DNA of 64,000 bases, from contig CALFLK010000025.1 in assembly GCA_937880095.1 (NCBI GenBank), forward strand, positions 108,351 through 172,350, in the 5' to 3' direction. The translations under genes and the position numbers were made by a program. Of the stretch, positions 1 to 64,000 are shown piece by piece. The notes under the pieces are model-generated. The model saw only the letters and a program-made list of their open reading frames with translations, did no database searches and was not told the DNA's origin. The stretch comes from an uncultured Faecalibacterium sp. (GTDB lineage: Bacteria > Bacillota > Clostridia > Oscillospirales > Ruminococcaceae). Position 1 is the stretch's first letter. Each line of letters opens with the position of its first letter.

Positions 1-1
1 A

Positions 2-367
2 GTTATGGTCTACGGCGACGGCGCATTCAAGGACCCCGTCGGCAAGATCTGGGAGCTGGCTGACCCCGTTGTAAGCCCCGCTTACACCTCTGGTCTGGAG
101 GGCACCCCCAACGAGCTGAAGCTGAAGTACCTGGCAGACAACGATTTCGCTGATCTGTCCGGCGACGAGCTGAAGGCAGCTATCAAGGAAAAGATCCAGC
201 AGAAGGACGGCAGCAGCCTGGTTGGCCAGATGGCTTCCGAAGGCACTACCCCCCGTCAGCTGACCGACCTGATCGGTTCTCTGTGCGACCTGACCTCCGG
301 TTCCGGCGACAAGGGTACTCCTATTGTGTATATTCAGGGCTACTTCGACAACTACACCACCGAATAA
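2..367 (+). CDS. 3' end of a gene that starts upstream of the window; product unknown
   Basis: The open frame runs from the window edge to the stop at 365-367 and is followed by a strong terminator hairpin. No family-defining motif was recognised in the 120 aa visible. Confidence 0.4.
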   Translation, partial: VMVYGDGAFKDPVGKIWELADPVVSPAYTSGLEGTPNELKLKYLADNDFADLSGDELKAAIKEKIQQKDGSSLVGQMASEGTTPRQLTDLIGSLCDLTSGSGDKGTPIVYIQGYFDNYTTE

Positions 368-388
368 GCTCTGCGCAAAGCAAATCAT

Positions 389-430
389 AAAAAAGGGACG
401 GCACCACATGGTGCCGTCCCTTTTTGTTTT
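389..430. terminator. bidirectional intrinsic terminator
   Basis: An 11-bp perfect stem GGGACGGCACC/GGTGCCGTCCC (395-405 / 410-420) is flanked by an A-run and a T-run, between convergent genes. Confidence 0.85.
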
Positions 431-444
431 TTACAGGCTGCTGC

Positions 445-990
445 TTACAGCGCCCAAGTCATTTTCACTGTGCCGTCCAGATCTTTCCAAGTAAAGCCCG
501 CATCATCCAGCATCATGTAGCCGTGCCAGCTATCTTCCTTCGGAATGGAAACCGAACCGGGATTCAGATACTGCACACCGTCCACATCCTCGCAGGCGGG
601 TACATGGGTATGACCATGCAGCAGAATATCACCCTTAGCCAGCGGGGGCATCTGTGCCTTGTTGAACTTATGACCATGGGTCACAAACATAGTACGGCCG
701 CCGGATAGCGCAACCAGCGCATAGGTTGCCAGAATGGGGAAGTCCAGCACCATCTGGTCCACATCACCGTCACAGTTGCCTTGCACACACATCAGCTTTT
801 CCTTGCGGGGATTCAGCATGGCGATCACTTCTTTGGGTGCGTAGTCACGGGGCAGATCATTGCGGGGACCGTGGTACAAAATGTCACCCAACAGCAGCAG
901 CTTATCCGGATTTTCCCGGTCCATTGCCTCCAGCATCTGGCGGCAGTAATATGCCGAACCGTGGATATCCGATGCAATCATGTATTTCAT
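445..990 (-). CDS. YfcE-type metallophosphoesterase (MJ0936 family phosphodiesterase)
   Basis: Carries the motifs DIHG, GDILYHGPRN, GNCD and GHTH. An RBS (GGAGGA) lies upstream of the ATG at 990. Confidence 0.85.
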   Translation of the reverse strand: MKYMIASDIHGSAYYCRQMLEAMDRENPDKLLLLGDILYHGPRNDLPRDYAPKEVIAMLNPRKEKLMCVQGNCDGDVDQMVLDFPILATYALVALSGGRTMFVTHGHKFNKAQMPPLAKGDILLHGHTHVPACEDVDGVQYLNPGSVSIPKEDSWHGYMMLDDAGFTWKDLDGTVKMTWAL

Positions 991-1011
991 TGTATTTCCT
1001 CCTTGCTATAC

Positions 1012-2436
1012 TTAAGCATTCTGGTTTGCACCAGAGCAGCATTCCGTTTCAGGCTGACCGTGCAGGGGGTTCCAACTGCCGTTGAGATAGCAGCGCAGAT
1101 ACAAAACAAACATCAGCATATTATGCAGGATCATGCAAGCCCATGCAGACACCAGACCAAAGCCCAAAATGCGGGTGCAGATAAAGGTGCCCAAGATACG
1201 CACCAGCCACATACCGGCTACGCCATACAAAAACGGCTGTCGTGTTTTGCCAACGCCCAGCATGACGCCCTGCACGATAATATAAAAACCAAAGAACGGT
1301 TCCGACACAGCCACCATACGAAGCACCGTCGTACCCAGTTCGATTACGTCTGCGCTGGAAGAGAACACGCTCATCAGCATCGGTGCCAGCATAAACAGTG
1401 CCGCACCGGAAACCACCATCAAACTGATTTCCAGCGGCAGCAGGATGCGCGCCAAATGCTTCATGCGCTTGTTATCACCGGCACCGTAGGCATTGCCCGC
1501 CAGCGTAGCAGCAGCAATCTCCATGCCGTGACCCGGAATGTAGAATGCGGATTCTACGGTGTTCGCAATGGTATGCGCCGCAGCAGCAACTTCGCCCAGC
1601 GCATTGATCATGGTTGCGAATGCTACAAAGCCCAGAGAGGTCGCAAAACGCTGCATCATATTGGGAATGGTGACCGTCATGCAGGGACGCAGAATGGATT
1701 TATCCGGGCGCAGCGGCTGATTCTTGGGCGAAACCGTAGGATGCCGGTACAGCACAACCGTAATGCAGATACCGCCAACCGTAAAGGCAATCGCGCTGGC
1801 TGCTGCTGCACCAACAACACCCCAGCCTGCGCCGTAAATGGTCATGGACGTACCAAACAGCTCCACCGTACGGGTGGGGTAGATGAACAGGATATTCAAA
1901 ACAATATTGATCAGGTTCACCAGCAGACCGATCTTCATCGGCGTTTTTGTATCACCGGCAGCGCGCAGTACTGTACCGAAAACAATGCTGGCTGTGCGGG
2001 GCAGCATCGGCAGGTACAGCACGAAGAAATATCGGGACGTTAACTCCCGAATTGCCTCCGGCACCTGCATCCAAATCGGAATTTGTCCGCTCAGACCCAG
2101 CGTCAGCACCGTTGTGAGGATACCGGTAAACAAAACCATGGTTACCGCCTGACCGGATGCACGGCGCGCACGGTCATTTTCTCCCGCGCCCTGCGCGCGG
2201 GAAATATATGCCAAAAAGCCGATACCCACCGCTGACAGCGTGTCTGTAACTAACCAGTTTACTGTACCAGTAGCACCAACCGCAGCAGTTGCATAAGTAC
2301 CCAATACACCGACCATTGCTGTATCGATGTACTGCACCGCGGTCTGCATCATTTGCTCCAACATGGTAGGCCATGCCAGTGCCACGATGACACACAGCAT
2401 CTCCCAGTTGGGACCCGAAAAGAGTTTCCTTTTCAT
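1012..2436 (-). CDS. MATE family efflux transporter
   Basis: A 12-TM hydrophobic protein with a MATE-like duplicated architecture. The start was moved to the internal ATG at 2434-2436, which has a GGAGGGGG RBS; the longer ORF-track start has none. Confidence 0.85.
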   Translation of the reverse strand: MKRKLFSGPNWEMLCVIVALAWPTMLEQMMQTAVQYIDTAMVGVLGTYATAAVGATGTVNWLVTDTLSAVGIGFLAYISRAQGAGENDRARRASGQAVTMVLFTGILTTVLTLGLSGQIPIWMQVPEAIRELTSRYFFVLYLPMLPRTASIVFGTVLRAAGDTKTPMKIGLLVNLINIVLNILFIYPTRTVELFGTSMTIYGAGWGVVGAAAASAIAFTVGGICITVVLYRHPTVSPKNQPLRPDKSILRPCMTVTIPNMMQRFATSLGFVAFATMINALGEVAAAAHTIANTVESAFYIPGHGMEIAAATLAGNAYGAGDNKRMKHLARILLPLEISLMVVSGAALFMLAPMLMSVFSSSADVIELGTTVLRMVAVSEPFFGFYIIVQGVMLGVGKTRQPFLYGVAGMWLVRILGTFICTRILGFGLVSAWACMILHNMLMFVLYLRCYLNGSWNPLHGQPETECCSGANQNA

Positions 2437-2612
2437 AACGTTCCCCCTCCTATTTTCTGGTCTTTTCCTATTCTTCGCCGCAATTTTATTTCCTTCTATT
2501 ATAAATGACAACCTGGGGGGAAAGTCAACCCCACTGGTAAAATCTACTTTTATGGGACACAATCTGTGCTATACTGAATTTATCATATCCAAGCGACACA
2601 AGGGAGGCTGCT

Positions 2613-3752
2613 ATGAAACTGTTTCATCTGTCCGACCTGCATCTGGGCAAGCGTGTAAACGGCTTTTCCATGCTGGAGGATCAGGACCACATCCTGCGCC
2701 AGATTCTGGCGCTGGTCGACACCGAACAACCAGACGGCATTTTGATTGCCGGCGATGTATACGACAAATCCGTACCCGGCACCGAAGCGGTACGCCTGTT
2801 CGACGACTTTTTGTGTGCGCTGGCAACCCGCAGAATTCCGGTTTTTGTCATCAGCGGCAACCACGATTCGCCGGAGCGTCTGGCTTTCGGCAATCGTTTG
2901 ATGGACGCCAGCGGCATCCATCTCAGCCCGGTTTACAACGGAACGGTAACGCCCATTGATTTGCATGACGCGTTTGGTCCGGTCCATTTTTATCTGCTGC
3001 CCTTTGTAAAACCGATTCATGTACGTCGTTTCTTTCCGGAAGAAACCCTCGAAAGCTACACCGATGCACTGGCTTGCGCGGTCAATGCCATGCACATCGA
3101 CCCCGCCGAGCGAAATGTTCTGCTGACACACCAGTTTGTCACCGGAGCAGCCCGGTCGGATTCTGAAGAAATCACCGTAGGCGGTACAGATAACGTAGAC
3201 CTTTCTCTCTTTGACGACTTTGATTATGTGGCACTGGGTCACATTCACGGTCCGCAGACACTGGCTGAAAACCGTGTGCGCTACTGCGGCACTCCGCTGA
3301 AATATTCTTTCTCCGAGGTCAATCACAAAAAATCTGTTACGGTGGTGGATCTTGCCGAAAAGGGCAGCGTTGCGCTGCGAACCTTACCGCTGACCCCGCT
3401 GCACGATTTGCGGGAAATCAAGGGCACTTATGCCGACGTGACCTGCAAACGCAGCTGGGAAAACACCCCTACCGACGACTATATGCACATCACCCTCACG
3501 GATGAAGAAGATGTACCGGATGCACTGGCAAAACTGCGTGTGATTTATCCCAATTTGATGAAGCTGGATTATGACAACCAGCGCACCCGCTCCCAGACCC
3601 AGCTGGAAGTCATCGAAGAGGTCCAGCACATTGACCCGCTGGACTTGTTCGACCAGTTTTACACCCAGCAAAACAACCAGCCCCTTTCGGACGAGCAGCG
3701 CAGCTTTGTGCGCGATTTGATTACATCCATTTGGGAAAAGGAGGAGCTATGA
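2613..3752 (+). CDS. sbcD: exonuclease SbcCD, nuclease subunit D (Mre11 family)
   Basis: The N-terminus reads MKLFHLSDLHLG, followed by GDVYD, GNHD and GHIHG phosphoesterase motifs. An RBS (GGAGG) is present, and the stop overlaps the sbcC start (ATGA). Confidence 0.9.
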   Translation: MKLFHLSDLHLGKRVNGFSMLEDQDHILRQILALVDTEQPDGILIAGDVYDKSVPGTEAVRLFDDFLCALATRRIPVFVISGNHDSPERLAFGNRLMDASGIHLSPVYNGTVTPIDLHDAFGPVHFYLLPFVKPIHVRRFFPEETLESYTDALACAVNAMHIDPAERNVLLTHQFVTGAARSDSEEITVGGTDNVDLSLFDDFDYVALGHIHGPQTLAENRVRYCGTPLKYSFSEVNHKKSVTVVDLAEKGSVALRTLPLTPLHDLREIKGTYADVTCKRSWENTPTDDYMHITLTDEEDVPDALAKLRVIYPNLMKLDYDNQRTRSQTQLEVIEEVQHIDPLDLFDQFYTQQNNQPLSDEQRSFVRDLITSIWEKEEL

Positions 3753-6700
3753 GACCTTTAACACTGCGCATTTCCGCCTTTGGTCCCTATGCCGGTTTGA
3801 CCGAAGTGGATATGGAACGTCTGGGCAAAGGCGGACTGTATCTGATTACCGGCGATACCGGTGCCGGTAAAACCACCTTGTTTGATGCCATCACATTCGC
3901 CTTATACGGCGAAGCCAGCGGCGAAAACCGCAAAGCCAGCATGATGCGCTCTAAATATGCGGAACCTGCTACGCCCACCTTTGTGGAGCTGCGCTTTTCC
4001 TGCCGCAACAAGGAATATACCGTATGGCGCTGCCCGGAATATGAACGTCCCGCCAAGCGCGGCAGTGGTTTGACCACACAGGCTGCGCAGGCAGAATTGA
4101 CTATGCCGGATGGCAGCGTTGTCACCGGTCTGGTCACCGTGACAGAGAAAATCAACAGCATTTTGGGTGTGAACCGAAATCAGTTTTCCCGCATTGCCAT
4201 GATTGCTCAGGGCGATTTTATGAAGCTGCTTTTTGCCGACACCAAAGAGCGGCAGCGGATTTTCCGAGAACTGTTTAAGACACACAAATTCGAAATGCTG
4301 CAGAACAGCATCGGCAAGGCAGCACAGGATTTACGCACCGATTGTGACTGCGCCCGCAAGAACGTGGCACTGTATATCAATAGCCTGACCTGCCCCGCAG
4401 AAGATGTACTGGCACCCCAGCTGGAAAAAGCGAAACAGAACCAGCTTCCTTTTGCGGACACCCTCGCTCTGACAGAGCAACTGCTACTGCAGGACGAAAC
4501 CCGCAAAAAACAGCTGGAACAGCAGCTTGCACAACTGAATGAAACGCTGGAACAAGCCAGCAGTCGGCTGAACGAAGCGAAACATATCGAAGAAACGAAA
4601 GCCGAATTGGATGAAACACAAGCAAAGCGCAATCAGCTGGCTCCGCAGCTGGACGAGCTGAATTCCCTGTGGAGCGAGTGGAACAGCGACGCAGCACAGA
4701 AAGCGCAGAAAGAGCTGGAGCAGAAAATTATCACGCTGGAAAACGCCATGCCCCAGTATGCCGAACTGGCAAAACAGCAGGAGTTGGTTGCAGAAACAAA
4801 CCGGCAAATCGTGTTTGAAAATGCTGCACAAACCGAACGTCAGAAAGCCGTGGATTCTGCTGCCCACCAGTTGACCGACGCACGGCAAACCTTGGATGAT
4901 TTGCAAAATGTGGATGTGCAAATGGCGCAGCTGCTTCATCAGCAGGAGGAACTGAACCAGAAAATCAGCGCGCTGAACGACCTGAACCATGCGCTGACGG
5001 CTTATCGGTCTGCGCAAAACACAGCACGCGAAGCGAGCAAAGCACACGCTGCGGCAGAATCCGACTACAACAGCGCCAAAGACAAACAGCAGCCTTTACG
5101 GGATACCATTGAAGCCGAAAAAGCCGAAGTATCGAAACTTTCCGAAGCACCCGCACAGCTGGAGCGCATCAAAGCGGAGGGGTTCCGTCAGACCGACCGG
5201 CAGAACGAGCTGAAAAAAGCGCAGCAGGATTTGGCAGATTGCGCTGCGCTGCGTCAAAAACTGGAGCAGGCACAGCAAATCTATCGGGAAGCCCGCGCCA
5301 ACGCAGACGCTTTGGACGCAGATTATAAAGCCAAGCACAAGGCATTTTTGGATGAACAGGCAGGCGTCCTTGCCGAATCCTTGCAGCCGAATCTGCCTTG
5401 TCCGGTGTGTGGCTCCATCCATCACCCCAACCCTGCCGCAATGACCGCAGGCGCGCCCAGCCGGGAGCAGGTAGATACTGCACGCAGTCTAGCGGAAGAA
5501 GCCGGCAATGCCGCTTTGCGCGCCAGCACCGAAGCAAACCGGCAGAAGGGTACCGTGGAAAGCAGCGAAAAGGTCCTGTATGAACAAATCGCATCCCTGC
5601 TGGGTCAGGCGGTATCCATTTCGCAGGCACCCCAGCACATCGAAGCTGCTCTTAGCGAGACCGAAGCAAACCTGAACAACCTGCGGGAAGCTTATCTGAA
5701 ATGCGCACAGGACGTGCAGGAAAAGGGTAAACACGAAGCCGAGCAGAAACGGCTGGAACAGGCGCTGCAAACGCTGGAAAAACAGCTGGAAATCTTGCAA
5801 AAAGCCGTCACGGATACCCTCAACCAGCGCACCGCAGCCGAGAGTGCCGTAAATCATCAGGAAACCCAGCTCAAGCAGCAAGCTGCTGCCTTGCTGGGCA
5901 ATGCCGATTTGGTATCCCTCCCCAAAATCTTGTCGGAGCAGTCGGAAACCTATCGCACACACAATGACACTCTGCAAAGTGAACTTCGTGCGCAGCAAAA
6001 TCTCGTAACAAAGCGTGATACTCTGCGGGAGCAAATCCCCACGCTGGAAACCGCAAAATCCGATGCCGAATCCGCACTGGAAAACGGTCGTGCGCGCATT
6101 GTCAACTTGACCACACGGTGTGCCGCACAAAAGGCAACTATGGAAAGTCTGGTCCAAGCCTTGCCGCTGGAAAATCACAGCGAAGCACAAGCCCAGCTGA
6201 CCAAATATCAGAACCAGCGTACCGAACGGGAAGAACACAAACGCACCCTGCAAGAAAAGCGGGAAAATCTGAGCAAAGCACTCTCTTCGCTGGATGGCAG
6301 CATCCAGCAAATGACCAAAACAGTAGAACAAGCCCCCAACGTAGACCTTGACGCTTTGGAAACCGAAATCGACGCGCAAAGACAAAATCGTGACCAGTTG
6401 GACAAGCAAAAGCAGGATGTTTATGCACGCTATCAAGCAAACACTGCTGCGCGTGACCAGATGGTCCAGCACGCCAAAACCTTAGACGAACTGGAAACCC
6501 GCTATCGCTGGGTCAATGCGCTGGACGAAACCGCCGCAGGTAAAATTTCTGGCAAGAGCAAAGTCATGCTGGAAACTTATGTACAGATGACCTATTTTGA
6601 CCGCATCATCCGCCGCGCCAATCTGCGGCTGCGTACCATGAGCGGTGGTCAGTACCAGTTGATCCGCCGTGAGCAGGCAGAAAACAATCGCAGCCAATCC

Positions 6701-7051
6701 GGCTTGGAACTGGATGTCATCGACCATTACAACGCCACCCAGCGCAGCGTAAAAACCCTCAGCGGCGGTGAAAGTTTTCAGGCTTCCTTGTCGCTTGCGC
6801 TGGGGCTGTCGGATGAAATCCAATATTCCGCCGGAGGCATCAAACTGGACAGTATGTTTGTGGACGAAGGCTTTGGCTCTCTGGATGAAGACTCCTTGCA
6901 TCAGGCAGTTTCCGCTTTGTCCAGCCTGACTGAAGGGGACCGTCTGGTGGGTATCATCTCCCATGTAGGCGAGCTGAAAAATAAAATCCCCTGTCAAATT
7001 CTGGTCAAAAAAGATAAATCCGGCGGAAGCCGCATCGAAATCCAAACCTGA
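3749..7051 (+). CDS. sbcC: exonuclease SbcCD, ATPase subunit C (Rad50/SMC-like)
   Basis: Has a Walker A GDTGAGKTT, a very long coiled coil with a central CPVC zinc hook, a C-terminal LSGGE signature and a Walker B MFVDEGFG. The start was set at the ATG overlapping the sbcD stop. Confidence 0.9.
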   Translation: MRPLTLRISAFGPYAGLTEVDMERLGKGGLYLITGDTGAGKTTLFDAITFALYGEASGENRKASMMRSKYAEPATPTFVELRFSCRNKEYTVWRCPEYERPAKRGSGLTTQAAQAELTMPDGSVVTGLVTVTEKINSILGVNRNQFSRIAMIAQGDFMKLLFADTKERQRIFRELFKTHKFEMLQNSIGKAAQDLRTDCDCARKNVALYINSLTCPAEDVLAPQLEKAKQNQLPFADTLALTEQLLLQDETRKKQLEQQLAQLNETLEQASSRLNEAKHIEETKAELDETQAKRNQLAPQLDELNSLWSEWNSDAAQKAQKELEQKIITLENAMPQYAELAKQQELVAETNRQIVFENAAQTERQKAVDSAAHQLTDARQTLDDLQNVDVQMAQLLHQQEELNQKISALNDLNHALTAYRSAQNTAREASKAHAAAESDYNSAKDKQQPLRDTIEAEKAEVSKLSEAPAQLERIKAEGFRQTDRQNELKKAQQDLADCAALRQKLEQAQQIYREARANADALDADYKAKHKAFLDEQAGVLAESLQPNLPCPVCGSIHHPNPAAMTAGAPSREQVDTARSLAEEAGNAALRASTEANRQKGTVESSEKVLYEQIASLLGQAVSISQAPQHIEAALSETEANLNNLREAYLKCAQDVQEKGKHEAEQKRLEQALQTLEKQLEILQKAVTDTLNQRTAAESAVNHQETQLKQQAAALLGNADLVSLPKILSEQSETYRTHNDTLQSELRAQQNLVTKRDTLREQIPTLETAKSDAESALENGRARIVNLTTRCAAQKATMESLVQALPLENHSEAQAQLTKYQNQRTEREEHKRTLQEKRENLSKALSSLDGSIQQMTKTVEQAPNVDLDALETEIDAQRQNRDQLDKQKQDVYARYQANTAARDQMVQHAKTLDELETRYRWVNALDETAAGKISGKSKVMLETYVQMTYFDRIIRRANLRLRTMSGGQYQLIRREQAENNRSQSGLELDVIDHYNATQRSVKTLSGGESFQASLSLALGLSDEIQYSAGGIKLDSMFVDEGFGSLDEDSLHQAVSALSSLTEGDRLVGIISHVGELKNKIPCQILVKKDKSGGSRIEIQT

Positions 7052-7083
7052 TTCCACACAAATCTTGAAAAGGACGTGTTTTT

Positions 7084-7884
7084 ATGGAAGATTCTATCCG
7101 TGTTGTGATTTCTCCCGACCGCTGTGTCAGCTGCGGTCTTTGTATTCAGGACTGTGCCTCGCACGCACTGAAACTGACGGAAAACGGTGTTGCCTGCACA
7201 CGACCCTGTCTGGAATGCGGTCACTGTGTTGCCATTTGTCCTGCCCATGCGGTGTCCATGCCGGAACTGGATATGGCAGATGTAACGGAATATGACCCCG
7301 ACTCGTTTTCTGTTGATCCGGACCATCTGCTGAATTTGATGAAATTCCGCCGCAGCGTGCGTTCTTTCACCAGCCAGCCCGTATCGGACAAGGTTCTGAT
7401 GCAGATTTTACAGGCAGGCCGTCACGCTCCTACCGCAAAAAATGTACAGGGGCTGCACTTTGTCGCCCTGCAAAAAGAGCTGCCCGCATTTCGGCAGGCA
7501 TTCTGGGACGCTATGCCGGATGTGATTGCAGCCTGCGGTGCAGATGATCCCGCTGCACGGCTGTGCGCACGCTTTTACGAAAAGCACCAGAAAACCGGGT
7601 ATGACCCGTTCTTTATGAATGCCCCCGCCGTGTTGCTGGTCTGCGGCGGCAGCTTCTGGGATGCCGGCCTTGCTGCCGGGAATATGGAGTTGATGGCTTC
7701 TGCCAACGGTCTGGGCTTCTTGCATGACGGCTTTTTGCAGCAGGCGCTACTACACGCACCCCAACTGCTGGAGCCGCTTGGGCTGGCAGATATCCCTGTC
7801 ACAGCCTGTATGCTCACCGGCTATGCGGAACGCACTTACGCCCGCACCGCACCCCGCAAGATGACCGATTTACAGGTGCGCTAA
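7084..7884 (+). CDS. nitroreductase-family protein with an N-terminal 2x[4Fe-4S] ferredoxin domain
   Basis: Two CxxCxxCxxxCP-type clusters (CVSCGLCIQDC, CLECGHCVAICP) are followed by a nitroreductase-like RRSVRSF...GRHAPTAKN core. Confidence 0.8.
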   Translation: MEDSIRVVISPDRCVSCGLCIQDCASHALKLTENGVACTRPCLECGHCVAICPAHAVSMPELDMADVTEYDPDSFSVDPDHLLNLMKFRRSVRSFTSQPVSDKVLMQILQAGRHAPTAKNVQGLHFVALQKELPAFRQAFWDAMPDVIAACGADDPAARLCARFYEKHQKTGYDPFFMNAPAVLLVCGGSFWDAGLAAGNMELMASANGLGFLHDGFLQQALLHAPQLLEPLGLADIPVTACMLTGYAERTYARTAPRKMTDLQVR

Positions 7885-7900
7885 AAACAATATACACAAC

Positions 7901-7938
7901 AAAAAGGCTCGTATCCACAATGGATACGAGCCTTTTTT
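7901..7938. terminator. bidirectional intrinsic terminator
   Basis: A 12-bp stem GGCTCGTATCCA/TGGATACGAGCC is flanked by A5 and T6, between convergent genes. Confidence 0.85.
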
Positions 7939-7949
7939 ATTGAACTACT

Positions 7950-10610
7950 TTACTGCTTTTGGGCGTTCTGCTTCTTCTTTTTCCACTTTCTTCTGGAATG
8001 ACCAAAAATCAGCAGCAGCAAAAGCAGCACACCGCCACAAGCTGCGCCGGACACAATCCAAGCGGTCTGGTCCGGCTGTGCTACCAGACAGAACCCGTCA
8101 TCCTCTGCATTCACAGCGAATACCAGATACTGACCGTTCTTCTGCACGTCTGCCACACGCCATTCGCCTTCTGTGCTGCGCAGCTGCACCTGAATATGGT
8201 TGATGTCTGCATCCTCCGGGCAAGCTACACGCAGCCGGGTCAGCTTTTCATCTGCAAAATGAGGAATCTGCCAGCTTTCCAGCAACGTTTCGCCTTCTTG
8301 CAATGTGGGTTGATCGTCCAGCGTTTCCAGCGGGAGCTGGTCGTGATGACAGAATTCTCCTTCCGCCAGCAGCACCGCTGCACCGTTGTCCCGCTCCTGC
8401 TTGCTGCGCAGGGTAGTGCGGTGGGTTTCGTACACCGCCGGGTAGGTATGGTCAAAATAAATGTGGGTTCGGTCGGCTTCTTCCAAACCGTCCCAGCTGC
8501 CGATTTTTCCTTGTTCATCCGTGACAGCCGGTACCGCATCTTCTTCCAGCGGTTCACCCAGCGGAACCTGCACCGGTATTTCTGTACCATCTGCCTGCCG
8601 GAAGGTCAGGGTAGAAGCGCTGAACACCTCAGGCAGATTCTCCAGCTGCAAGAAAGCATCCCGCTCCATCGGCTGTGCAATCTCTGCATAGCTGATGCCG
8701 TCGATTCCGCCGAAATCCTGATCCGTTACCAGATACCAGTTCCGGGCAATCGGGTCGGTTTCTTCTTCATGTCCCGTCAGTCGCTCGCCCAGCACAGCGC
8801 CCAGCTTTTCGGCGCCGTCCTGAATAGTGACAACACTGCGGCAGTCGGTTGCAATCACTGCACCACCTGCAATGCCGCCCACGCTGCTGTTACCAGACAG
8901 CTTGCACTTTGCATTACATCCACGGATATAACCTGCGCTGTTGCCTGCGATGCCGCCTACCTGACGGGCGTTTTCTGCATCCAGATCGCCGGTGTTCGTG
9001 CAGTCTTTTACCAGTCCGCACGCCTGCCAGCCAACGATACCGCCCACCTGACGCTTTTTTGCAGAGATGACGGCATGGTTTTCGCAGTCACGCACAACCG
9101 CACGCAGTTCGCCCTTGAAATGCAGCGAGCGATTGCCGCTGAACTGCAAATCATCTTCCGGGTCCAAATCATTTTCCCATGCGATTGCGCCAGCGATACC
9201 GCCTATATTCAAATCGCCGTCTACGGCGCCTGTGTTGGCGCACTGCGCCACTTTGCCCGTCAAATCATCCGGGGTGTCCTTGTCCGAAATATCCGTCATA
9301 CTGCCGCCCAAATTGGCGGATGCGTTATCCAGCGTTTTACTGATGGCTTCCATCTGCTTTGCCATTGCCTGCACGTCACCAGCCAGCGTGGTTGCGGTAT
9401 TGTGTGCCGATTCCACCATGCCGTCCATCGTGCCGTTCATGGCGCTGACGCTGCTGCTCAGCGCATTTTTTGCTGCAAGGATTCCGTCCTCATCCGGCAG
9501 ATGGGGGTTATCCTTATCTGGTACCAGCTGGTCGATGGCATCCACTGCCGTTCCCGCATAGCCCTGCATGGCGTTTACCTGATCCTGCATAGCGCTGGTG
9601 CTGTTCTTGACGTTTGCAGCTGCCTGATCTGCCAGAGAAGCCGTCTTTTTCATTTGCTGCTGCAAAATTTGCAGTGTATCTTTTCCGTATTCGATATGGG
9701 GGATGGGTTCGATCTGACCCACAATGCCGCCCACTTCCTTACGACCATTGACCGTGCCGAAATTGGCGCAGTCCATAATCAATCCAGTCTGACTGCCAGC
9801 GATACCGCCCACGTTGTAGCCCATGTGCTGGTAACCAACAGTAGCGTGGTTTTCACAGCTGCGCACCACGCCGCTGCTGGTTCCGGCAATACCGCCAATA
9901 TCCGTTGTGGTGCGTGCCGATTCGGTACCCGTCAGAGTATGCAGCGAAACATCCGCCAAATCTACGCGGTTCTGGTCTGCCGTCACGTTCACCTGTGCTT
10001 CGTTGCGGCAATCCCGCACGGTACCGGCATTTTCGCCTGTAATGCCACCCACAAAGTGTTCGCCGTCCACGCTGCCTTCGACCTGACTGTTTTCAATCAG
10101 ACCGCTGACCGTATTCACACCGGCAATGCCGCCGATTTGGCGTCCGCCGGATGCCTGTCCTGTAAAGGTACAATTTCGAATCGTACCGCTGTTAGAACCT
10201 GCGATACCGCCTACTGCGGCACGGCTGCCCTCCGGCGATACTTTACCGCGCACCGACAAATCCTGCACCAGCGCTGTTTTTGTCAGATAACGGAACAAGC
10301 CCTGTACCGAGCCTTCCTCCTGCAAAGAAAGCCCGCTGATGGTATGACCGTTGCCCCGGAACTCGCCGCAGAAAATCGGGATTCCGGCAAAATTCACATC
10401 AGAAAGATCCACGTCCGTTTCCAATTCCACAACCAGATTTTTGCTGTAGGAATCCAGTCGGCAAGCCTCTACAAATTGGAGGAACTCCGCCTTTTCCGTG
10501 ATATGGATTTCCTGCGGCTCAGTTTCTGCCGCAAAAGCAGGGCAGATACCACAGACCAAAATACACAAACTCAGGCATACTGCCAGGATCGCTTTACTTG
10601 TTTTCTTCAT
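7950..10610 (-). CDS. large cell-surface protein with many GLUG-type repeats, a central helical region and a C-terminal membrane anchor
   Basis: Has a signal peptide (MKKTSKAILAVCLSLCILVCGICPAFA). More than 12 repeats of the form (V/I)GGI(A/V)G..sG.I..C.N are present, then a C-terminal hydrophobic helix followed by RRKWKKKK. The start at 10610 has a GGAGGACAGG RBS located inside the end of the upstream MMPL gene. Confidence 0.75.
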   Translation of the reverse strand: MKKTSKAILAVCLSLCILVCGICPAFAAETEPQEIHITEKAEFLQFVEACRLDSYSKNLVVELETDVDLSDVNFAGIPIFCGEFRGNGHTISGLSLQEEGSVQGLFRYLTKTALVQDLSVRGKVSPEGSRAAVGGIAGSNSGTIRNCTFTGQASGGRQIGGIAGVNTVSGLIENSQVEGSVDGEHFVGGITGENAGTVRDCRNEAQVNVTADQNRVDLADVSLHTLTGTESARTTTDIGGIAGTSSGVVRSCENHATVGYQHMGYNVGGIAGSQTGLIMDCANFGTVNGRKEVGGIVGQIEPIPHIEYGKDTLQILQQQMKKTASLADQAAANVKNSTSAMQDQVNAMQGYAGTAVDAIDQLVPDKDNPHLPDEDGILAAKNALSSSVSAMNGTMDGMVESAHNTATTLAGDVQAMAKQMEAISKTLDNASANLGGSMTDISDKDTPDDLTGKVAQCANTGAVDGDLNIGGIAGAIAWENDLDPEDDLQFSGNRSLHFKGELRAVVRDCENHAVISAKKRQVGGIVGWQACGLVKDCTNTGDLDAENARQVGGIAGNSAGYIRGCNAKCKLSGNSSVGGIAGGAVIATDCRSVVTIQDGAEKLGAVLGERLTGHEEETDPIARNWYLVTDQDFGGIDGISYAEIAQPMERDAFLQLENLPEVFSASTLTFRQADGTEIPVQVPLGEPLEEDAVPAVTDEQGKIGSWDGLEEADRTHIYFDHTYPAVYETHRTTLRSKQERDNGAAVLLAEGEFCHHDQLPLETLDDQPTLQEGETLLESWQIPHFADEKLTRLRVACPEDADINHIQVQLRSTEGEWRVADVQKNGQYLVFAVNAEDDGFCLVAQPDQTAWIVSGAACGGVLLLLLLIFGHSRRKWKKKKQNAQKQ

Positions 10611-13047
10611 CGTCCTGTCCTCCTTCGTTTGTGATAACGCTGCCTGTAGAAACGGATGCATTCATCTCGCCGTGCAGCACACCGTCAAAGTCTGCATCCA
10701 CCATGCCGGATACATAACCACGCACATGACCCTGCAGCTTTACTGCACCGGTAGAGCTGTGGGTGGTACGGCGTTCAATGCCCTTGAGCTTAAAGCTGGT
10801 GCGCTCAATCAGGGTATCGCCCAGCACCAGAATTGCAGGCAGCACACCCAATACCAGCACAATAGAAATGATAGTACCACGGCCCAGACAGTTACCCATG
10901 ATGGCGATAACGGGCTGTGCCGACATATTGCCAATCAGCAGACCTGCCGATGCCATAATGCTGCCCGAAGTGAACACGGTGGGGAAGGATGCGTTCAAAG
11001 CCTGCACGATTGCTTCCTTATGAGGCATATGGGTTTTCAGCTCCTGATAGTGGCTGGAAATCACGATTGCATAGTCGATATTTGCGCCCATCTGAATGGC
11101 GTTTACAATCAAATAGCCCAGGAAATACAGCGGGGTCTGATTGATGGTAGGTACCGAGAAGTTGATCCAGATACTGCCCTGAATGACCAGAATCAGCAGC
11201 ACCGGCAGCGCCACCGACTGGAAGGTGAACAGCAGCACCAGAATAACGAACAATGCCGACAAAATACTGATCAGCAGGTTATCGCCCGCAAAGGACGCTG
11301 CCAAATCGCGGGAGCTGGTGGAGTTGCCCACCACATAATAATTGCCGGAATAGTATTTGCCCAAAAGGGAACGAATTTCGTCCAGGAAATGGAATGTTGC
11401 AGGGCTTTCTTCCGGCAGATTCAAAAATACAACCATACGGCTGTAATCCGGGTTATGCATCTGGTCCTGTGCGGTATCCAGCTGCTCGAACAGCTCGTCC
11501 ATCACTTCCTGTGCATCTCCACTCAGGTTCACATTGTGGGACTGCATCTGGTCTTTCAAAAACAGGAACATATCAAACAGCGGTACGTCGTATTCGGTCA
11601 AGCCGTTCAGCATTTCGCCGTACTGATCCTGCTCAAACGCATATGCCGTATACAGCGCACGCGCCACCTCGTAATCCAGACCGACCATTTCCGAGAACTG
11701 ACGCGGATTCACCGCATCCGTCAGCATATAGCCGTCCATGGCTTCCATGCTGGAAAGTGCCATCGTGCTCTTGACTTCCGGTCGGGATTCCAGCTCCTGC
11801 AGGATGGCTTGTTCGGCGGTATAGTTACCGCTGGGCACCACCAACGCCACCATGTTGGAAGAACCAAAGGTATCTCGAATCTGGAAATGCGCTACCTGAC
11901 GGTCGCTCATTTTGGCGGTTTCTACTTCATTGTAGCTGTAGCAGTAGGGGCACTGATTGGACAGCCAGAAAGCACCCACCAGCACAACTGCAAACACACC
12001 GGGCATCACATAGCGGGTTGCCACAGCAAATTTACCCACAGGGGTAATGTTGGGCAGCAGCTTTTTGTGCTGGGTCTTGTCGATCAGCGGACTGAACAGC
12101 ACCAGCAGACCGGGCATCAGGGTAAAGACGCTCAGCATGCTCAGCAGAACCGATTTGATCAGCACGATGGACATATCCAGACCGATGCGGAATTTCATAA
12201 AGGACAGCGCACCCAGACCGCTGATGGTAGTCAGCGAAGAAGCACTGATTTCCGGGATAGCCTTTGCCAGCGCATCAATGCAGGCATTGCGCACATCCTT
12301 GGTTTCGTGTTCATCCGAGAAACGGTGACACAAAATAATGGCGTAGTCGATAGCAAGCGCCAGCTGCAGCACCACGGCGATAGAGTCGGAAATGAAGCTG
12401 ATTTTTCCGCACAGAAAGTTCGTACCCATGTTCAAAAGCGCTGCTACACCAAAGGTAATCAACAGCACCGGAACTTCGGCATACGAGCGGGAGGTCAGGG
12501 TCAGAACGGCAATGATGATAACGACTGCCACCACCAGAATGCTGTTCATTTCCTGATTCAATTCTGCGATTTCATCATAGCCGATGGTGGTATCTACCGA
12601 TACGTCATAGCCGTCCAGTCGTTCCATGATGGTTTCCATAGCATCCAGAACGATGGGGTCATCTTCCTTGGCGGAGAAGTTCAAATCATACAAAGCGCAG
12701 GCGTCCTTGTAATGGTCTTTGGTATCATCAAAACCCACAATTTGCACGCCTTCCACCTCTGCCAGCATATCGCTGATTTTCTGAGCATCCTCATAGGTCA
12801 CATTCGATACCATGATTTGCGCCATAGCATAGGTTTCGAAGTTATCGTTCATGGCGGTCAAACCCTGACGGGTTTCGGTATCTGCCGGCAGATAGGTGGT
12901 CACATCGTTTTCCACCTCGACCCAGTTCATGGCAAACAGACAAAATACCACAGCAAAGCCATACAGTAAAAAGAATAAGTACCGCTTGTCCACAATAAAT
13001 GTGGCAAGCTTATGGAAAAATCCATTAGAAGAATCCTTATGGTCCAT
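10594..13047 (-). CDS. MMPL / RND-superfamily membrane transporter
   Basis: Two blocks of about six TM helices are each preceded by a large extracytoplasmic loop, which is the MMPL-type duplicated layout. The start was set at the third ATG (13045-13047), 6 nt after AAGGAG. The 3' end overlaps the GLUG gene by 17 nt. Confidence 0.8.
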   Translation of the reverse strand: MDHKDSSNGFFHKLATFIVDKRYLFFLLYGFAVVFCLFAMNWVEVENDVTTYLPADTETRQGLTAMNDNFETYAMAQIMVSNVTYEDAQKISDMLAEVEGVQIVGFDDTKDHYKDACALYDLNFSAKEDDPIVLDAMETIMERLDGYDVSVDTTIGYDEIAELNQEMNSILVVAVVIIIAVLTLTSRSYAEVPVLLITFGVAALLNMGTNFLCGKISFISDSIAVVLQLALAIDYAIILCHRFSDEHETKDVRNACIDALAKAIPEISASSLTTISGLGALSFMKFRIGLDMSIVLIKSVLLSMLSVFTLMPGLLVLFSPLIDKTQHKKLLPNITPVGKFAVATRYVMPGVFAVVLVGAFWLSNQCPYCYSYNEVETAKMSDRQVAHFQIRDTFGSSNMVALVVPSGNYTAEQAILQELESRPEVKSTMALSSMEAMDGYMLTDAVNPRQFSEMVGLDYEVARALYTAYAFEQDQYGEMLNGLTEYDVPLFDMFLFLKDQMQSHNVNLSGDAQEVMDELFEQLDTAQDQMHNPDYSRMVVFLNLPEESPATFHFLDEIRSLLGKYYSGNYYVVGNSTSSRDLAASFAGDNLLISILSALFVILVLLFTFQSVALPVLLILVIQGSIWINFSVPTINQTPLYFLGYLIVNAIQMGANIDYAIVISSHYQELKTHMPHKEAIVQALNASFPTVFTSGSIMASAGLLIGNMSAQPVIAIMGNCLGRGTIISIVLVLGVLPAILVLGDTLIERTSFKLKGIERRTTHSSTGAVKLQGHVRGYVSGMVDADFDGVLHGEMNASVSTGSVITNEGGQDDEENK

Positions 13048-13229
13048 AGGCATCTCCTTCATACAAAATCGTTCATATTTTCAAAATCATACAAATATTG
13101 ATTTTTGATATGCAGCTGTATTATAATAACAACTGCGGCAAGATGCAACCAACAAACAGACGTTGTTTTTTACGTTTTTGTACAGATATTTGTTTTGTGT
13201 CTTTTTTTATGCGAAAAGGAGGACTTTTT

Positions 13230-13805
13230 ATGGCAAAAGCCGAATACCGCAGTGCCATTCGTTCCCGTAAACTCATCACCCGGGCTTTGGCGGATTTACT
13301 GCAGGAAAAACCTTTGGACAAAATCACCGTGACCGACGTGGTACGCCGTGCGGAAATCAATCGCGGCACATTTTATGCCCATTACACCGACATTCCCGAT
13401 GTGCTGCATCACATCATCAATCAGATGTTCTCTCACATCCAGCAAACCGCTTTTAACGAAAACCATCTGCTGCCGGATGTATCCCATGTTCTGCCCGCTG
13501 CTATTCAGGAAGTGCTGGAAGACGACATGGATTTCTGCCGCAAGGTAATGACATCCAGCGCCGCTTTGCTGATGGAAGAACATCTGGTGGGTCTGACGGT
13601 GGATTATCTTTTGCGCCATGAGGAAACCTTTGGTTTCGGCACCCACGAACAGTATCTGCTTACCATCCAGTTCTGCGCCGGTGGACTGACCAATCTATAT
13701 CGCAGCTGGTTTGCCGGCAGTCTGCCTATTTCGCTGGAGGAACTGACGGGTCAGGCAGAGCTGCTTTTGAACCGCATTATCTCCGATAGCACCCCCTTAA
13801 AATAA
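13230..13805 (+). CDS. TetR/AcrR family transcriptional regulator
   Basis: Has the N-terminal HTH signature ITVTDVVRRAEINRGTFYAHY. An RBS (AAAGGAGGA) precedes the ATG at 13230. The gene is divergent from the MMPL operon. Confidence 0.85.
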   Translation: MAKAEYRSAIRSRKLITRALADLLQEKPLDKITVTDVVRRAEINRGTFYAHYTDIPDVLHHIINQMFSHIQQTAFNENHLLPDVSHVLPAAIQEVLEDDMDFCRKVMTSSAALLMEEHLVGLTVDYLLRHEETFGFGTHEQYLLTIQFCAGGLTNLYRSWFAGSLPISLEELTGQAELLLNRIISDSTPLK

Positions 13806-13811
13806 ATATGA

Positions 13812-13851
13812 AAAAAGAACCGCCCGATGCAATTTGCACCGAGCGGTTTTC
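13812..13851. terminator. intrinsic terminator between convergent genes
   Basis: An imperfect 12-bp hairpin CCGCCCGATGCA/TGCACCGAGCGG has flanking A and T runs. Confidence 0.6.
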
Positions 13852-14526
13852 TTATTTTTCAATCATATCGCGGAAATCCAGAATTTGCTCCTGCGTGTGC
13901 GCAACGATTGCATCCCACTGGTCTTTTCCACTTTCATCCTTTACGCCGACCACATAATACCCGGCTGCGCGGGCGGTATCTACCGCAAGCAGCGCATCTT
14001 CATAGACTGCGGTTTCTTCCGGTGCAGCACCCATTCGCTTTGCGGCAGTATCATACACGTCCGGGCGGTTTTTACCTGCGCCAACCACTTCGCAGGAAAG
14101 CAGAAAGGAAAACAGCTCTGCAACGCCAAGACGCTCCAGACAGTCCTCAATCAGCGGCTGAGAGGTAGCAGATGCAACGCACATCTGCACGCCGGACGCT
14201 TTCAGCTGCATCAGATATTCCCGCACGCCGGGTTTTAACGGCACGTCGTTGCGGTAATGCTCTGCCATCCGGCGATTCATATCTTCCGCAGCCTGCTGCG
14301 GCGTACAGGGCAAAGCAAAGGTATTGACCAGATAGCTTGACGACTCGGTCATGGTCATGGTTTTCAACGCTTCCTGCTGGGCTTCGTCCGGCTGGGGCAG
14401 ACCATGATCCTGTAAAAACTCACCCGCCAGATTGCTCCAAAACGGCATGGAATCCACCAGCGTACCGTCCATATCAAAAATCGCAAACTTTCGATTCATT
14501 CTTCGCACCTTTCGGCTTTTCGCCAT
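13852..14526 (-). CDS. HAD-superfamily hydrolase (beta-phosphoglucomutase-like phosphatase)
   Basis: Carries the FDMDGTLVDS motif I and later HAD motifs. The true start could instead be the ATG at 14499. Confidence 0.8.
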   Translation of the reverse strand: MAKSRKVRRMNRKFAIFDMDGTLVDSMPFWSNLAGEFLQDHGLPQPDEAQQEALKTMTMTESSSYLVNTFALPCTPQQAAEDMNRRMAEHYRNDVPLKPGVREYLMQLKASGVQMCVASATSQPLIEDCLERLGVAELFSFLLSCEVVGAGKNRPDVYDTAAKRMGAAPEETAVYEDALLAVDTARAAGYYVVGVKDESGKDQWDAIVAHTQEQILDFRDMIEK

Positions 14527-14565
14527 AAAAAACGGACGGCACTTTGAAAGTGCCGTCCGTTTTTG
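14527..14565. terminator. intrinsic terminator
   Basis: A 12-bp stem ACGGACGGCACT/AGTGCCGTCCGT is flanked by A6 and T5, downstream of the alpha/beta hydrolase gene. Confidence 0.85.
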
Positions 14566-14648
14566 CTCTTATTTTCTCCCCGGCAGCTTCTGCACTGGGT
14601 ATCATTCTACACCCGCAGCATCGCCAAAACAAGAGCAGGTACCGCAGG

Positions 14649-15611
14649 TCAGTCGAAGTCCGCCCAGAACTGTTTTACAACCGCCTCGTAACCGGTCCGA
14701 TTGCAATAATAGCTCATGCCGTGGTCCGCACCCTGCACGATAAACAGCCGTTTGGGTGCTCGGCAGGCTTCATAGTTTTCATAGGTCATGCCCACCGGCA
14801 CAAAGCGGTCACGGGTACCATGGACAAATAAAACCGGTACTTTACACTGACGCATTGCATCCACGGTGGAATAATCATCCAGACCCATACTGATTTTCCG
14901 GCGGCAGAGCAAATCTGCCAGTCCGCTTCGCATCTCAAACAACATATGCAGGTTCTTGTTCGCAACGTGCTTCCCGATGGCGCGGGGTGAGGTAAATCCG
15001 CAATCGCTGAGGATACCATGCACGCTTTCAGGCAAATCCAGCCCAGCCGCCATCAAAACAGAGGTTGCGCCCATGGAAATGCCGCTCAGATAAATGGGAA
15101 TCTCCGACCCGCAGCGCGCGATGATCCAGTTGACCCAATCCAAACAGTCGTATCGCTCCATCAAACCCAGACCCATGTAGGCACCGCCGCTGTTGTTCTG
15201 ACCACGCTGTTCCACATACAGCACGCTGCAATCCTGCTGCTCCAGAAAATCCGACACCATGCCGAAATCACGGCTCCAGGAGGACCGCCAGCCGTGCATT
15301 GCCAGCACCACACGCTTAGCATTTTCATTCGGGAACCAGTGTCCCGTCAGCATGACCCCGTCATGGCTGAGCAATTTGACGACTTCATGGTCTTTTTGCG
15401 CCAATTTTGCAGATGCTGCGTTCATTTCCTCCACCAGTGCATCCGGCTTACGGGAGCCTGATACATGACGACCCGCACGCTGGACCGTCTTGGGTTCGTT
15501 CCGGTCCATCGCCAAATCCACCATCTGTTTGGTTACGGCACAAGTAGCCATCGCCGTGGTTACTGCTGCAGCACCAGTTGCCAGAAGCATCGTTTTCTTC
15601 GACTGTTTCAT
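14649..15611 (-). CDS. alpha/beta-fold hydrolase with an N-terminal membrane/signal segment
   Basis: Has a GISMG nucleophile elbow (GxSxG), an HGWRSS oxyanion region, and C-terminal D and H residues in the expected order. Confidence 0.8.
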   Translation of the reverse strand: MKQSKKTMLLATGAAAVTTAMATCAVTKQMVDLAMDRNEPKTVQRAGRHVSGSRKPDALVEEMNAASAKLAQKDHEVVKLLSHDGVMLTGHWFPNENAKRVVLAMHGWRSSWSRDFGMVSDFLEQQDCSVLYVEQRGQNNSGGAYMGLGLMERYDCLDWVNWIIARCGSEIPIYLSGISMGATSVLMAAGLDLPESVHGILSDCGFTSPRAIGKHVANKNLHMLFEMRSGLADLLCRRKISMGLDDYSTVDAMRQCKVPVLFVHGTRDRFVPVGMTYENYEACRAPKRLFIVQGADHGMSYYCNRTGYEAVVKQFWADFD

Positions 15612-15694
15612 TGTTTCACCGCCTTATCTGCTTGTTCTCTTTCACTGTATGGGCAAAACCAAAAAATGGTTCTTACTCCCCGCATCCCTGCGGA

Positions 15695-17059
15695 TTATTT
15701 TTCTTTTGCACAGGATTTGCTGCAACGACTGCTGCCAAGCCACAGTTCATCCGCCACAGGCGACCAGTTTTCGGCATACAGCTTGCACTTGTCACACAGA
15801 TGCACTGCGGTTTCCGGAGATTGCAGGTCCGTGGATTTTGCACCCGTGCGGGCAACCATTTCGGGCAGGATATCCGGATTTTCCAGCATGGGGCAGGGGC
15901 GCAGCATATTCTCATTAAAGGGTTGCCCATCGTGGTACGCCATAAACAGGGGAGACTGCAAACATTCCAGCAAAGATTTTTCCCGAATGTTCGAGTCGGA
16001 ATAGTGGATAAACACGCAGGGGTCTGCGTCACCGTTGGCATTGATGTGCAGATAGCGACGTCCACCAGCGATACAACCACCCACATACTCTGCATCGTTC
16101 TGGAAGTCCATAGCGAACAACGGCTTTTCCCGGCGCAGACGGCGAATCCGCTCATAAATTGCGGTGCGCTGTTCGGGGTTGGGCATCAATGCAGGCGAAG
16201 CATCGTTGCCCACCGGCATATAGTGGAAATACCAGATGAAATATGCACCCAAATCAATCAGGCTCTGATAGAACGCGTCAGAAGAAATGGAATCCCAGTT
16301 CACGCTGGTATAGCAGGCAGAAATGCCGTACAGCAGTTTCTTTTTGCGCAGCAGTTCCATGGCGTGAATTACTTTTTGATAAGTGCCCGCACCGCGACGG
16401 CTGTCGGTTGCCTGCTCGTCACCTTCCAGCGAAATCGCAGGAACAAAGTTCTTCACACGCAGCATTTCATCCGCAAAGGCTTCGTCAATCAGGGTCGCAT
16501 TGGTAAAGCACAGGAACACACAGTCGGAATGTTTTTCGCACAGGCGAATCAGGTCATTTTTGCGCACTAGCGGTTCACCGCCGGTATAAATGTAGAAGTA
16601 TACGCCCAGTTCCTTGCCCTGGCAGATGATGCTGTCGATTTCCTCATAGCTCAGGTTCAGCTTGTTGCCATACTCTGCTGCCCAGCAGCCGGTGCAATGC
16701 AGGTTGCAGGCAGAGGTGGGGTCCAAAAGAATCGTCCATGGGATGTTGCAGCCCAGCTCTTCGCGTAGCTTTTCCTGTTTGGGCCAGCCAATCATTGCCG
16801 TATTGATAAAGAAGTTGGTTGCCAGCGTTTTGACCACTTCCGGGTCCACGTCGTTCAGCAGGCTCATTACATAGGCGTGATACGGATGCTCCGGGTTCTG
16901 GAATACCTCCCGCAAAATGCGGCGATGCTTTTCAAATTCGCCGTGGGAAAAGGTATCTGCCCAGTCCATCAACTTCAGCAGATTTTTCTCCGGGTCCTTG
17001 TACAGATAGCGGAAAACCTGATCCAGTCCAAACTTTTTCAGTGTCATTGTTGCGTCCAT
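15695..17059 (-). CDS. radical SAM protein with a Cys-rich C-terminal extension
   Basis: Has the CNLHCTGC (CxxxCxxC) radical-SAM cluster motif and additional C-terminal cysteines. An RBS (AGGAG) lies 5 nt before the ATG. Confidence 0.85.
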   Translation of the reverse strand: MDATMTLKKFGLDQVFRYLYKDPEKNLLKLMDWADTFSHGEFEKHRRILREVFQNPEHPYHAYVMSLLNDVDPEVVKTLATNFFINTAMIGWPKQEKLREELGCNIPWTILLDPTSACNLHCTGCWAAEYGNKLNLSYEEIDSIICQGKELGVYFYIYTGGEPLVRKNDLIRLCEKHSDCVFLCFTNATLIDEAFADEMLRVKNFVPAISLEGDEQATDSRRGAGTYQKVIHAMELLRKKKLLYGISACYTSVNWDSISSDAFYQSLIDLGAYFIWYFHYMPVGNDASPALMPNPEQRTAIYERIRRLRREKPLFAMDFQNDAEYVGGCIAGGRRYLHINANGDADPCVFIHYSDSNIREKSLLECLQSPLFMAYHDGQPFNENMLRPCPMLENPDILPEMVARTGAKSTDLQSPETAVHLCDKCKLYAENWSPVADELWLGSSRCSKSCAKEK

Positions 17060-17298
17060 GGTATGCTCCTTTTCAGTATCTTATTTGTGCAGAAAATTGA
17101 TATTTTCTTTGTTATGCCGTTATTTACGGGATAGCTTCTAGCCTCACAATCTCCTTGCTATGGCGTGGGGGCGTCTATGCTTTGATTTTAATTTTCCTGC
17201 ACAAAAACGCTATAAACAAAGAAACCACGCGGTCCAAATTTTAGGCACGCATGGTCGTTTGTCTAATCTGTTATACACGAAAAAGAGCGGTTCTTCGG

Positions 17299-17976
17299 TT
17301 AATCGGCGGGCTTTCTTTGGATACGCCGCAAGGGAATTTTCTGCATGATCCCGATGATTTGTCCCGACAGCAGCACGGTCAGCAGAGAATAGCCAATCCG
17401 CTGCACCGGAATATAAGAAAGCGCCATCAGCAGCACGGTTAAATCACTGATCAGGTAGATGCGCTCCACATTGGTGTGGAATACATACGCACCCACCATC
17501 GCGATGGCATCGTCGCCGCCGGGGGCTCCGCCGATTCGGACGCAAAGCCCAACACCAATACCAACAAACAGCGCACCCAAAATAGCGGCAATCAACGGCG
17601 TATCCGCCAGCCATGGCCAAAGCGGGTCAAACTGTTCGCAAATTTTGTAAATTAACGAAAAGCCTGTAGAAGCTACCATAGAGTAAAAAATAAAGACATG
17701 ACCCAGCAGCTTCCAGCCCACCAGATAACACAGTACATTCAAAATAAAACCAGATACCGCCGGGGAAATCCCCAGCCAATATTCCAGCAACAGGGTCAAG
17801 CCCAGAATACCGCCTTCCGTTACGCCGGAAAGAGAATGGACATGGTACAAGCCAAACGCCAGAATCCCGCTGCCTAAAACCGCAATCAGGCAATAGGACA
17901 GCTTGATTTGCCGCAGCGTTTCTAAAAACGTTTTTTGTATTTTTTCCAAGAAAGATTGCACTCGTGTGCGCCACAT
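17299..17976 (-). CDS. integral membrane protein of the YczE/YyaS/YitT superfamily
   Basis: A multi-TM protein with a GGAPGGDD-type motif. The ORF-track start at 18012 is a GTG without an RBS, so the internal ATG at 17976, preceded by AGGAGG, was preferred. Confidence 0.65.
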   Translation of the reverse strand: MWRTRVQSFLEKIQKTFLETLRQIKLSYCLIAVLGSGILAFGLYHVHSLSGVTEGGILGLTLLLEYWLGISPAVSGFILNVLCYLVGWKLLGHVFIFYSMVASTGFSLIYKICEQFDPLWPWLADTPLIAAILGALFVGIGVGLCVRIGGAPGGDDAIAMVGAYVFHTNVERIYLISDLTVLLMALSYIPVQRIGYSLLTVLLSGQIIGIMQKIPLRRIQRKPAD

Positions 17977-18085
17977 TTTCGATTTGTTCCTCCTGTTGTT
18001 TTCGGTGCACACCCAAAGGTGTGCTATTGTTCCCTTAGTATAAACTCTGGTATAATACCAGAGTCAAGCACAGGGAGGCGCTTTT

Positions 18086-18886
18086 ATGGAACGCTATTTC
18101 AAAATCGGCGAAATTTCCGCCTTATATGATATTGGCGTGGACTCGCTGCGCTATTATGAAAAGCTGGGTCTGATTCATCCCATCCGCTCCCAAAGCGGGT
18201 ATCGGCTGTACAGCATCCACGACATCTGGTGCCTGAATGTCATTCGGGATCTGCGTGGGCTGGGGTTCAGCATGGCACAAATTGCGGAATATCTCAATCA
18301 CCACACGGTGGAATCCACTCTGCAAACCCTTGCGGATGAAAGCCGTGCCATCAGCGAAAAAATGGCAGTTCTGGAAAAATTAAAGGCAAATGTGGAAACC
18401 CGTATGGAAACCATCCGCACTGCCGCCAGCCAGCCGGTAGACCAGTTTACTATCACGATCTACCCGGAGCGCCGGTGTTTTGCCATTGAAGAGCCTTACT
18501 CCGGCGATGCCGAAATGGACGTTCTCATCAAGCGGCTTTTGAATCGGGACAAAAATCGCTTTTACATCATCGGCAGCCAGCAGCTCGGCTCGATTTTGCG
18601 GTTAGAACAAGCCAAAAAGGGAGATTTTTCCCGTTACAGCGGTGCATTTCTGCTGGTAAAAGACGGCGACCGCAGTTTTCCCGCCGGGGAATATTTGTCC
18701 GTTTGCTATCGGGGCAGCTATCGGCAGACCGCCCGTTATGTACCTGCGATGCTTACCTATGCTGAACAAAACGGCTATACGCTGGCAGGGGATATTTTGG
18801 AGCTGCTACGCATCGACATTCACACTTCTGCCGACCCGCAGGAATATGTGACGGAATTACAGGTGCGGGTCGAAAAGCAATCATAA
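18086..18886 (+). CDS. MerR family transcriptional regulator with a GyrI-like effector domain
   Basis: Has the N-terminal MerR HTH (IGEISALYDIGVDSLRYYEKLGLI) followed by a coiled coil. The gene is divergent from the membrane protein gene. Confidence 0.85.
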   Translation: MERYFKIGEISALYDIGVDSLRYYEKLGLIHPIRSQSGYRLYSIHDIWCLNVIRDLRGLGFSMAQIAEYLNHHTVESTLQTLADESRAISEKMAVLEKLKANVETRMETIRTAASQPVDQFTITIYPERRCFAIEEPYSGDAEMDVLIKRLLNRDKNRFYIIGSQQLGSILRLEQAKKGDFSRYSGAFLLVKDGDRSFPAGEYLSVCYRGSYRQTARYVPAMLTYAEQNGYTLAGDILELLRIDIHTSADPQEYVTELQVRVEKQS

Positions 18887-18926
18887 ATTTCTGGTTTGTA
18901 TCCTGCGATTTCATAGGGAGGGCTTT

Positions 18927-19412
18927 ATGGAACAAAAGGTCTATCTTGCGCCCGGTGCGTATGTGCTGGGAGATGTTCGTATGGGCGAACAAGTCAACAT
19001 TTGGTATGGCGCAATACTGCGCGGCGATCAAGGCACCATCACCATAGGCGCAAACACCAACATTCAGGATAATGCCGTCCTGCACGAGAAAACCACGCTG
19101 GGTGTGGGCTGTACCGTAGGACATGGAGCGATTGTACACGGCTGTACGGTAGGCAATTTCTGTACCGTCGGAATGGGCGCGATCCTGTTAAATGGTGCTG
19201 TGATTGGGGACAACTGCATGATCGGCGCCGGTGCTGTGGTGACCGGAAAAACCGTTGCGCCCGCAGGTTCGCTGCTTTTGGGCAATCCCGCCAAAGTTGT
19301 GCGTACACTGACCGAAACGGAAATCCAGCATCTGCACACTTCTGCCGCCGGATATGTCGCCCAAGCAAAGGCTGCTCTGCCGCTTTGCTCTGCCGGAACT
19401 GCACTGGAATAA
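18927..19412 (+). CDS. gamma-carbonic-anhydrase-like / hexapeptide-repeat (LbH) protein
   Basis: Left-handed beta-helix hexapeptide repeats run throughout, and the N-terminus is YrdA/PaaY-like. Confidence 0.8.
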   Translation: MEQKVYLAPGAYVLGDVRMGEQVNIWYGAILRGDQGTITIGANTNIQDNAVLHEKTTLGVGCTVGHGAIVHGCTVGNFCTVGMGAILLNGAVIGDNCMIGAGAVVTGKTVAPAGSLLLGNPAKVVRTLTETEIQHLHTSAAGYVAQAKAALPLCSAGTALE

Positions 19413-19419
19413 CCGATAC

Positions 19420-19453
19420 AAAAAGCCTGTACCCATTTGGGTACAGGCTTTTC
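19420..19453. terminator. bidirectional intrinsic terminator
   Basis: Stem GCCTGTACCCA/TGGGTACAGGC is flanked by A and T runs. Confidence 0.85.
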
Positions 19454-19474
19454 AGCTTATATGCGCTGCTAAGA

Positions 19475-19984
19475 TTAGCCGATGGGCATAACCTCAACGA
19501 TCTTGCACACCAGAGAAGAATCGGTGATGTACTCGTTGATTTCCTTCAGAGAATCCAGAACAGCTTGGTCCTCCTCCAGCTCCAGACGCAGGACTGCACC
19601 CTGATGGCGCTCTTCCTTGGTTTCCGCAGTGGGGTTGGACTTATCAAACACCATCTCTGCGACCTTGTCACGCAGCAGGTTTTCCTGGGTGGTGTTGGGA
19701 GCCACGTTAAACACGATGTGGCTGTCATCACCAGCTGCACCAGGGGTCAGGATTGCGATGTTGGGGGTGCCGTCTGCATTTGCGGTAGCAACCACAGTCA
19801 CACCGGAATACTTTGCGATTTCTTCCAGCACAGCAGCCTGATCCAGATTGGTGTACAGGTTGGTGTAAACGGAGGGAGTGGAAACTGCGTCAGCAGCAGG
19901 CTTGTTGTCCTCTGCGGAGTTGCCGCAGGCAGCCAGACCCAGAGCCAGAACAGCGCACAGCGCCAGAGCAATGATCTTCTTCAT
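19475..19984 (-). CDS. lipoprotein of unknown function
   Basis: Has a lipobox signal peptide (MKKIIALALCAVLALGLAAC) and an RBS (AAAGGAG). The mature domain loosely resembles a PNPOx-type split barrel, but that is not secure. Confidence 0.6.
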   Translation of the reverse strand: MKKIIALALCAVLALGLAACGNSAEDNKPAADAVSTPSVYTNLYTNLDQAAVLEEIAKYSGVTVVATANADGTPNIAILTPGAAGDDSHIVFNVAPNTTQENLLRDKVAEMVFDKSNPTAETKEERHQGAVLRLELEEDQAVLDSLKEINEYITDSSLVCKIVEVMPIG

Positions 19985-20048
19985 ACAGAATCTCCTTTGT
20001 ATTTATGTTGATTTTTAGATGCAACAATGTATCTAACCGGATACACTG

Positions 20049-20077
20049 ATAGTAACAATTCCGCATCTTTTTGTCAA
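20049..20077 (-). promoter_or_regulatory. sigma-70-type promoter for the lipoprotein gene
   Basis: On the minus strand: TTGACA, 17 nt, TACTAT. Confidence 0.5.
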
Positions 20078-20154
20078 GATTTCTTCCAAATCCGTAACCT
20101 TTCATTGCGATTCTGACATCACAAAGTCTGTATTCTTGCATAAATGGTATTTGC

Positions 20155-20193
20155 AATCAAAAAGCCAGCAAGCGTAACGCTTGCTGGCTTTTT
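20155..20193 (-). terminator. intrinsic terminator after tRNA-Ser
   Basis: An 11-bp stem GCCAGCAAGCG/CGCTTGCTGGC is followed by a T-run on the minus strand. Confidence 0.85.
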
Positions 20194-20282
20194 TGGCGGA
20201 GAGTTAGGGATTTGAACCCTAGGTTCCTTTTGGGAACACAGCATTTCGAGTGCTGCACCATCGACCACTCGGACAACTCTCC
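20194..20282 (-). tRNA. tRNA-Ser (anticodon CGA), CCA encoded
   Basis: A manual cloverleaf fits. The acceptor is GGAGAGT/ACTCTCC. The anticodon stem CAGCA/TGCTG carries the loop CTCGAAA. There is a long variable arm GTTCC-CAAAA-GGAAC and a T-arm TAGGG-TTCAAAT-CCCTA. Confidence 0.9.
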
Positions 20283-20361
20283 ATATCACATCTAAATTAG
20301 TATACCAAAAACTATCCCCAGCGTCAACGGGCAGAGAAGTTTTTTCACGGCGGAACGTATG

Positions 20362-20400
20362 CAAATAAAAAGCCGCGTGCAAAACGCACACGGCTTTTCT
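20362..20400 (-). terminator. intrinsic terminator of the ABC-F gene
   Basis: A 9-bp stem with one G-U pair on the minus-strand RNA is followed by TTTTTATTT. Confidence 0.75.
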
Positions 20401-20416
20401 CTTATACGACATTCCC

Positions 20417-22186
20417 TTACTGGGCGTCGATTTTTTCTTTCAATTCGTTTAGATAAACCCAGCGCTCAGTCTTTTCGTCCAGCTGGGCTTCCAATGCGGC
20501 ATGGGTTTCCGCCAGTTCCTGCAGTTTTACATAGTCCGTCACGCAGCGTGCCTGTTCGGCTTCACAAGCCGCAATCTGCTGTTCCAGTGCTGCCAAATCA
20601 TCGTCGATGGTTTCGTACTCCTTCTGCTCTTTATAGGTGAATTTCAGCTGACGGGTACGGGTACGCTCGCCGGATTTTTCCTTTTTCTGCTTTGCGGGGG
20701 CTTCTTCTTCCTTGCGCTTTGCTGCCCAGTCCGACCAGTTGCCGTTATAGCGCACGACCTCGCCATCGCCGCGCACCTCGAAAATGGTTTCTGCCAGCTT
20801 ATCCAAAAAGAAACGGTCATGGGAAACCGTCAAAATCGGACCGGGGAAGCTCTGCAAATAGTCCTCCAAAATGGACAGGGTCATAATATCCAAATCGTTA
20901 GTGGGCTCGTCCAGCAGCAGCACGTTGGGGGCTTCCATCAAGACCGACAGCAGATACAAACGGCGGCGCTCACCGCCGGACAGCCGACCAATGGGCACAG
21001 ACTGCAAGTCGCCGGGGAACATGAAACGCTCCATCATCTGCTTGGCGGTAAAAGTGCCTTCATCGGTACGCACTTCGTCGGAAATATCGTGGATAAAGTC
21101 GTAAACGCGCTGGTTCAAATCCAGCTCGCGACCTTCCTGCGTAAAGTAGCCGATTTTTACAGTTGCACCCATTTCCACTGCGCCGGAATCCGGCTCCAGC
21201 ACACCTGCAATGGTGTTCAGCAGGGTAGACTTACCTGCGCCGTTATGACCTACGATACCAATGCGGTCGCCCCGCAGGATTTTATAGGTAAAGTGGCTGA
21301 TAATGGGGCGACTATCAAAGGACTTGGATACATCCTCCAGCTCGATGATTTTTTTGCCCAGACGGCTGGAAGCTGCTGTCAGCTGGATGGTATCGTCGTA
21401 TTCGGGCGCATCCTGATTCAGCAAATCCTCATAACGCTGGATGCGCTCACGGGATTTGGTGGAGCGTGCCTTACAGCCACGCATAATCCACTCTCGTTCC
21501 ACACGCAGAATAGACTGACGCTTGCGCTCGCTGGCTTCTGCCATCTCCTGACGCTGTTCTTTCAGCTCCAGATACTTGGAGTAGTTGGCTTCGTAATGGT
21601 AGAGCTTGCCCTTATCCAGCTCGGTGATGTGATTGACCACGCGCTCCAAAAAATAGCGGTCATGGGTGACCATGATAATACCGCCACGGAATCGGCGTAG
21701 GCGGTCTTCCAGCCAGGACGTCATCTCTGCATCCAGGTGGTTGGTGGGCTCGTCCAGAATCAGCACATCTGCCGGTTGAATCAGCGCTGCTGCCAGTGCG
21801 ACACGCTTGCGCTGACCACCGGAAAGGGTACCGATTTTCTGGTTAAAATCCGGAATACCCAGCTGGTTCAGCATTGCCTTTGCTTCATATTCTTTCACGT
21901 TCTGGAAATCGGCAGGCAGATGCAAAAACACCTGCTCCAATACGGTTGCATCGTCCTGCATGGCAGGATTCTGCGAAAGATAGCTGATTTGTGCCCGGGG
22001 GCTGTGAAAAATTTTGCCGCCATCCGGCTCAATAACGCCCGCCAGCACTTTCAGAAAGGTAGATTTTCCGGTTCCGTTGATGCCGATGATGCCGGTTTTG
22101 GCACCTTCCGGCAAATAAAAATTCACATCATCCAGCAGCTGACGCGCGCCGAAATTGATGGAAAGATGTTCCGCAGATAAGAGCAT
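20417..22186 (-). CDS. ABC-F family ATPase (Uup-like; two ABC domains, no TM domain, C-terminal coiled coil)
   Basis: Has two Walker A motifs (GINGTGKST, GHNGAGKST), two LSGG signatures, an interdomain linker and a C-terminal coiled coil. Confidence 0.9.
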   Translation of the reverse strand: MLLSAEHLSINFGARQLLDDVNFYLPEGAKTGIIGINGTGKSTFLKVLAGVIEPDGGKIFHSPRAQISYLSQNPAMQDDATVLEQVFLHLPADFQNVKEYEAKAMLNQLGIPDFNQKIGTLSGGQRKRVALAAALIQPADVLILDEPTNHLDAEMTSWLEDRLRRFRGGIIMVTHDRYFLERVVNHITELDKGKLYHYEANYSKYLELKEQRQEMAEASERKRQSILRVEREWIMRGCKARSTKSRERIQRYEDLLNQDAPEYDDTIQLTAASSRLGKKIIELEDVSKSFDSRPIISHFTYKILRGDRIGIVGHNGAGKSTLLNTIAGVLEPDSGAVEMGATVKIGYFTQEGRELDLNQRVYDFIHDISDEVRTDEGTFTAKQMMERFMFPGDLQSVPIGRLSGGERRRLYLLSVLMEAPNVLLLDEPTNDLDIMTLSILEDYLQSFPGPILTVSHDRFFLDKLAETIFEVRGDGEVVRYNGNWSDWAAKRKEEEAPAKQKKEKSGERTRTRQLKFTYKEQKEYETIDDDLAALEQQIAACEAEQARCVTDYVKLQELAETHAALEAQLDEKTERWVYLNELKEKIDAQ

Positions 22187-22270
22187 AGTGACCTCCCGAT
22201 TTGATAAACACTTTCTTTATCATACCATAAAGTGCCCTGTTTGCGCATCCTTTTTCTCTGCGCCGCGTAC

Positions 22271-22302
22271 TTTTCCACAAAGAATGCATTTTCGGTGGAA
22301 AA
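22271..22302. promoter_or_regulatory. inverted repeat TTTTCCAC-N16-GTGGAAAA (DnaA-box-like half sites) upstream of the ABC-F gene
   Basis: Exact 8-bp arms at 22271-22278 and 22295-22302. The same arms and spacing recur at 55293-55324. Confidence 0.5.
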
Positions 22303-22313
22303 CAAAGACAAAG

Positions 22314-22345
22314 AAAAGCCGCCTGCAAAATGCAGACGGCTTTTT
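22314..22345. terminator. bidirectional intrinsic terminator
   Basis: Stem GCCGCCTGCA/TGCAGACGGC is flanked by A and T runs, downstream of the nuclease gene. Confidence 0.8.
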
Positions 22346-22355
22346 ATCATTTTAT

Positions 22356-23291
22356 TTACGGCTTGCAGCGCTGGCAGGGCTCATAGCCTTCGCTGATCAG
22401 ATCCTCGCGGCTGCCGGTATAAGTCTTGCGGTTTTCCTTTTTGATGGAATCCACACCGGAGCAGTTTTCCTTATGGAACTTTTTCGAGCTGGTGTTCAGC
22501 ACATAGGTTGTGCTTTCTGCGTCCGGCTGCGCCGGACCATCCTCGCTCAGCCAGCTTTCGCCGGTAGCGTAGTCAATGGTGATCTGAGGCTGGACGTTAT
22601 AGGCAAACACGCAGAACATCACTTCTTCGCCCGCGTCTTCCACCGAGTAGCCTTCCATCAAAACGCCCTGCGCAACCAAATCGTCCCCATCAAAAATCGG
22701 GGTGACACGGTATGCCACATGGTTGTTTGTTTCCTTGACGTAGTCCGCCACCATATTTTCAAAAGGCAGCATACCGTCGATATTCAGGTAACGGGTACCG
22801 GTAATCAAATTGCTTTTGTTGGCGTTTTCCGCCGTCAGCTGGTAGCCAATCAGATGGCAGCGATTGTACAGGTATTTACCGTCCACGCTGTCATACTTAG
22901 CGGTCTGCCAGCCGGTAGGCTTGACCTGACCGATATTGCCGCGCTTTTCGGTGGGCATGATATCCTGACCAACACAAGCGTATGTAACACCGCAGCGACC
23001 CAAATCATCCAGATCACTGTAATACTCCACCGAAGCTGCCGGAATGTTATTCAAATCAAAGAACGGCACATTATCGTTGATTGCCACATATGCATCCCCG
23101 GTATACGCCGGGATATCTTCCACCGTAAAGGGAATTTCTGCATTCGGTTCCCAGACACCATCTACAGGTGCCTGTGCCGTAACGGTGCTACTGCTCGGCT
23201 GGGAATTGTTCAGCGCAACATCGCTGCCGCAGCCAACCAGACAAGATACAAACAATACCAGCGCAAGCAGCGCTGCCTTTAATTTCTTCAT
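22356..23291 (-). CDS. secreted lipoprotein DNA/RNA non-specific endonuclease (EndA/NucA-like) with a C-terminal Cys/His metal-binding tail
   Basis: Has a lipobox (LVGCGS) and a nuclease core with NRCHLIGYQL and a GTRYLN-type motif. The C-terminus reads FHKENC...PCQRC. Confidence 0.75.
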   Translation of the reverse strand: MKKLKAALLALVLFVSCLVGCGSDVALNNSQPSSSTVTAQAPVDGVWEPNAEIPFTVEDIPAYTGDAYVAINDNVPFFDLNNIPAASVEYYSDLDDLGRCGVTYACVGQDIMPTEKRGNIGQVKPTGWQTAKYDSVDGKYLYNRCHLIGYQLTAENANKSNLITGTRYLNIDGMLPFENMVADYVKETNNHVAYRVTPIFDGDDLVAQGVLMEGYSVEDAGEEVMFCVFAYNVQPQITIDYATGESWLSEDGPAQPDAESTTYVLNTSSKKFHKENCSGVDSIKKENRKTYTGSREDLISEGYEPCQRCKP

Positions 23292-23701
23292 TTGTTATAA
23301 ATCTCCTTCGTGATTTTCTCATGGGACGAACCGGCAAAGTCACAGCTTTCCACCAGCGTCCAGCCATGCTCCCGCAGCGGCAGATCAAAATGCGTATCCG
23401 CCGGGTAAGTACGGTTCCAGCGGAACAGAATCACCTGTTCCAGCTTTGCTTCATAGGGTGCCAGCGGGGTACCCTCGACAAAGCAGAAATCGCCGGGCTG
23501 TGCAGTTTCCAGAAAATCTTCTGCTGCATCCAGACGTACCTGCTCCTCTGCTTCAAACTGTTTGGCGGAATAGGGGGACAGCTTCAGCTTTTTATCGCCC
23601 AGCATCCCCAACATTTCGGCACGCAGCACCTTATCTTTACTCTGGCGGCGGTGATTAAACATGGTTCCGCCGTTATCGTCGATACAAATCATTGCGATCA
23701 T
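23288..23701 (-). CDS. small cytoplasmic protein, DHFR/RibD-C-like fold (function unknown)
   Basis: The start was set at ATG 23701 (AGGTGA RBS). The sequence beginning MIAMICIDDNGG resembles the first strand and loop of dihydrofolate-reductase-like proteins. The stop overlaps the nuclease start (ATGA). Confidence 0.5.
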   Translation of the reverse strand: MIAMICIDDNGGTMFNHRRQSKDKVLRAEMLGMLGDKKLKLSPYSAKQFEAEEQVRLDAAEDFLETAQPGDFCFVEGTPLAPYEAKLEQVILFRWNRTYPADTHFDLPLREHGWTLVESCDFAGSSHEKITKEIYNK

Positions 23702-23853
23702 GCGTGATTCACCTGATTCCTTATTTTGATAGGGGTGTTCGCCCCGTACCATTATACGAAGCAACCCCGCCATCGTCAACGCACACGGTTCGTCTGCTAA
23801 AAAGAAAAGCATCTGCCGCTTTCAAAAGGGCAGATGCCTTTCGCTGTTCTGTT

Positions 23854-24711
23854 TTATTTGCGTGCTTTTTGTTTTTTCTCCAAGATTTCCTGCACCTGCT
23901 GCTGGGTCAAATTCGTCAGCGGTTTCGGTGCTGTATTGCCCTTACGCAATGCCAGATGCCAAGTAGAAAGCCCAATCCATTTGCCCAGTTTATAGCCGGT
24001 ATGAGGGGTTCGTCCCTCACACACGAAGCCGTATTTTTGGTGAAATGCTTCGCTGGCAGGATTAGGGTCGGCAATCAGTGCATATACATTCCATACGCCC
24101 TGCTGCCGCAGCATCTCTAAAAGCGGAGGATACAGCGCATTCCCTACGCCCATACCACGGGCATCCGGTGCGCAGTAAATGGTGATTTCTCGATCCCAGT
24201 CAAAAGCTTCCCGCTCGTGCCAGCGATGCACGCAGGCAAAGCCCATCAAGCGACCTGCACCATCTCGTGCCAGCAGCATCGGCGCAACCGCCAAGGTACC
24301 TGCCACCCATTTTTCATACTGGGGCAGGGTAGACGGCGTAATTTGGAAGGTCGCACGGCTGTTTTCCACATACCAGTTATACAGCGACAAAATGTCGGCA
24401 GTGTCTGCCTGTGTGGCAACCGAAAGCCGTGGGCGGCGGTTTTCCGCCCAAGATGCGCACAGCGCTTCTTTTTTTGCCTTGGGCAATTTTTTGATAGCGG
24501 CTTCCCGCTTCAAAGCAGCCGATTTATCGGACAGCTGTTCCAGATAGGCAAAGCCTTCGGGTGGAAATGCGTGGGTAAACTTGGCACCGCCCTGTCCGTT
24601 TTTGTGGGCGTACAGCCGAGCTGGTGGGTCATCCGTCCAGCCGGTATACAGTCGGTCGCCCTCGCAGCGCAGCATATAGACGAATGCGGGGTGCTGGCTT
24701 TGGGTTTCCAT
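23854..24711 (-). CDS. fusion protein: N-terminal GIY-YIG domain plus C-terminal GNAT (phosphinothricin-acetyltransferase-like) domain
   Basis: The GIY-YIG part reads FVYMLRC..RLYTGWT...R...H. The GNAT core contains RGMGVG. The start at 24711 has a GGAGGAG RBS. Confidence 0.8.
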   Translation of the reverse strand: METQSQHPAFVYMLRCEGDRLYTGWTDDPPARLYAHKNGQGGAKFTHAFPPEGFAYLEQLSDKSAALKREAAIKKLPKAKKEALCASWAENRRPRLSVATQADTADILSLYNWYVENSRATFQITPSTLPQYEKWVAGTLAVAPMLLARDGAGRLMGFACVHRWHEREAFDWDREITIYCAPDARGMGVGNALYPPLLEMLRQQGVWNVYALIADPNPASEAFHQKYGFVCEGRTPHTGYKLGKWIGLSTWHLALRKGNTAPKPLTNLTQQQVQEILEKKQKARK

Positions 24712-24746
24712 GGGCAGCTCCTCCTTTTTCCGGGCAATCAAATCGC

Positions 24747-25574
24747 TTACAGGCGACCGTTATTGCGCAGCACCTGACGGCAGGCTTCGATTGCCTGCTC
24801 CTTGGTGTCGGCAGTAATCAAAAAGCGGCTTGCATGGCAGAAACGGATGCCTTCCAGACCACTCTTCTGTGCAATGACCTCCGGGGTCTGACCTGCCCAA
24901 GAAGCCGGGAACGGCAGCTTGCTGCGCTTGGTTTTGCGGTCATTCACACACTGTGCGCTCCAACCGCCGCGCTGGCTGGGATATACCACAAACAGCGCAT
25001 CGGTGCGGTACAGACCGTTTTTCCAAGGCAGGTAGCAAGGCAGTACCACGATGCCATTCTGGCTTTCCCGGTAAGCAGCCTGCACCTTGTCGTCTGCACG
25101 GTTTACCGCACGGGCAGATTCAATCTGACGCTCCAGAATCTGGCGTGCCACTGCAACCGCCTGGAAGAAGCATTCGTCGCTGTTCTGATCCGAATCCCAA
25201 ACCGGGTTAAAGAAACCGATGGCATCGCACAGGCTGTTCTGCTCGCCGGTGTTGTCGTTCAAATCCAGCGGCTGAATAAAGTTTTCATCAATCAGACGTG
25301 CCTGATTTTCGCCTACCAGACCCGGTCCCAGCACCTGCCACAGCAGACCGAAAGCAGCGTACGGCACACCGTTTGCACGGTACTCGCGAGGCTCCTGATG
25401 GTGGTCAAACATACCAAAGCCGACATCATATACAATGCCGTCAAAATCATCCGGCACGGTGAAACCGCGGGTGATCTGGATGTCGGGGCGAATAATCTGC
25501 AAAAGCGCCGTGGAGAACACGTCGTCTGCATGGAATTTACCGCCATGGGTAAAGCCGGTTGCGGGAATTTTCAT
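24747..25574 (-). CDS. MYG1/UPF0160 family metal-dependent hydrolase
   Basis: Has THGGKFHADDV and GMFDHHQ motifs. The start at 25574 has a GGAGG RBS. Confidence 0.8.
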   Translation of the reverse strand: MKIPATGFTHGGKFHADDVFSTALLQIIRPDIQITRGFTVPDDFDGIVYDVGFGMFDHHQEPREYRANGVPYAAFGLLWQVLGPGLVGENQARLIDENFIQPLDLNDNTGEQNSLCDAIGFFNPVWDSDQNSDECFFQAVAVARQILERQIESARAVNRADDKVQAAYRESQNGIVVLPCYLPWKNGLYRTDALFVVYPSQRGGWSAQCVNDRKTKRSKLPFPASWAGQTPEVIAQKSGLEGIRFCHASRFLITADTKEQAIEACRQVLRNNGRL

Positions 25575-25770
25575 GGTAGAACCTCCTGGGTAAAGCGGCA
25601 AATGCCGCAGTTATCATTTTCAGCAGGGCTGTACCCCGCGTAACATCTTATATTAGCACACTCCGCGCAGCAGACGCAAGCACACCCGAAAGCGGTTTTG
25701 TGTCGATTTCTGCCGCATCCTGTGTTACAATACTGGTAATCTATTTTATCGTTTCCAAGGAGGTGCCCCT

Positions 25771-27969
25771 ATGCGTTCTTCCACCCATGCCCATGCGCAT
25801 CACGCCGCTGCGCAAAAGAGAAAATCCTCGCACAGCGGTACATTTTTTCTGACTGCGCTTTTGGTTCTGATTCTGATTGCCGTGGTGCTGTTTGTATTTC
25901 AGCCCACGGAAAAAGCCCTGCCTGTGCCGGAGCAGCCCCGCATTGTGCGTCTGGACGCCGGCTGGACCGATCAACTGGTCCAATGCGGCAACGACAAAGC
26001 CGTGAAAGCCTTTATCGACCAGACCATTGATGAAATTGCGGCGACTCCGTTCGGTATCAATGCTGTTGTTTGGGACGGCAAAACCCCGGACGGCGAAGCC
26101 CTGTTTATTGACGACACCAAAACGCTGCCGCACGCAGCCTTTTTGTCTGACCGCTTCGATGCGATGGATTATCTGCTTCATTCCGCTGAAAAAGCAGACT
26201 TGACCGTTTATCTGGAAAGCCTGCTGCCGAACCCCGAAGACGAAGTTATCACAGATCTGGCAGAAAAACATGAAATGCCGCTGCTTTCACCCAATGTTCT
26301 AAGCAGCCAGACCCCCGGCTGGGAATCCGGTGAAGTGCAGCTGCTGGATGCCTCTGCTGGCGGTGAACGTGCTGCACTGGCTTTACAGCAGGGCAGCACC
26401 GCTGCCGGTGTCATGCTGGGCGACTGGAGCGTCCTGCGCCAAGACCCTTCCGAGGCAGTTCTGTTCAACGCATTTTTAGACGGCACGCTGGACGACCCCA
26501 CGCAGGCATGGGCAGGCAAAGAACTTGCTCAGACTTTGGCGGTTACTTATCCGCAGCACGATAACGCCAAACTGTACGACAAGAATGTTTTCCTGATGGG
26601 TACCAGCAACCCGGATGCTCCTTTGACTTTGAACGGTCAGCCGGTAGAGCGTTTTACCCAGCAGGGCAGCTGGGGTGTTTTGCTCCCGCTGGAATACGGC
26701 GACAACACATTCACGATGGAAAACGGCGGTGAACCGCTGGAATTCCACATTGAAAAGCCCAAACCCGACCCCAACAAAAAGCCTGCTAAACCCGAACCGC
26801 CCCAGCCGGACGGCACCCCGGGCGAAGAAGCAATCGGCAAGAAAGTACAGGTCACCGATGCCATTGCCAGCGCACTGACCGAACCTTGGAAGTCCTCTTC
26901 CATTGAAGATACACTGTATCAGGGTGCTGTCGCTGAGGTTGTGGGTGTGACTGAGTACCAGTCCGGCAACATTATGACCCACGCATACAAGCTGTCTACT
27001 GGCGGTTGGGTGCGCGCAAAGACCAGTACCATCGTGGACCTGCCGGATGCTGCTTTTACCGGCGCAACCATTTCTGAGGACGAAGCCAGCCGCAGCACGG
27101 TTCTGGAATTTACCGGAAACGGCACCCCTGCTGTATACCACACTTGGGAGGGCAACCAACTCACTCTGCGGCTGCTGAGCGCACAATGGAGTGGTACGCT
27201 GCCCGAAAGCGAACGCTTCACTGCTTCCATTGAACAACAGGACAAGGACCTCCTGCTGACCCTGAACTTCTCTGACGCAGACCCGCTGTACGGCTGGGCA
27301 GTCAACTACGAGGACGGTATCACCCGCCTGTACTTCAAGCACAAGCCCGTTCTGGCTGACGGCGCAAAGCCTTTGACTGGTCTAACCATCATGCTGGACC
27401 CCGGTCATGGTGAAGGCGACAACGGTGCAGTCGGCAGCGGTGGTCTTTCGGCGCCTGTAGAAAAAGACGCAAATCTTGCGCTTGCACTGGCAACCCGCAC
27501 CCGTTTGGAACAGCTGGGCGCAACGGTTGTGATGACCCGCACGGAAGACACCTTCCCCACGCTGGGCGACCGTGTTACTGCACTGAATACCCAGCACCCC
27601 GACCTGTTCATCTCGATTCACCACAACAGTATTGATTTGACGCGGGACGTAAACGGCGTGAACGGCACCGAAGCCTACTGGTTCTATGAAGAAGGCACCG
27701 AACTTGCCCGCCTGCTGACCGAAAATGTCACCAGCGCAATCAATGCGGTTCGCCCTGAACCTCATCAGGACCGGGGCAATTCCTACGGTTACTACTATGT
27801 GACCCGCTCCAACATCTGCCCCGCAACCCTTTTGGAAGCTGCGTTTATGACCAACCCCGCCGACTACGAGCTTTCCATCAATTCGGATGTGATTTGGTCC
27901 GAAGCTGGCGGCATCGCAAGAGCTGTATATCAGTTTTTGCGGGAAGCTGCGCTGCCCACCGCCGCTTAA
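25771..27969 (+). CDS. membrane-anchored N-acetylmuramoyl-L-alanine amidase (C-terminal Amidase_3 domain) with a large N-terminal extracellular region
   Basis: Has an N-terminal TM helix. The C-terminal domain carries LDPGHGEGDNGA ... ISIHHNS ... EAAFMTNP motifs. An RBS (AAGGAGG) is present. Confidence 0.85.
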   Translation: MRSSTHAHAHHAAAQKRKSSHSGTFFLTALLVLILIAVVLFVFQPTEKALPVPEQPRIVRLDAGWTDQLVQCGNDKAVKAFIDQTIDEIAATPFGINAVVWDGKTPDGEALFIDDTKTLPHAAFLSDRFDAMDYLLHSAEKADLTVYLESLLPNPEDEVITDLAEKHEMPLLSPNVLSSQTPGWESGEVQLLDASAGGERAALALQQGSTAAGVMLGDWSVLRQDPSEAVLFNAFLDGTLDDPTQAWAGKELAQTLAVTYPQHDNAKLYDKNVFLMGTSNPDAPLTLNGQPVERFTQQGSWGVLLPLEYGDNTFTMENGGEPLEFHIEKPKPDPNKKPAKPEPPQPDGTPGEEAIGKKVQVTDAIASALTEPWKSSSIEDTLYQGAVAEVVGVTEYQSGNIMTHAYKLSTGGWVRAKTSTIVDLPDAAFTGATISEDEASRSTVLEFTGNGTPAVYHTWEGNQLTLRLLSAQWSGTLPESERFTASIEQQDKDLLLTLNFSDADPLYGWAVNYEDGITRLYFKHKPVLADGAKPLTGLTIMLDPGHGEGDNGAVGSGGLSAPVEKDANLALALATRTRLEQLGATVVMTRTEDTFPTLGDRVTALNTQHPDLFISIHHNSIDLTRDVNGVNGTEAYWFYEEGTELARLLTENVTSAINAVRPEPHQDRGNSYGYYYVTRSNICPATLLEAAFMTNPADYELSINSDVIWSEAGGIARAVYQFLREAALPTAA

Positions 27970-27984
27970 ATCCACAAAAACAAA

Positions 27985-28017
27985 GAATGCCGCCCGCAGG
28001 TCGGGCGGCATTTTTGT
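27985..28017 (+). terminator. intrinsic terminator
   Basis: Stem TGCCGCCCG/CGGGCGGCA is followed by T5. Confidence 0.85.
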
Positions 28018-28117
28018 TGGCAAAAAAGCACATCTTTTCGCACAAGCGCGCCTTTTTTGCCGATTTTGTGCTATACTAATACACTGACGATATCATCAAA
28101 GTGAGTAGGAGACTATC

Positions 28118-28774
28118 ATGGTAGAAGCGGTTATTTTTGATATGGACGGCTTGATGTTCGACACCGAAAGTGTCTGGACTTCTTTGTGGGAACCGGTTTT
28201 GAAAACCTTCGGTATTCCGCTGCCCGTCGGGCTTGCTGACGCAACCCGCGGTACGGCAGGCGTACAGCTGCGCAATATTGTGGGGCAATACTGTGGACCC
28301 GACCACGACCCGCAGGAAATTCTGGAAGAAATGTGGCGTCAGGGTGATTTGGTTTTTGCCAAGGGTGTTGCCAAAAAGCCCGGTCTGGATGCGCTGCTGA
28401 GCTGGTTGAAAGAACATAATATCCCGGTTGCTGTTGCAAGCAGCAGCCTGCCCCATTACATCCATCAGAATTTGAAGAACGGCAACATTGAATCGTACTT
28501 TTCTACGATTGTCAGCGGCGATATGATTGAGCATTCCAAGCCCGCACCGGATATCTTCCTGAAGGCTGCTGCGCTTCTGGGTGCAGACCGCCATCACACG
28601 CTGGTTTTGGAAGACAGCTACAACGGCGTGCGCGCGGGTCGTGCCGGTGATTTTATTACCGTCATGGTTCCGGATCTGATGCCGGCAAACGAAGAAATGG
28701 CAAGACTGTACGACGCTTGCTGCAAAGATTTGTTTGAGGTGCGTGACCTGCTGGAGCAGGGTAAGCTGGGCTGA
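28118..28774 (+). CDS. HAD-superfamily phosphatase (beta-phosphoglucomutase family)
   Basis: Has FDMDGLMFDTE motif I and a later EDS..G motif. An RBS (AGGAG) is present. Confidence 0.85.
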   Translation: MVEAVIFDMDGLMFDTESVWTSLWEPVLKTFGIPLPVGLADATRGTAGVQLRNIVGQYCGPDHDPQEILEEMWRQGDLVFAKGVAKKPGLDALLSWLKEHNIPVAVASSSLPHYIHQNLKNGNIESYFSTIVSGDMIEHSKPAPDIFLKAAALLGADRHHTLVLEDSYNGVRAGRAGDFITVMVPDLMPANEEMARLYDACCKDLFEVRDLLEQGKLG

Positions 28775-28807
28775 TTTGCCCCCAGTAAGAGATAAGGTTT
28801 ATACAAT

Positions 28808-28847
28808 AAAAAGAGGTGCGTATCCACTGAGATACGCACCTCTTTTT
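28808..28847. terminator. bidirectional intrinsic terminator
   Basis: A 12-bp stem GAGGTGCGTATC/GATACGCACCTC is flanked by A5 and T5. Confidence 0.85.
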
Positions 28848-28882
28848 CCTTACTTTTGAAAGCGCACTTACGGTTTCGCGCA

Positions 28883-29461
28883 TCAAACGCTTTCTGTTTC
28901 ATCTATGCACTCTGTGATTACTCGGCACCGTAAGCCGGTCATAATCGCATCATCCAGCCACATGGTATACACGGTAAAGCGCTGGGTTGTGATATCTTGC
29001 ACATTTTGCAAATTTTCAATCACATACACCCCATGCTGCTCGCACAGTCGGTCTGCTGCTTCGTGTTCGCTATGCTGCCGAATGCCCGGGCAATCCACAC
29101 CGACAAAGCGGATTTTCTTCTCTGCCAATTTGCGAATCAGTGCCTGCGAAAGCTGCGGATGATCTTCAAAATAGGCAGGTTCGCCATACGGATGTGCCTC
29201 CATGCGACCGGTACGGAAAAGGACAAAATCGTTTTCCTTCACCAAATCGAGGGAAATATCCTCCGGCATCACTTCGGGATAGGCACGCACATCAAACAAA
29301 ACACCCTCGGACTTAAAATACTCCAGCGGAATTTTGCTTTTTTCGTAGGTATCCAGATGCGTTCCCACATGACCCATCGCGATATGGGGATTATCCTGCG
29401 ATTTTGCCCACAACATCTGCGGGCTGTCCTGAGAAACTACTGTCGTTAAATCCACAAACAT
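28883..29461 (-). CDS. cyclase-family protein (kynurenine-formamidase-like)
   Basis: Has the HVGTHLD motif typical of the putative cyclase family and matches the family in size. Confidence 0.7.
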   Translation of the reverse strand: MFVDLTTVVSQDSPQMLWAKSQDNPHIAMGHVGTHLDTYEKSKIPLEYFKSEGVLFDVRAYPEVMPEDISLDLVKENDFVLFRTGRMEAHPYGEPAYFEDHPQLSQALIRKLAEKKIRFVGVDCPGIRQHSEHEAADRLCEQHGVYVIENLQNVQDITTQRFTVYTMWLDDAIMTGLRCRVITECIDETESV

Positions 29462-29502
29462 ATCTACATTCCTCTTTATAAACAGCTGATTGCCGTTCTC
29501 TT

Positions 29503-29901
29503 TTACTGGAAATGCCGCAAATCGCCCTTTTCCTCAATGGACAAGAACACGCCGTTCGGCACACAGGATGCAAACGCCAGATGTCGATTCAGCCAGCCAA
29601 AGCCTTCGCATACATGGTCGGGGCAAGGGCTGTTGACGAAAGCCGCCGCACCGTCTTTGATCTGAATATGTACGGTGTCGAATACCGTTTCAATATCGTA
29701 AGTTTTGTCCTCATCCAGCGGAAGAATCATCTGCTGGGAGCCGTTTTTGCCTTCGTACTGCACAAATGCGCACAGCTCGTGGGCATCCTTCTGATGCAGC
29801 CAGTACCAGCCAGCCAGTGCTGCTGCCAGAACCAACACAACCACCACAAAAATCAAGTTCATTTTCTTGCCGCTTACGGGCTTTTTCTCTTTTGCTTCCA
29901 C
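29503..29901 (-). CDS. NusG domain II-containing membrane protein (DUF1312-like)
   Basis: Has an N-terminal TM helix followed by a CPDHVC ... C motif. The apparent start is a GTG at 29899-29901, preceded by AAAGGA. Confidence 0.65.
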   Translation of the reverse strand: MEAKEKKPVSGKKMNLIFVVVVLVLAAALAGWYWLHQKDAHELCAFVQYEGKNGSQQMILPLDEDKTYDIETVFDTVHIQIKDGAAAFVNSPCPDHVCEGFGWLNRHLAFASCVPNGVFLSIEEKGDLRHFQ

Positions 29902-29929
29902 TGAAGAATTCCTTTCTATGATACAAGCT

Positions 29930-29970
29930 TTTTACAGAAAAATGCTCGCCGGAAAAATCCGGCGAGCATG
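29930..29970 (-). terminator. intrinsic terminator of tig
   Basis: A 12-bp stem ATGCTCGCCGGA/TCCGGCGAGCAT is followed by a T-run on the minus strand. Confidence 0.85.
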
Positions 29971-29983
29971 ATGAAAGCAGTGC

Positions 29984-31276
29984 TTACTCCTCGATGGTGC
30001 TATGTGCCCAGACATATTCGCGGGCACGGTCCAGCGCCATATCGTGGCGCAGGTGCTTAACAAAAGGCTGTGCCTTGTATTCTTCCACCGTTTTCTTTAC
30101 CTTTTCTGCGCGCGCTGCAATCTCAGCGTCCATCTCGGCATCGGTGGGTACCAGACCCTTTTCCTGTGCCAGCAGCTCCAGCGCAAAGCTGGTACGCATT
30201 TCCAGCGCACCACGCTGACGCAGATGTGCGTCAAACTCTTCCTTGGTGCGGCGGGTACGCTGCAAGAACTGACCCAATGTAGTGCGCATCATCTGCAGCT
30301 GGATTTGGAACTGGTTCATCTTCTTCTGATAAGCTTCTTCCAGCAGCGGGGTGGGCAGCTCACCTTCGCAAGCCTGACCCAGCTGATCCAGCAGCTGGCC
30401 GCGTGCAATGTTCATTGCATTGCTGCGGCGGCCTTCTTCCATCTTAGCGCGAACCTGTGCGCGGTATTCTTCCATGGTATCCACGCCGCCGACCTTCTTG
30501 GCAAAGTCTGCGTTCAGTGCGGGGATCTGGCGCACATTTACGCTGTGCAGCACAATGTGGAACACAGCTTCCTTGCCAGCCAGCTCACGCGCCTGATAAT
30601 TGGCAGGGAAGGTGACAGTGATGTCGAACTCCTCACCTGCGCTGTGACCCAGAATGCCTTCTTCAAAGCCGGGAATCATACGACCTGCACCCAGCGGGAT
30701 CTGCGCATTCTTTGCGCTGCCACCCTGGAATGCTTCGCCATTCAGGTAGCCGGTATAATCTGCAATCGCAATATTGCCCTTGACTGCCGGACCCTTGTGG
30801 GGAACCAGATCTACATTTGCGCTGCGGGTGCGCTCGATCTGCTGGTCCACATCTTTTTCTGCTACGGGGATGGGCTCGCACTTTGCAGTAAATCCTTCGG
30901 TGCGGGTCAGGGTCAGTTCGGGGCGCAGGGCAGCGGTAGCGCAAGCGACAAAGCCATCTTCTTTATTGACGCTGATCAGATCGTAGGCGGGCTCGGTAAC
31001 AAAATCAAACTTGTTCTTCTCCACCTCTGCATCAATCAGGGGCTGAACCTGTGCGTCCATCACGTCATTGATGGCATCATACCAGAAGACGTGCTCGCCC
31101 TTTTCTGCTTCAATGGCGGCACGGTCTGCTTCGCCCTTTTCAAAGCCCTGGACAGTGTAATCTCCACGGGTGCGCTCGTAGACAGCCTGTGCTGCATTTT
31201 CCAGCTCTGCTGCATCCGCAGTAAAGGTCATTTTGACCACATATTTTTCCGGGTATTCCAGTTTTTCCAGTTTCAT
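29984..31276 (-). CDS. tig: trigger factor (ribosome-associated chaperone with FKBP-type PPIase domain)
   Basis: Has the three-domain trigger-factor layout with a central FKBP segment (GAGRMIPGFEEGILG). The start at 31276 has a GGAGG RBS; the longer ORF-track N-terminus lacks one. Confidence 0.9.
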   Translation of the reverse strand: MKLEKLEYPEKYVVKMTFTADAAELENAAQAVYERTRGDYTVQGFEKGEADRAAIEAEKGEHVFWYDAINDVMDAQVQPLIDAEVEKNKFDFVTEPAYDLISVNKEDGFVACATAALRPELTLTRTEGFTAKCEPIPVAEKDVDQQIERTRSANVDLVPHKGPAVKGNIAIADYTGYLNGEAFQGGSAKNAQIPLGAGRMIPGFEEGILGHSAGEEFDITVTFPANYQARELAGKEAVFHIVLHSVNVRQIPALNADFAKKVGGVDTMEEYRAQVRAKMEEGRRSNAMNIARGQLLDQLGQACEGELPTPLLEEAYQKKMNQFQIQLQMMRTTLGQFLQRTRRTKEEFDAHLRQRGALEMRTSFALELLAQEKGLVPTDAEMDAEIAARAEKVKKTVEEYKAQPFVKHLRHDMALDRAREYVWAHSTIEE

Positions 31277-31501
31277 GGATGACGTCCTCCGTAAACCTGC
31301 CTGAGGCAGGTATTTTTGCTTTTTTTGTTGTGTGCCATAGCACACAGAAAGAATCACCCAAAAGGCGATTTTTCTGAATATTTCAAAGCATATTATAGTT
31401 ATTATAGCACAATCCAAAAAAAAGCGGTATAATAAATCAAAAGAATTGCCTTATATACAGGCATTTTTGCATTTTATCGACCATTCGCCAAGGAGGACAG
31501 A

Positions 31502-32170
31502 ATGCGCTTATTTGATGTTTTGGGTCCGGTTATGATCGGTCCTTCCTCCAGCCATACGGCGGGCGCTGCCCGCATCGGCTATACAGCCCGCAAGCTGCTG
31601 GGGGAAACCCCTGTACGGGCTGAGGTTTATCTGCATGGCAGCTTTGCAACGACCGGTCGCGGGCACGGAACAGACCGCGCCATCATTGCCGGTTTGCTAG
31701 GAATGCGCCCAGACGATGCCCGCCTGCCTGACAGCTTTTCTTTGGCACGGGAGGCAGGTCTGGAATTTTCCATCCATACCATCGAGCTGCGGGATGCCTA
31801 CCCCAACACCGCCCAATTACGGCTGTGGGGCAGTGACGGTCGCCGGCTGGAGCTGCAGGCAGCTTCGATTGGCGGCGGACGCATCCGTGTCACCCATATC
31901 GACGGTGTTCCGGTAGATTTTGGCGGAGATACCAACACCATGATTATTCACAACACCGACACCCCCGGCTATGTGGCGGAGGTCAGTACCGCTGTGTCCA
32001 ATCAGGGGATCAACATTGCATCCATGCAGCTGTTCCGCGCAAGCCCCGGTGGTTATGCGGTTATGGTGCTGGAATGTGACCATCCGATTCCTGCCGAGCT
32101 GACTGAATCGCTGCGGCAGGTACCCGGTATTTTGAAAGTGACCAGCCTGAATGTAGGGGAGGACCGCTGA
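31502..32170 (+). CDS. sdaAB: L-serine dehydratase, iron-sulfur-dependent, beta subunit
   Basis: The N-terminus reads FDVLGPVMIGPSSSHTAGA, and a C-terminal ACT-like domain is present. The gene is translationally coupled to the alpha subunit gene. Confidence 0.9.
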   Translation: MRLFDVLGPVMIGPSSSHTAGAARIGYTARKLLGETPVRAEVYLHGSFATTGRGHGTDRAIIAGLLGMRPDDARLPDSFSLAREAGLEFSIHTIELRDAYPNTAQLRLWGSDGRRLELQAASIGGGRIRVTHIDGVPVDFGGDTNTMIIHNTDTPGYVAEVSTAVSNQGINIASMQLFRASPGGYAVMVLECDHPIPAELTESLRQVPGILKVTSLNVGEDR

Positions 32171-33042
32171 TGAGCTTTGTATCTGTATCCGAAATGCTGG
32201 CGGCCGTTTCGTCGGGTCGCGATCTGGCTCACACCATCATGGCAAGTGATTTGGCGGAAAGCCGCATCACGGAGGAAGAATCTCAGGCACAGATGCGCCA
32301 TCTGTGGCAGGTCATGCAGGCAACCAGCTTGCAGTATGACCCGGCACGCCGCAGCGCCAGCGGTCTGATCGGTGGCGACGGCGGAAAGCTGCTGGACGCT
32401 GCCGCACAGAACAGTCTGTTCGGCGGTGAATACCTGAATCATGTCATTGCCGAAGCCTTGAAAACCGCAGAATGCAACGCCTGTATGCAGCGCATCGTTG
32501 CTGCCCCTACAGCTGGCAGCTGCGGTGTTCTGCCCGCTGTGCTGCTGCCCTTGCGGGACTGCGGCTATACTGAACAGCAGTTCTGTGATGCTTTATATGT
32601 AGCAGCTGGTTTTGGTCAGGTAATTGCTGCACGCGCTACTCTGGCTGGTGCTGAGGGCGGCTGTCAGGCTGAAGTCGGCGCTGCCAGTGCAATGGCAGCT
32701 GCTGCGCTGGTTCAGCTGGGCGGTGGTACGCCCGATCAGTGCAGCCATGCCGCAGCTATGGCGCTCTCCGGGCTTCTGGGTCTGGTTTGTGACCCGGTAG
32801 CGGGTCTGGTGGAAATCCCGTGCGTAAAACGCAATGTGACTGGCGCTGTGAACGCCGTTGCTTGTGCCAACATGGCACTGGCTGGTATTCCCTTCCAGAT
32901 TCCCTGCGACGAAGTGATTGACGCTATGGGACGCATCGGCAATCAGATGTCCTCTGATTTGAAAGAAACCGCTCAGGGTGGTCTGGCACAGACCCCCACC
33001 GGAAAAGCCATTGCCGAACAGATGGCTGGACAGGAACTGTAA
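32170..33042 (+). CDS. sdaAA: L-serine dehydratase, iron-sulfur-dependent, alpha subunit
   Basis: Has conserved Cys-containing segments (APTAGSCGVLP, CQAEVG, IPCVKRN). The start overlaps the sdaAB stop. Confidence 0.9.
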   Translation: MSFVSVSEMLAAVSSGRDLAHTIMASDLAESRITEEESQAQMRHLWQVMQATSLQYDPARRSASGLIGGDGGKLLDAAAQNSLFGGEYLNHVIAEALKTAECNACMQRIVAAPTAGSCGVLPAVLLPLRDCGYTEQQFCDALYVAAGFGQVIAARATLAGAEGGCQAEVGAASAMAAAALVQLGGGTPDQCSHAAAMALSGLLGLVCDPVAGLVEIPCVKRNVTGAVNAVACANMALAGIPFQIPCDEVIDAMGRIGNQMSSDLKETAQGGLAQTPTGKAIAEQMAGQEL

Positions 33043-33100
33043 AAAAAACAAATCCCTCCGCCTTGTGGTTTTATACCGCAGACGGGGGGATTTTTCATGC

Positions 33101-33137
33101 AAAAACGGCGTCCGCAACAGACGGACGCCGCTTTTTT
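33101..33137. terminator. bidirectional intrinsic terminator
   Basis: Stem CGGCGTCCG/CGGACGCCG is flanked by A5 and T6. Confidence 0.8.
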
Positions 33138-33161
33138 ATATGCTCAAGTTATTTCAGGAAA

Positions 33162-34811
33162 TCAGATTTCAGAGGTTTCACGTTTCTTGACAAATGCGCG
33201 AATCACCAGCAGCGTACCAACCATCAATGCGATGGACAGGGGCAGCATAATAAACACATTGCGTACCATGCCGGCAATCAGGTAACAGACAAAGCTAACT
33301 GCGGCTACTGTCAACGCATACGGCAGCTGGGTGGATACATGGTTCAGGTGGTCACACTGAGCACCTGCGGAAGCCATGATGGTGGTATCCGAAATGGGAG
33401 AGCAGTGGTCACCAGCCACAGCACCAGCCATGCAGGCAGAAATGGCAATGATCATCATTTCATTGTTCATATCATACTGGAATGCATAGGTAACAATGGG
33501 AATCAGGATACCGAAGGTGCCCCAGGAAGTACCGGTAGAGAATGCCAGGAACACCGCAATCACAAAGACGATTGCGGGCAGCAGATTCAGCACTGCACCT
33601 GCGCTGGACTGTACCAGTGCGCCAACGAACTCGCGTGCGCCCAGAGAATCGGTCATAGCCTTCAGCGTCCATGCCAAAGTCAGAATCATAATAGCGGGAA
33701 CCATGCTCTTAAAGCCTTCGGGCAGGCTCTCCATGCACTCGCGGAAATTCAGAATGCCGCGGCACATATAGTACACAACCGTGAACAGGAATGCAACGGC
33801 AGAGCCGTAAACCAGACCTTCGGATGCAACCGAGTTTGCAAAGGCATCCACGAAATTCACGCCAGAGAAGAAACCGCCGGTGTACAGCATACCCATAACA
33901 CAGCAGACAATCAGCACTGCAATGGGAATCAGCAGATCGCGCACGCGACCCTTCGGGTTGGGCTGTTCGCCTTCGGCACTGCCGTCGGGATGCTTTCCGC
34001 TGGTGTAAAGGTCACCATTCAGGCGTGCATTTGCTTCGTGCAGTGCCATGGGACCGTAATCGAACTTGCCAGCAGCCAGCGTAATCAGCATGACCAGCGT
34101 CAGGAATGCGTAGAAGTTATAGGGGATTGCGCGAATGAACAGCTCCAAGCCGTTGACACCTTCCACAAAACCCGTAACCGCAGCAGCCCAAGAAGAAATC
34201 GGGGCGATGATGCAGATGGGAGCCGCCGTAGCATCAATGATGTATGCCAGCTTTGCACGGCTGACTCTGTGACCATCGGTGACGGGACGCATCACGCTGC
34301 CAACTGTCAGGCAGTTGAAGTAGTCGTCGATGAAAATCATCACGCCCAGTGCCACAGTAGCGAGCTGTGCGCCCACACGGCTCTTGATGTGACCTTCTGC
34401 CCAGCGACCGAACGCAGCCGAACCGCCGGCTTTGTTCATCAGGTAAACCATCGAGCCCAGCAGAACCAGGAACAGCAGGATGCCTGCGTTACCTGCATTT
34501 GCCAGCGAGGACTCTACCATGCCCCAAGTAAACACATGCTCCATGGTCATGCTGAAATTGAAGTTAGCATACAAAAGACCGCCTACCAGAATACCCACAA
34601 ACAGGGAAGAGTAGACCTCTTTCGTGATCAGTGCCAAACCGATTGCAACAACCGGGGGCAGCAGCGACCATGCGGTGCAGAAAAAGGGGCTGACATACTC
34701 TGCCGCTGCGGGTTCGCCCTCTGCAAACGCACATACGGTCAAAGCAGCCACTGCCAGCAGCACGCCCAGAGCGATGCGGCCGATTTGTCTCGAACGACTG
34801 TGATTTTCCAT
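33162..34811 (-). CDS. NhaC-family Na+/H+ antiporter-type transporter (candidate lysine-related transporter)
   Basis: A multi-TM NhaC-like protein. The start at 34811 has a GGAGGAAATC RBS. It is preceded by a lysine riboswitch. Confidence 0.85.
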   Translation of the reverse strand: MENHSRSRQIGRIALGVLLAVAALTVCAFAEGEPAAAEYVSPFFCTAWSLLPPVVAIGLALITKEVYSSLFVGILVGGLLYANFNFSMTMEHVFTWGMVESSLANAGNAGILLFLVLLGSMVYLMNKAGGSAAFGRWAEGHIKSRVGAQLATVALGVMIFIDDYFNCLTVGSVMRPVTDGHRVSRAKLAYIIDATAAPICIIAPISSWAAAVTGFVEGVNGLELFIRAIPYNFYAFLTLVMLITLAAGKFDYGPMALHEANARLNGDLYTSGKHPDGSAEGEQPNPKGRVRDLLIPIAVLIVCCVMGMLYTGGFFSGVNFVDAFANSVASEGLVYGSAVAFLFTVVYYMCRGILNFRECMESLPEGFKSMVPAIMILTLAWTLKAMTDSLGAREFVGALVQSSAGAVLNLLPAIVFVIAVFLAFSTGTSWGTFGILIPIVTYAFQYDMNNEMMIIAISACMAGAVAGDHCSPISDTTIMASAGAQCDHLNHVSTQLPYALTVAAVSFVCYLIAGMVRNVFIMLPLSIALMVGTLLVIRAFVKKRETSEI

Positions 34812-34898
34812 GATTTCCTCCTTGCTGTCGATGTGTGCCAGCACACCGACAACGATCTCCATTTTTTCCTACTTTACGTTTCGTCCCGGAAAAACACA

Positions 34899-35146
34899 CA
34901 AAAAAACGGGAGCCATGGCGCGTTACCATGACTCCCGGAATTTACTCTGTTACAAGTACACGTTCCTAAGACCACGACAGCGCTCCACAGGTCGCAAAAC
35001 CCGTGACAGACCAGAGGATATTATCCCAAGATCCGGCTATTTTCTGTCAGGCAACAGAAAATGCCTCGGCGACGGCCCCTTTCGCTCCCCCCGGCTGCCT
35101 GCCTTAACTTGGGAAAGCTACTCTTGACGCGTCGCGCCTCTATCAT
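34899..35146 (-). promoter_or_regulatory. lysine riboswitch (L-box): aptamer about 34975-35146, terminator/expression platform 34899-34939
   Basis: The minus strand carries the L-box hallmarks in order: AGAGGCGC, CAAGAGTA, GAAAGGGG, GTCGCCGAGG, CTGGTCTGTCAC and GTGGAGCGCTG. These are followed by the hairpin CGGGAGTCATGG/CCATGGCTCCCG and T7. Confidence 0.85.
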
Positions 35147-35170
35147 GTAATTTTCGATTGGACAAGTCTG

Positions 35171-35198
35171 ATTATAACCACTTCTCCGAGAATGTCAA
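35171..35198 (-). promoter_or_regulatory. consensus sigma-70 promoter driving the lysine riboswitch
   Basis: On the minus strand: TTGACA, 16 nt, TATAAT, about 20 nt upstream of the aptamer. Confidence 0.7.
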
Positions 35199-35230
35199 CC
35201 GCATTTGATAAATTTTCTGCTTTTTCTTTT

Positions 35231-35274
35231 GCAGGCAAAGATTCTATATTTTGCAGGCAAAGATTCTATATTTT
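35231..35274. repeat. perfect tandem duplication (2 x 22 bp: GCAGGCAAAGATTCTATATTTT)
   Basis: Read directly from the sequence: copies at 35231-35252 and 35253-35274. Confidence 0.95.
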
Positions 35275-35430
35275 TTGCTTTTCTGCGTGATTTTTCAGGA
35301 TCTCCGTTTGCACGCAGCCTTTTTTAAGGGCTGTCACAAAAAATTTTTTTCAATATTTTCCAGCAGAACAAAACAGCTGATCGAACACTGGAATCTGCGT
35401 TTTTCTTTTCTCGAAAAAGGTTTCGGATAA

Positions 35431-35463
35431 AACAAAAAAGACACATCTTTCGATGTGTCTTTT
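35431..35463 (-). terminator. intrinsic terminator after tRNA-Arg
   Basis: Stem AGACACATC/GATGTGTCT is followed by T6 on the minus strand. Confidence 0.8.
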
Positions 35464-35540
35464 TGGTGCGATGGGAGGGACTCGAACCCCCGACCTACTG
35501 GTTCGTAGCCAGTCACTCTATCCAGCTGAGCTACCAACGC
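35464..35540 (-). tRNA. tRNA-Arg (anticodon ACG), CCA encoded
   Basis: A manual cloverleaf fits. The D-arm is GCTC-AGCTGGATA-GAGT. The anticodon stem ACTGG/CCAGT carries the loop CTACGAA. The T-arm is GGGGG-TTCGAGT-CCCTC. There is one T-T mismatch in the acceptor stem. Confidence 0.85.
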
Positions 35541-35565
35541 AAACCGCTTCGCTTGAAGCTCCATT

Positions 35566-35594
35566 ATAATACCAAACCCGGAAGGCGTTGTCAA
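35566..35594 (-). promoter_or_regulatory. sigma-70-type promoter for tRNA-Arg
   Basis: On the minus strand: TTGACA, 17 nt, TATTAT, about 25 nt upstream of the tRNA 5' end. Confidence 0.6.
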
Positions 35595-35804
35595 GCCTTT
35601 TTCAAAAGTTTTTTTATTTTTTCTGAAAATTCCGCTTTTATGGAAATCTTACAAAAACGGACCGCGCTCTTTTTGCGTTCTGCCAGCATTTCACGCGCAC
35701 ACGATCACATCTGTTTTTTCTGCGCTGGCAGGTCTTTTTTACAAGTTGTGTGATTCCTTTTCATTCCCAGAACCATGCGGTATCTGTTTTCCACTCCGGC
35801 ATTA

Positions 35805-35853
35805 CTGAAAATATAAAATCGGCGGTAACGCACTTTGCATTACCGCCGATTTT
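35805..35853 (-). terminator. intrinsic terminator of galE
   Basis: A 14-bp stem AAAATCGGCGGTAA/TTACCGCCGATTTT has a T-rich tail on the minus strand. Confidence 0.8.
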
Positions 35854-35933
35854 ACCGCAATTTTTGTACACCTGCCGGGTGTACGGATTCTATACACTCA
35901 CATCAAACCGCTGGATGTTCCGCCTTGGCGCAA

Positions 35934-36959
35934 TTAGCCCTGGGTCTTGTAGCCGTCGGGGTTCTTGCTCTGCCAGTTCCAGCTGTCACGGCACATTTCT
36001 TCAATGCCGTACTGTGCCTTCCAGCCCAGCTCACGCTCTGCCTTGGTGGGATCTGCCCAGCACTCAGCGATGTCGCCGGGACGGCGAGGATCGATCTGGT
36101 AGGGAATCTCGTGACCGCAAGCCTTCTCGAAGGCATGGATCACCTGCAGCACGCTGTAGCCGTTGCCGGTACCCAGGTTGCAGATGAACAGACCGCACTT
36201 GGTCTCCAGTTTGCGGATTGCGCAAACATGGCCTGCTGCCAGGTCAACAACGTGGATGTAGTCACGGATGCCAGTGCCGTCGGGCGTGGGATAGTCGTCG
36301 CCAAAGACATGAACCTTCTCCAGCTTGCCTGCAGCAACCTTAGCAATGTAAGGAACCAGGTTGTTGGGGATGCCGTTGGGATCTTCGCCGATCAGGCCGC
36401 TTGCGTGTGCGCCGATTGGGTTGAAGTAACGCAGGATTGCCACGTTCATCTCAGGATCTGCCTTGCAGACGTCCTGCAGGATACGCTCGGTGAAAGCCTT
36501 GGTTGCACCGTAGGGGTTGGTGGTCTCACGCAGGGGAGAATCCTCGGTCAGAGGCACCTTTTCGGGATCGCCGTACACGGTTGCAGAAGAGCTGAACACA
36601 AAGTTCTTCACGTTGTAATCACGCATGACGTCCAGAATGTTCAGGGTGCAGTTGAAGTTGTTGCTGTAGTACTCGATGGGCTTCTGGCAGCTTTCGCCAA
36701 CAGCCTTGTAAGCAGCAAACTGGATAACTGCATCAATGTCGGGGCACTGTGCAAAAACCTTCTGCACATCTTCCTTCTTGGACATATCAGCTTCGATGAA
36801 GCGGAAGTCCTTGCCGGAAATCTGGCGCACGCGCTCCAGCGCCAGAGGGCAGGAGTTGTAGTAGTTGTCTGCTACGATAATGTCGTAACCTGCTGCCAGC
36901 AGCTCTACGCAAGTATGGCTGCCAATGTAACCAGCACCGCCAGAGACCAAAATTGCCAT
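35934..36959 (-). CDS. galE: UDP-glucose 4-epimerase
   Basis: The N-terminus MAILVSGGAGYIGSH is a Rossmann GxxGxxG motif. A YxxxK catalytic motif is present, and the length and layout match GalE. Confidence 0.9.
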   Translation of the reverse strand: MAILVSGGAGYIGSHTCVELLAAGYDIIVADNYYNSCPLALERVRQISGKDFRFIEADMSKKEDVQKVFAQCPDIDAVIQFAAYKAVGESCQKPIEYYSNNFNCTLNILDVMRDYNVKNFVFSSSATVYGDPEKVPLTEDSPLRETTNPYGATKAFTERILQDVCKADPEMNVAILRYFNPIGAHASGLIGEDPNGIPNNLVPYIAKVAAGKLEKVHVFGDDYPTPDGTGIRDYIHVVDLAAGHVCAIRKLETKCGLFICNLGTGNGYSVLQVIHAFEKACGHEIPYQIDPRRPGDIAECWADPTKAERELGWKAQYGIEEMCRDSWNWQSKNPDGYKTQG

Positions 36960-37143
36960 AATGAAACACTCCTTTTACCTGTTTGAGAAATCGTTCTTTT
37001 GTATTTTCAGCATAACGCTGTCATCCAATAAAATCAAGAGGAAACATGTATACACAGTATATCCTTTTGTTGCGTACTTTTCCCAAAAGAGCTTTTTTAT
37101 CGGGAAATCAAACAGTTTTACGATGGATATTTGTGCGGAAAGG

Positions 37144-37182
37144 CAAAAGCAAAAGCTCCCCCTGCATACAGCCGGAGGAGCC
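37144..37182 (-). terminator. intrinsic terminator of the mutarotase gene
   Basis: A GC-rich imperfect hairpin GCTCCTCC...GGGGGAGC is followed by TTTTGCTTTTG on the minus strand. Confidence 0.65.
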
Positions 37183-37202
37183 TTGGTTTTTTCTGATGTG
37201 TT

Positions 37203-38261
37203 TTACAGCTTTCCGCACTGTTTACCGGTAAAGAACCGCAGCGTAGTGGTTGCACGGAATACCTTGCCTGCGTGCAGCACTGTGCTGGGGAAGTTGGGGA
37301 AACTGGGCGAGCAGGGATAGTGCTGGGTTTCCAGCGCAAAGCCGGAATATTTCTGTGCCTTTGCGCCACCCTTCAGCGGCGTTTTTACATCGCCGTAGAA
37401 GTTGGCGGTATACAGCTGCACACCCGGCTGTGTGGTATACACTTTCATACTGATGCCCGTCTTTTCACTAAATGCCCATGCGCAAATGCTCTGGGATGCG
37501 CCACGGGGGCGGTCAATCACAAAGCAATGGTCGTATCCATCACCTACCAGATCCATCTGGGGGTATCCGCTGCCGAAATCCTGACCGATATACTTACCGG
37601 CAGTGAAATCCATCGGCGTACCCTTGACCGGCAAAATACGTCCGGTGGGGCAGGTCTGCTCGTTACCCTCCAGATACTGAGAGCAATACAAGCGCAGCTT
37701 CTGCTTTTCAATGGTGCCTTCGCCGTCCAGATTGAAATAGCTGTGGTTGGTCAAGTTGACCAGCGTATCCGCATCACTGGACGCCCGATACTCCATCCGG
37801 AACGCATTATCCGGCGTCAGCGTGTAGCGCACCGAAATCTTCATATTCCCGGGGAAACCATCCTCGCCATCGGGGCTGTCTGCTTCCAGCAGCAGCGAAT
37901 CGCCAAATACTTTTACCCGGAACATCTTTCGGGAAAAACAGCCATGCAAATGATTGGGTCCATTGTTGGCTTCCAGCTGGTAAGTTTTGCCCTCTAGGGT
38001 AAACTGTGCATCCTGAATGCGGTTTGCGTAGCGCCCCACAAAGCTGCCGGTAAACGCATCTTCGTTTTCATAATCAGCCAGGGTATCATGGCCCAGCACC
38101 ACATCCACCATACCGGTCTTTGCTGGCACAACGATCGAGCGGATGATACAACCATAATCCAGAACCGACACAGCCAAGCCGTTCGGGTTTGCAAGCGTAT
38201 ATTCTGTTACCGAGGCGCCATCCTGATTGACACCGAAAGGCCGGGAAGTGATCTTTGCCAT
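37203..38261 (-). CDS. galM: aldose 1-epimerase (galactose mutarotase)
   Basis: Mutarotase-like motifs are present (NGPNHLHG, TNHSYFNL, ALETQ). The start at 38261 has a GGAGG RBS. Confidence 0.85.
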   Translation of the reverse strand: MAKITSRPFGVNQDGASVTEYTLANPNGLAVSVLDYGCIIRSIVVPAKTGMVDVVLGHDTLADYENEDAFTGSFVGRYANRIQDAQFTLEGKTYQLEANNGPNHLHGCFSRKMFRVKVFGDSLLLEADSPDGEDGFPGNMKISVRYTLTPDNAFRMEYRASSDADTLVNLTNHSYFNLDGEGTIEKQKLRLYCSQYLEGNEQTCPTGRILPVKGTPMDFTAGKYIGQDFGSGYPQMDLVGDGYDHCFVIDRPRGASQSICAWAFSEKTGISMKVYTTQPGVQLYTANFYGDVKTPLKGGAKAQKYSGFALETQHYPCSPSFPNFPSTVLHAGKVFRATTTLRFFTGKQCGKL

Positions 38262-38423
38262 AATGTAAGCCTCCTGTCCAAAGGAAATACTATAAATCAG
38301 CATTCCCCATATTGTTATCATTGTATCACAAAATTATGTAATTTCCAACGAATACTCATGGTCATTCAGCACAAATTTCCGTCCATTTTTTGTAGACATG
38401 GCACCGTCTTTCTGCTGCCGGAT

Positions 38424-39029
38424 TTACAGCGTCACGCCAAGCCCGCGGCTGAGCAGCTGTACCGCATCCTGCCGCAGGGTTTCTGCATAGATTTTTCCAT
38501 TGCGGCGCAGCCCGGCTGCAAAACCAGCCTCGACAGAAATGATACAAAAATCAAAGTAATCCTTGGGGGTGTGCGGGTCCATACCAGCCTGTACCGCGCG
38601 CTGATATGCGCAGTTCAGCAGCGCATCCAGCGCTTGCGCAAAGTGGGTATCGGGACCTAAAAGCTCCTGATCCCTCGCGTTCGGCTCACCATGCTGCAAC
38701 ACCCGCATGACCAGCTCATACACGACAAAGCGGTGCCCCACCAAGTCCTGAATATAATCCATGACCCGCCGGGTCAGCGCGGTAAAATCTTCTGCTTCTT
38801 CTACGCAGGCAGTCAGGCGATTTACCTCTTGACTCAGGCAGTAAGACAGCGTTCCCTTCAGGATTTCTTCTTTGGAAGAAAAGTATTCATACAGGGTTCC
38901 TTTGCCCATACCGGCAGCATCCGCAATCTGCTGCACACGCATTCCATGCAGGTCTGCGCCCTGATTCGCCAAAGTCAGGACTGCACGGTACACCTGCTGC
39001 GCCTCGGGGCTTTGCATTTTATCCGTCAT
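38424..39029 (-). CDS. TetR/AcrR family transcriptional regulator
   Basis: Has the HTH segment MRVQQIADAAGMGKGTLYEYF. The start overlaps the stop of the upstream RND gene (ATGA). Confidence 0.85.
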   Translation of the reverse strand: MTDKMQSPEAQQVYRAVLTLANQGADLHGMRVQQIADAAGMGKGTLYEYFSSKEEILKGTLSYCLSQEVNRLTACVEEAEDFTALTRRVMDYIQDLVGHRFVVYELVMRVLQHGEPNARDQELLGPDTHFAQALDALLNCAYQRAVQAGMDPHTPKDYFDFCIISVEAGFAAGLRRNGKIYAETLRQDAVQLLSRGLGVTL

Positions 39030-42000
39030 TTTGCTGTTTCCTCCTCCGACTGGACATTATCGCTGCCCACATGGGCAGCAGCCAGAAATTCTGCCGCATC
39101 GTCCAGCTCGGTATCCAAATCTTCCTCGCCCAGATCCACATTCAGCGGCTGGTGCTTGAACAAAATATCGTACATGATCGGCACGATATACAGGGTCATA
39201 ATGGTTGCGTACAGCAGACCACCCGCAATGACGACTGCCATACCGCCGCCCAGCTGGCTGCCCATATCGTCGCCAAAAATCAGCTGTGCCATTGCCAGAA
39301 TGGTGGTCAGTGCTGTCATCAGAATCGGGCGCATACGGGTGCAGCCTGCTGCAATCAGTGCAGGTCGGCGCTCCATACCGCCCATACGCAGCTGGTTGGT
39401 ATAGTCTACAAATACGATACCGTTGTTGACGACCGTACCCATCAGCACCAAGAAGCCCATCAGGCTCAACATACTCAACTGCTGACCGTACAGCATCAAG
39501 CCCAGCAGACCGCCGGTAAATGCCAGCGGAACGGTAAACAGCACGATAAACGGAGACAGCAAGCTCTGGAACTGTGCCACCATAACCAGATAGACAAAAA
39601 TCAGTGCGACCACAAGCAACAGCAGCATCTGACGCATCATTTCCTTGACCTGCTCGGTTTCACCGCCGATATGCAGGCGGCAGCCATCCGGCATACGGTC
39701 GGATGCAGCATACTCGTCCAGCTTGTGCTGCAATTCACGGGACAGCAGGGTGGTGTTGTAACCCGGCATGGTTTCGGCTGTAACCGTCATATAGCGGGTC
39801 TGGTTTTCTCTGTGTACGGTATCCACGCTGGTGGTGTGCTCAATCGAAGCAAACTCGCCCAACGTATGCTGTTCGGTGGTCTGACCGCCCATGCTGTCCA
39901 TAACCGTGCAGTTGAAGGGAATCTCCATCAGATTTTCCACTGTGACCAAATCGGTCATATCCTGCACAGTAACCTGCATTGCCACACCGTCCACCGTAAT
40001 GCTGGTAGAAGATGCAGTCGTAGTCATACGGTTGGAAATTTCCTGATAAATCTGTGCTACCGTCAAGCCGTAACGCATTGCAGCATCCCGGTCGATGTTC
40101 AGCTGAATGGTTTGGTCGCCGTTTTCTGCCAAGCCATTGGATGCGTTGGTAAAGCCCTCGACGCTGTTCACGATGTCCACAACATCTTCCGTGACCTGTG
40201 TAATGGTCTTCAAGTCGTTGCCGTACACTTCCAGCGACAGACCACCGCCCATCATGCCGGACATATCCGACATACCGCCGGCCCCTGCCTGAATGGTACA
40301 ATTCAAACCTTCTGCGGCAGCCGTCAAATCCTCGCACAGTTGGGCAATTTCATCTGCGCCGGGGTTTTCGTTTTCCGTGGTTACATAGCCCATGTAACTG
40401 CGGATGATGCCATCCTCGCCGGCACTGTTGCTCATAATGCCCACGTCCTGTACACCGGACACCTGCATCATCGCATCCATTGCCGCATCGACCGCTTCAT
40501 AGGATTCGGTCTGGCTCAAAGTTTCATCAGTCGAAATCATAACCTGAACTTCGCTGGAGGTCATTTCCGGCAGAATCACCACGCCCATCACAATCACACG
40601 ATACACGCAGAACACCAGCAGACCGCCTGCAATCGCCAGCGGAACCGCACGATGACGCAAGCACCAATCCAACGATTTACCGTACACATTCTGTACTTTA
40701 TCGAACAGGGGGTGCGGGCGGTTTTTGCTGTGTTTCAAAACGGTACTGCCTGCCGCAGGTACCACCGTCATTGCCACAATCAGCGATGCCACCAGACAAT
40801 AGGTGATTGCCAAGCCCATCGGCATCAACAGCTCACGCACTGTACCCTTGGTAAACACCATGGGCAGGAATACGCAAATCGTGGTCAGGGTGCTGGCAAT
40901 GATGGAACCCGCCACCTGTTTGGTGCCTTGTACCGCAGCGCGTGCGGGCGAAACACCGCGTGCACGCAGACGGTAGATATTCTCGATGACAACCACCGAG
41001 TTATCTACCAGCATACCGATACCCAGCGCCAAACCGGACAGGGTCATCATATTCAGGGAGAGGTGGGAGAAGTACATCAAAACGATAGCGAACAAAACGC
41101 TCAGCGGGATGCTGATACTAACCACCAGCGTAGGCTTAAAGTCCTTCAGGAACAACGCCAGAACAATGATTGCCAGCAGCGCACCCAGCACCATACTGGA
41201 CACAACGCTGTTCACAATCAGGGTGATGTAATCACCCTGATCCATCAGCACAACCGAAGTAAAACCATCGTATTTTTCAGTCAGCTCTTTCAGGGCGCTC
41301 TTGCACTGGCGGGACACTTCGTTTGTACCTGCCGTAGAGCCTTTATACACGCTCAGAACCACCGCATTGCTGCCGTTCAGGCGGGTGTAGCTGTCCATTG
41401 CGTTGTCGATGACTGTAATATCCGCCACGTCGGACAGACGCACATCACCAATGCCATCCACATGGCACAAAAGTGCCTGGGAAATATCCTCGCTGCTGGT
41501 GTATTCCTCACCGATTTTCAGCAGCCATGCGTTATCATTTTCATCGTCAATGTAACCCGCCGGCATGGAGAAGTTCTGTGCGTAAATCATGCCGGACAGG
41601 GTAGAAACATTCAAAAGTGTGTCCAGATTTGCGTGTTCCAGTGCCTGCTCTCGTGCGCTTTCGTACTGTTCCCGCGCAGCTTTCAGCTGAGCTTCCAGTG
41701 CGATCAGCTGATTCTGTCCGGTTGCAAAACCCACCGCAGCTTCCAACTGTGCCTGACCCAGACCGCCAATGGCAGCTTTCAGCGCTTCTACCAGCTGAGG
41801 AACGGCTTCTACCTGTGCCGCCAGCTTTTCCAGCGTCTGCACCACGGCGTCCACCACCGTATTCAGGACAGAATCCTGTGCCGGGATTTCGCTTTCCGCC
41901 GGGGTATCTGTTTCAGGTACAGGCGCACGCACCGCATCCAACACCGTTTTCATATTTTCCTGAATGCGGGCTGCCAGCACAATCACCTGTGCGGCATCTT

Positions 42001-42925
42001 CCGGCGAAGCCGTGCCGGCTTTGATTTGGTCCAGCAAAGTACGCATATCCCGGATATCCGTTTGCACCTGTGTCAGCGCCTGCTGTACCTGCGGGTCAGA
42101 AATATTCTCCTGTAAGGTGTTTGCCTGCTCGGTCAGCGCATCCAGAATCGGCTGAATCTGGGTTGCCTGCTGGGTCAGCTGCTGCTGTACAGGACCCATC
42201 ACACCGGATGCCAGTGCCGAACCAAACGAGCCTTTCTGCTGTTCCAGTGCCGCTTTGCCATCCTTGAGCTGCTGTTCCGCTTTATCCAGTTCCCGACGTG
42301 CATCCGCCAGTTTCTGGTCGGTCAGGCCCAGCAACTGGTCGTTCAAACGGTCGATTTTATCTCGATTCAGGTCCACCTGCACGCTTTTTTCTACCAGACC
42401 TGCCGCCGAAACACTAGCGACACCGGGCTGACGCTCAATGTACGGTACGACTTCATCCCGCACAAAAGCGGTAGTTTCGTACACGTCATAGCCCTCACAG
42501 CCCACACCCAGATACATGGTTGCCATCATATCCGGGCTCATTTCCATAATGGAAGGGGTACCACACATTTCCGGCAGCTGTGCCGAAACCCGCTGGACGG
42601 CACTGGATACCTTGACCATGGCGGAATCCATGTTGGTATCCTCTTCAAATTCCAGCTGTACCATAGATACATTTTCGCTGGATGTGGAGTACACATTGGT
42701 TACGCCGGTCACAGTACCTAAGCTGTCCTCCATCGGTTTTGTGACAGCATCCTCCACTTTTTCCGGGCTTGCGCCGGGATAGGCGGTGATGACCAGCAGA
42801 TAGGGCAGATTGATGGGCGGTAAAAGGTCGGTTGTCATGTTCGTCAAGGACACGAACCCCAAGACCAGCACCATCAATACCGCCACCAGCACGGTATAGG
42901 GCTTTTTTACACTGAAACGCTCCAT
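39026..42925 (-). CDS. RND (AcrB/HAE-type) efflux transporter permease with a large coiled-coil insertion
   Basis: Has the 12-TM RND architecture with two large extracytoplasmic loops and an AcrB-like N-terminus. An approximately 240-aa Q/A/L-rich helical insert sits in the first loop. The start was set at ATG 42925. Confidence 0.85.
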   Translation of the reverse strand: MERFSVKKPYTVLVAVLMVLVLGFVSLTNMTTDLLPPINLPYLLVITAYPGASPEKVEDAVTKPMEDSLGTVTGVTNVYSTSSENVSMVQLEFEEDTNMDSAMVKVSSAVQRVSAQLPEMCGTPSIMEMSPDMMATMYLGVGCEGYDVYETTAFVRDEVVPYIERQPGVASVSAAGLVEKSVQVDLNRDKIDRLNDQLLGLTDQKLADARRELDKAEQQLKDGKAALEQQKGSFGSALASGVMGPVQQQLTQQATQIQPILDALTEQANTLQENISDPQVQQALTQVQTDIRDMRTLLDQIKAGTASPEDAAQVIVLAARIQENMKTVLDAVRAPVPETDTPAESEIPAQDSVLNTVVDAVVQTLEKLAAQVEAVPQLVEALKAAIGGLGQAQLEAAVGFATGQNQLIALEAQLKAAREQYESAREQALEHANLDTLLNVSTLSGMIYAQNFSMPAGYIDDENDNAWLLKIGEEYTSSEDISQALLCHVDGIGDVRLSDVADITVIDNAMDSYTRLNGSNAVVLSVYKGSTAGTNEVSRQCKSALKELTEKYDGFTSVVLMDQGDYITLIVNSVVSSMVLGALLAIIVLALFLKDFKPTLVVSISIPLSVLFAIVLMYFSHLSLNMMTLSGLALGIGMLVDNSVVVIENIYRLRARGVSPARAAVQGTKQVAGSIIASTLTTICVFLPMVFTKGTVRELLMPMGLAITYCLVASLIVAMTVVPAAGSTVLKHSKNRPHPLFDKVQNVYGKSLDWCLRHRAVPLAIAGGLLVFCVYRVIVMGVVILPEMTSSEVQVMISTDETLSQTESYEAVDAAMDAMMQVSGVQDVGIMSNSAGEDGIIRSYMGYVTTENENPGADEIAQLCEDLTAAAEGLNCTIQAGAGGMSDMSGMMGGGLSLEVYGNDLKTITQVTEDVVDIVNSVEGFTNASNGLAENGDQTIQLNIDRDAAMRYGLTVAQIYQEISNRMTTTASSTSITVDGVAMQVTVQDMTDLVTVENLMEIPFNCTVMDSMGGQTTEQHTLGEFASIEHTTSVDTVHRENQTRYMTVTAETMPGYNTTLLSRELQHKLDEYAASDRMPDGCRLHIGGETEQVKEMMRQMLLLLVVALIFVYLVMVAQFQSLLSPFIVLFTVPLAFTGGLLGLMLYGQQLSMLSLMGFLVLMGTVVNNGIVFVDYTNQLRMGGMERRPALIAAGCTRMRPILMTALTTILAMAQLIFGDDMGSQLGGGMAVVIAGGLLYATIMTLYIVPIMYDILFKHQPLNVDLGEEDLDTELDDAAEFLAAAHVGSDNVQSEEETAK

Positions 42926-42957
42926 AAAAGGAAATCCTCTCTTTAGCACTTACTCTT

Positions 42958-42977
42958 CCGACCGACCAGTCGGTCGG
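42958..42977. promoter_or_regulatory. perfect palindrome CCGACCGAC-CA-GTCGGTCGG, candidate TetR operator of the RND-TetR operon
   Basis: A 9-bp perfect inverted repeat lies 33 nt upstream of the RND start codon. Confidence 0.5.
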
Positions 42978-43077
42978 TTTTTTACAGTTCAAAGTATACG
43001 CTTTGGGGGCATCCAATACCATGAACGTTCTGTAAAAATACTGTTGTTTTCTTTTGTATTTTCCCATTTTCGGCAAA

Positions 43078-43118
43078 TAAAAAACCGCAGCGTAACACTC
43101 GGTTACGCTGCGGTTTTT
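43078..43118. terminator. bidirectional intrinsic terminator
   Basis: A 12-bp stem CCGCAGCGTAAC/GTTACGCTGCGG is flanked by A7 and T5. Confidence 0.85.
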
Positions 43119-43140
43119 GCATCAAAGAAAATCTTTTATC

Positions 43141-44481
43141 TTATTTGTGCACTGCGGTTCTTCTTCTGCCGCGTGCCTGCGGGCGGTGCTTGCGGAACAA
43201 TACCGCAAAGTTTACTCTGCTATGGCTCAGCTGGGCAGTCAGATAACCCAGTGCAACCACAACCACCAGCACAGCCGGCACCAGCAAAAGTGCCCTCATG
43301 CTGCCTTTCAGCAGGGCAGATTCATACTTCTTGTCAGCAACCAGCGGTACACGACCAACTTCGCTGCCGTCCAGCTTTACGATTGCTGTACCCAGAGATT
43401 CGCCCTCCTTGATGGGCGCTTTGAATTCTTCCGGTGCTTCGATGTCAACGGTCAGGCTGGCATCATCATACGCGTGCTGCACCAAATCGGTGTTTGCGTG
43501 TAGCGTCACTACTTCGCTTTCATCACAGCCACGCAGTGCAACCTCACCCACTTTTTCGCCCTTGGTCAACAGGGTACGATCCGAGTAGCGCGCAAATGCC
43601 CAATCAAAAATAGAGTTTACTTCCGGATAGATATAGAAAGGCTCGTTCTTCTTTTCTTTTTTCGCGCCCAGAATTGCCAGCATATAGTTGTGGCCCTCGT
43701 GGCTGGACGTGGTAACAAAGCAGCGACCTGCCAACGTGGTAAAGCCGGTTTTCACACCGGAAATACCTTCGCGGTAATAGTCACCGTCGGGCAGTAGCAT
43801 CAGGTTGGTTGCTTCCAAATCCCGCGGCTGATCGTGCTTATTGTTTGCAGGAACGGTATACTTAACCGTATTGGCGATTTCCATGTACTTTTCATTCTGC
43901 CAGCAGGCAGTAGCAATCTTGACGATATCCTGTGCAGTAGAAACATTGCCCTGATCATACAAGCCATGGGGGCAGCCAAACTGGGTATTGGCGCAGCCCA
44001 GTGCTGCTGCTTTTTGGTTCATCTGATCCACAAAAGCGGGAATGCTGCCATTGCCAAAGTAATCCGCCAAAACGCTGGCTGCATCGTTGGCACTTGCCAC
44101 CAGCAGACCATACATCAAATCAATCAGGCGGATTTCTTCGCCCACAATCAGACGCATATCCGAGCCGTTGGCATTCTGAATATCTTTGAACTCCTGTGTC
44201 AGGCTTTCCGGCACAGTGATGGTTTTTTCCAAATCCTCGCCGCTTTCCAATACAAGCAGCGCCGTCATCATCTTCGTCAGGCTGGCTACATAGCGGGTTT
44301 CGCTACTATTCTGATCCAGCAGAACCGTGCCGTCATCCAAGTTTACCATGTAAACCGATTCATCTTCCATACTGGTCGTGATCGGCATATCGTATGCGGC
44401 ACTTGCCGGTACAGCCATCGCCACCACCAAAACCAGCACCAGCGCCAAGGCTGTCAGGCGGTTAAACAGTGTCTTTTTCAT
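43141..44481 (-). CDS. D-alanyl-D-alanine carboxypeptidase (serine-type, PBP5/S11 family) with a C-terminal membrane anchor
   Basis: Has a signal peptide, the SLTK (SxxK) active site, a KTG motif (GVKTGFT) and a C-terminal hydrophobic helix. Confidence 0.85.
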   Translation of the reverse strand: MKKTLFNRLTALALVLVLVVAMAVPASAAYDMPITTSMEDESVYMVNLDDGTVLLDQNSSETRYVASLTKMMTALLVLESGEDLEKTITVPESLTQEFKDIQNANGSDMRLIVGEEIRLIDLMYGLLVASANDAASVLADYFGNGSIPAFVDQMNQKAAALGCANTQFGCPHGLYDQGNVSTAQDIVKIATACWQNEKYMEIANTVKYTVPANNKHDQPRDLEATNLMLLPDGDYYREGISGVKTGFTTLAGRCFVTTSSHEGHNYMLAILGAKKEKKNEPFYIYPEVNSIFDWAFARYSDRTLLTKGEKVGEVALRGCDESEVVTLHANTDLVQHAYDDASLTVDIEAPEEFKAPIKEGESLGTAIVKLDGSEVGRVPLVADKKYESALLKGSMRALLLVPAVLVVVVALGYLTAQLSHSRVNFAVLFRKHRPQARGRRRTAVHK

Positions 44482-44646
44482 GCTGCTTTCGCTCCACTTC
44501 TCTCTTTTTTCGGGGCTAACCCCGCATCCATGTCAGAACGCTATTGATAAGCATACCACATTTTTTCGGAAAGCGAAAGCCGCCGGGCAGGGGTTTCCAT
44601 ACTCCGCTTTTGCTTTTCTTTTGCCCCCACCCGCACACAGCCGCCA

Positions 44647-44688
44647 AACAATGAAATAGCCCCCTGCGCTTGCGGTACGCAGGGGGCT
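44647..44688 (-). terminator. intrinsic terminator of birA
   Basis: An 11-bp stem AGCCCCCTGCG/CGCAGGGGGCT has a T-rich tail on the minus strand. Confidence 0.75.
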
Positions 44689-44848
44689 TAATTGCTTGGG
44701 GTATTCGTTTGGTGTGAGGAGGAATCATGTGCAAGGTATCGGTTGCGGCTCCGAACCTTGTGACTTTAGTATACTCACTTTCCTGTGTGAATTGATGAAG
44801 TTGGTGTGAAGATTTTGTAAAAACGAGAAGGAATCTGGCACACAATTT

Positions 44849-45601
44849 TCACAAAGCGCCATAAATGCCCTGTACCGACACTTCTCCGGTGAATATTTCA
44901 CGCGTCTCTGCGTCAGTTTCCACCACAAGGCGGCCCTGCTCATCCACGTCTGCGCATTTGCCAGCAGCTGTGGTTTCTCCATTTTGCCAGGTAACACGGC
45001 GACCCAGATTCACACAAGCGGCGCAGTAATCTTTGCGCAGGGGTGCAAAGCCTTCTTGTGCGAAATTTTCCAGCCGATGTGCCAAACCTGCTGTAATACG
45101 GGCAACCAATTCCGGCACATCTCGCTTGATATCGACGGTATAGCCTGCCATCGCCAGTGAACCTGCATGCGGCAAATCCTGCGCATCAAAATGTTCCTTA
45201 GGCTGTGCCAGATTGATGCCAATACCCAGCACCCACACCCGCACATCGGGATTTTTCGGGTCCACGGTGCTTTCGCATAGGATACCGGCAATCTTTTTGC
45301 CTTGCAAAAGCAGGTCATTGGGCCATTTGATCTGACATTCAGCACCATACTGCTGACGCAAGGCATCCGAAGCCACCAAGCTCACCAGCTGAGGCAGGGT
45401 TTCCGGCTGCACCATCGGCATAGATACCACCGCGGTATAATACAATGCCTGATCGGCAGCATTTTCCCAGCGGCGACCCAAACGCCCCCGACCGCCGGTC
45501 TGGTTCATGGTATACACAGCACCATACGGCATAAGCTGACGATAGTTTTCCTTTGCCCAGCGGTTTGTGCTGTCGCACTGGGACAGATATTCTACCTGCA
45601 T
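44849..45601 (-). CDS. birA: biotin--[acetyl-CoA-carboxylase] ligase (class I, no HTH domain)
   Basis: Has the GRGRLGRRW biotin-binding motif and an RBS (GGAGGTG). Confidence 0.85.
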   Translation of the reverse strand: MQVEYLSQCDSTNRWAKENYRQLMPYGAVYTMNQTGGRGRLGRRWENAADQALYYTAVVSMPMVQPETLPQLVSLVASDALRQQYGAECQIKWPNDLLLQGKKIAGILCESTVDPKNPDVRVWVLGIGINLAQPKEHFDAQDLPHAGSLAMAGYTVDIKRDVPELVARITAGLAHRLENFAQEGFAPLRKDYCAACVNLGRRVTWQNGETTAAGKCADVDEQGRLVVETDAETREIFTGEVSVQGIYGAL

Positions 45602-45645
45602 CCAAACACCTCCAAAAAAAGCGGACCCTTTGGTCCGCCGTTTGC

Positions 45646-46143
45646 TTATTTTTCCGCTGCACCGGGCACAAATTTATGCTCGGCAGAAACAATTTTACCC
45701 TCATCCACGAGAATCACGCCATAAGTGTCCATACCGGTGTAAGTGCGTCCACAGCTGCCGGGATTGAACAGCAGTACACCGTCCCGCTCCTCGCAGCAGG
45801 CATGATGGGTATGACCGAACAGCGCCACATCGGCACCGCGTGCCTTCGCTGCCTGTGCAATCGTGTCCAAATCGTATTTTACGCCATACATATGTCCATG
45901 CGTATAGAAAAACAGCACTTTGTCAAAGGCTGCCAGACCCTCGTTGGGCTCTAAGACATTATAATCGCAGTTGCCTGCTACACCGTACAGCCGCGCTTTT
46001 CCGGCAAAAGCCGCTGCACGGTCATAGTCACGCAGACCATCGCCCAGAAAAATAGCAACATCCATATCCGGCTCTGCCTTAAAAATGCGTTCCAATGCAG
46101 GCTCGGCACCGTGGCTGTCGCTGCAAATAATGAGCTTGGTCAT
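45646..46143 (-). CDS. YfcE-type metallophosphoesterase (second copy in the window)
   Basis: Carries DSHG, GDG, GNCD and GHTH motifs. The start overlaps the rsmI stop. Confidence 0.85.
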   Translation of the reverse strand: MTKLIICSDSHGAEPALERIFKAEPDMDVAIFLGDGLRDYDRAAAFAGKARLYGVAGNCDYNVLEPNEGLAAFDKVLFFYTHGHMYGVKYDLDTIAQAAKARGADVALFGHTHHACCEERDGVLLFNPGSCGRTYTGMDTYGVILVDEGKIVSAEHKFVPGAAEK

Positions 46144-46988
46144 GCTTCCTCCTCATTTTGTGCCAGCAAGGCACGGTAAATTTCACTCTTGGCAAAGGGC
46201 GTGCCCTTTGCTGCTTCACGAGCTGCGGCGCTGGCGGGCATACCTTCATTTTCCATCAAAGCGCGCGCATGAGCTGCTACGCCTTCCAGCGTCTGGGCTG
46301 CCTGCGCATCTGCCTGCGCTGCGCCAGCCATAACCAGCACATACTCGCCGCGAGGTGCGTTTTCTTTATAATATGCCACTGCTTCGCCCAGTGTGGTTTT
46401 GACCACTTCTTCATGCAGCTTGGTCAGCTCACGGCACAGGGTCACGCTGCGGTCGGCACCAAAGGCATCACACATATCATCCAGCGTATTGCGCAACTTG
46501 TGGGGTGCTTCATAGAAAATAATGGTGCGTTTTTCGTGCAGCAGTTCTTCCAAACGAGCACGGCGCTGGCGCTTTTCCACCGGAATAAAGCCCTCGAACA
46601 CCCAGCGGTCGGTTTTCTGACCCGAAACCGCCAAAGCCGTCACCGCAGCGCTGGCTGCCGGAACTGGAACCACCGGGATTCCGCGCTCCATCGCGTCGCG
46701 TACAATCACTTCGCCGGGGTCCGAAACGCAGGGCATACCGGCATCACTGCACAGCGCGCAGCTTTCGCCTGCTTCGATGCGCTGCAAGATGGCTTCGCCC
46801 TTTTGCAAAGCGTGTTCATAATAGCTGACCAGCGGCTTTTTCAAACCCAGATGATTCAGCAGCTTCAGGGTCACGCGGGTATCTTCCGCCGCGATAAAAT
46901 CCACCATCCCAAAGGTTGCGGCAGCACGAGGGGTCATATCCTCCAGGTTGCCGATGGGGGTAGCGACAATATATAGGGTACCGGGCAT
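46140..46988 (-). CDS. rsmI: 16S rRNA (cytidine1402-2'-O)-methyltransferase
   Basis: The N-terminus reads LYIVATPIGNLEDMT and an AEDTR motif follows. The layout is the tetrapyrrole-methylase fold. Confidence 0.9.
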   Translation of the reverse strand: MPGTLYIVATPIGNLEDMTPRAAATFGMVDFIAAEDTRVTLKLLNHLGLKKPLVSYYEHALQKGEAILQRIEAGESCALCSDAGMPCVSDPGEVIVRDAMERGIPVVPVPAASAAVTALAVSGQKTDRWVFEGFIPVEKRQRRARLEELLHEKRTIIFYEAPHKLRNTLDDMCDAFGADRSVTLCRELTKLHEEVVKTTLGEAVAYYKENAPRGEYVLVMAGAAQADAQAAQTLEGVAAHARALMENEGMPASAAAREAAKGTPFAKSEIYRALLAQNEEEA

Positions 46989-47006
46989 ATTTTCTGCCTC
47001 CTGTTA

Positions 47007-47708
47007 TCATTTTTGTGCAGCAGGACCATACAATGCTGCTCCTGCTGAAATCAGTACATCCGGTTCTACAATCAAACCGGGACGGCGATTCTTTTGGGCT
47101 TCTACCAGAAAAAGCCAAGGCGTACCGCCAGCTTTATTTTTTACAAATGCCAAACGCTTCGGCTCCAGCCGAGCCGCCTGCAAGGCAGCAAATACTTCTG
47201 CCAAACGCTGGGGGCGATGACACATGGCAAAGCGACCGCCATCCCGCAAAAGCCGTGCGCCGCAGCGGCATACATCGTTCAGACTGCACTCCAGTTCATG
47301 GCGAGCTGTTGCGCGGGCAGTGCTGGCGCTTTGCTGACCGGATGTGAAATAAGGCGGATTGCAGGCTACCACGTCGTACAATCCGGCATCCGGCGGGGTC
47401 CAGCCACGCAAATCCGCCAAAACCGGCGTAATGTGGGACAGTTCTTCCTGTTCCTGCACCGCCTGACGCAGCAAAGCCGACCCTTCGGGGGCGATTTCTA
47501 CCGCCATACACGAGCCACGATGCCCAGCATCGTGCCATTCCAAGCTGACGATACCACATCCGCTGCACAAATCCACCGCACGCTGCGCCCGATGGGGCGG
47601 GCAGAACCGCGCCAGCAGCAGCGCATCCGTACCGAAGCGATGCTCTGTATTGCAGTACACCTGTGTACCATTCGTCAAAATTTCCTTGGTATTGCTCACG
47701 CGCACCAC
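47007..47708 (-). CDS. tRNA (adenine-N6)-methyltransferase-like SAM-dependent methyltransferase (YabB/TrmN6 type)
   Basis: Has a DLCSGCG SAM motif and an NPPY catalytic motif. The start is uncertain: several in-frame GTGs lie directly after GGAGGGG, so the true start may be 47699. Confidence 0.75.
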   Translation of the reverse strand: MVRVSNTKEILTNGTQVYCNTEHRFGTDALLLARFCPPHRAQRAVDLCSGCGIVSLEWHDAGHRGSCMAVEIAPEGSALLRQAVQEQEELSHITPVLADLRGWTPPDAGLYDVVACNPPYFTSGQQSASTARATARHELECSLNDVCRCGARLLRDGGRFAMCHRPQRLAEVFAALQAARLEPKRLAFVKNKAGGTPWLFLVEAQKNRRPGLIVEPDVLISAGAALYGPAAQK

Positions 47709-47830
47709 CCCTCCGCTCTGTGTGATGAATCCTTGTGAAGGTACATTCCTTCAATATGACATACAGGAATATTATACACGCTATTTTCCGCTTTTTCTAC
47801 CGGGAAAGGGGATTTGACGCTTTCCCACAC

Positions 47831-47870
47831 AAAAATAAGGGCGCACCCAATGGGTGTGCCCTTATTTTTT
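47831..47870. terminator. intrinsic terminator after the ferredoxin gene
   Basis: Stem TAAGGGCGCACCCA/TGGGTGTGCCCTTA is flanked by A5 and T6. Confidence 0.85.
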
Positions 47871-47896
47871 GCTTTTAAGCGCAATCGGCTGATAAA

Positions 47897-48064
47897 TTAT
47901 TCAGCAACGATAGCACCGGTGGGGCAAACGCCCTCGCAAGCGCCGCAGTCGATGCAAACGTTTGCGTCAACAGTAGCGGTGCCCTCAACGGTGATAGCGC
48001 CAACGGGGCAAGCGGACTCGCATGCGCCACAGCCGACGCAAGCATCAGTAACCTTGTGTGCCAT
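47897..48064 (-). CDS. fdx: clostridial-type 2x[4Fe-4S] ferredoxin (55 aa; absent from the ORF track because it is under 60 aa)
   Basis: Hand translation gives MAHKVTDACVGCGACESACPVGAITVEGTATVDANVCIDCGACEGVCPTGAIVAE. It has two CxxCxxCxxxCP motifs, an RBS (GGAGAAACACT) before the ATG, and its own terminator. Confidence 0.9.
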   Translation of the reverse strand: MAHKVTDACVGCGACESACPVGAITVEGTATVDANVCIDCGACEGVCPTGAIVAE

Positions 48065-48227
48065 AGTGTTTCTCCTTTACTCCGTGCGTTGCAATTCTGG
48101 GGCAGAAACAGCACGGCAGTCAACCTGCCCCACAGGAATACTCCTTAGGGGCAGTGTATCATAAAATGCCCTTTTGGTGCAAGTAGTAACCCCTTTGCTG
48201 CGCATGATGTGCAAGAAATTTTACATC

Positions 48228-49139
48228 TTATTCTGCATCGTCCTCGGGTTCAAAACCGGGGTGGGGAATCGGGTTCGGGTTCATCCCGGAAAAATCATCA
48301 TACGGGTCCGGTGCTTTGGGGCTGCGCTTACCGCCGGAAATATACTGGCACTGGCCGGCTTTGTAGGTTTTGGGTGCCAGGCTGTCGGTGCCGGTACGAA
48401 CGCGCAGCGTAGCAGAAACCGGGCTGACCTCCACAACGGTACCAACGCCGTCCGGGGTGCGAACGGTAGAACCAACCATAGGCAGAACGCCATTCAGGTA
48501 CTCATAGGTTTTCTGCTCGTAAGCCAGACAGCACATCAGACGACCACAGCAGCCGCTGATTTTGCTGGGGTTCAGGGACAGATTCTGCTCCTTTGCCATC
48601 TTGATGGACACCGGCTGGAAATCCTTCAAGAAGCGGCTGCAGCAGAACGGCTGACCGCAGATGCCCAGACCGCCCAGCATTTTGCTTTCGTCACGCACGC
48701 CAATCTGGCGCAGCTCAATACGGGTATGGAACACACCCGCTAGATCCTTGACCAGCTCGCGGAAGTCCACACGGCCGTCTGCCGTAAAGTAGAACAGAAT
48801 CTTGGAACGATCCAGATTATATTCCACTTCCACCAGCTTCATGTCCAGACCGTGCTTTTCAATGCGTTCCTGGCACAGCTGGAATGCCTTTTCCTCGTCG
48901 GCACGGTTCTGCTTCATGCGGCGCACATCCACTGCGTCCGCCATGCGCACAACCGGCTTCAAATCACGGCTGCAGTTGCTGTCTGCAACTTCATGGATGC
49001 CCTGCACAACCTCGCCGCACTCGGTGCCGCGGGCGGTGGTGACGATGACATAATCACCGGTCTTGATATCCATATCGCAGGGGTCAAAATAATAGCTCTT
49101 GCCATTGGGTTTGAATCGAACAGATACGATTTTTTTCAT
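48228..49139 (-). CDS. ricT: PSP1-domain protein RicT/YaaT
   Basis: Has the conserved N-terminus (VRFKPNGKSYYFD) and a Cys cluster (CGQPFCCSRFL ... CCGRLMCCL). It lies downstream of holB, as in other Firmicutes. Confidence 0.85.
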   Translation of the reverse strand: MKKIVSVRFKPNGKSYYFDPCDMDIKTGDYVIVTTARGTECGEVVQGIHEVADSNCSRDLKPVVRMADAVDVRRMKQNRADEEKAFQLCQERIEKHGLDMKLVEVEYNLDRSKILFYFTADGRVDFRELVKDLAGVFHTRIELRQIGVRDESKMLGGLGICGQPFCCSRFLKDFQPVSIKMAKEQNLSLNPSKISGCCGRLMCCLAYEQKTYEYLNGVLPMVGSTVRTPDGVGTVVEVSPVSATLRVRTGTDSLAPKTYKAGQCQYISGGKRSPKAPDPYDDFSGMNPNPIPHPGFEPEDDAE

Positions 49140-49236
49140 ATGCTTTTTTCGCTTTGCCGCTGCCGTGGGCGGCGTTTTTCACAGCCTGTGCCTCGGCAGA
49201 TATCAGCACAGGGTCAAAAAAGGAAAGAATATCCCG

Positions 49237-50205
49237 TTACAGGGAGGCAAACTCTGCTGCCGCTAAGGTCAACACCAGTTTGGCATTGCCGTTTGCGTGC
49301 AGTCGCTGGCGCACTTTATCAGCCGTTCGGATGGCAGCAACCGCTTTTTCTCCATGCAGGGGGCACAGCTTTGGCTGCAGCAGTGCTGCAGCAGCCAAAG
49401 CGGAAAGATCCTCCAGCACTTCGTCGGTACCGGAGCGGTCTTTTTCCAATCCGGCAAGCATGGTTGCCAACTGGTAGCCATCTCCGTCCGCAGCCGCTTG
49501 TGCCAGCGTGCGTGCGGTTTCCAAGCGGGCACGGCGGGTTTTATTCTGCGCCACAGCCAGCACCGTACCGATGCGGCCATCAAACACGGCACTGAGCAGC
49601 TCCGCTTCGTCCTGCGCCACACCTTGCTTGGTGCAATAAGCAGCACATTCAGCGGGAGAGACAGGTGCCAGCGTAAAATCATAACAGCGGCTGCGAATGG
49701 TGGGGAGCACCCCCGCCAGACTGGACGCTGTCAACAAAAAGGTTACGTTTTCCGGCGGCTCTTCCAGCACTTTCAAAAGGGCGTTTGCGCTGGCTTCGTT
49801 CATGTGCTCCACATGATACAGCAAAATCACACGTCCCTGCGTGGATAATCCGGAGTTGAAACACTCGCTGCGAGCTGCCATTACCTGACCGACCAGATAA
49901 TCGCCGTTTTTCGCACCACCGCGCACCGCGATGGCTTCCCGCACGATACCGGTTTCGATGTGTCCGCTGGAGCGGTCACCGGATTTTGCCACCGCATAGC
50001 AGCAATCTCCCTGCACCATATGTTCCGCAGCCGAACCGCCTTGCGGGTACAATAAATCCGCCGCAATACACCGGGCAGCAAATCCTGCACCCAAGCCGGA
50101 TTCGCCCACCAACAGCAGGCTGTGACCCATCCGACCGCTTTGCATCATGTGCATAACAGACTGTTTCAGTGGGGCATTTCCCACCAGACGTTCTTCCAGC
50201 ATCAT
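49237..50205 (-). CDS. holB: DNA polymerase III subunit delta'
   Basis: An AAA+ clamp-loader-like protein with a degenerate P-loop (GESGLGAG) and a T.RSRC-like SRC motif (TIRSRC). The start was set at ATG 50205, 6 nt after GAGGTG. Confidence 0.8.
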   Translation of the reverse strand: MMLEERLVGNAPLKQSVMHMMQSGRMGHSLLLVGESGLGAGFAARCIAADLLYPQGGSAAEHMVQGDCCYAVAKSGDRSSGHIETGIVREAIAVRGGAKNGDYLVGQVMAARSECFNSGLSTQGRVILLYHVEHMNEASANALLKVLEEPPENVTFLLTASSLAGVLPTIRSRCYDFTLAPVSPAECAAYCTKQGVAQDEAELLSAVFDGRIGTVLAVAQNKTRRARLETARTLAQAAADGDGYQLATMLAGLEKDRSGTDEVLEDLSALAAAALLQPKLCPLHGEKAVAAIRTADKVRQRLHANGNAKLVLTLAAAEFASL

Positions 50206-50249
50206 AGCCCACACCTCGCCCCGATCCTTTGTAAGTATTTCACCGTTTT

Positions 50250-50278
50250 ATTTTAGCACGAAACCTACAGCTTGCCAA
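50250..50278 (-). promoter_or_regulatory. sigma-70-type promoter for holB
   Basis: On the minus strand: TTGGCA, 17 nt, TAAAAT. Confidence 0.55.
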
Positions 50279-50439
50279 TGAATTCCGATTTTTTCCCGCA
50301 GAAAGTGACAAAACGTGGCTTTTTGACGCCAAAACCCGCCTTTTATGTGCGAATGTTGCAATTTTTTAGCAACTTACGTTACTTTGCGAAGAAACAGAAA
50401 CTTTAGGTTACTGGTTCCTTTTTCAACGAATGGGATAAA

Positions 50440-50532
50440 CTATCCACTTTCTCCACTGAGTTTTCCACTTAAAAAGTGGAAAGAGAAAGTTAAATTCACC
50501 ATCTTTCCACTTTATCCACCGAGTTTTCCACA
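50440..50532. repeat. cluster of seven DnaA-box-like 9-mers organised as two 31-bp direct repeats plus one inverted box
   Basis: The boxes are CTATCCACT, TTCTCCACT, TTTTCCACT, (inverted) CTTTCCACT, CTTTCCACT, TTATCCACC and TTTTCCACA. The repeats at 50440-50470 and 50503-50533 match at 26 of 31 positions. Confidence 0.7.
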
Positions 50533-50900
50533 GAGAGGGGTGTTTTGCGCATTATACCTATTGTAATCAAAACACATCAACTCCAGACGACAAAAGAGTA
50601 AACCGTGGGAATTCCATAGATTTTTTGCGCACAAAATCGCATTTCATTCCTTTCGCACGCACGCAAAAGAATCATGGTAAAAATACAGCTTTCTGTTGTA
50701 TTCTCAAGGCTTTTGGGCGTTTTCAATGGGCAAAAAACAACTATTCTTTTTCTTTCAAAGCGCGATTCTCCCGCCTGTTGAATGAAACAATACCGCCAGA
50801 AAATCTTTCCACTGCCGAAAATGAAACAAGACCCGGCTTTTTACAACCGGATCTTGTCGAATGAGAAGGAATTTTGTCAACTGAGAAACTTATCGAGTGC

Positions 50901-51350
50901 TTATTCCATAGCAGGAAGTTGTTCACTACCATTTTCCACAGTTTGTGCAGAACTGGTTGTTACACTGCTAAATATTAAACCGCTGCTCAGTGCCAAAACA
51001 AGCATCAGCACCAATCCCAGCAGGAAAGCCAGCAAAATACCTTTCAGCCATTTGCCCAGCGTATGGGCTCTTTGGTTTTTAATTGCCATCTGTTCGCTGA
51101 TGCGTGCCAGCTGGTTCGCAATCTGATTTTCCGGTGCCGAGTCTTGTGCCTGCTCTGCTTCTGCACCCAAGAGCGCACTAACGGATACCTGCAAAACCTG
51201 TGCCAATTCCTGCAAACATTGCACGTCTGGCACCGAAAGGTTTTTCTCCCATTTGGAAACAGTCTGACGCACAACGTGCAGCCGGACAGCAAGCTCTTCC
51301 TGCGTCATGCCCTGTTTCTGGCGGGCATTGCGGATATTTTCTCCTAACAT
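50901..51350 (-). CDS. XRE-family HTH protein with a C-terminal transmembrane segment
   Basis: Has the HTH segment IRNARQKQGMTQEELAVRLHVVRQTVSKWE and a C-terminal hydrophobic helix. The start at 51350 is preceded by AAGGAG. Confidence 0.8.
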   Translation of the reverse strand: MLGENIRNARQKQGMTQEELAVRLHVVRQTVSKWEKNLSVPDVQCLQELAQVLQVSVSALLGAEAEQAQDSAPENQIANQLARISEQMAIKNQRAHTLGKWLKGILLAFLLGLVLMLVLALSSGLIFSSVTTSSAQTVENGSEQLPAME

Positions 51351-51608
51351 AAAGTAAATCTCCTTGTGTTTGATGGCATCATTGTATCGTAGTGCAGCCC
51401 GTTTCTCAAGCAACGGGGGTGCGCAACTGCGCAACGCCTGTGCGCATTGCCGTAAAACATCAGTATTTCGGGGATTTTTGCCAAATTTATGCCGGAAAGA
51501 TTTACAGCTCCCCACCGGGGTTTCGCTTGCCGTTTCCATCAATTATGGCTATACTGAAAACAATAGAAAAGCCCTTATGAAAAGGCAAATGAAATGGAGG
51601 TTATTTTG

Positions 51609-52349
51609 ATGCTTTTGGAAGGTAAAGTTGCGATTGTCACTGGTGGTACCCGTGGCATTGGCATGGCGATTGTAAAGACATTTTTGGACAACGGTGCCAG
51701 CGTTGTGCTGACCGGCAGCCGTCAGGCTACGGTAGACAAGGCTATGTCTGAGCTGACCGCATACGGCGACCGCGTCATGGGTCTGTGCCCGAATCTGGGC
51801 GATGCCGCTCAGGTAGCAAATCTGGTTGACCAGACCGTCAAGAAGTACGGCAAGCTGGATATCATGGTCAACAACGCAGGCATCTCTGCCCGCGACAGCC
51901 TGTATGACTATGCACCCGAAGACTTTGACAAGATTCTGGATGTAAACCTGAAGTCTGTATTTAACGGCTGTCAGGCTGCTGCACGCGTGATGAAGGCACA
52001 GGGCGGCGGTGTTATCCTGAACACCAGCTCCATGGTTTCTCTGTATGGTCAGCCTTCCGGCTGTGGCTATCCCACCACCAAGTTTGCTGTGAACGGTCTG
52101 ACCCGTTCTCTGGCGCGTGAACTGGGCCGTGACCACATCCGTGTAAACGCAGTTGCTCCCGGTGTGACCCGTACCGACATGGTCGCTGCTCTGCCCAAGG
52201 AGATTGTGGAGCGTATTTCTGCACCCATCCCGCTGGGTCGTGTTGGCGAGCCGGAGGAAGTGGCAAACGCATTCCTGTTCCTGGCAAGCGATCTGGCAAG
52301 CTATGTGACCGGCGAAGTGCTGAGCGTTGACGGCGCAGCCATGACCTGA
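51609..52349 (+). CDS. SDR-family oxidoreductase (FabG-like)
   Basis: Has the TGGTRGIG cofactor motif, NNAG, and the YxxxK catalytic motif (YPTTK). A GGAGG RBS lies 8 nt upstream of ATG 51609. Confidence 0.85.
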   Translation: MLLEGKVAIVTGGTRGIGMAIVKTFLDNGASVVLTGSRQATVDKAMSELTAYGDRVMGLCPNLGDAAQVANLVDQTVKKYGKLDIMVNNAGISARDSLYDYAPEDFDKILDVNLKSVFNGCQAAARVMKAQGGGVILNTSSMVSLYGQPSGCGYPTTKFAVNGLTRSLARELGRDHIRVNAVAPGVTRTDMVAALPKEIVERISAPIPLGRVGEPEEVANAFLFLASDLASYVTGEVLSVDGAAMT

Positions 52350-52375
52350 TTTTGCAAAACAAAACATAACACATA

Positions 52376-52413
52376 AAAATCCCCCGACAGAAGTTTCTGC
52401 CGGGGGATTTTCT
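52376..52413. terminator. bidirectional intrinsic terminator
   Basis: Stem ATCCCCCG.CAG/CTG.CGGGGGAT is flanked by A and T runs. Confidence 0.8.
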
Positions 52414-52414
52414 T

Positions 52415-53317
52415 TTACTTATTTGCGTCTTGGAAGCCTTCGCCCACAAGGTCGTTTGCTTCACAAACCATCATAACCACACCAGGGTCCACACTGTTTA
52501 CCGCATGGCGCACATGGTATACCTCGCTGTTGGAGCAAGCGCAGTACAGCATTTCACGGGCTTCGCCGGTGTAGCTGCCGCGAGCTTCTACAATCGTTGC
52601 ACCGCGACCGACGTTTTCCGAAATGGCATCGGCGCAAGCCTGACCATGGTTGGTGATAGCGATAACCAGCTTGCCGCCGCCGGCACCGTACATGATTTTA
52701 TCCATAACAAGGCTGTAAGTCATGCAGGCAATCAGGCCATACAAAACCGCATCCAGAGAACCGAATACCGGCCAGCCCATCAGGATAATGACCGCATCCA
52801 TAGCAATGGTCACCTGACCAAAGGACAGATGGGGATTCTTCTTTTTGATAGCTGCCACAACGAAATCGCTGCCGCCTGTATTGGAACCGCGCATATAAAT
52901 CAAGCCCAGACCAATACCGGCAAACACACCGGTAAACAAGCTGGCAAGCAGCGGGTCGCCGCCATAAATGGGGAAGCGTGCCAACACGCCGTCCATGATA
53001 ACTGTGACCCAAATCAGGGTGCGTAGGCTGCGCAAGATATATCGCTTACCCAGCACAGGACCGCAAATCAGGATAATGGGAACATTGATCAAAAAGCTCA
53101 ATAAGCCCAGCGGTACCTGAGGCAAAAATTCGCGAATCAGAAGCGCCATACCGGTAACACCGCCGGGGGCAAAGCCCGCATTTTCCGCAAAGGTATAAAA
53201 GCCAATGCCGAACATCAAAGCGCCCAAAATATCATACAGGTTATCCACCAGAAAATCTTTCCAGTTATCAGCGTCCCATTTCCACGGCATATCCATACAC
53301 ACCCTTTCATCCGCCAT
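52415..53317 (-). CDS. YitT-family membrane protein with a C-terminal DUF2179 domain
   Basis: Has multi-TM YitT repeats (GGVTG, TGGSD) and a soluble C-terminal domain. The start is uncertain among ATGs at 53317, 53296 and 53290. Confidence 0.75.
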   Translation of the reverse strand: MADERVCMDMPWKWDADNWKDFLVDNLYDILGALMFGIGFYTFAENAGFAPGGVTGMALLIREFLPQVPLGLLSFLINVPIILICGPVLGKRYILRSLRTLIWVTVIMDGVLARFPIYGGDPLLASLFTGVFAGIGLGLIYMRGSNTGGSDFVVAAIKKKNPHLSFGQVTIAMDAVIILMGWPVFGSLDAVLYGLIACMTYSLVMDKIMYGAGGGKLVIAITNHGQACADAISENVGRGATIVEARGSYTGEAREMLYCACSNSEVYHVRHAVNSVDPGVVMMVCEANDLVGEGFQDANK

Positions 53318-53358
53318 TCGGCGGAGACGATTCTATCATTGATGCACAGGCAGCTGCG

Positions 53359-54981
53359 TTACGACAGCATACTGAACACCGTCATTGCGATGCGGAAGTA
53401 CAGCAGCAAGCTGCAAGCGTCCACGATGGTCGTAATGAACGGAGAAGCCATCAGCGCAGGGTCCAGACCAATCTTCTTTGCCAGCAGCGGCAGTGCACCG
53501 CCCACCAGCTTTGCCAGCACGACTGCACAGAACAGCGACAGGCTGACGGTAATCGCATAGCCGAACACATGATCATACTGACCGGCATAGAATACGCCGT
53601 ACATCAGCAGGATGCGTGCGCCGTTGACGATACCCAAAATTGCGCCAATGATGACTGCGATCCGCAGTTCCTTGCTCAGGACCTTCATAATATCGGTGGG
53701 GGTCACCTGATCCAGCGCCATACCACGAATCATCAGGGTACTGGTCTGGTTACCACAGTTACCGGCGGTATCCATCAGCATGGGCATGAAGGAAACCAGC
53801 AGCGGCATGGTAACAAACGCTGCTTCGTAATGGGTCGTGACCATACCGGTCACCGTAGCGGACAGCATCAGAATCAACAGCCAAGGCAAACGCTGTTTTG
53901 CCTGCTGCCAGACAGAAGTACCGAAGTAGGTTGCTTCGGCGTCCTCGGTCATAATAGCAGCCATCTTGTGCATATCCTCGGTGGATTCCTGGGTCAAAAC
54001 GTCCACTGCGTCGTCGATGGTGACGATACCGACCATCATGCCCTCTGCATCCAGAACCGGCATGGCGGTTAGGTCATAACGCTGCATCTCACGAGCAACA
54101 TCTTCCTGGTCATCGGTGACACGGACGCAAATCACATTGTCGTCCATCAGCTCGGTGATAGGGGTATCAAACTGGGACAGCAGCAAATCCTTTGCGGAAA
54201 CAACGCCCAGCAGGCGATTCTTTTCCACAACATAGCTGGTGTATACGGTTTCGGCGTTCTCGCCCTGCTCGCGAATAGCAGCAATGGCTTCGCGCACCGT
54301 CATATTTTCTTTTAGCCGGACATACTCCAGCGTCATAATCGAGCCTGCGCTGCTTTCCGGATAGCGCAGCAGCTTGTTCAGGCTGTCACGGGTTTCCTTG
54401 CTGGATTTTGCCAGCACGCGCTTTACCACCGCAGCAGGCATATCTTCCAGCAGGTCAGCCGCATCGTCCAAACTCATTTCTTCCAATGCGCCTACCAGCT
54501 CGGTATCCGAGAAGGCTTCGACCAAATCGGTACGAGCTTCGTCGGACATATACGCAAAGGCTTCTGCTGCAACTTCTTTTTTCAGCAGACGGAAAATCAC
54601 CAGACGGTTGTTTTCGTCCAGCTCTTCCAGCAGCTCTGCCAAGTCGACGGGGTTTTCTTCCTCGGTTGCTTCACGCAGATCCAGATACTGCTTTTTCATC
54701 AGCAGCTTCAGAATCTGGGACTTGGTCAGACGCTCACGGTCATCGGGTTCGTCGTCGTGTTTTTCTTCCCACTCTGCCTGTTCAATGTCATCGCGGATAT
54801 CTTCCAAGGTTTCCGCAATGTCTTCTTCCAGTGCCACCTTGATTTCAGGTGCCAGATCCTCCGGCAATTCTTCGGGCGGCAGCTGAGGCAAATCTGCCTC
54901 GTTGGTTTCGGTGGGGGTAGGGATGCGCTCGCGTGCCAGATCTTCGATCTGGTTAATGGTTTCTTTGTTCTGCTTTTCCAT
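53359..54981 (-). CDS. mgtE: magnesium transporter MgtE with an extended acidic N-terminus
   Basis: Has an MgtE N-domain, tandem CBS domains and a C-terminal 5-TM domain with a GN.G/D..G-type motif (DTAGNCGNQ). The start at 54981 has an AAGGAGG RBS. Confidence 0.9.
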   Translation of the reverse strand: MEKQNKETINQIEDLARERIPTPTETNEADLPQLPPEELPEDLAPEIKVALEEDIAETLEDIRDDIEQAEWEEKHDDEPDDRERLTKSQILKLLMKKQYLDLREATEEENPVDLAELLEELDENNRLVIFRLLKKEVAAEAFAYMSDEARTDLVEAFSDTELVGALEEMSLDDAADLLEDMPAAVVKRVLAKSSKETRDSLNKLLRYPESSAGSIMTLEYVRLKENMTVREAIAAIREQGENAETVYTSYVVEKNRLLGVVSAKDLLLSQFDTPITELMDDNVICVRVTDDQEDVAREMQRYDLTAMPVLDAEGMMVGIVTIDDAVDVLTQESTEDMHKMAAIMTEDAEATYFGTSVWQQAKQRLPWLLILMLSATVTGMVTTHYEAAFVTMPLLVSFMPMLMDTAGNCGNQTSTLMIRGMALDQVTPTDIMKVLSKELRIAVIIGAILGIVNGARILLMYGVFYAGQYDHVFGYAITVSLSLFCAVVLAKLVGGALPLLAKKIGLDPALMASPFITTIVDACSLLLYFRIAMTVFSMLS

Positions 54982-55242
54982 GGGCAATTCCTCCTTTTGT
55001 GTATTGGGAGGTATCCGGCAGAAAACAAAAAGCGCACAGCCCATCGCCGCTTTTCAGCCGCGATAAACCGTGCCCCATTTTGCCGCAAACTCGCAATCTT
55101 ACACTGCGGCTCTCCGGTAAAATAAGGTGTACGCATTCTTGTTGAGTTTCCTGCCAGACACACTGGCTTGCGGACTATGATCAGGGTCCATAAAAATGCG
55201 TTCACCTCCTGCAATTACTTCATAAAAATCCAGTCCTTAGTT

Positions 55243-55271
55243 ATTGTAACACCCGCTTTTTATCGGGTCAA
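55243..55271 (-). promoter_or_regulatory. sigma-70-type promoter for the mgtE leader
   Basis: On the minus strand: TTGACC, 17 nt, TACAAT. This implies a 5' leader of roughly 255 nt. Confidence 0.6.
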
Positions 55272-55292
55272 CCCCGCGCGGAACAGAAATCT

Positions 55293-55333
55293 TTTTCCAC
55301 CGATTTCGATTATTCCGTGGAAAACTTTCCACT
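55293..55333. promoter_or_regulatory. inverted repeat TTTTCCAC-N16-GTGGAAAA plus a third box CTTTCCACT, just upstream of the mgtE promoter
   Basis: Exact 8-bp arms at 55293-55300 and 55317-55324. The architecture is identical to that at 22271-22302. Confidence 0.5.
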
Positions 55334-55356
55334 CCAATTCCGCGCAAGAACTGTGC

Positions 55357-56034
55357 TTAAATATTCGCCTGACTGCGGAGTTTGTCCATCTTTTCGTCCA
55401 GCTCCATGCTGTTCTGGGCGCACAGCAGCAGGTCCCGCTGCATCTCCTCGGTAAACTCGGTCCCCTTTTTGTAGCGCAGCTGGTGTTCCAAGGATGCCCA
55501 GCAGTCCATTGCAATGGTGCGCAGCTGGATTTCTACCTTCATCATGCGCTTTTCCTTTTCCAAGAAAATGGGAATCTCCACAATCAGATGCAGACTGCGG
55601 TATCCATTGGGTTTGGGGTTTGCAATGTAATCCTTCATCTCAATCAGGGTAATGTCATCCTGATTCAAAAGCGCTTCTGACAAGGTATAAACATCCTTCA
55701 CAAAGGAACAAACCACTCGGATGCCCGCAATGTCATTCAGATGCGCTTCCATGGATTCCACATTGACCGGCAGACCCTTGCGCTCCAGCTTTTCGATGAT
55801 GCTGGGCAGCGATTTCAGGCGGGATTTAATGGTGTTGATGGGGTTGCGGTCATTCTGCAGCGAGGACTCCTCGTCCAGCACTTCAAACTTGGTCTGTACC
55901 TCCTTGATGGCACAGCGATAATAAGACATCAACCGACGAAATTCCAGTGTGCGACTGCGGGTCCATTCCAGACGCTTGATTTCCGCTTCTGACAAGGTTT
56001 CGTTTTTATCTTTTCCTCGAACAATCTTTTCCAT
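55357..56034 (-). CDS. small alarmone synthetase (RelQ/RelP-type GTP pyrophosphokinase, RelA/SpoT synthetase domain only)
   Basis: Has the synthetase-domain motifs DIAGIRVV, GYRSLHLIV and EIQLRT. Its size of about 225 aa fits the class, and an RBS (AAGGAG) is present. Confidence 0.85.
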   Translation of the reverse strand: MEKIVRGKDKNETLSEAEIKRLEWTRSRTLEFRRLMSYYRCAIKEVQTKFEVLDEESSLQNDRNPINTIKSRLKSLPSIIEKLERKGLPVNVESMEAHLNDIAGIRVVCSFVKDVYTLSEALLNQDDITLIEMKDYIANPKPNGYRSLHLIVEIPIFLEKEKRMMKVEIQLRTIAMDCWASLEHQLRYKKGTEFTEEMQRDLLLCAQNSMELDEKMDKLRSQANI

Positions 56035-56155
56035 GGTATCTCCTTATGTGAACAGCGCATCTACGCCGCTTTTCTACAATTCTTTGCTTTGTGTTGCGCA
56101 CTTTAACGCGGTGTTGAACACCCAGAACTATCCCAAAAAAGACAGTTCTCTCCTT

Positions 56156-56184
56156 ATTGTAACGGAAAGGACTGTCAGTTTCAA
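56156..56184 (-). promoter_or_regulatory. sigma-70-type promoter for the alarmone synthetase gene
   Basis: On the minus strand: TTGAAA, 17 nt, TACAAT. Confidence 0.6.
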
Positions 56185-56193
56185 TTTATTTCC

Positions 56194-56255
56194 AAAAAAA
56201 TACCTCCCCATTGCTTGTTGCAGCAAAGGGGAGGCTAAAAACGAGATTCGTTTTT
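56194..56255 (-). terminator. two consecutive intrinsic terminators on the minus strand
   Basis: The first hairpin is AAAAACGA/TCGTTTTT. The second is CCTCCCC...GGGGAGG followed by T7 when read on the minus strand. Both lie downstream of the structured region that follows the PFOR gene. Confidence 0.8.
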
Positions 56256-56298
56256 CCGTCGGCAAGATTTCCGTAAAAGCGGATCTTATGCAGACGTC

Positions 56299-56639
56299 GA
56301 AGCAAGGTATCCGCACGCAGACCTTATGCTTCTGGTACGAGCTTGTCGTACTCTCAAGGGCCCTCACGGGCGCTTTTGGTATTTTATGCGTTCAGCCTGC
56401 CGGGGGGATTGGAAATCCTTCTGCTGCTCTCTCCGCGCGATCAGAACAGAGCTGCGGTTGGATTTCCTTTCCTTACCGGGGTGGTACGCGTAAAATCATG
56501 GTTTGACGGTTCGCTCCGCGCGATCAGAATCGAACTGTCATTTTATGCGGCAGGGGGATACAGCGTACTCAGCGGATCCGCGCGATCAGAACCAACCGAG
56601 TTTGCTGTATCAACTGCACACCTTTTGTCCTAAGACAAA
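56299..56639. ncRNA. candidate structured RNA: four tandem stem-loops, three with an identical 15-nt apical-loop motif (strand unresolved)
   Basis: TCCGCGCGATCAGAA occurs at 56432-56446, 56515-56529 and 56577-56591, with a degenerate copy at 56309-56323. Each copy sits in the loop of a hairpin whose stem sequence differs from the others. No credible ORF is present. Confidence 0.45.
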
Positions 56640-59600
56640 TTACTTATACAGGTCAACCAGACGAGTCAGGTGCTCGTAACGTGCCTCAGCAGCCTTCTGG
56701 TTACGATCGAACAGTTCCTGTGCACGATCGGGGAAGGCGCGGCTCAGACGGCTGTAACGAGTCTCAGTTGCCAGGAAGTCCTGGTACTTGTCGTAGCTGC
56801 CGGGCTTGCTGGTCAGGGTGAACGGATTCTTGCCCTGTGCCTTCAGTGCCGGGTTGAAGGTGAACAGGTTCCAGTAACCAGCCTCAACTGCCTTCTTCAT
56901 CTCGTTCTGGCAGTTGGTCATGCCGCCCTTAATACCATGCAGCTCGCAGGGTGCGTAGCCGATGATCAGGGACGGGCCGGGGTAAGCCTCAGCCTCTGCG
57001 ATAGCCTTGACAGCCTGGGTCATGTTAGCGCCCAGAGCGATCTGTGCAACGTAGATGTAGCCGTAGGTCATGCAGATCTCAGACAGGCTCTTCTTGCTGA
57101 TTTCCTTACCAGCAGCAGCGAACTGGCAAACCTCGCCGATGTTGGAAGCCTTGGAAGCCTGTCCACCGGTGTTGGAGTACATCTCGGTATCGAAGACCAT
57201 CACGTTGACGTCCTCACCGGAAGCCAGAACGTGGTCCAGACCGCCGTAACCGATGTCGTATGCCCAGCCGTCGCCACCGAAGATCCAGACGGACTTCTTA
57301 GCGATGTACTGCTTCTCGTTCAGGATTTCCTTAGCCAGAGCGTTGCCGGAAGCTGCCAGCTTCTCCAGCTCAGCAGTGATTGCCTTTGCGGGCTCATCGT
57401 TTGCCTTAGTGTTGTTCTTGGTTGCGATGTACTGCTCATATGCTTCCTTGTAGGATGCGGGAGCAACTGCATCAGCTGCCAGCTCTGCCATACGCTTGAT
57501 CAGGTTCTCACGGATGGTCTTCTGGCCCAGGTACATACCCAGACCGTGCTGTGCGTTATCCTCGAACAGGGAGTTGCACCATGCGGGACCGTGGCCGGAA
57601 TCCTTGTTGACAGTGTAGGGAGAGATTGCTGCGGTACCGCCCCAGATAGAGGAGCAGCCGGTAGCGTTGGAGATGTACATCTTCTCACCGAACAGCTGGG
57701 TGATCAGACGTGCATAGCTGGTCTCGGCACAGCCTGCGCAGGAGCCAGAGAACTCCAGCAGGGGCTGGTTGAACTGAGAACCGATAACAGTGTCATCCGC
57801 AAAGCGAGAAGGCTTCTTGGAGATGTTGGCAACGCAGTAGTCGAAGACTTCCTGCTGATCTGCCTGGCTCTCCTGCGGCTGCATGGTGATAGCCTTGGTG
57901 GGGCAGACGGTGACACATTCGCCACAGCCCATGCAGTCCAGCGGAGAAACTGCCATAACGAACTTGTAGTCGTTAGCAGGCTTGTTGTCGCGGCTGGTGA
58001 TCTGCTTGGGTGCGTTTGCCAGCTCCTCAGCGGTCAGCTGGAAGGGACGGATGGTAGCGTGAGAGCAAACGAAAGCACACTGGTTACAGCCAACGCACTT
58101 CTCTGCGTCCCAAGCGGGAACGGTAACAGCGATACCACGCTTTTCGTAAGCGGATGCGCCCTGCTCCCACTCGCCGTCGGGGTTCTTGCTAAATGCAGAA
58201 ACCGGCAGGCTGTCGCCGTCCATACGAGCGATGGGCTCGGTAACCTCACGGATCTGCTTGACCAGTGCGGGTGCGCCCTCCAGCTCTGCGGGTGCGGGAT
58301 CAGCAGCGGGGTTGGACCACTCTGCGGGGACCTCGACCTTGTGGATAGCTTCCAGACCAGCGTCGATAGCCTTCCAGTTCATCTCGACAACTTCCTGGCC
58401 CTTCTTGCCGTAGGACTTCTCAGCTGCCTTCTTCATGAAGGTAACAGCGTCGTCGATGGGCATGACGTCAGCCAGCTTGAAGAATGCGGACTGCAGGATG
58501 GTATTGGTGCGCTTGCCCATACCGATCTCGATAGCCTTGTCGATAGCGTTGATGGTGTACAGCTGAATGTTGTTGTCAGCGATGTACTTCTTAGCAGCAG
58601 CGTTCAGGTGCTCGCCCAGCTCTTCATCAGTCCACTGGCAGTTAACCATGAAGATACCGCCGGGCTTAACGTCCTGCACCATCTTGATGCCCTGGTTGAT
58701 GTAAGAAGGAGTATGGCAAGCAACGAAGTCAGCCTGGTTGATGTAGTAGGGGCTGTGAATCGGGTTGTCGCCGAAACGCAGGTGGCTGATGGTTACGCCG
58801 CCGGTCTTCTTGGAGTCATACTGGAAGTATGCCTGAACATACTTATCAGTGTGGTCACCGATGATCTTAACGGAGTTCTTATTTGCGCCAACGGTACCGT
58901 CGCCGCCCAGACCCCAGAACTTGCACTCCTTGGTGCCCTTAGCTGCGGTGATGGGTGCGGGCTTGACCTCAGGCAGAGACAGGAAGGTCACGTCGTCGGT
59001 GATGCCCAGGGTGAAACGTGCCTTGGGCTCGTCCTTAGCCAGCTCAGCAAACAGAGCGAAGATAGAGGACGGGGGAGTGTCCTTGCTGCCCAGACCGTAA
59101 CGGCCGCCGGTCAGAACGATGTCGTTCAGGCCAGCCTCACGCAGGGTAGCAGCAACATCCAGGTACAGGGGCTCGCCCAGAGAGCCGGGCTCCTTGGTGC
59201 GGTCCAGAACTGCAACCTTCTTAGCGGTAGCAGGCAGAACCTTCAGCAGGTGCTTTGCAGACCAGGGACGGAACAGGCGAACCTTGATCAGGCCGACCTT
59301 CTCGCCCTTTGCCACCAGGTAATCGATGACTTCCTCTGCGACGTCGCAGATGGAACCCATAGCGATGATGACGCGCTCTGCGTCAGGTGCACCGTGGTAG
59401 TTGAACAGATCGTAGTTGGTACCCAGCTTCTCGTTGATCTTGCCCATGTACTTTTCGACAACTGCGGGCAGAGCATTGTAAGCGGAGTTGCAAGCCTCAC
59501 GATGCTGGAAGAAAACGTCGCCGTTTTCGTGAGAACCACGCATCTTGGGGTGCTCGGGGTTCAGTGCCTTGTTACGGAAGTCCTCAACGGCCTCCATGTT

Positions 59601-60185
59601 GCACATTTCCTTCAGGTCAGCGTAGTCCCACTTTTCGATCTTCTGGTATTCGTGAGAAGTACGGAAACCATCGAAGAAGTTGACGAAGGGTACGCGGCCC
59701 TCGATTGCTGCCAGGTGGGCAACAGGGGACAGGTCCATGACTTCCTGCACGGAGCCTTCAGCCAGCATTGCGAAGCCGGTCTGACGGACAGCCATAACGT
59801 CGCTGTGGTCACCGAAGATGTTCAGGGACTGGGTAGCAACGGTACGTGCGGAAACGTGGAAAACGCTGGGCAGCATTTCGCCGGCGATCTTGTACATGTT
59901 GGGGATCATCAGCAGCAGGCCCTGAGATGCGGTAAAGGTAGTGGTGATAGCACCAGCACCCAGAGAGCCGTGAACGGCACCTGCAGCACCGCCCTCAGAC
60001 TCCATCTCAACAACCTTGACCTGGTTGCCGAAGATGTTCTTCTGGCCGGCAGCAGACCACTGATCACAGAAGTCTGCCATAGGAGAAGACGGGGTAATGG
60101 GATAGATGGCAGCTACGTCGGTAAAGGCGTATGCTACATGAGCAGCAGCAGTATTGCCATCCATGGTTTGCTTTGCTCTAGGCAT
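56640..60185 (-). CDS. nifJ: pyruvate:ferredoxin (flavodoxin) oxidoreductase
   Basis: The roughly 1180-aa single-chain PFOR begins MPRAKQTMDGNTAAAHVAYAF..IYPITPSS. It has an internal 2x[4Fe-4S] segment (CVGCNQCAFVCSH, CMGCGECVTVCP) and a TPP-binding GGDGW motif. The start at 60185 has a GGAGGAAGAACA RBS. Confidence 0.95.
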   Translation of the reverse strand: MPRAKQTMDGNTAAAHVAYAFTDVAAIYPITPSSPMADFCDQWSAAGQKNIFGNQVKVVEMESEGGAAGAVHGSLGAGAITTTFTASQGLLLMIPNMYKIAGEMLPSVFHVSARTVATQSLNIFGDHSDVMAVRQTGFAMLAEGSVQEVMDLSPVAHLAAIEGRVPFVNFFDGFRTSHEYQKIEKWDYADLKEMCNMEAVEDFRNKALNPEHPKMRGSHENGDVFFQHREACNSAYNALPAVVEKYMGKINEKLGTNYDLFNYHGAPDAERVIIAMGSICDVAEEVIDYLVAKGEKVGLIKVRLFRPWSAKHLLKVLPATAKKVAVLDRTKEPGSLGEPLYLDVAATLREAGLNDIVLTGGRYGLGSKDTPPSSIFALFAELAKDEPKARFTLGITDDVTFLSLPEVKPAPITAAKGTKECKFWGLGGDGTVGANKNSVKIIGDHTDKYVQAYFQYDSKKTGGVTISHLRFGDNPIHSPYYINQADFVACHTPSYINQGIKMVQDVKPGGIFMVNCQWTDEELGEHLNAAAKKYIADNNIQLYTINAIDKAIEIGMGKRTNTILQSAFFKLADVMPIDDAVTFMKKAAEKSYGKKGQEVVEMNWKAIDAGLEAIHKVEVPAEWSNPAADPAPAELEGAPALVKQIREVTEPIARMDGDSLPVSAFSKNPDGEWEQGASAYEKRGIAVTVPAWDAEKCVGCNQCAFVCSHATIRPFQLTAEELANAPKQITSRDNKPANDYKFVMAVSPLDCMGCGECVTVCPTKAITMQPQESQADQQEVFDYCVANISKKPSRFADDTVIGSQFNQPLLEFSGSCAGCAETSYARLITQLFGEKMYISNATGCSSIWGGTAAISPYTVNKDSGHGPAWCNSLFEDNAQHGLGMYLGQKTIRENLIKRMAELAADAVAPASYKEAYEQYIATKNNTKANDEPAKAITAELEKLAASGNALAKEILNEKQYIAKKSVWIFGGDGWAYDIGYGGLDHVLASGEDVNVMVFDTEMYSNTGGQASKASNIGEVCQFAAAGKEISKKSLSEICMTYGYIYVAQIALGANMTQAVKAIAEAEAYPGPSLIIGYAPCELHGIKGGMTNCQNEMKKAVEAGYWNLFTFNPALKAQGKNPFTLTSKPGSYDKYQDFLATETRYSRLSRAFPDRAQELFDRNQKAAEARYEHLTRLVDLYK

Positions 60186-60324
60186 TGTTCTTCCTCCATT
60201 TAGATTTTTATTTTTAATATAGTTATGCCTTCTGGGGGAGTTCCCCCGGGAGCCTCCCCCCTGAAAGACCTCATTTTCCCTAAAAAATGGCGCACTTTCA
60301 GTAAAGGCACTTTGGCTTATACCT

Positions 60325-60353
60325 ATTCTAACAAAATGTAGTGCGCTTGTAAA
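60325..60353 (-). promoter_or_regulatory. sigma-70-type promoter for the PFOR gene
   Basis: On the minus strand: TTTACA, 17 nt, TAGAAT. An AT-rich tract-laden region lies upstream. Confidence 0.6.
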
Positions 60354-60715
60354 CGTGCCGTATTCGGAAAAAAGTGACAAGATTTGATGATTAAACCAGA
60401 CAATCTATACAAATCTACAAAAGAAGAATTGTAGCTTTTTTACAGCGCAAGCCTTTTTGAGCATTTTGTATAGTTTCGAGTATTTTTTTCGTCATTACGC
60501 ACATTCTACGGAATTCCCATGCCATGCAGGATACTTTTTTCGGTTCGGTCCGCCCCATTCCAACAAAAAAGAAAAAAGAAGTACATCCGTTCTTTTTTAT
60601 GATTTCGCCCCCGTTTTTCCAATTTTTTTACGACTGAAATCTTTCGGTGGCTTTTTTCGCAGTGATATGCCCAAGATGTTTAGATTGATTTTTGAAATCT
60701 TGTCATTTTCGTCAA

Positions 60716-60744
60716 TTTACAAGACAACGTCAAATCGTTATAAT
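60716..60744 (+). promoter_or_regulatory. near-consensus sigma-70 promoter
   Basis: TTTACA, 17 nt, TATAAT on the plus strand, upstream of the cation antiporter gene. Confidence 0.65.
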
Positions 60745-60754
60745 AATTGAGTTG

Positions 60755-60782
60755 CAGGGCGCTGTGCGCCCTGTGCTTTTTT
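60755..60782 (+). terminator. intrinsic terminator-like hairpin immediately downstream of the promoter
   Basis: The 8-bp stem CAGGGCGC/GCGCCCTG has a TGT loop and is followed by TGCTTTTTT. Confidence 0.65.
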
Positions 60783-60859
60783 ATGTGTTCTTTTTCACTT
60801 AGCTAAGTAAAAAAGAATGCTTGTTCGTCATCACCACAAAACAAACAGGAGGATTTTCT

Positions 60860-61831
60860 ATGCTCATTCCCGTTTTGCTGTTCATCGTCGGCCTGCTGTG
60901 CCTGATCAAAGGCGGCGACTGGTTCGTCGACGGTGCCGTTGGCATTGCCCGCAAGTTTCACCTGCCCGAGCTGCTGATCGGTGCTACCGTCGTTTCCATC
61001 GGCACCACCCTGCCCGAAGTCATGGTTTCCACCACTTCCGCTCTGGGCGGCCATGGTGAAATTGCCTACGGCAACGCAATCGGCTCTATCATCTGCAACA
61101 CTGCACTGATTGCCGCAATCACCATTTCTCTGCGCCCCGGCAAGGTTGACCCCAAGACCCTGAAGACTCCTGTTCTGTTCTTCTTCACCGCAGCTATTTT
61201 CTACTCTGCTGTGGCTTATACCACCGGCTACTTCAGCCGCCCCATCGGTCTGCTGCTGCTGGCTATGTTCGTTGTCTACATGCTCGTCACCGTCAAGCAG
61301 ATGAAGGCAAACCCCACCGCAGCTGCTGAGGACATGGAAGAAGTAGACGACGAAGAGCGCCCTCTGTCCAAGAACCTGATCCTGCTGGTTCTGGGTGCTG
61401 CACTGATCGCTGTCGGCGCTGACCTGCTGGTCGACAACGGCACTCTGATTGCTGAAGCACTGGGCGTGCCCGAATCCGTTATTGCTCTGACCTTCGTCGC
61501 TCTGGGCACCAGCCTGCCTGAGCTGGTCACCGCAATCACCAGCCTGACCAAGGGTCATGGTTCTCTGTCTCTGGGCAACGTCATCGGCGCAAACCTGTTC
61601 AACCTGGTTCTGGTTTCCGGTGTTTCCGTTACTCTGGCACCCTTCGCAATCCCCGCAAACAACATGATCGCAGGCATCAACTCCTCTCTGCTGATCGACA
61701 TTCCTGTCATGCTGTTCGTCATGGCATTCATGACTCTGCCCCCGCTGTTCCGCGGTAAGCTGAGCCGTTTCCAGGGCATCGCTCTGCTGTGCATCTACGC
61801 AGCATTCTGCGTGTTCCAGTTCGTGATGTAA
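60860..61831 (+). CDS. calcium/sodium (CaCA family, YrbG-like) cation antiporter
   Basis: Has two alpha-repeat regions (GATVVSIGTTLPE and ALGTSLPELVTA) in a 10-TM protein. An AGGAGG RBS precedes ATG 60860. Confidence 0.85.
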   Translation: MLIPVLLFIVGLLCLIKGGDWFVDGAVGIARKFHLPELLIGATVVSIGTTLPEVMVSTTSALGGHGEIAYGNAIGSIICNTALIAAITISLRPGKVDPKTLKTPVLFFFTAAIFYSAVAYTTGYFSRPIGLLLLAMFVVYMLVTVKQMKANPTAAAEDMEEVDDEERPLSKNLILLVLGAALIAVGADLLVDNGTLIAEALGVPESVIALTFVALGTSLPELVTAITSLTKGHGSLSLGNVIGANLFNLVLVSGVSVTLAPFAIPANNMIAGINSSLLIDIPVMLFVMAFMTLPPLFRGKLSRFQGIALLCIYAAFCVFQFVM

Positions 61832-61855
61832 TCGCTCTGCACAAAACGCATTTCT

Positions 61856-61888
61856 GCACCCGCCGAAGCCGGCGGGTGCTTTTTATTT
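61856..61888 (+). terminator. intrinsic terminator
   Basis: Stem GCACCCGCCG/CGGCGGGTGC is followed by T5. Confidence 0.85.
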
Positions 61889-61975
61889 TGCCTGCGCTTG
61901 ACGCACTCTACCCAGGCGGCTACAATATAGAACGTACCAAACAACACCAAAAAATCAGAAAAGGAGCGATGCAGC

Positions 61976-62530
61976 TTGACTACTCATCACTACACCGAAG
62001 ACAAGCTCTCCAGTGAGGAAATCTTCCACGGACGCATCTTTACCGTTACCCGCGATAAGGTCTGTTTGGAAGATGGACGTGAGCGTTCCCGCGAGGTCGT
62101 CCACCACCACGGTGGCGCCTGCATTCTGCCGCTGTTTGACGACGGCACCATCTGCCTGGTGCGCCAGTACCGCTATGCCATGCAGGAGGAACTGTGGGAG
62201 CTGCCCGCCGGCAAGCTGGAATTGAACGAAGACCCCTTTGAAGCCGCCAAGCGTGAGCTGGAAGAAGAATGCGGTCTGGTCGCAGACAACTTCATCTCTC
62301 TGGGCGAATTTTACCCCACTGTTGGTTACTGCACCGAAGTGATCTATTGCTGGATTGCCACCGGTCTGCACGAAACCCAGATGCATCTGGACGACGGCGA
62401 ATTTTTGACACCGGAACGTGTACCGTTGGACGAAGCCATTGCCATGGTGATGGACGGCCGCATCAAGGACGGCAAAACCGTCGCCGGTATTTTGAAGGCA
62501 CAGTATCTGCGTGCCAACGGCGCACTGTAA
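61976..62530 (+). CDS. NUDIX hydrolase (ADP-ribose pyrophosphatase-like)
   Basis: Has the Nudix box GKLELNEDPFEAAKRELEEECG. The apparent start is a TTG at 61976, 9 nt after AAAAGGAG. The nearby ATG at 61969 is out of frame. Confidence 0.8.
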   Translation: MTTHHYTEDKLSSEEIFHGRIFTVTRDKVCLEDGRERSREVVHHHGGACILPLFDDGTICLVRQYRYAMQEELWELPAGKLELNEDPFEAAKRELEEECGLVADNFISLGEFYPTVGYCTEVIYCWIATGLHETQMHLDDGEFLTPERVPLDEAIAMVMDGRIKDGKTVAGILKAQYLRANGAL

Positions 62531-62563
62531 TGCGCCCACTACTTTGACAAGGATAATAACGTA

Positions 62564-63211
62564 ATGCTCCAAATCGTTTACGAAGATCAGAATATTACCG
62601 TCTGCATCAAGCCCATTGGTTACTCCAGTGAGGACAGCGCTTTTGCACCTTGTGTTCCGGCTCTGCTGCGGGAACACTGGAACAAACCCGATGCTTATGT
62701 GGGTGTGGTACACCGTCTGGACATGGGTGCTTCCGGCCTGATGGTATACGCCCGAACCAAAGCTGCGGCAGCAGCACTGTCCCGCCAGATGACAGACGGC
62801 AGTTTCCGCAAGGAATACCTGTGTGTTTGTGCCGGGGTTCCCCAGCCGGATGTTGGCACCATGGAGGACTGGCTGTTTAAGGACAGCCGTCAGCACAAGG
62901 TGTTCCCGGTTAAGAAGGAACGCAAGGGCGCCAAGAAAGCTCTGCTGGATTACGAAGTTCTGGAAAAGAACGAAGAATCCGCTTTGTGCCGTGTGCAGCT
63001 GCACACCGGACGCACCCATCAAATCCGTGTGCAGTTCGCCAGCCGCCGTCATCCCTTGTATGGTGACGGAAAATACGGCAGCCGCATCAAATGCGCGTTA
63101 GGTCTTTGGTGTGCCCGACTGGAATTCACCCTGCCGGGGGAAGATCAGCCCCGCATTTTCTTTCAGGAACCGCCTGCTGCGGGTGCGTTTGAACCGTTCT
63201 TTCCGGAATGA
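62564..63211 (+). CDS. RluA-family pseudouridine synthase
   Basis: Has the HRLD catalytic motif (VVHRLDMGASG) and a later HQIR motif. Confidence 0.85.
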   Translation: MLQIVYEDQNITVCIKPIGYSSEDSAFAPCVPALLREHWNKPDAYVGVVHRLDMGASGLMVYARTKAAAAALSRQMTDGSFRKEYLCVCAGVPQPDVGTMEDWLFKDSRQHKVFPVKKERKGAKKALLDYEVLEKNEESALCRVQLHTGRTHQIRVQFASRRHPLYGDGKYGSRIKCALGLWCARLEFTLPGEDQPRIFFQEPPAAGAFEPFFPE

Positions 63212-63246
63212 TCCCATGTGTGTTTTTCGCCGCACTGCGAATGCAT

Positions 63247-63286
63247 AAAAAAATGCCGACTGCGTCATGCAGTCGGCATTTTTATT
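63247..63286. terminator. bidirectional intrinsic terminator
   Basis: An 11-bp stem ATGCCGACTGC/GCAGTCGGCAT is flanked by A7 and T4. Confidence 0.85.
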
Positions 63287-63295
63287 TGTTTCAGA

Positions 63296-64000
63296 TCACC
63301 CGTTCAGGGCCTTTTTGCGAGCAGCCAAGATGACCTCGCGTGCGTGCACCGCTGTCTTTTTATCCAGCGCCGGCACACCTTTCAGCGGGTAGTCGATACC
63401 CAGCTTTTCATATTTCGCCACGCCCATGGTGTGGTAAGGCAGGACTTCCAGCGCTTTCACGTTGGGCAGCTCTGCCAGCAAGGTTCCCAGTGCGGTCCAT
63501 TCTGCTTCGCTGTCGGTGATACCCGGCACAACAACGTGCCGCACCCACATCGGCTGGTTTTTCGCTGCCAGATAGCGGGCGAAAGCCAGAATGTTATCGC
63601 TGCACTGACCGGTCAGCTCTTTATGAGCTTCGGGTTCTGCGTGCTTGATATCCAGCAAAAACAGATCGGTCACTTCACACAGCGCATCAAAGCGGGCAAC
63701 CTGCGCGGGGTCGTCTGCACGGAAAGTGATACCAGAAGTATCCACACAAGTGTGAATGCCCTGGGCCTTCGCTTTGCGGAACAGCTCCAGCACAAAATCC
63801 ATCTGCAAAAGCGGTTCGCCGCCGGTGCAGGTGATGCCGCCGCGCTTATAAAACGAAGCGTTGCGCGCGTACTGAGTCAGAATCTCGTCTGTCGTCATTT
63901 CGGTACCCAGACCCGGCTGCCAAGTATCGGGATTATGGCAATACTTGCAGCGCATGGGGCATCCCTGCAGGAACACCACAAAGCGCACGCCGGGACCGTC
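63296..64000 (-). CDS. pflA: glycyl-radical enzyme activating protein (pyruvate formate-lyase activase-like); 5' end beyond the window
   Basis: Has the radical-SAM motif FLQGCPMRCKYCHNPDTW. The frame stays open to the window edge (DGPGVRFVVFLQGC), so the true start lies outside the window. Confidence 0.85.
   Translation of the reverse strand, partial: DGPGVRFVVFLQGCPMRCKYCHNPDTWQPGLGTEMTTDEILTQYARNASFYKRGGITCTGGEPLLQMDFVLELFRKAKAQGIHTCVDTSGITFRADDPAQVARFDALCEVTDLFLLDIKHAEPEAHKELTGQCSDNILAFARYLAAKNQPMWVRHVVVPGITDSEAEWTALGTLLAELPNVKALEVLPYHTMGVAKYEKLGIDYPLKGVPALDKKTAVHAREVILAARKKALNG

Follow-up and report, generated by a model that had tools for sequence, protein, structure and literature searches.

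Related RNA Systems

Protein sponges of the CsrB/RsmY/RsmZ type are the functional analogy that we favour for the RNA described here. Shared features are several hairpins showing the same short motif, a copy number that varies between species, and a Rho-independent terminator at the 3' end. However, the present RNA has no sequence or Rfam similarity to these sponges; its motif is a 12–15-nt stem-plus-hexaloop rather than a loop A(N)GGA; and it has one to three motif copies when these are present, probably sits on the 3' end of an mRNA, and contains a large, non-repetitive, covarying core. CsrA sponges display multiple A(N)GGA motifs in hairpin loops, whereas the loop here is AUCGCG. A CsrA-type reading of the motif, offered in a first-pass annotation of this DNA, is weakened because the GGA of CGGAR is part of the stem of the cap (3' strand) and lies outside the loop.

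sRNAs derived from the 3'UTRs of metabolic operons, such as SdhX (sdhCDAB-sucABCD), CpxQ, and NarS, are about 60–100 nt long, mostly unstructured apart from the terminator, and have a single-stranded seed with Hfq. Like these, the RNA reported here lies directly behind the stop codon of a metabolic gene with high expression; no terminator or conserved promoter intervenes, the terminator of the mRNA serves both, and the abundance of the RNA would follow that of the mRNA. Unlike these, it is about 230–450 nt long and has at least seven helices. The Gram-positive sRNAs RsaE/RoxS and LhrC target Shine-Dalgarno sequences with C-rich motifs (UCCC/CCCC). They, too, present an identical short sequence on several hairpins of one RNA, but here the loop is AUCGCG and the conserved block is mostly base-paired.

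ROOL, GOLLD, OLE, and raiA are likewise multi-helix bacterial ncRNAs with a GNRA loop and possibly self-complementary loops, limited to certain Firmicutes lineages; the present RNA does not match their Rfam models, is much smaller, and is attached to the gene of pyruvate:ferredoxin oxidoreductase (PFOR). REP/BIME elements are also imperfect palindromes 3' of a highly expressed gene, and a role in protecting the mRNA 3' end could be common to both; they are, however, dispersed in hundreds of copies, while the motif here is found at a single locus in the window and the related flanks, inside a single-copy conserved RNA.

Faecalibacterium, whose butyrate-forming fermentation centers on the enzyme PFOR, is among the most abundant, health-associated genera of the human and animal gut. 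To our knowledge, hardly anything has been learned about RNA-based regulation in these bacteria. Here, we describe an RNA encoded next to PFOR in a 64-kb stretch of DNA (hereafter, the window) from an uncultured Faecalibacterium sp.; with high confidence, we identify it as a conserved structured RNA of the minus strand.

Locus Organization and Distribution

The features of the locus are given in Table 1. The upstream gene product is identified as PFOR by TIGR02176 (1695 bits, cutoff 911), and the Pfam domains agree (gene call on the identical contig). The candidate RNA starts immediately 3' of the PFOR stop codon, and no terminator is found on the minus strand between this codon (56640) and position 56235. 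The small hairpin hp0 is without a U-tract and hence no terminator. The terminator at the far end has a 13-bp stem with one internal U-U mismatch, followed by U7, as is typical of intrinsic terminators; owing to this mismatch it was missed by a simple terminator scanner. It is the predicted 3' end common to PFOR and the RNA.

Table 1. Features of the PFOR–relQ region in the order of the minus strand (positions are those of the window).
Feature	Position	Strand	Evidence or remark
PFOR/NifJ gene, pyruvate:ferredoxin (flavodoxin) oxidoreductase, 1181 aa	56640–60185	−	Stop codon 56640–56642
Whole candidate ncRNA / structured PFOR 3'UTR, ~446 nt	56194–56639	−	Fold; PFOR stop codon to terminator U-tract
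hp0, small hairpin UUUGUC-UUAG-GACAAA	56624–56639	−	Directly after the stop codon
H3, long three-segment hairpin, cap UUCUG-AUCGCG-CGGA at 56577–56591	56557–56611	−	Fold
Upstream second copy of CGCAUAAAAU (= P1 3' strand sequence)	56540–56549	−	Direct repeat D4, sequence inspection
H2, hairpin GACAGUUCG-A-UUCUG AUCGCG CGGAG-CGAACCGUC, cap at 56515–56529	56505–56539	−	Fold
P1 5' strand GAUUUUACGCG	56487–56497	−	Pairs with 56378–56390, encloses H1
H1, hairpin at the P1 apex, cap at 56432–56446	56411–56467	−	Fold
P1 3' strand and junction CGCAUAAAAUACC	56378–56390	−	AUACC invariant (alignment A2)
P2, hairpin with GNRA tetraloop (here GUGA; relatives GCAA, GGGA, GCGA)	56358–56373	−	Three covarying pairs
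P3, hairpin GUACGA...UCGUAC	56335–56351	−	4/6 pairs covary
P4, GAAGCAUAAGGUC...GAUACCUUGCUUC, invariant base, variable tip	56299–56332	−	Alignment A2, covariation analysis
P5, second GCAUAAGAYC...AUCUUGC hairpin on covarying basal stem	56257–56298	−	Five covarying pairs
P6, A5-CGA...UCG-U5 hairpin, sequence conserved, weak-terminator-like	56237–56255	−	Alignment
Strong intrinsic terminator GCCUCCCC...GGGGAGG then U7	56194–56235	−	Seven covarying pairs
relQ promoter TTGAAA-17-TACAAT	56184–56156, within 56135–56184	−	Outside the RNA
RelQ/YjbM-like small alarmone synthetase gene	55357–56034	−	PF04607

On the minus strand of the window, no promoter belonging to the RNA itself was found from PFOR to P1, and none is conserved between the PFOR stop codon and the RNA across the lineages compared (by eye in the other lineages). 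Only L011 has a promoter-like match, TTAGCA-16-TATACT (9/12), just 5' of P1; given this match, an independent gene for the RNA is possible in some lineages. The location is that of the known 3'UTR-derived sRNAs, namely on the same strand as the mRNA, from stop codon to terminator, with the terminator common to both. The RNA is probably co-transcribed with PFOR, and the evidence favours what had been given in the first-pass annotation as a fallback, a long structured PFOR 3'UTR extending to the minus-strand terminators. Transcription, the RNA ends, and processing are predictions made from the sequence.

The RNA lies directly 3' of PFOR in the window and in L003, L006, L009, L010, L011, L015, L016, L027, L046, and L047. 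The family is found only in this position, in Faecalibacterium/Oscillospiraceae MAGs of at least 11 lineages; both large scans used the exact P4 pattern, which divergent members would escape. The family is narrow, being confined to a subclade of one genus. Two relatives whose PFOR is 82–86% identical, L051 and L052, do not have the RNA, and a plain terminator follows their PFOR 40–110 nt past the stop codon instead. Among the lineages that carry the cap, PFOR DNA is about 90% identical, yet BLAST alignments end at the PFOR stop codon.

The downstream neighbor differs between lineages and is relQ, DUF6054, or mgtE. In 8 of the 11 lineages the gene after the RNA is relQ; among the remaining three, mgtE takes its place in L015, and L016 and L027 yielded no downstream relQ. 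The relQ product of the window scores 171.7 bits with NF053588, under the equivalog cutoff of 320. A leader or riboswitch for relQ was considered and rejected, since a strong terminator and a near-consensus promoter intervene, and the downstream gene changes between lineages. Nor does the region look protein-coding: the frame is not preserved, alignment A2 has many 1-, 2-, and 4-nt indels, and the 5' domain varies by whole hairpins. ORF length is uninformative in this GC-rich region.

Conserved Core

The core, of about 190 nt and with six helices, lies downstream of the variable 5' part. In alignment A2 (16 sequences), 95.4% of the cells of its 56 pairs are standard-paired (37–45% with slid partners), and changes on both sides are seen in 21 pairs (3–5 in the slid controls); 0 of 500 shuffles come up to these values. 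Selection on RNA structure had been proposed in the first-pass annotation, together with a covariation check on alignments of PFOR-downstream regions; compensatory changes at 21 core pairs bear the proposal out, the stems changing by compensatory substitution and the cap staying fixed.

P4 and P5 look alike, and both carry the invariant motif GCAUAAGRYC/AYCUUGC; the invariance of P4 is partly by construction, because sampling was anchored on an exact P4 match. The P4 hairpin had earlier been taken for a decayed copy of the repeated 15-mer (H0). It is a core helix and not a motif copy. Relatives without the 15-mer have this helix too, and its loop is free to vary (CGUG, CCAA, UUU, and others). 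The P1 helix, which encloses H1, carries GAUUU(U/C)A in every lineage, with A-to-G changes in the 3' strand that keep U-G pairs; the CGCG/CGCA of the window becomes CGUG/CACA in L011.

Strand of the RNA

The G-T pairs in the plus-strand stems had been taken to favor a plus-strand RNA. This is contradicted by the U-G pairs of the caps, by the hairpin energies, and by the covariance model scores. In each cap, a U-G pair on the minus strand corresponds to a C-A mismatch on the plus strand; similarly, the invariant G-U pairs of the core become A-C on the other strand. Minimum free energies are similar in absolute terms (−144 kcal/mol for the plus and −141.7 kcal/mol for the minus strand), but the fold z-score against shuffles is −5.6 on the minus and −3.5 on the plus strand. 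Among the cap hairpins of nine relatives, 26 of 27 are more stable in the PFOR sense (summed −571 vs. −479 kcal/mol). Covariance model scores are 149–226 bits in the PFOR sense and do not exceed 20 bits in the other. Finally, it is on the minus strand that a strong intrinsic terminator ends the RNA region. We regard the strand as resolved: it is the minus strand, the same as that of PFOR.

Repeated Capped Hairpins

The 15-mer TCCGCGCGATCAGAA is present in three exact copies, at 56432, 56515, and 56577 of the plus strand, as originally annotated, and no further match with up to two mismatches exists in the 64 kb. All three copies lie at the tips of inverted repeats, the arms of which differ in sequence between copies. 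The tip position holds, but the open apical loop that had been assigned to the 15-mer does not: on the minus strand, a 4–5-bp stem, UUCUG/CGGAR, closes the 6-nt loop AUCGCG, and the U-G pair lies within this cap. The hairpin units are 35–57 nt long, spaced by 62 and 83 nt, and have different stem sequences. Compensatory changes are seen at three pairs of H3 relative to L003–L005 and at one pair of H2 relative to L003. The runs of G preceding H1–H3 read as C-runs on the RNA strand and form part of a duplicated unit (hairpin, C-run, CGCAUAAAAU), which occurs twice in the window. The second CGCAUAAAAU copy marks a segmental duplication of this unit; it could also pair with 56487–56497, as an alternative to P1.

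The cap, CUGAUYGCGCGG, has 2.0 bits per position, compared with about 0.5 in the flanks (22 distinct instances, seven sequence variants). Hairpin counts for the cap-1 lineages are 3, 3, 2, 3, 3, and 3; lineages in which another cap, CCAGACGUGG, takes its place have 2 or 1. L015, L016, and L027 have single, different P1 tips, so that the family can do without this particular 15-mer. Family-wide, the hairpin count ranges from 0 to 3 and the core is kept throughout; every lineage bears a variable hairpin at the H1 site (compare L011, L015, L006, and L027). The array, annotated as a self-contained unit, is instead a peripheral domain of a larger conserved RNA, and its hairpins number 0, 1, 2, or 3. 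We count the structure, strand, conservation, and variable copy number among the established properties, and likewise purifying selection on the cap. In L046, all three caps have an identical C-to-U change, and hairpins 2 and 3 are near-identical, stems included. Recent duplication, and not co-evolution with a partner, could account for this concerted change; two of the three hairpins are clearly recent duplicates.

Known Families and Dispersed Copies

Comparison with Rfam 15 (4227 models) was done at the gathering threshold and, for the region 56000–56800, also at E up to 10. In the whole window, the only matches are a lysine riboswitch and a tRNA, both elsewhere; region 56000–56800 yields only noise (E ≥ 3.8), as does the minimal homologue L011; and the 13 related loci have no match at the gathering threshold. 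The RNA thus matches no Rfam 15 family, consistent with the initial impression that it was not a named one. Our literature search turned up nothing on sRNAs of Faecalibacterium, nor on any RNA encoded next to PFOR on its downstream side. The RNA is previously unannotated; Faecalibacterium motifs are listed in the supplement of Fremin and Bhatt (2021), and in the accessible part of that supplement none is flagged with PFOR or RelA_SpoT neighbors, so that a prior listing of this RNA there is possible.

No dispersed copies of the motif are found elsewhere in the window or in the related flanks. The 15-mer has 37 matches in viral contigs, but with at most two flanking pairs and no hairpin context, and these are chance or coding matches; in L062 it occurs twice, as a repeat within the coding sequence of a high-GC gene. 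Type III toxin–antitoxin systems (ToxI-like) have near-identical tandem repeats of fixed length that lie immediately upstream of a toxin gene and are co-transcribed with it. This is not the organization seen here, because the lengths, stems, and spacing vary, a terminator and a promoter precede relQ, and relQ is absent in L015.

Proposed Function and Alternatives

The array forms the lineage-specific, variable-copy 5' domain of a structured RNA. Our best explanation overall, which adds an origin and a role for this RNA and to which, as a whole, we give about an even chance, is as follows. Most likely, the RNA arises as the 3' portion of the PFOR mRNA, which is abundant, and may then be trimmed to a stable RNA. 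It consists of two parts, the conserved core of about 190 nt (P2, P3, P4, P5, P6, and the terminator) and P1 with a variable tip hairpin. In the lineage of the window, the tip hairpin has been duplicated, giving three copies of the invariant N-UUCUG-AUCGCG-CGGAR on freely changing stems. Through these identical modules, the RNA may offer multivalent binding to a partner that acts in trans and is sequence-specific, a protein being more likely here than another RNA. The more PFOR is transcribed, the more of this partner the RNA would titrate or scaffold. Such a decoy or scaffold role, as well as the nature of the partner, is a tentative suggestion.

The locus gives a well-defined, covariation-supported RNA, probably on the PFOR transcript. 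The signature is unusual: the recognition hairpin exists in one to three copies, stays the same within each genome although its stems drift, and has a different cap in sister lineages. Such a signature predicts a specific partner and could reveal a link from pyruvate oxidation to another process, possibly the neighboring stringent response. The caveat is that many such orphan RNA motifs exist.

The strongest alternative, which we consider plausible but rather unlikely, is a base-pairing sRNA, 3'UTR-derived or independent, with the cap as a redundant seed: AUCGCG would nucleate pairing, which would spread through the 15-mer to one or several mRNA targets. Gram-positive sRNAs may repeat a C-rich seed in several loops, and the known 3'UTR-derived sRNAs likewise have a terminator in common with their mRNA. 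The 15 nt are invariant on both strands of the stem without covariation, which suits a contiguous seed better than a structural cap, and the C-to-U change of L046 would keep pairing with a target G via wobble. However, the best RNAduplex target in the window, at −21.2 kcal/mol, is no better than those of 20 shuffled caps (−20.0 to −24.4 kcal/mol); the sole near-match to the cap complement there has three mismatches and is within chance expectation; the seed would be sequestered in a stable 5-bp stem; and the unrelated caps elsewhere, CCAGACGUGG and CUGCUCGCGAACAG, would need targets changing in step.

Two further readings are improbable, and about equally so. In one, the core is functional and the extra hairpins are near-neutral expansion segments arising by tandem duplication of the P1 tip, the identity of the caps being maintained by duplication or gene conversion. 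The twice-occurring unit of hairpin, C-run, and CGCAUAAAAU is a duplication footprint that agrees with this, as do the near-identical hairpins 2 and 3 of L046 and the variation from 0 to 3 copies with the core retained. Yet the same cap is found where stems are unalignable and 5' domains are beyond BLAST, while PFOR DNA is about 90% identical; orthologous stems gain compensatory changes and the cap gains none; and gene conversion confined to exactly 12–15 nt of each hairpin is unlikely.

In the other, the caps are architectural, their self-complementary loops forming kissing contacts within or between RNAs and leading to a higher-order fold or particle. Several lineages have palindromic tetramers or hexamers in their caps (cap 1, GAUC and CGCG/GCGC; cap 2, ACGU; L015, UCGCGA), and GCGC outlasts the L046 change. 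The P2 GNRA tetraloop and the duplicated P4/P5 motifs suggest tertiary packing, and the large bacterial RNAs GOLLD, ROOL, and OLE are reported as homo-oligomeric assemblies (PMC12286853). On the other hand, short CG-rich sequences are often palindromic by chance; clear palindromes are missing from the P1 tips of L006, L016, and L027; and the loop of cap 2, with just 4 nt, is too small for a kissing complex. By eye, no segment within the RNA that is complementary to the loop, as a pseudoknot partner would be, is conserved across the cap-1 and cap-2 lineages.

A more specific version of partner binding, that the RNA is a natural ligand of the RelQ encoded next door, is a long shot. The support is circumstantial: every lineage with capped hairpins has relQ immediately downstream, and the three lineages without multiplied caps (L015, L016, and L027) are those for which relQ was not found there. 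We know of no physiological RNA partner that has been defined for RelQ. If the reading were true, a multivalent RNA on the PFOR mRNA would couple central carbon flux to alarmone synthesis. In Enterococcus faecalis, binding of single-stranded RNA inhibits the RelQ tetramers, and (p)ppGpp releases them (Beljantseva, 2017, as outlined in PMC10117726).

Still less probable is an element acting at the DNA level or a dispersed repeat, i.e., REP/BIME- or MITE-like palindromes, or sites of a DNA-binding protein or methylase (GATC, CGCG). The motif does contain the GATC and CGCG palindromes, and REP-type elements occupy 3' intergenic regions of highly expressed operons; but the motif is found at this locus only (64-kb window and flanks), its stems covary in an RNA-like manner that includes strand-asymmetric G-U pairs, and the 37 viral-contig matches have no hairpin context. 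The least probable reading, and a highly improbable one, is an RNA made from the plus strand and lying antisense to the 3' end of PFOR, which despite nearly equal folding energies and a few G-T pairs is opposed by the strand data above; its annotated bounds, an extended −10 at 56377–56385 and a weak hairpin at 56624–56648, are without comparative support, the sole plus-strand promoter-like site is weak and lies inside H2, and no plus-strand terminator is present.

As for the boundary with the next gene, the −10 box of the relQ promoter is situated in the loop of a conserved hairpin that is followed by a U-tract (56135–56176). This hairpin covaries in L003, L006, and L011, and is probably an extra read-through terminator or an insulator.

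Strand and Conserved Core

The 15-mer TCCGCGCGATCAGAA is present exactly three times in the window (plus-strand positions 56432, 56515, and 56577), as the first-pass annotation had noted; the sole further match with up to three mismatches in 64 kb, at 44309, is at chance level. Each copy is the center of an inverted repeat, and the arms differ in sequence between copies. Hence, the placement of the copies at hairpin tips (H1–H3) on differing stems holds, but not the open 15-nt loop: on the minus strand the 15-mer reads UUCUG-AUCGCG-CGGA(R), a stem of 4–5 bp, including a U-G pair, with a 6-base loop, i.e., a cap. Both strands of the array region fold better than dinucleotide-shuffled controls. 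No Rfam 15 family matches it, whether the gathering threshold or a permissive cutoff of E = 10 is applied, in line with the earlier failure to recognize a named RNA.

Several results place the structured RNA on the minus strand, that of the pyruvate:ferredoxin oxidoreductase gene (PFOR), and contradict the previously favored plus strand. The fold z-score is -5.6 for minus vs. -3.5 for plus; the U-G pair of every cap becomes a C-A mismatch on the plus strand; the PFOR-sense strand is more stable in 26 of the 27 distinct capped hairpins from relatives (summed energies -571 vs. -479 kcal/mol); a covariance model built on the core reaches 149–226 bits in the PFOR sense but does not exceed 20 bits in the opposite one; and a canonical intrinsic terminator lies on the minus strand.

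Orthologous intergenic regions were gathered with homologues of the RelQ/YjbM-like small alarmone synthetase as anchors (74–92% identical in the relatives), plus one exact-pattern scan each of genome and metagenome collections. In all true matches the RNA immediately follows the end of PFOR (stop codon context ...CTGTACAAGTAA), and all have in common a core of ~190 nt downstream of the array, made up in the window of the P1 3' strand with its junction, helices P2 to P6, and the terminator. H0, initially taken for a fourth, decayed copy of the 15-mer, is a separate core helix (P4), conserved in its own right.

Features of the PFOR–relQ region, neighboring elements, and inserts in related loci
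Feature	Position	Strand	Remarks
PFOR gene	56640-60185	minus	upstream of RNA; TIGR02176, 1695 bits
Intergenic region	56035-56639		between two minus-strand genes
P1 3' strand and junction	56378-56390	minus	CGCAUAAAAUACC
P2	56358-56373	minus	GNRA tetraloop
P3	56335-56351	minus	
P4 (H0)	56299-56332	minus	GAAGCAUAAGGUC...GAUACCUUGCUUC
P5	56257-56298	minus	GCAUAAGAYC...AUCUUGC on covarying basal stem
P6	56237-56255	minus	
Core terminator	56194-56235	minus	13-bp GC-rich stem, then U7
relQ promoter with hairpin	56135-56184	minus	TTGAAA-17-TACAAT, near-consensus; 3' of RNA terminator
RelQ/YjbM-like gene (relQ)	55357-56034	minus	downstream of RNA; PF04607
relQ–mgtE gap	55045-55356	minus	promoter TTGACC-17-TACAAT
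Lysine riboswitch	34970-35150	minus	Rfam, 98 bits
tRNA gene	35467-35540	minus	Rfam
DUF6054 insert, L006	5630-5983		PF19524
DUF6054 insert, L011	5558-5905		PF19524
DUF6054 insert, L046	2113-2457		PF19524

RNAalifold, run on an alignment of 16 core sequences, gives a structure of 60 pairs, of which 21 show compensatory changes; one spurious A/U helix was taken out, and 56 pairs were scored. These are standard-paired in 95.4% of cases vs. 37–45% when partners are slid by 1–3 columns, and 21 show double changes vs. 3–5 in the slid controls. None of 500 shuffles equals the observed pairing or covariation score, although the alignment represents ~11 mutually related lineages (16 distinct core sequences), and the shuffle statistics overstate significance; by the fairer slid-partner control the covariation is still clear. 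Scattered indels of 1, 2, and 4 nt across the alignment exclude a protein-coding frame, as had been argued for the array.

Variable P1 Tip

Helix P1, formed by GAUUUUACGCG (56487-56497) and CGCAUAAAAU (56381-56390), is found in every lineage and varies by wobble and compensatory changes. Its tip is a hairpin unlike between lineages, some of which carry extra hairpins upstream. The cap UUCUGAUCGCGCGGA is seen on three hairpins in the window, L003-5, L010, and L047, on at least two in L026 (truncated at the 5' end), and on two in L006/7; L046 has three hairpins, all bearing this cap with one identical C-to-U change (CUGAUUGCGCGG). A different cap, CCAGACGUGG, occurs on two hairpins in L009/L033 and on one in L011, while L015, L016, and L027 have a single P1 tip with other sequences.

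The block CUGAUYGCGCGG carries 2.0 bits per position vs. ~0.5 in the flanking stems (22 distinct instances). PFOR coding DNA is ~90% identical among the same lineages, yet BLAST alignments end at the stop codon. Between the window and L003-5, three H3 pairs and one H2 pair of the orthologous stems have changed in a compensatory manner, which supports the proposed pattern of a conserved sequence on non-conserved, self-complementary stems. The unit "hairpin + C-run + CGCAUAAAAU" is present twice in the window lineage, a duplication footprint; it accounts for the reported plus-strand G-runs, because the C-run belongs to this unit. Therefore, the array is a tandem duplication of the P1 tip, with stems drifting under structural constraint and caps held under strict sequence constraint. 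Only in the window/L003 clade, a second copy of CGCAUAAAAU (56540-56549) flanks GAUUUUACGCG on the other side, so P1 could enclose either H2 or H1. Such an arrangement might act as a structural switch, or it might simply be left over from the duplication.

Distribution

True matches come from Faecalibacterium/Oscillospiraceae MAGs and one contig labeled Bacteroides sp. CAG:545. The window itself derives from a Faecalibacterium-like organism; the same or nearly the same loci are present in gut-metagenome contigs and MAGs named Faecalibacterium sp. The Bacteroides-labeled contig (L021, CAVIXY010000118.1) has a Faecalibacterium-type core almost identical to that of L016 and is probably mis-binned. 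The covariance model finds exactly one copy at each RNA-bearing locus, no second copy in the window, and no match after PFOR in L051 and L052/L053 (PFOR relatives, 86 and 82% identical, respectively, in the C-terminal domain), or in L013, where relQ is present with no adjacent PFOR. As sampling relied on an exact pattern anchored on P4, it accounts in part for both the invariance of P4 and the narrow range.

Confinement of the cap to one locus, in the window and related loci, makes a REP/MITE repeat, the dispersed element considered earlier, very unlikely. Chance matches to the search pattern lie in unrelated repeats of two JGI metagenome contigs (L036, ~12100-12700; L042, ~300-580), in which GAAGCATAAG recurs in tandem and blocks of GCTTCCTTCGGAAAGCA are repeated. 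In an IMG/VR contig (L062, 2640-2740), two GAGATTCTGATCGCGCGG copies 63 nt apart lie in a high-GC repeat of coding look (GGCGAGAT... units); hairpin context is absent, and the match to the cap is coincidental.

Transcription

Neither a terminator nor a conserved promoter separates the RNA from the end of PFOR in the window and the compared lineages. PFOR is the constant neighbor, while the downstream gene varies (relQ, DUF6054 then relQ, or mgtE), and relatives lacking the RNA terminate PFOR immediately (in L051 and L052/L053, by a plain terminator 40–110 nt past the stop codon). The simplest reading of this arrangement is that the PFOR mRNA would carry the RNA as its 3'UTR, from which a stable species may be processed. 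Alternatively, given a promoter-like match just ahead of P1 in L011, the RNA may have its own transcription start.

A role as relQ leader is argued against by relQ's own promoter after the terminator and by the hairpin overlapping it. The -10 box lies in the loop of this conserved hairpin, which covaries in L003, L006, and L011. A U-tract comes after the hairpin, which is probably an insulator/terminator against read-through.

Possible Function

One to three identical, strictly conserved modules on stems free to vary, another module in sister lineages, and the concerted change in L046 point to a specific trans-acting partner that recognizes the caps. We tentatively favor a model where the caps together would serve as multivalent protein-binding sites, the RNA acting as a decoy or scaffold. 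A redundant base-pairing seed seems rather less likely, a search limited to the window yielding no target above shuffled controls. Kissing-loop architecture or self-assembly is improbable: the loops hold GAUC, CGCG/GCGC, ACGU, or UCGCGA palindromes, but these are missing from some lineages. Near-neutral expansion segments are given a similarly low chance. With GGA in the stem rather than in the loop, the RNA is unlikely to be a CsrA-type sponge as suggested, at least in that strict form, and a ToxI-like antitoxin array is ruled out by the non-identical units and by the terminator and promoter ahead of relQ.

In its proposed working as a decoy or scaffold, the RNA is by analogy nearest to the CsrB/RsmZ hairpin-repeat sponges, and in position it resembles the 3'UTR-derived SdhX and CpxQ; however, it belongs to neither, having other motif logic and a large, non-repetitive, Rfam-unmatched core. 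No prior description was found in the literature searched, including the parts consulted of large candidate lists, e.g., Fremin and Bhatt (2021). We regard the RNA as a new family whose general kind is already known; taken by itself, the array is mainly of interest as the variable, partner-predicting part of this family.

Neighboring Elements

The lysine riboswitch and the tRNA gene are the only Rfam matches in the window. A small DUF6054 gene (~115 aa), absent from the window, lies between the RNA terminator and relQ in three lineages, its presence uncorrelated with cap type. The relQ–mgtE gap (~310 nt), with a good promoter ahead of the MgtE-family gene, has no M-box or other Rfam match at E up to 10; L015 and L016 have a conserved stretch in common ahead of mgtE, 3' of the RNA terminator, and the region upstream of mgtE may be an undescribed mgtE leader.
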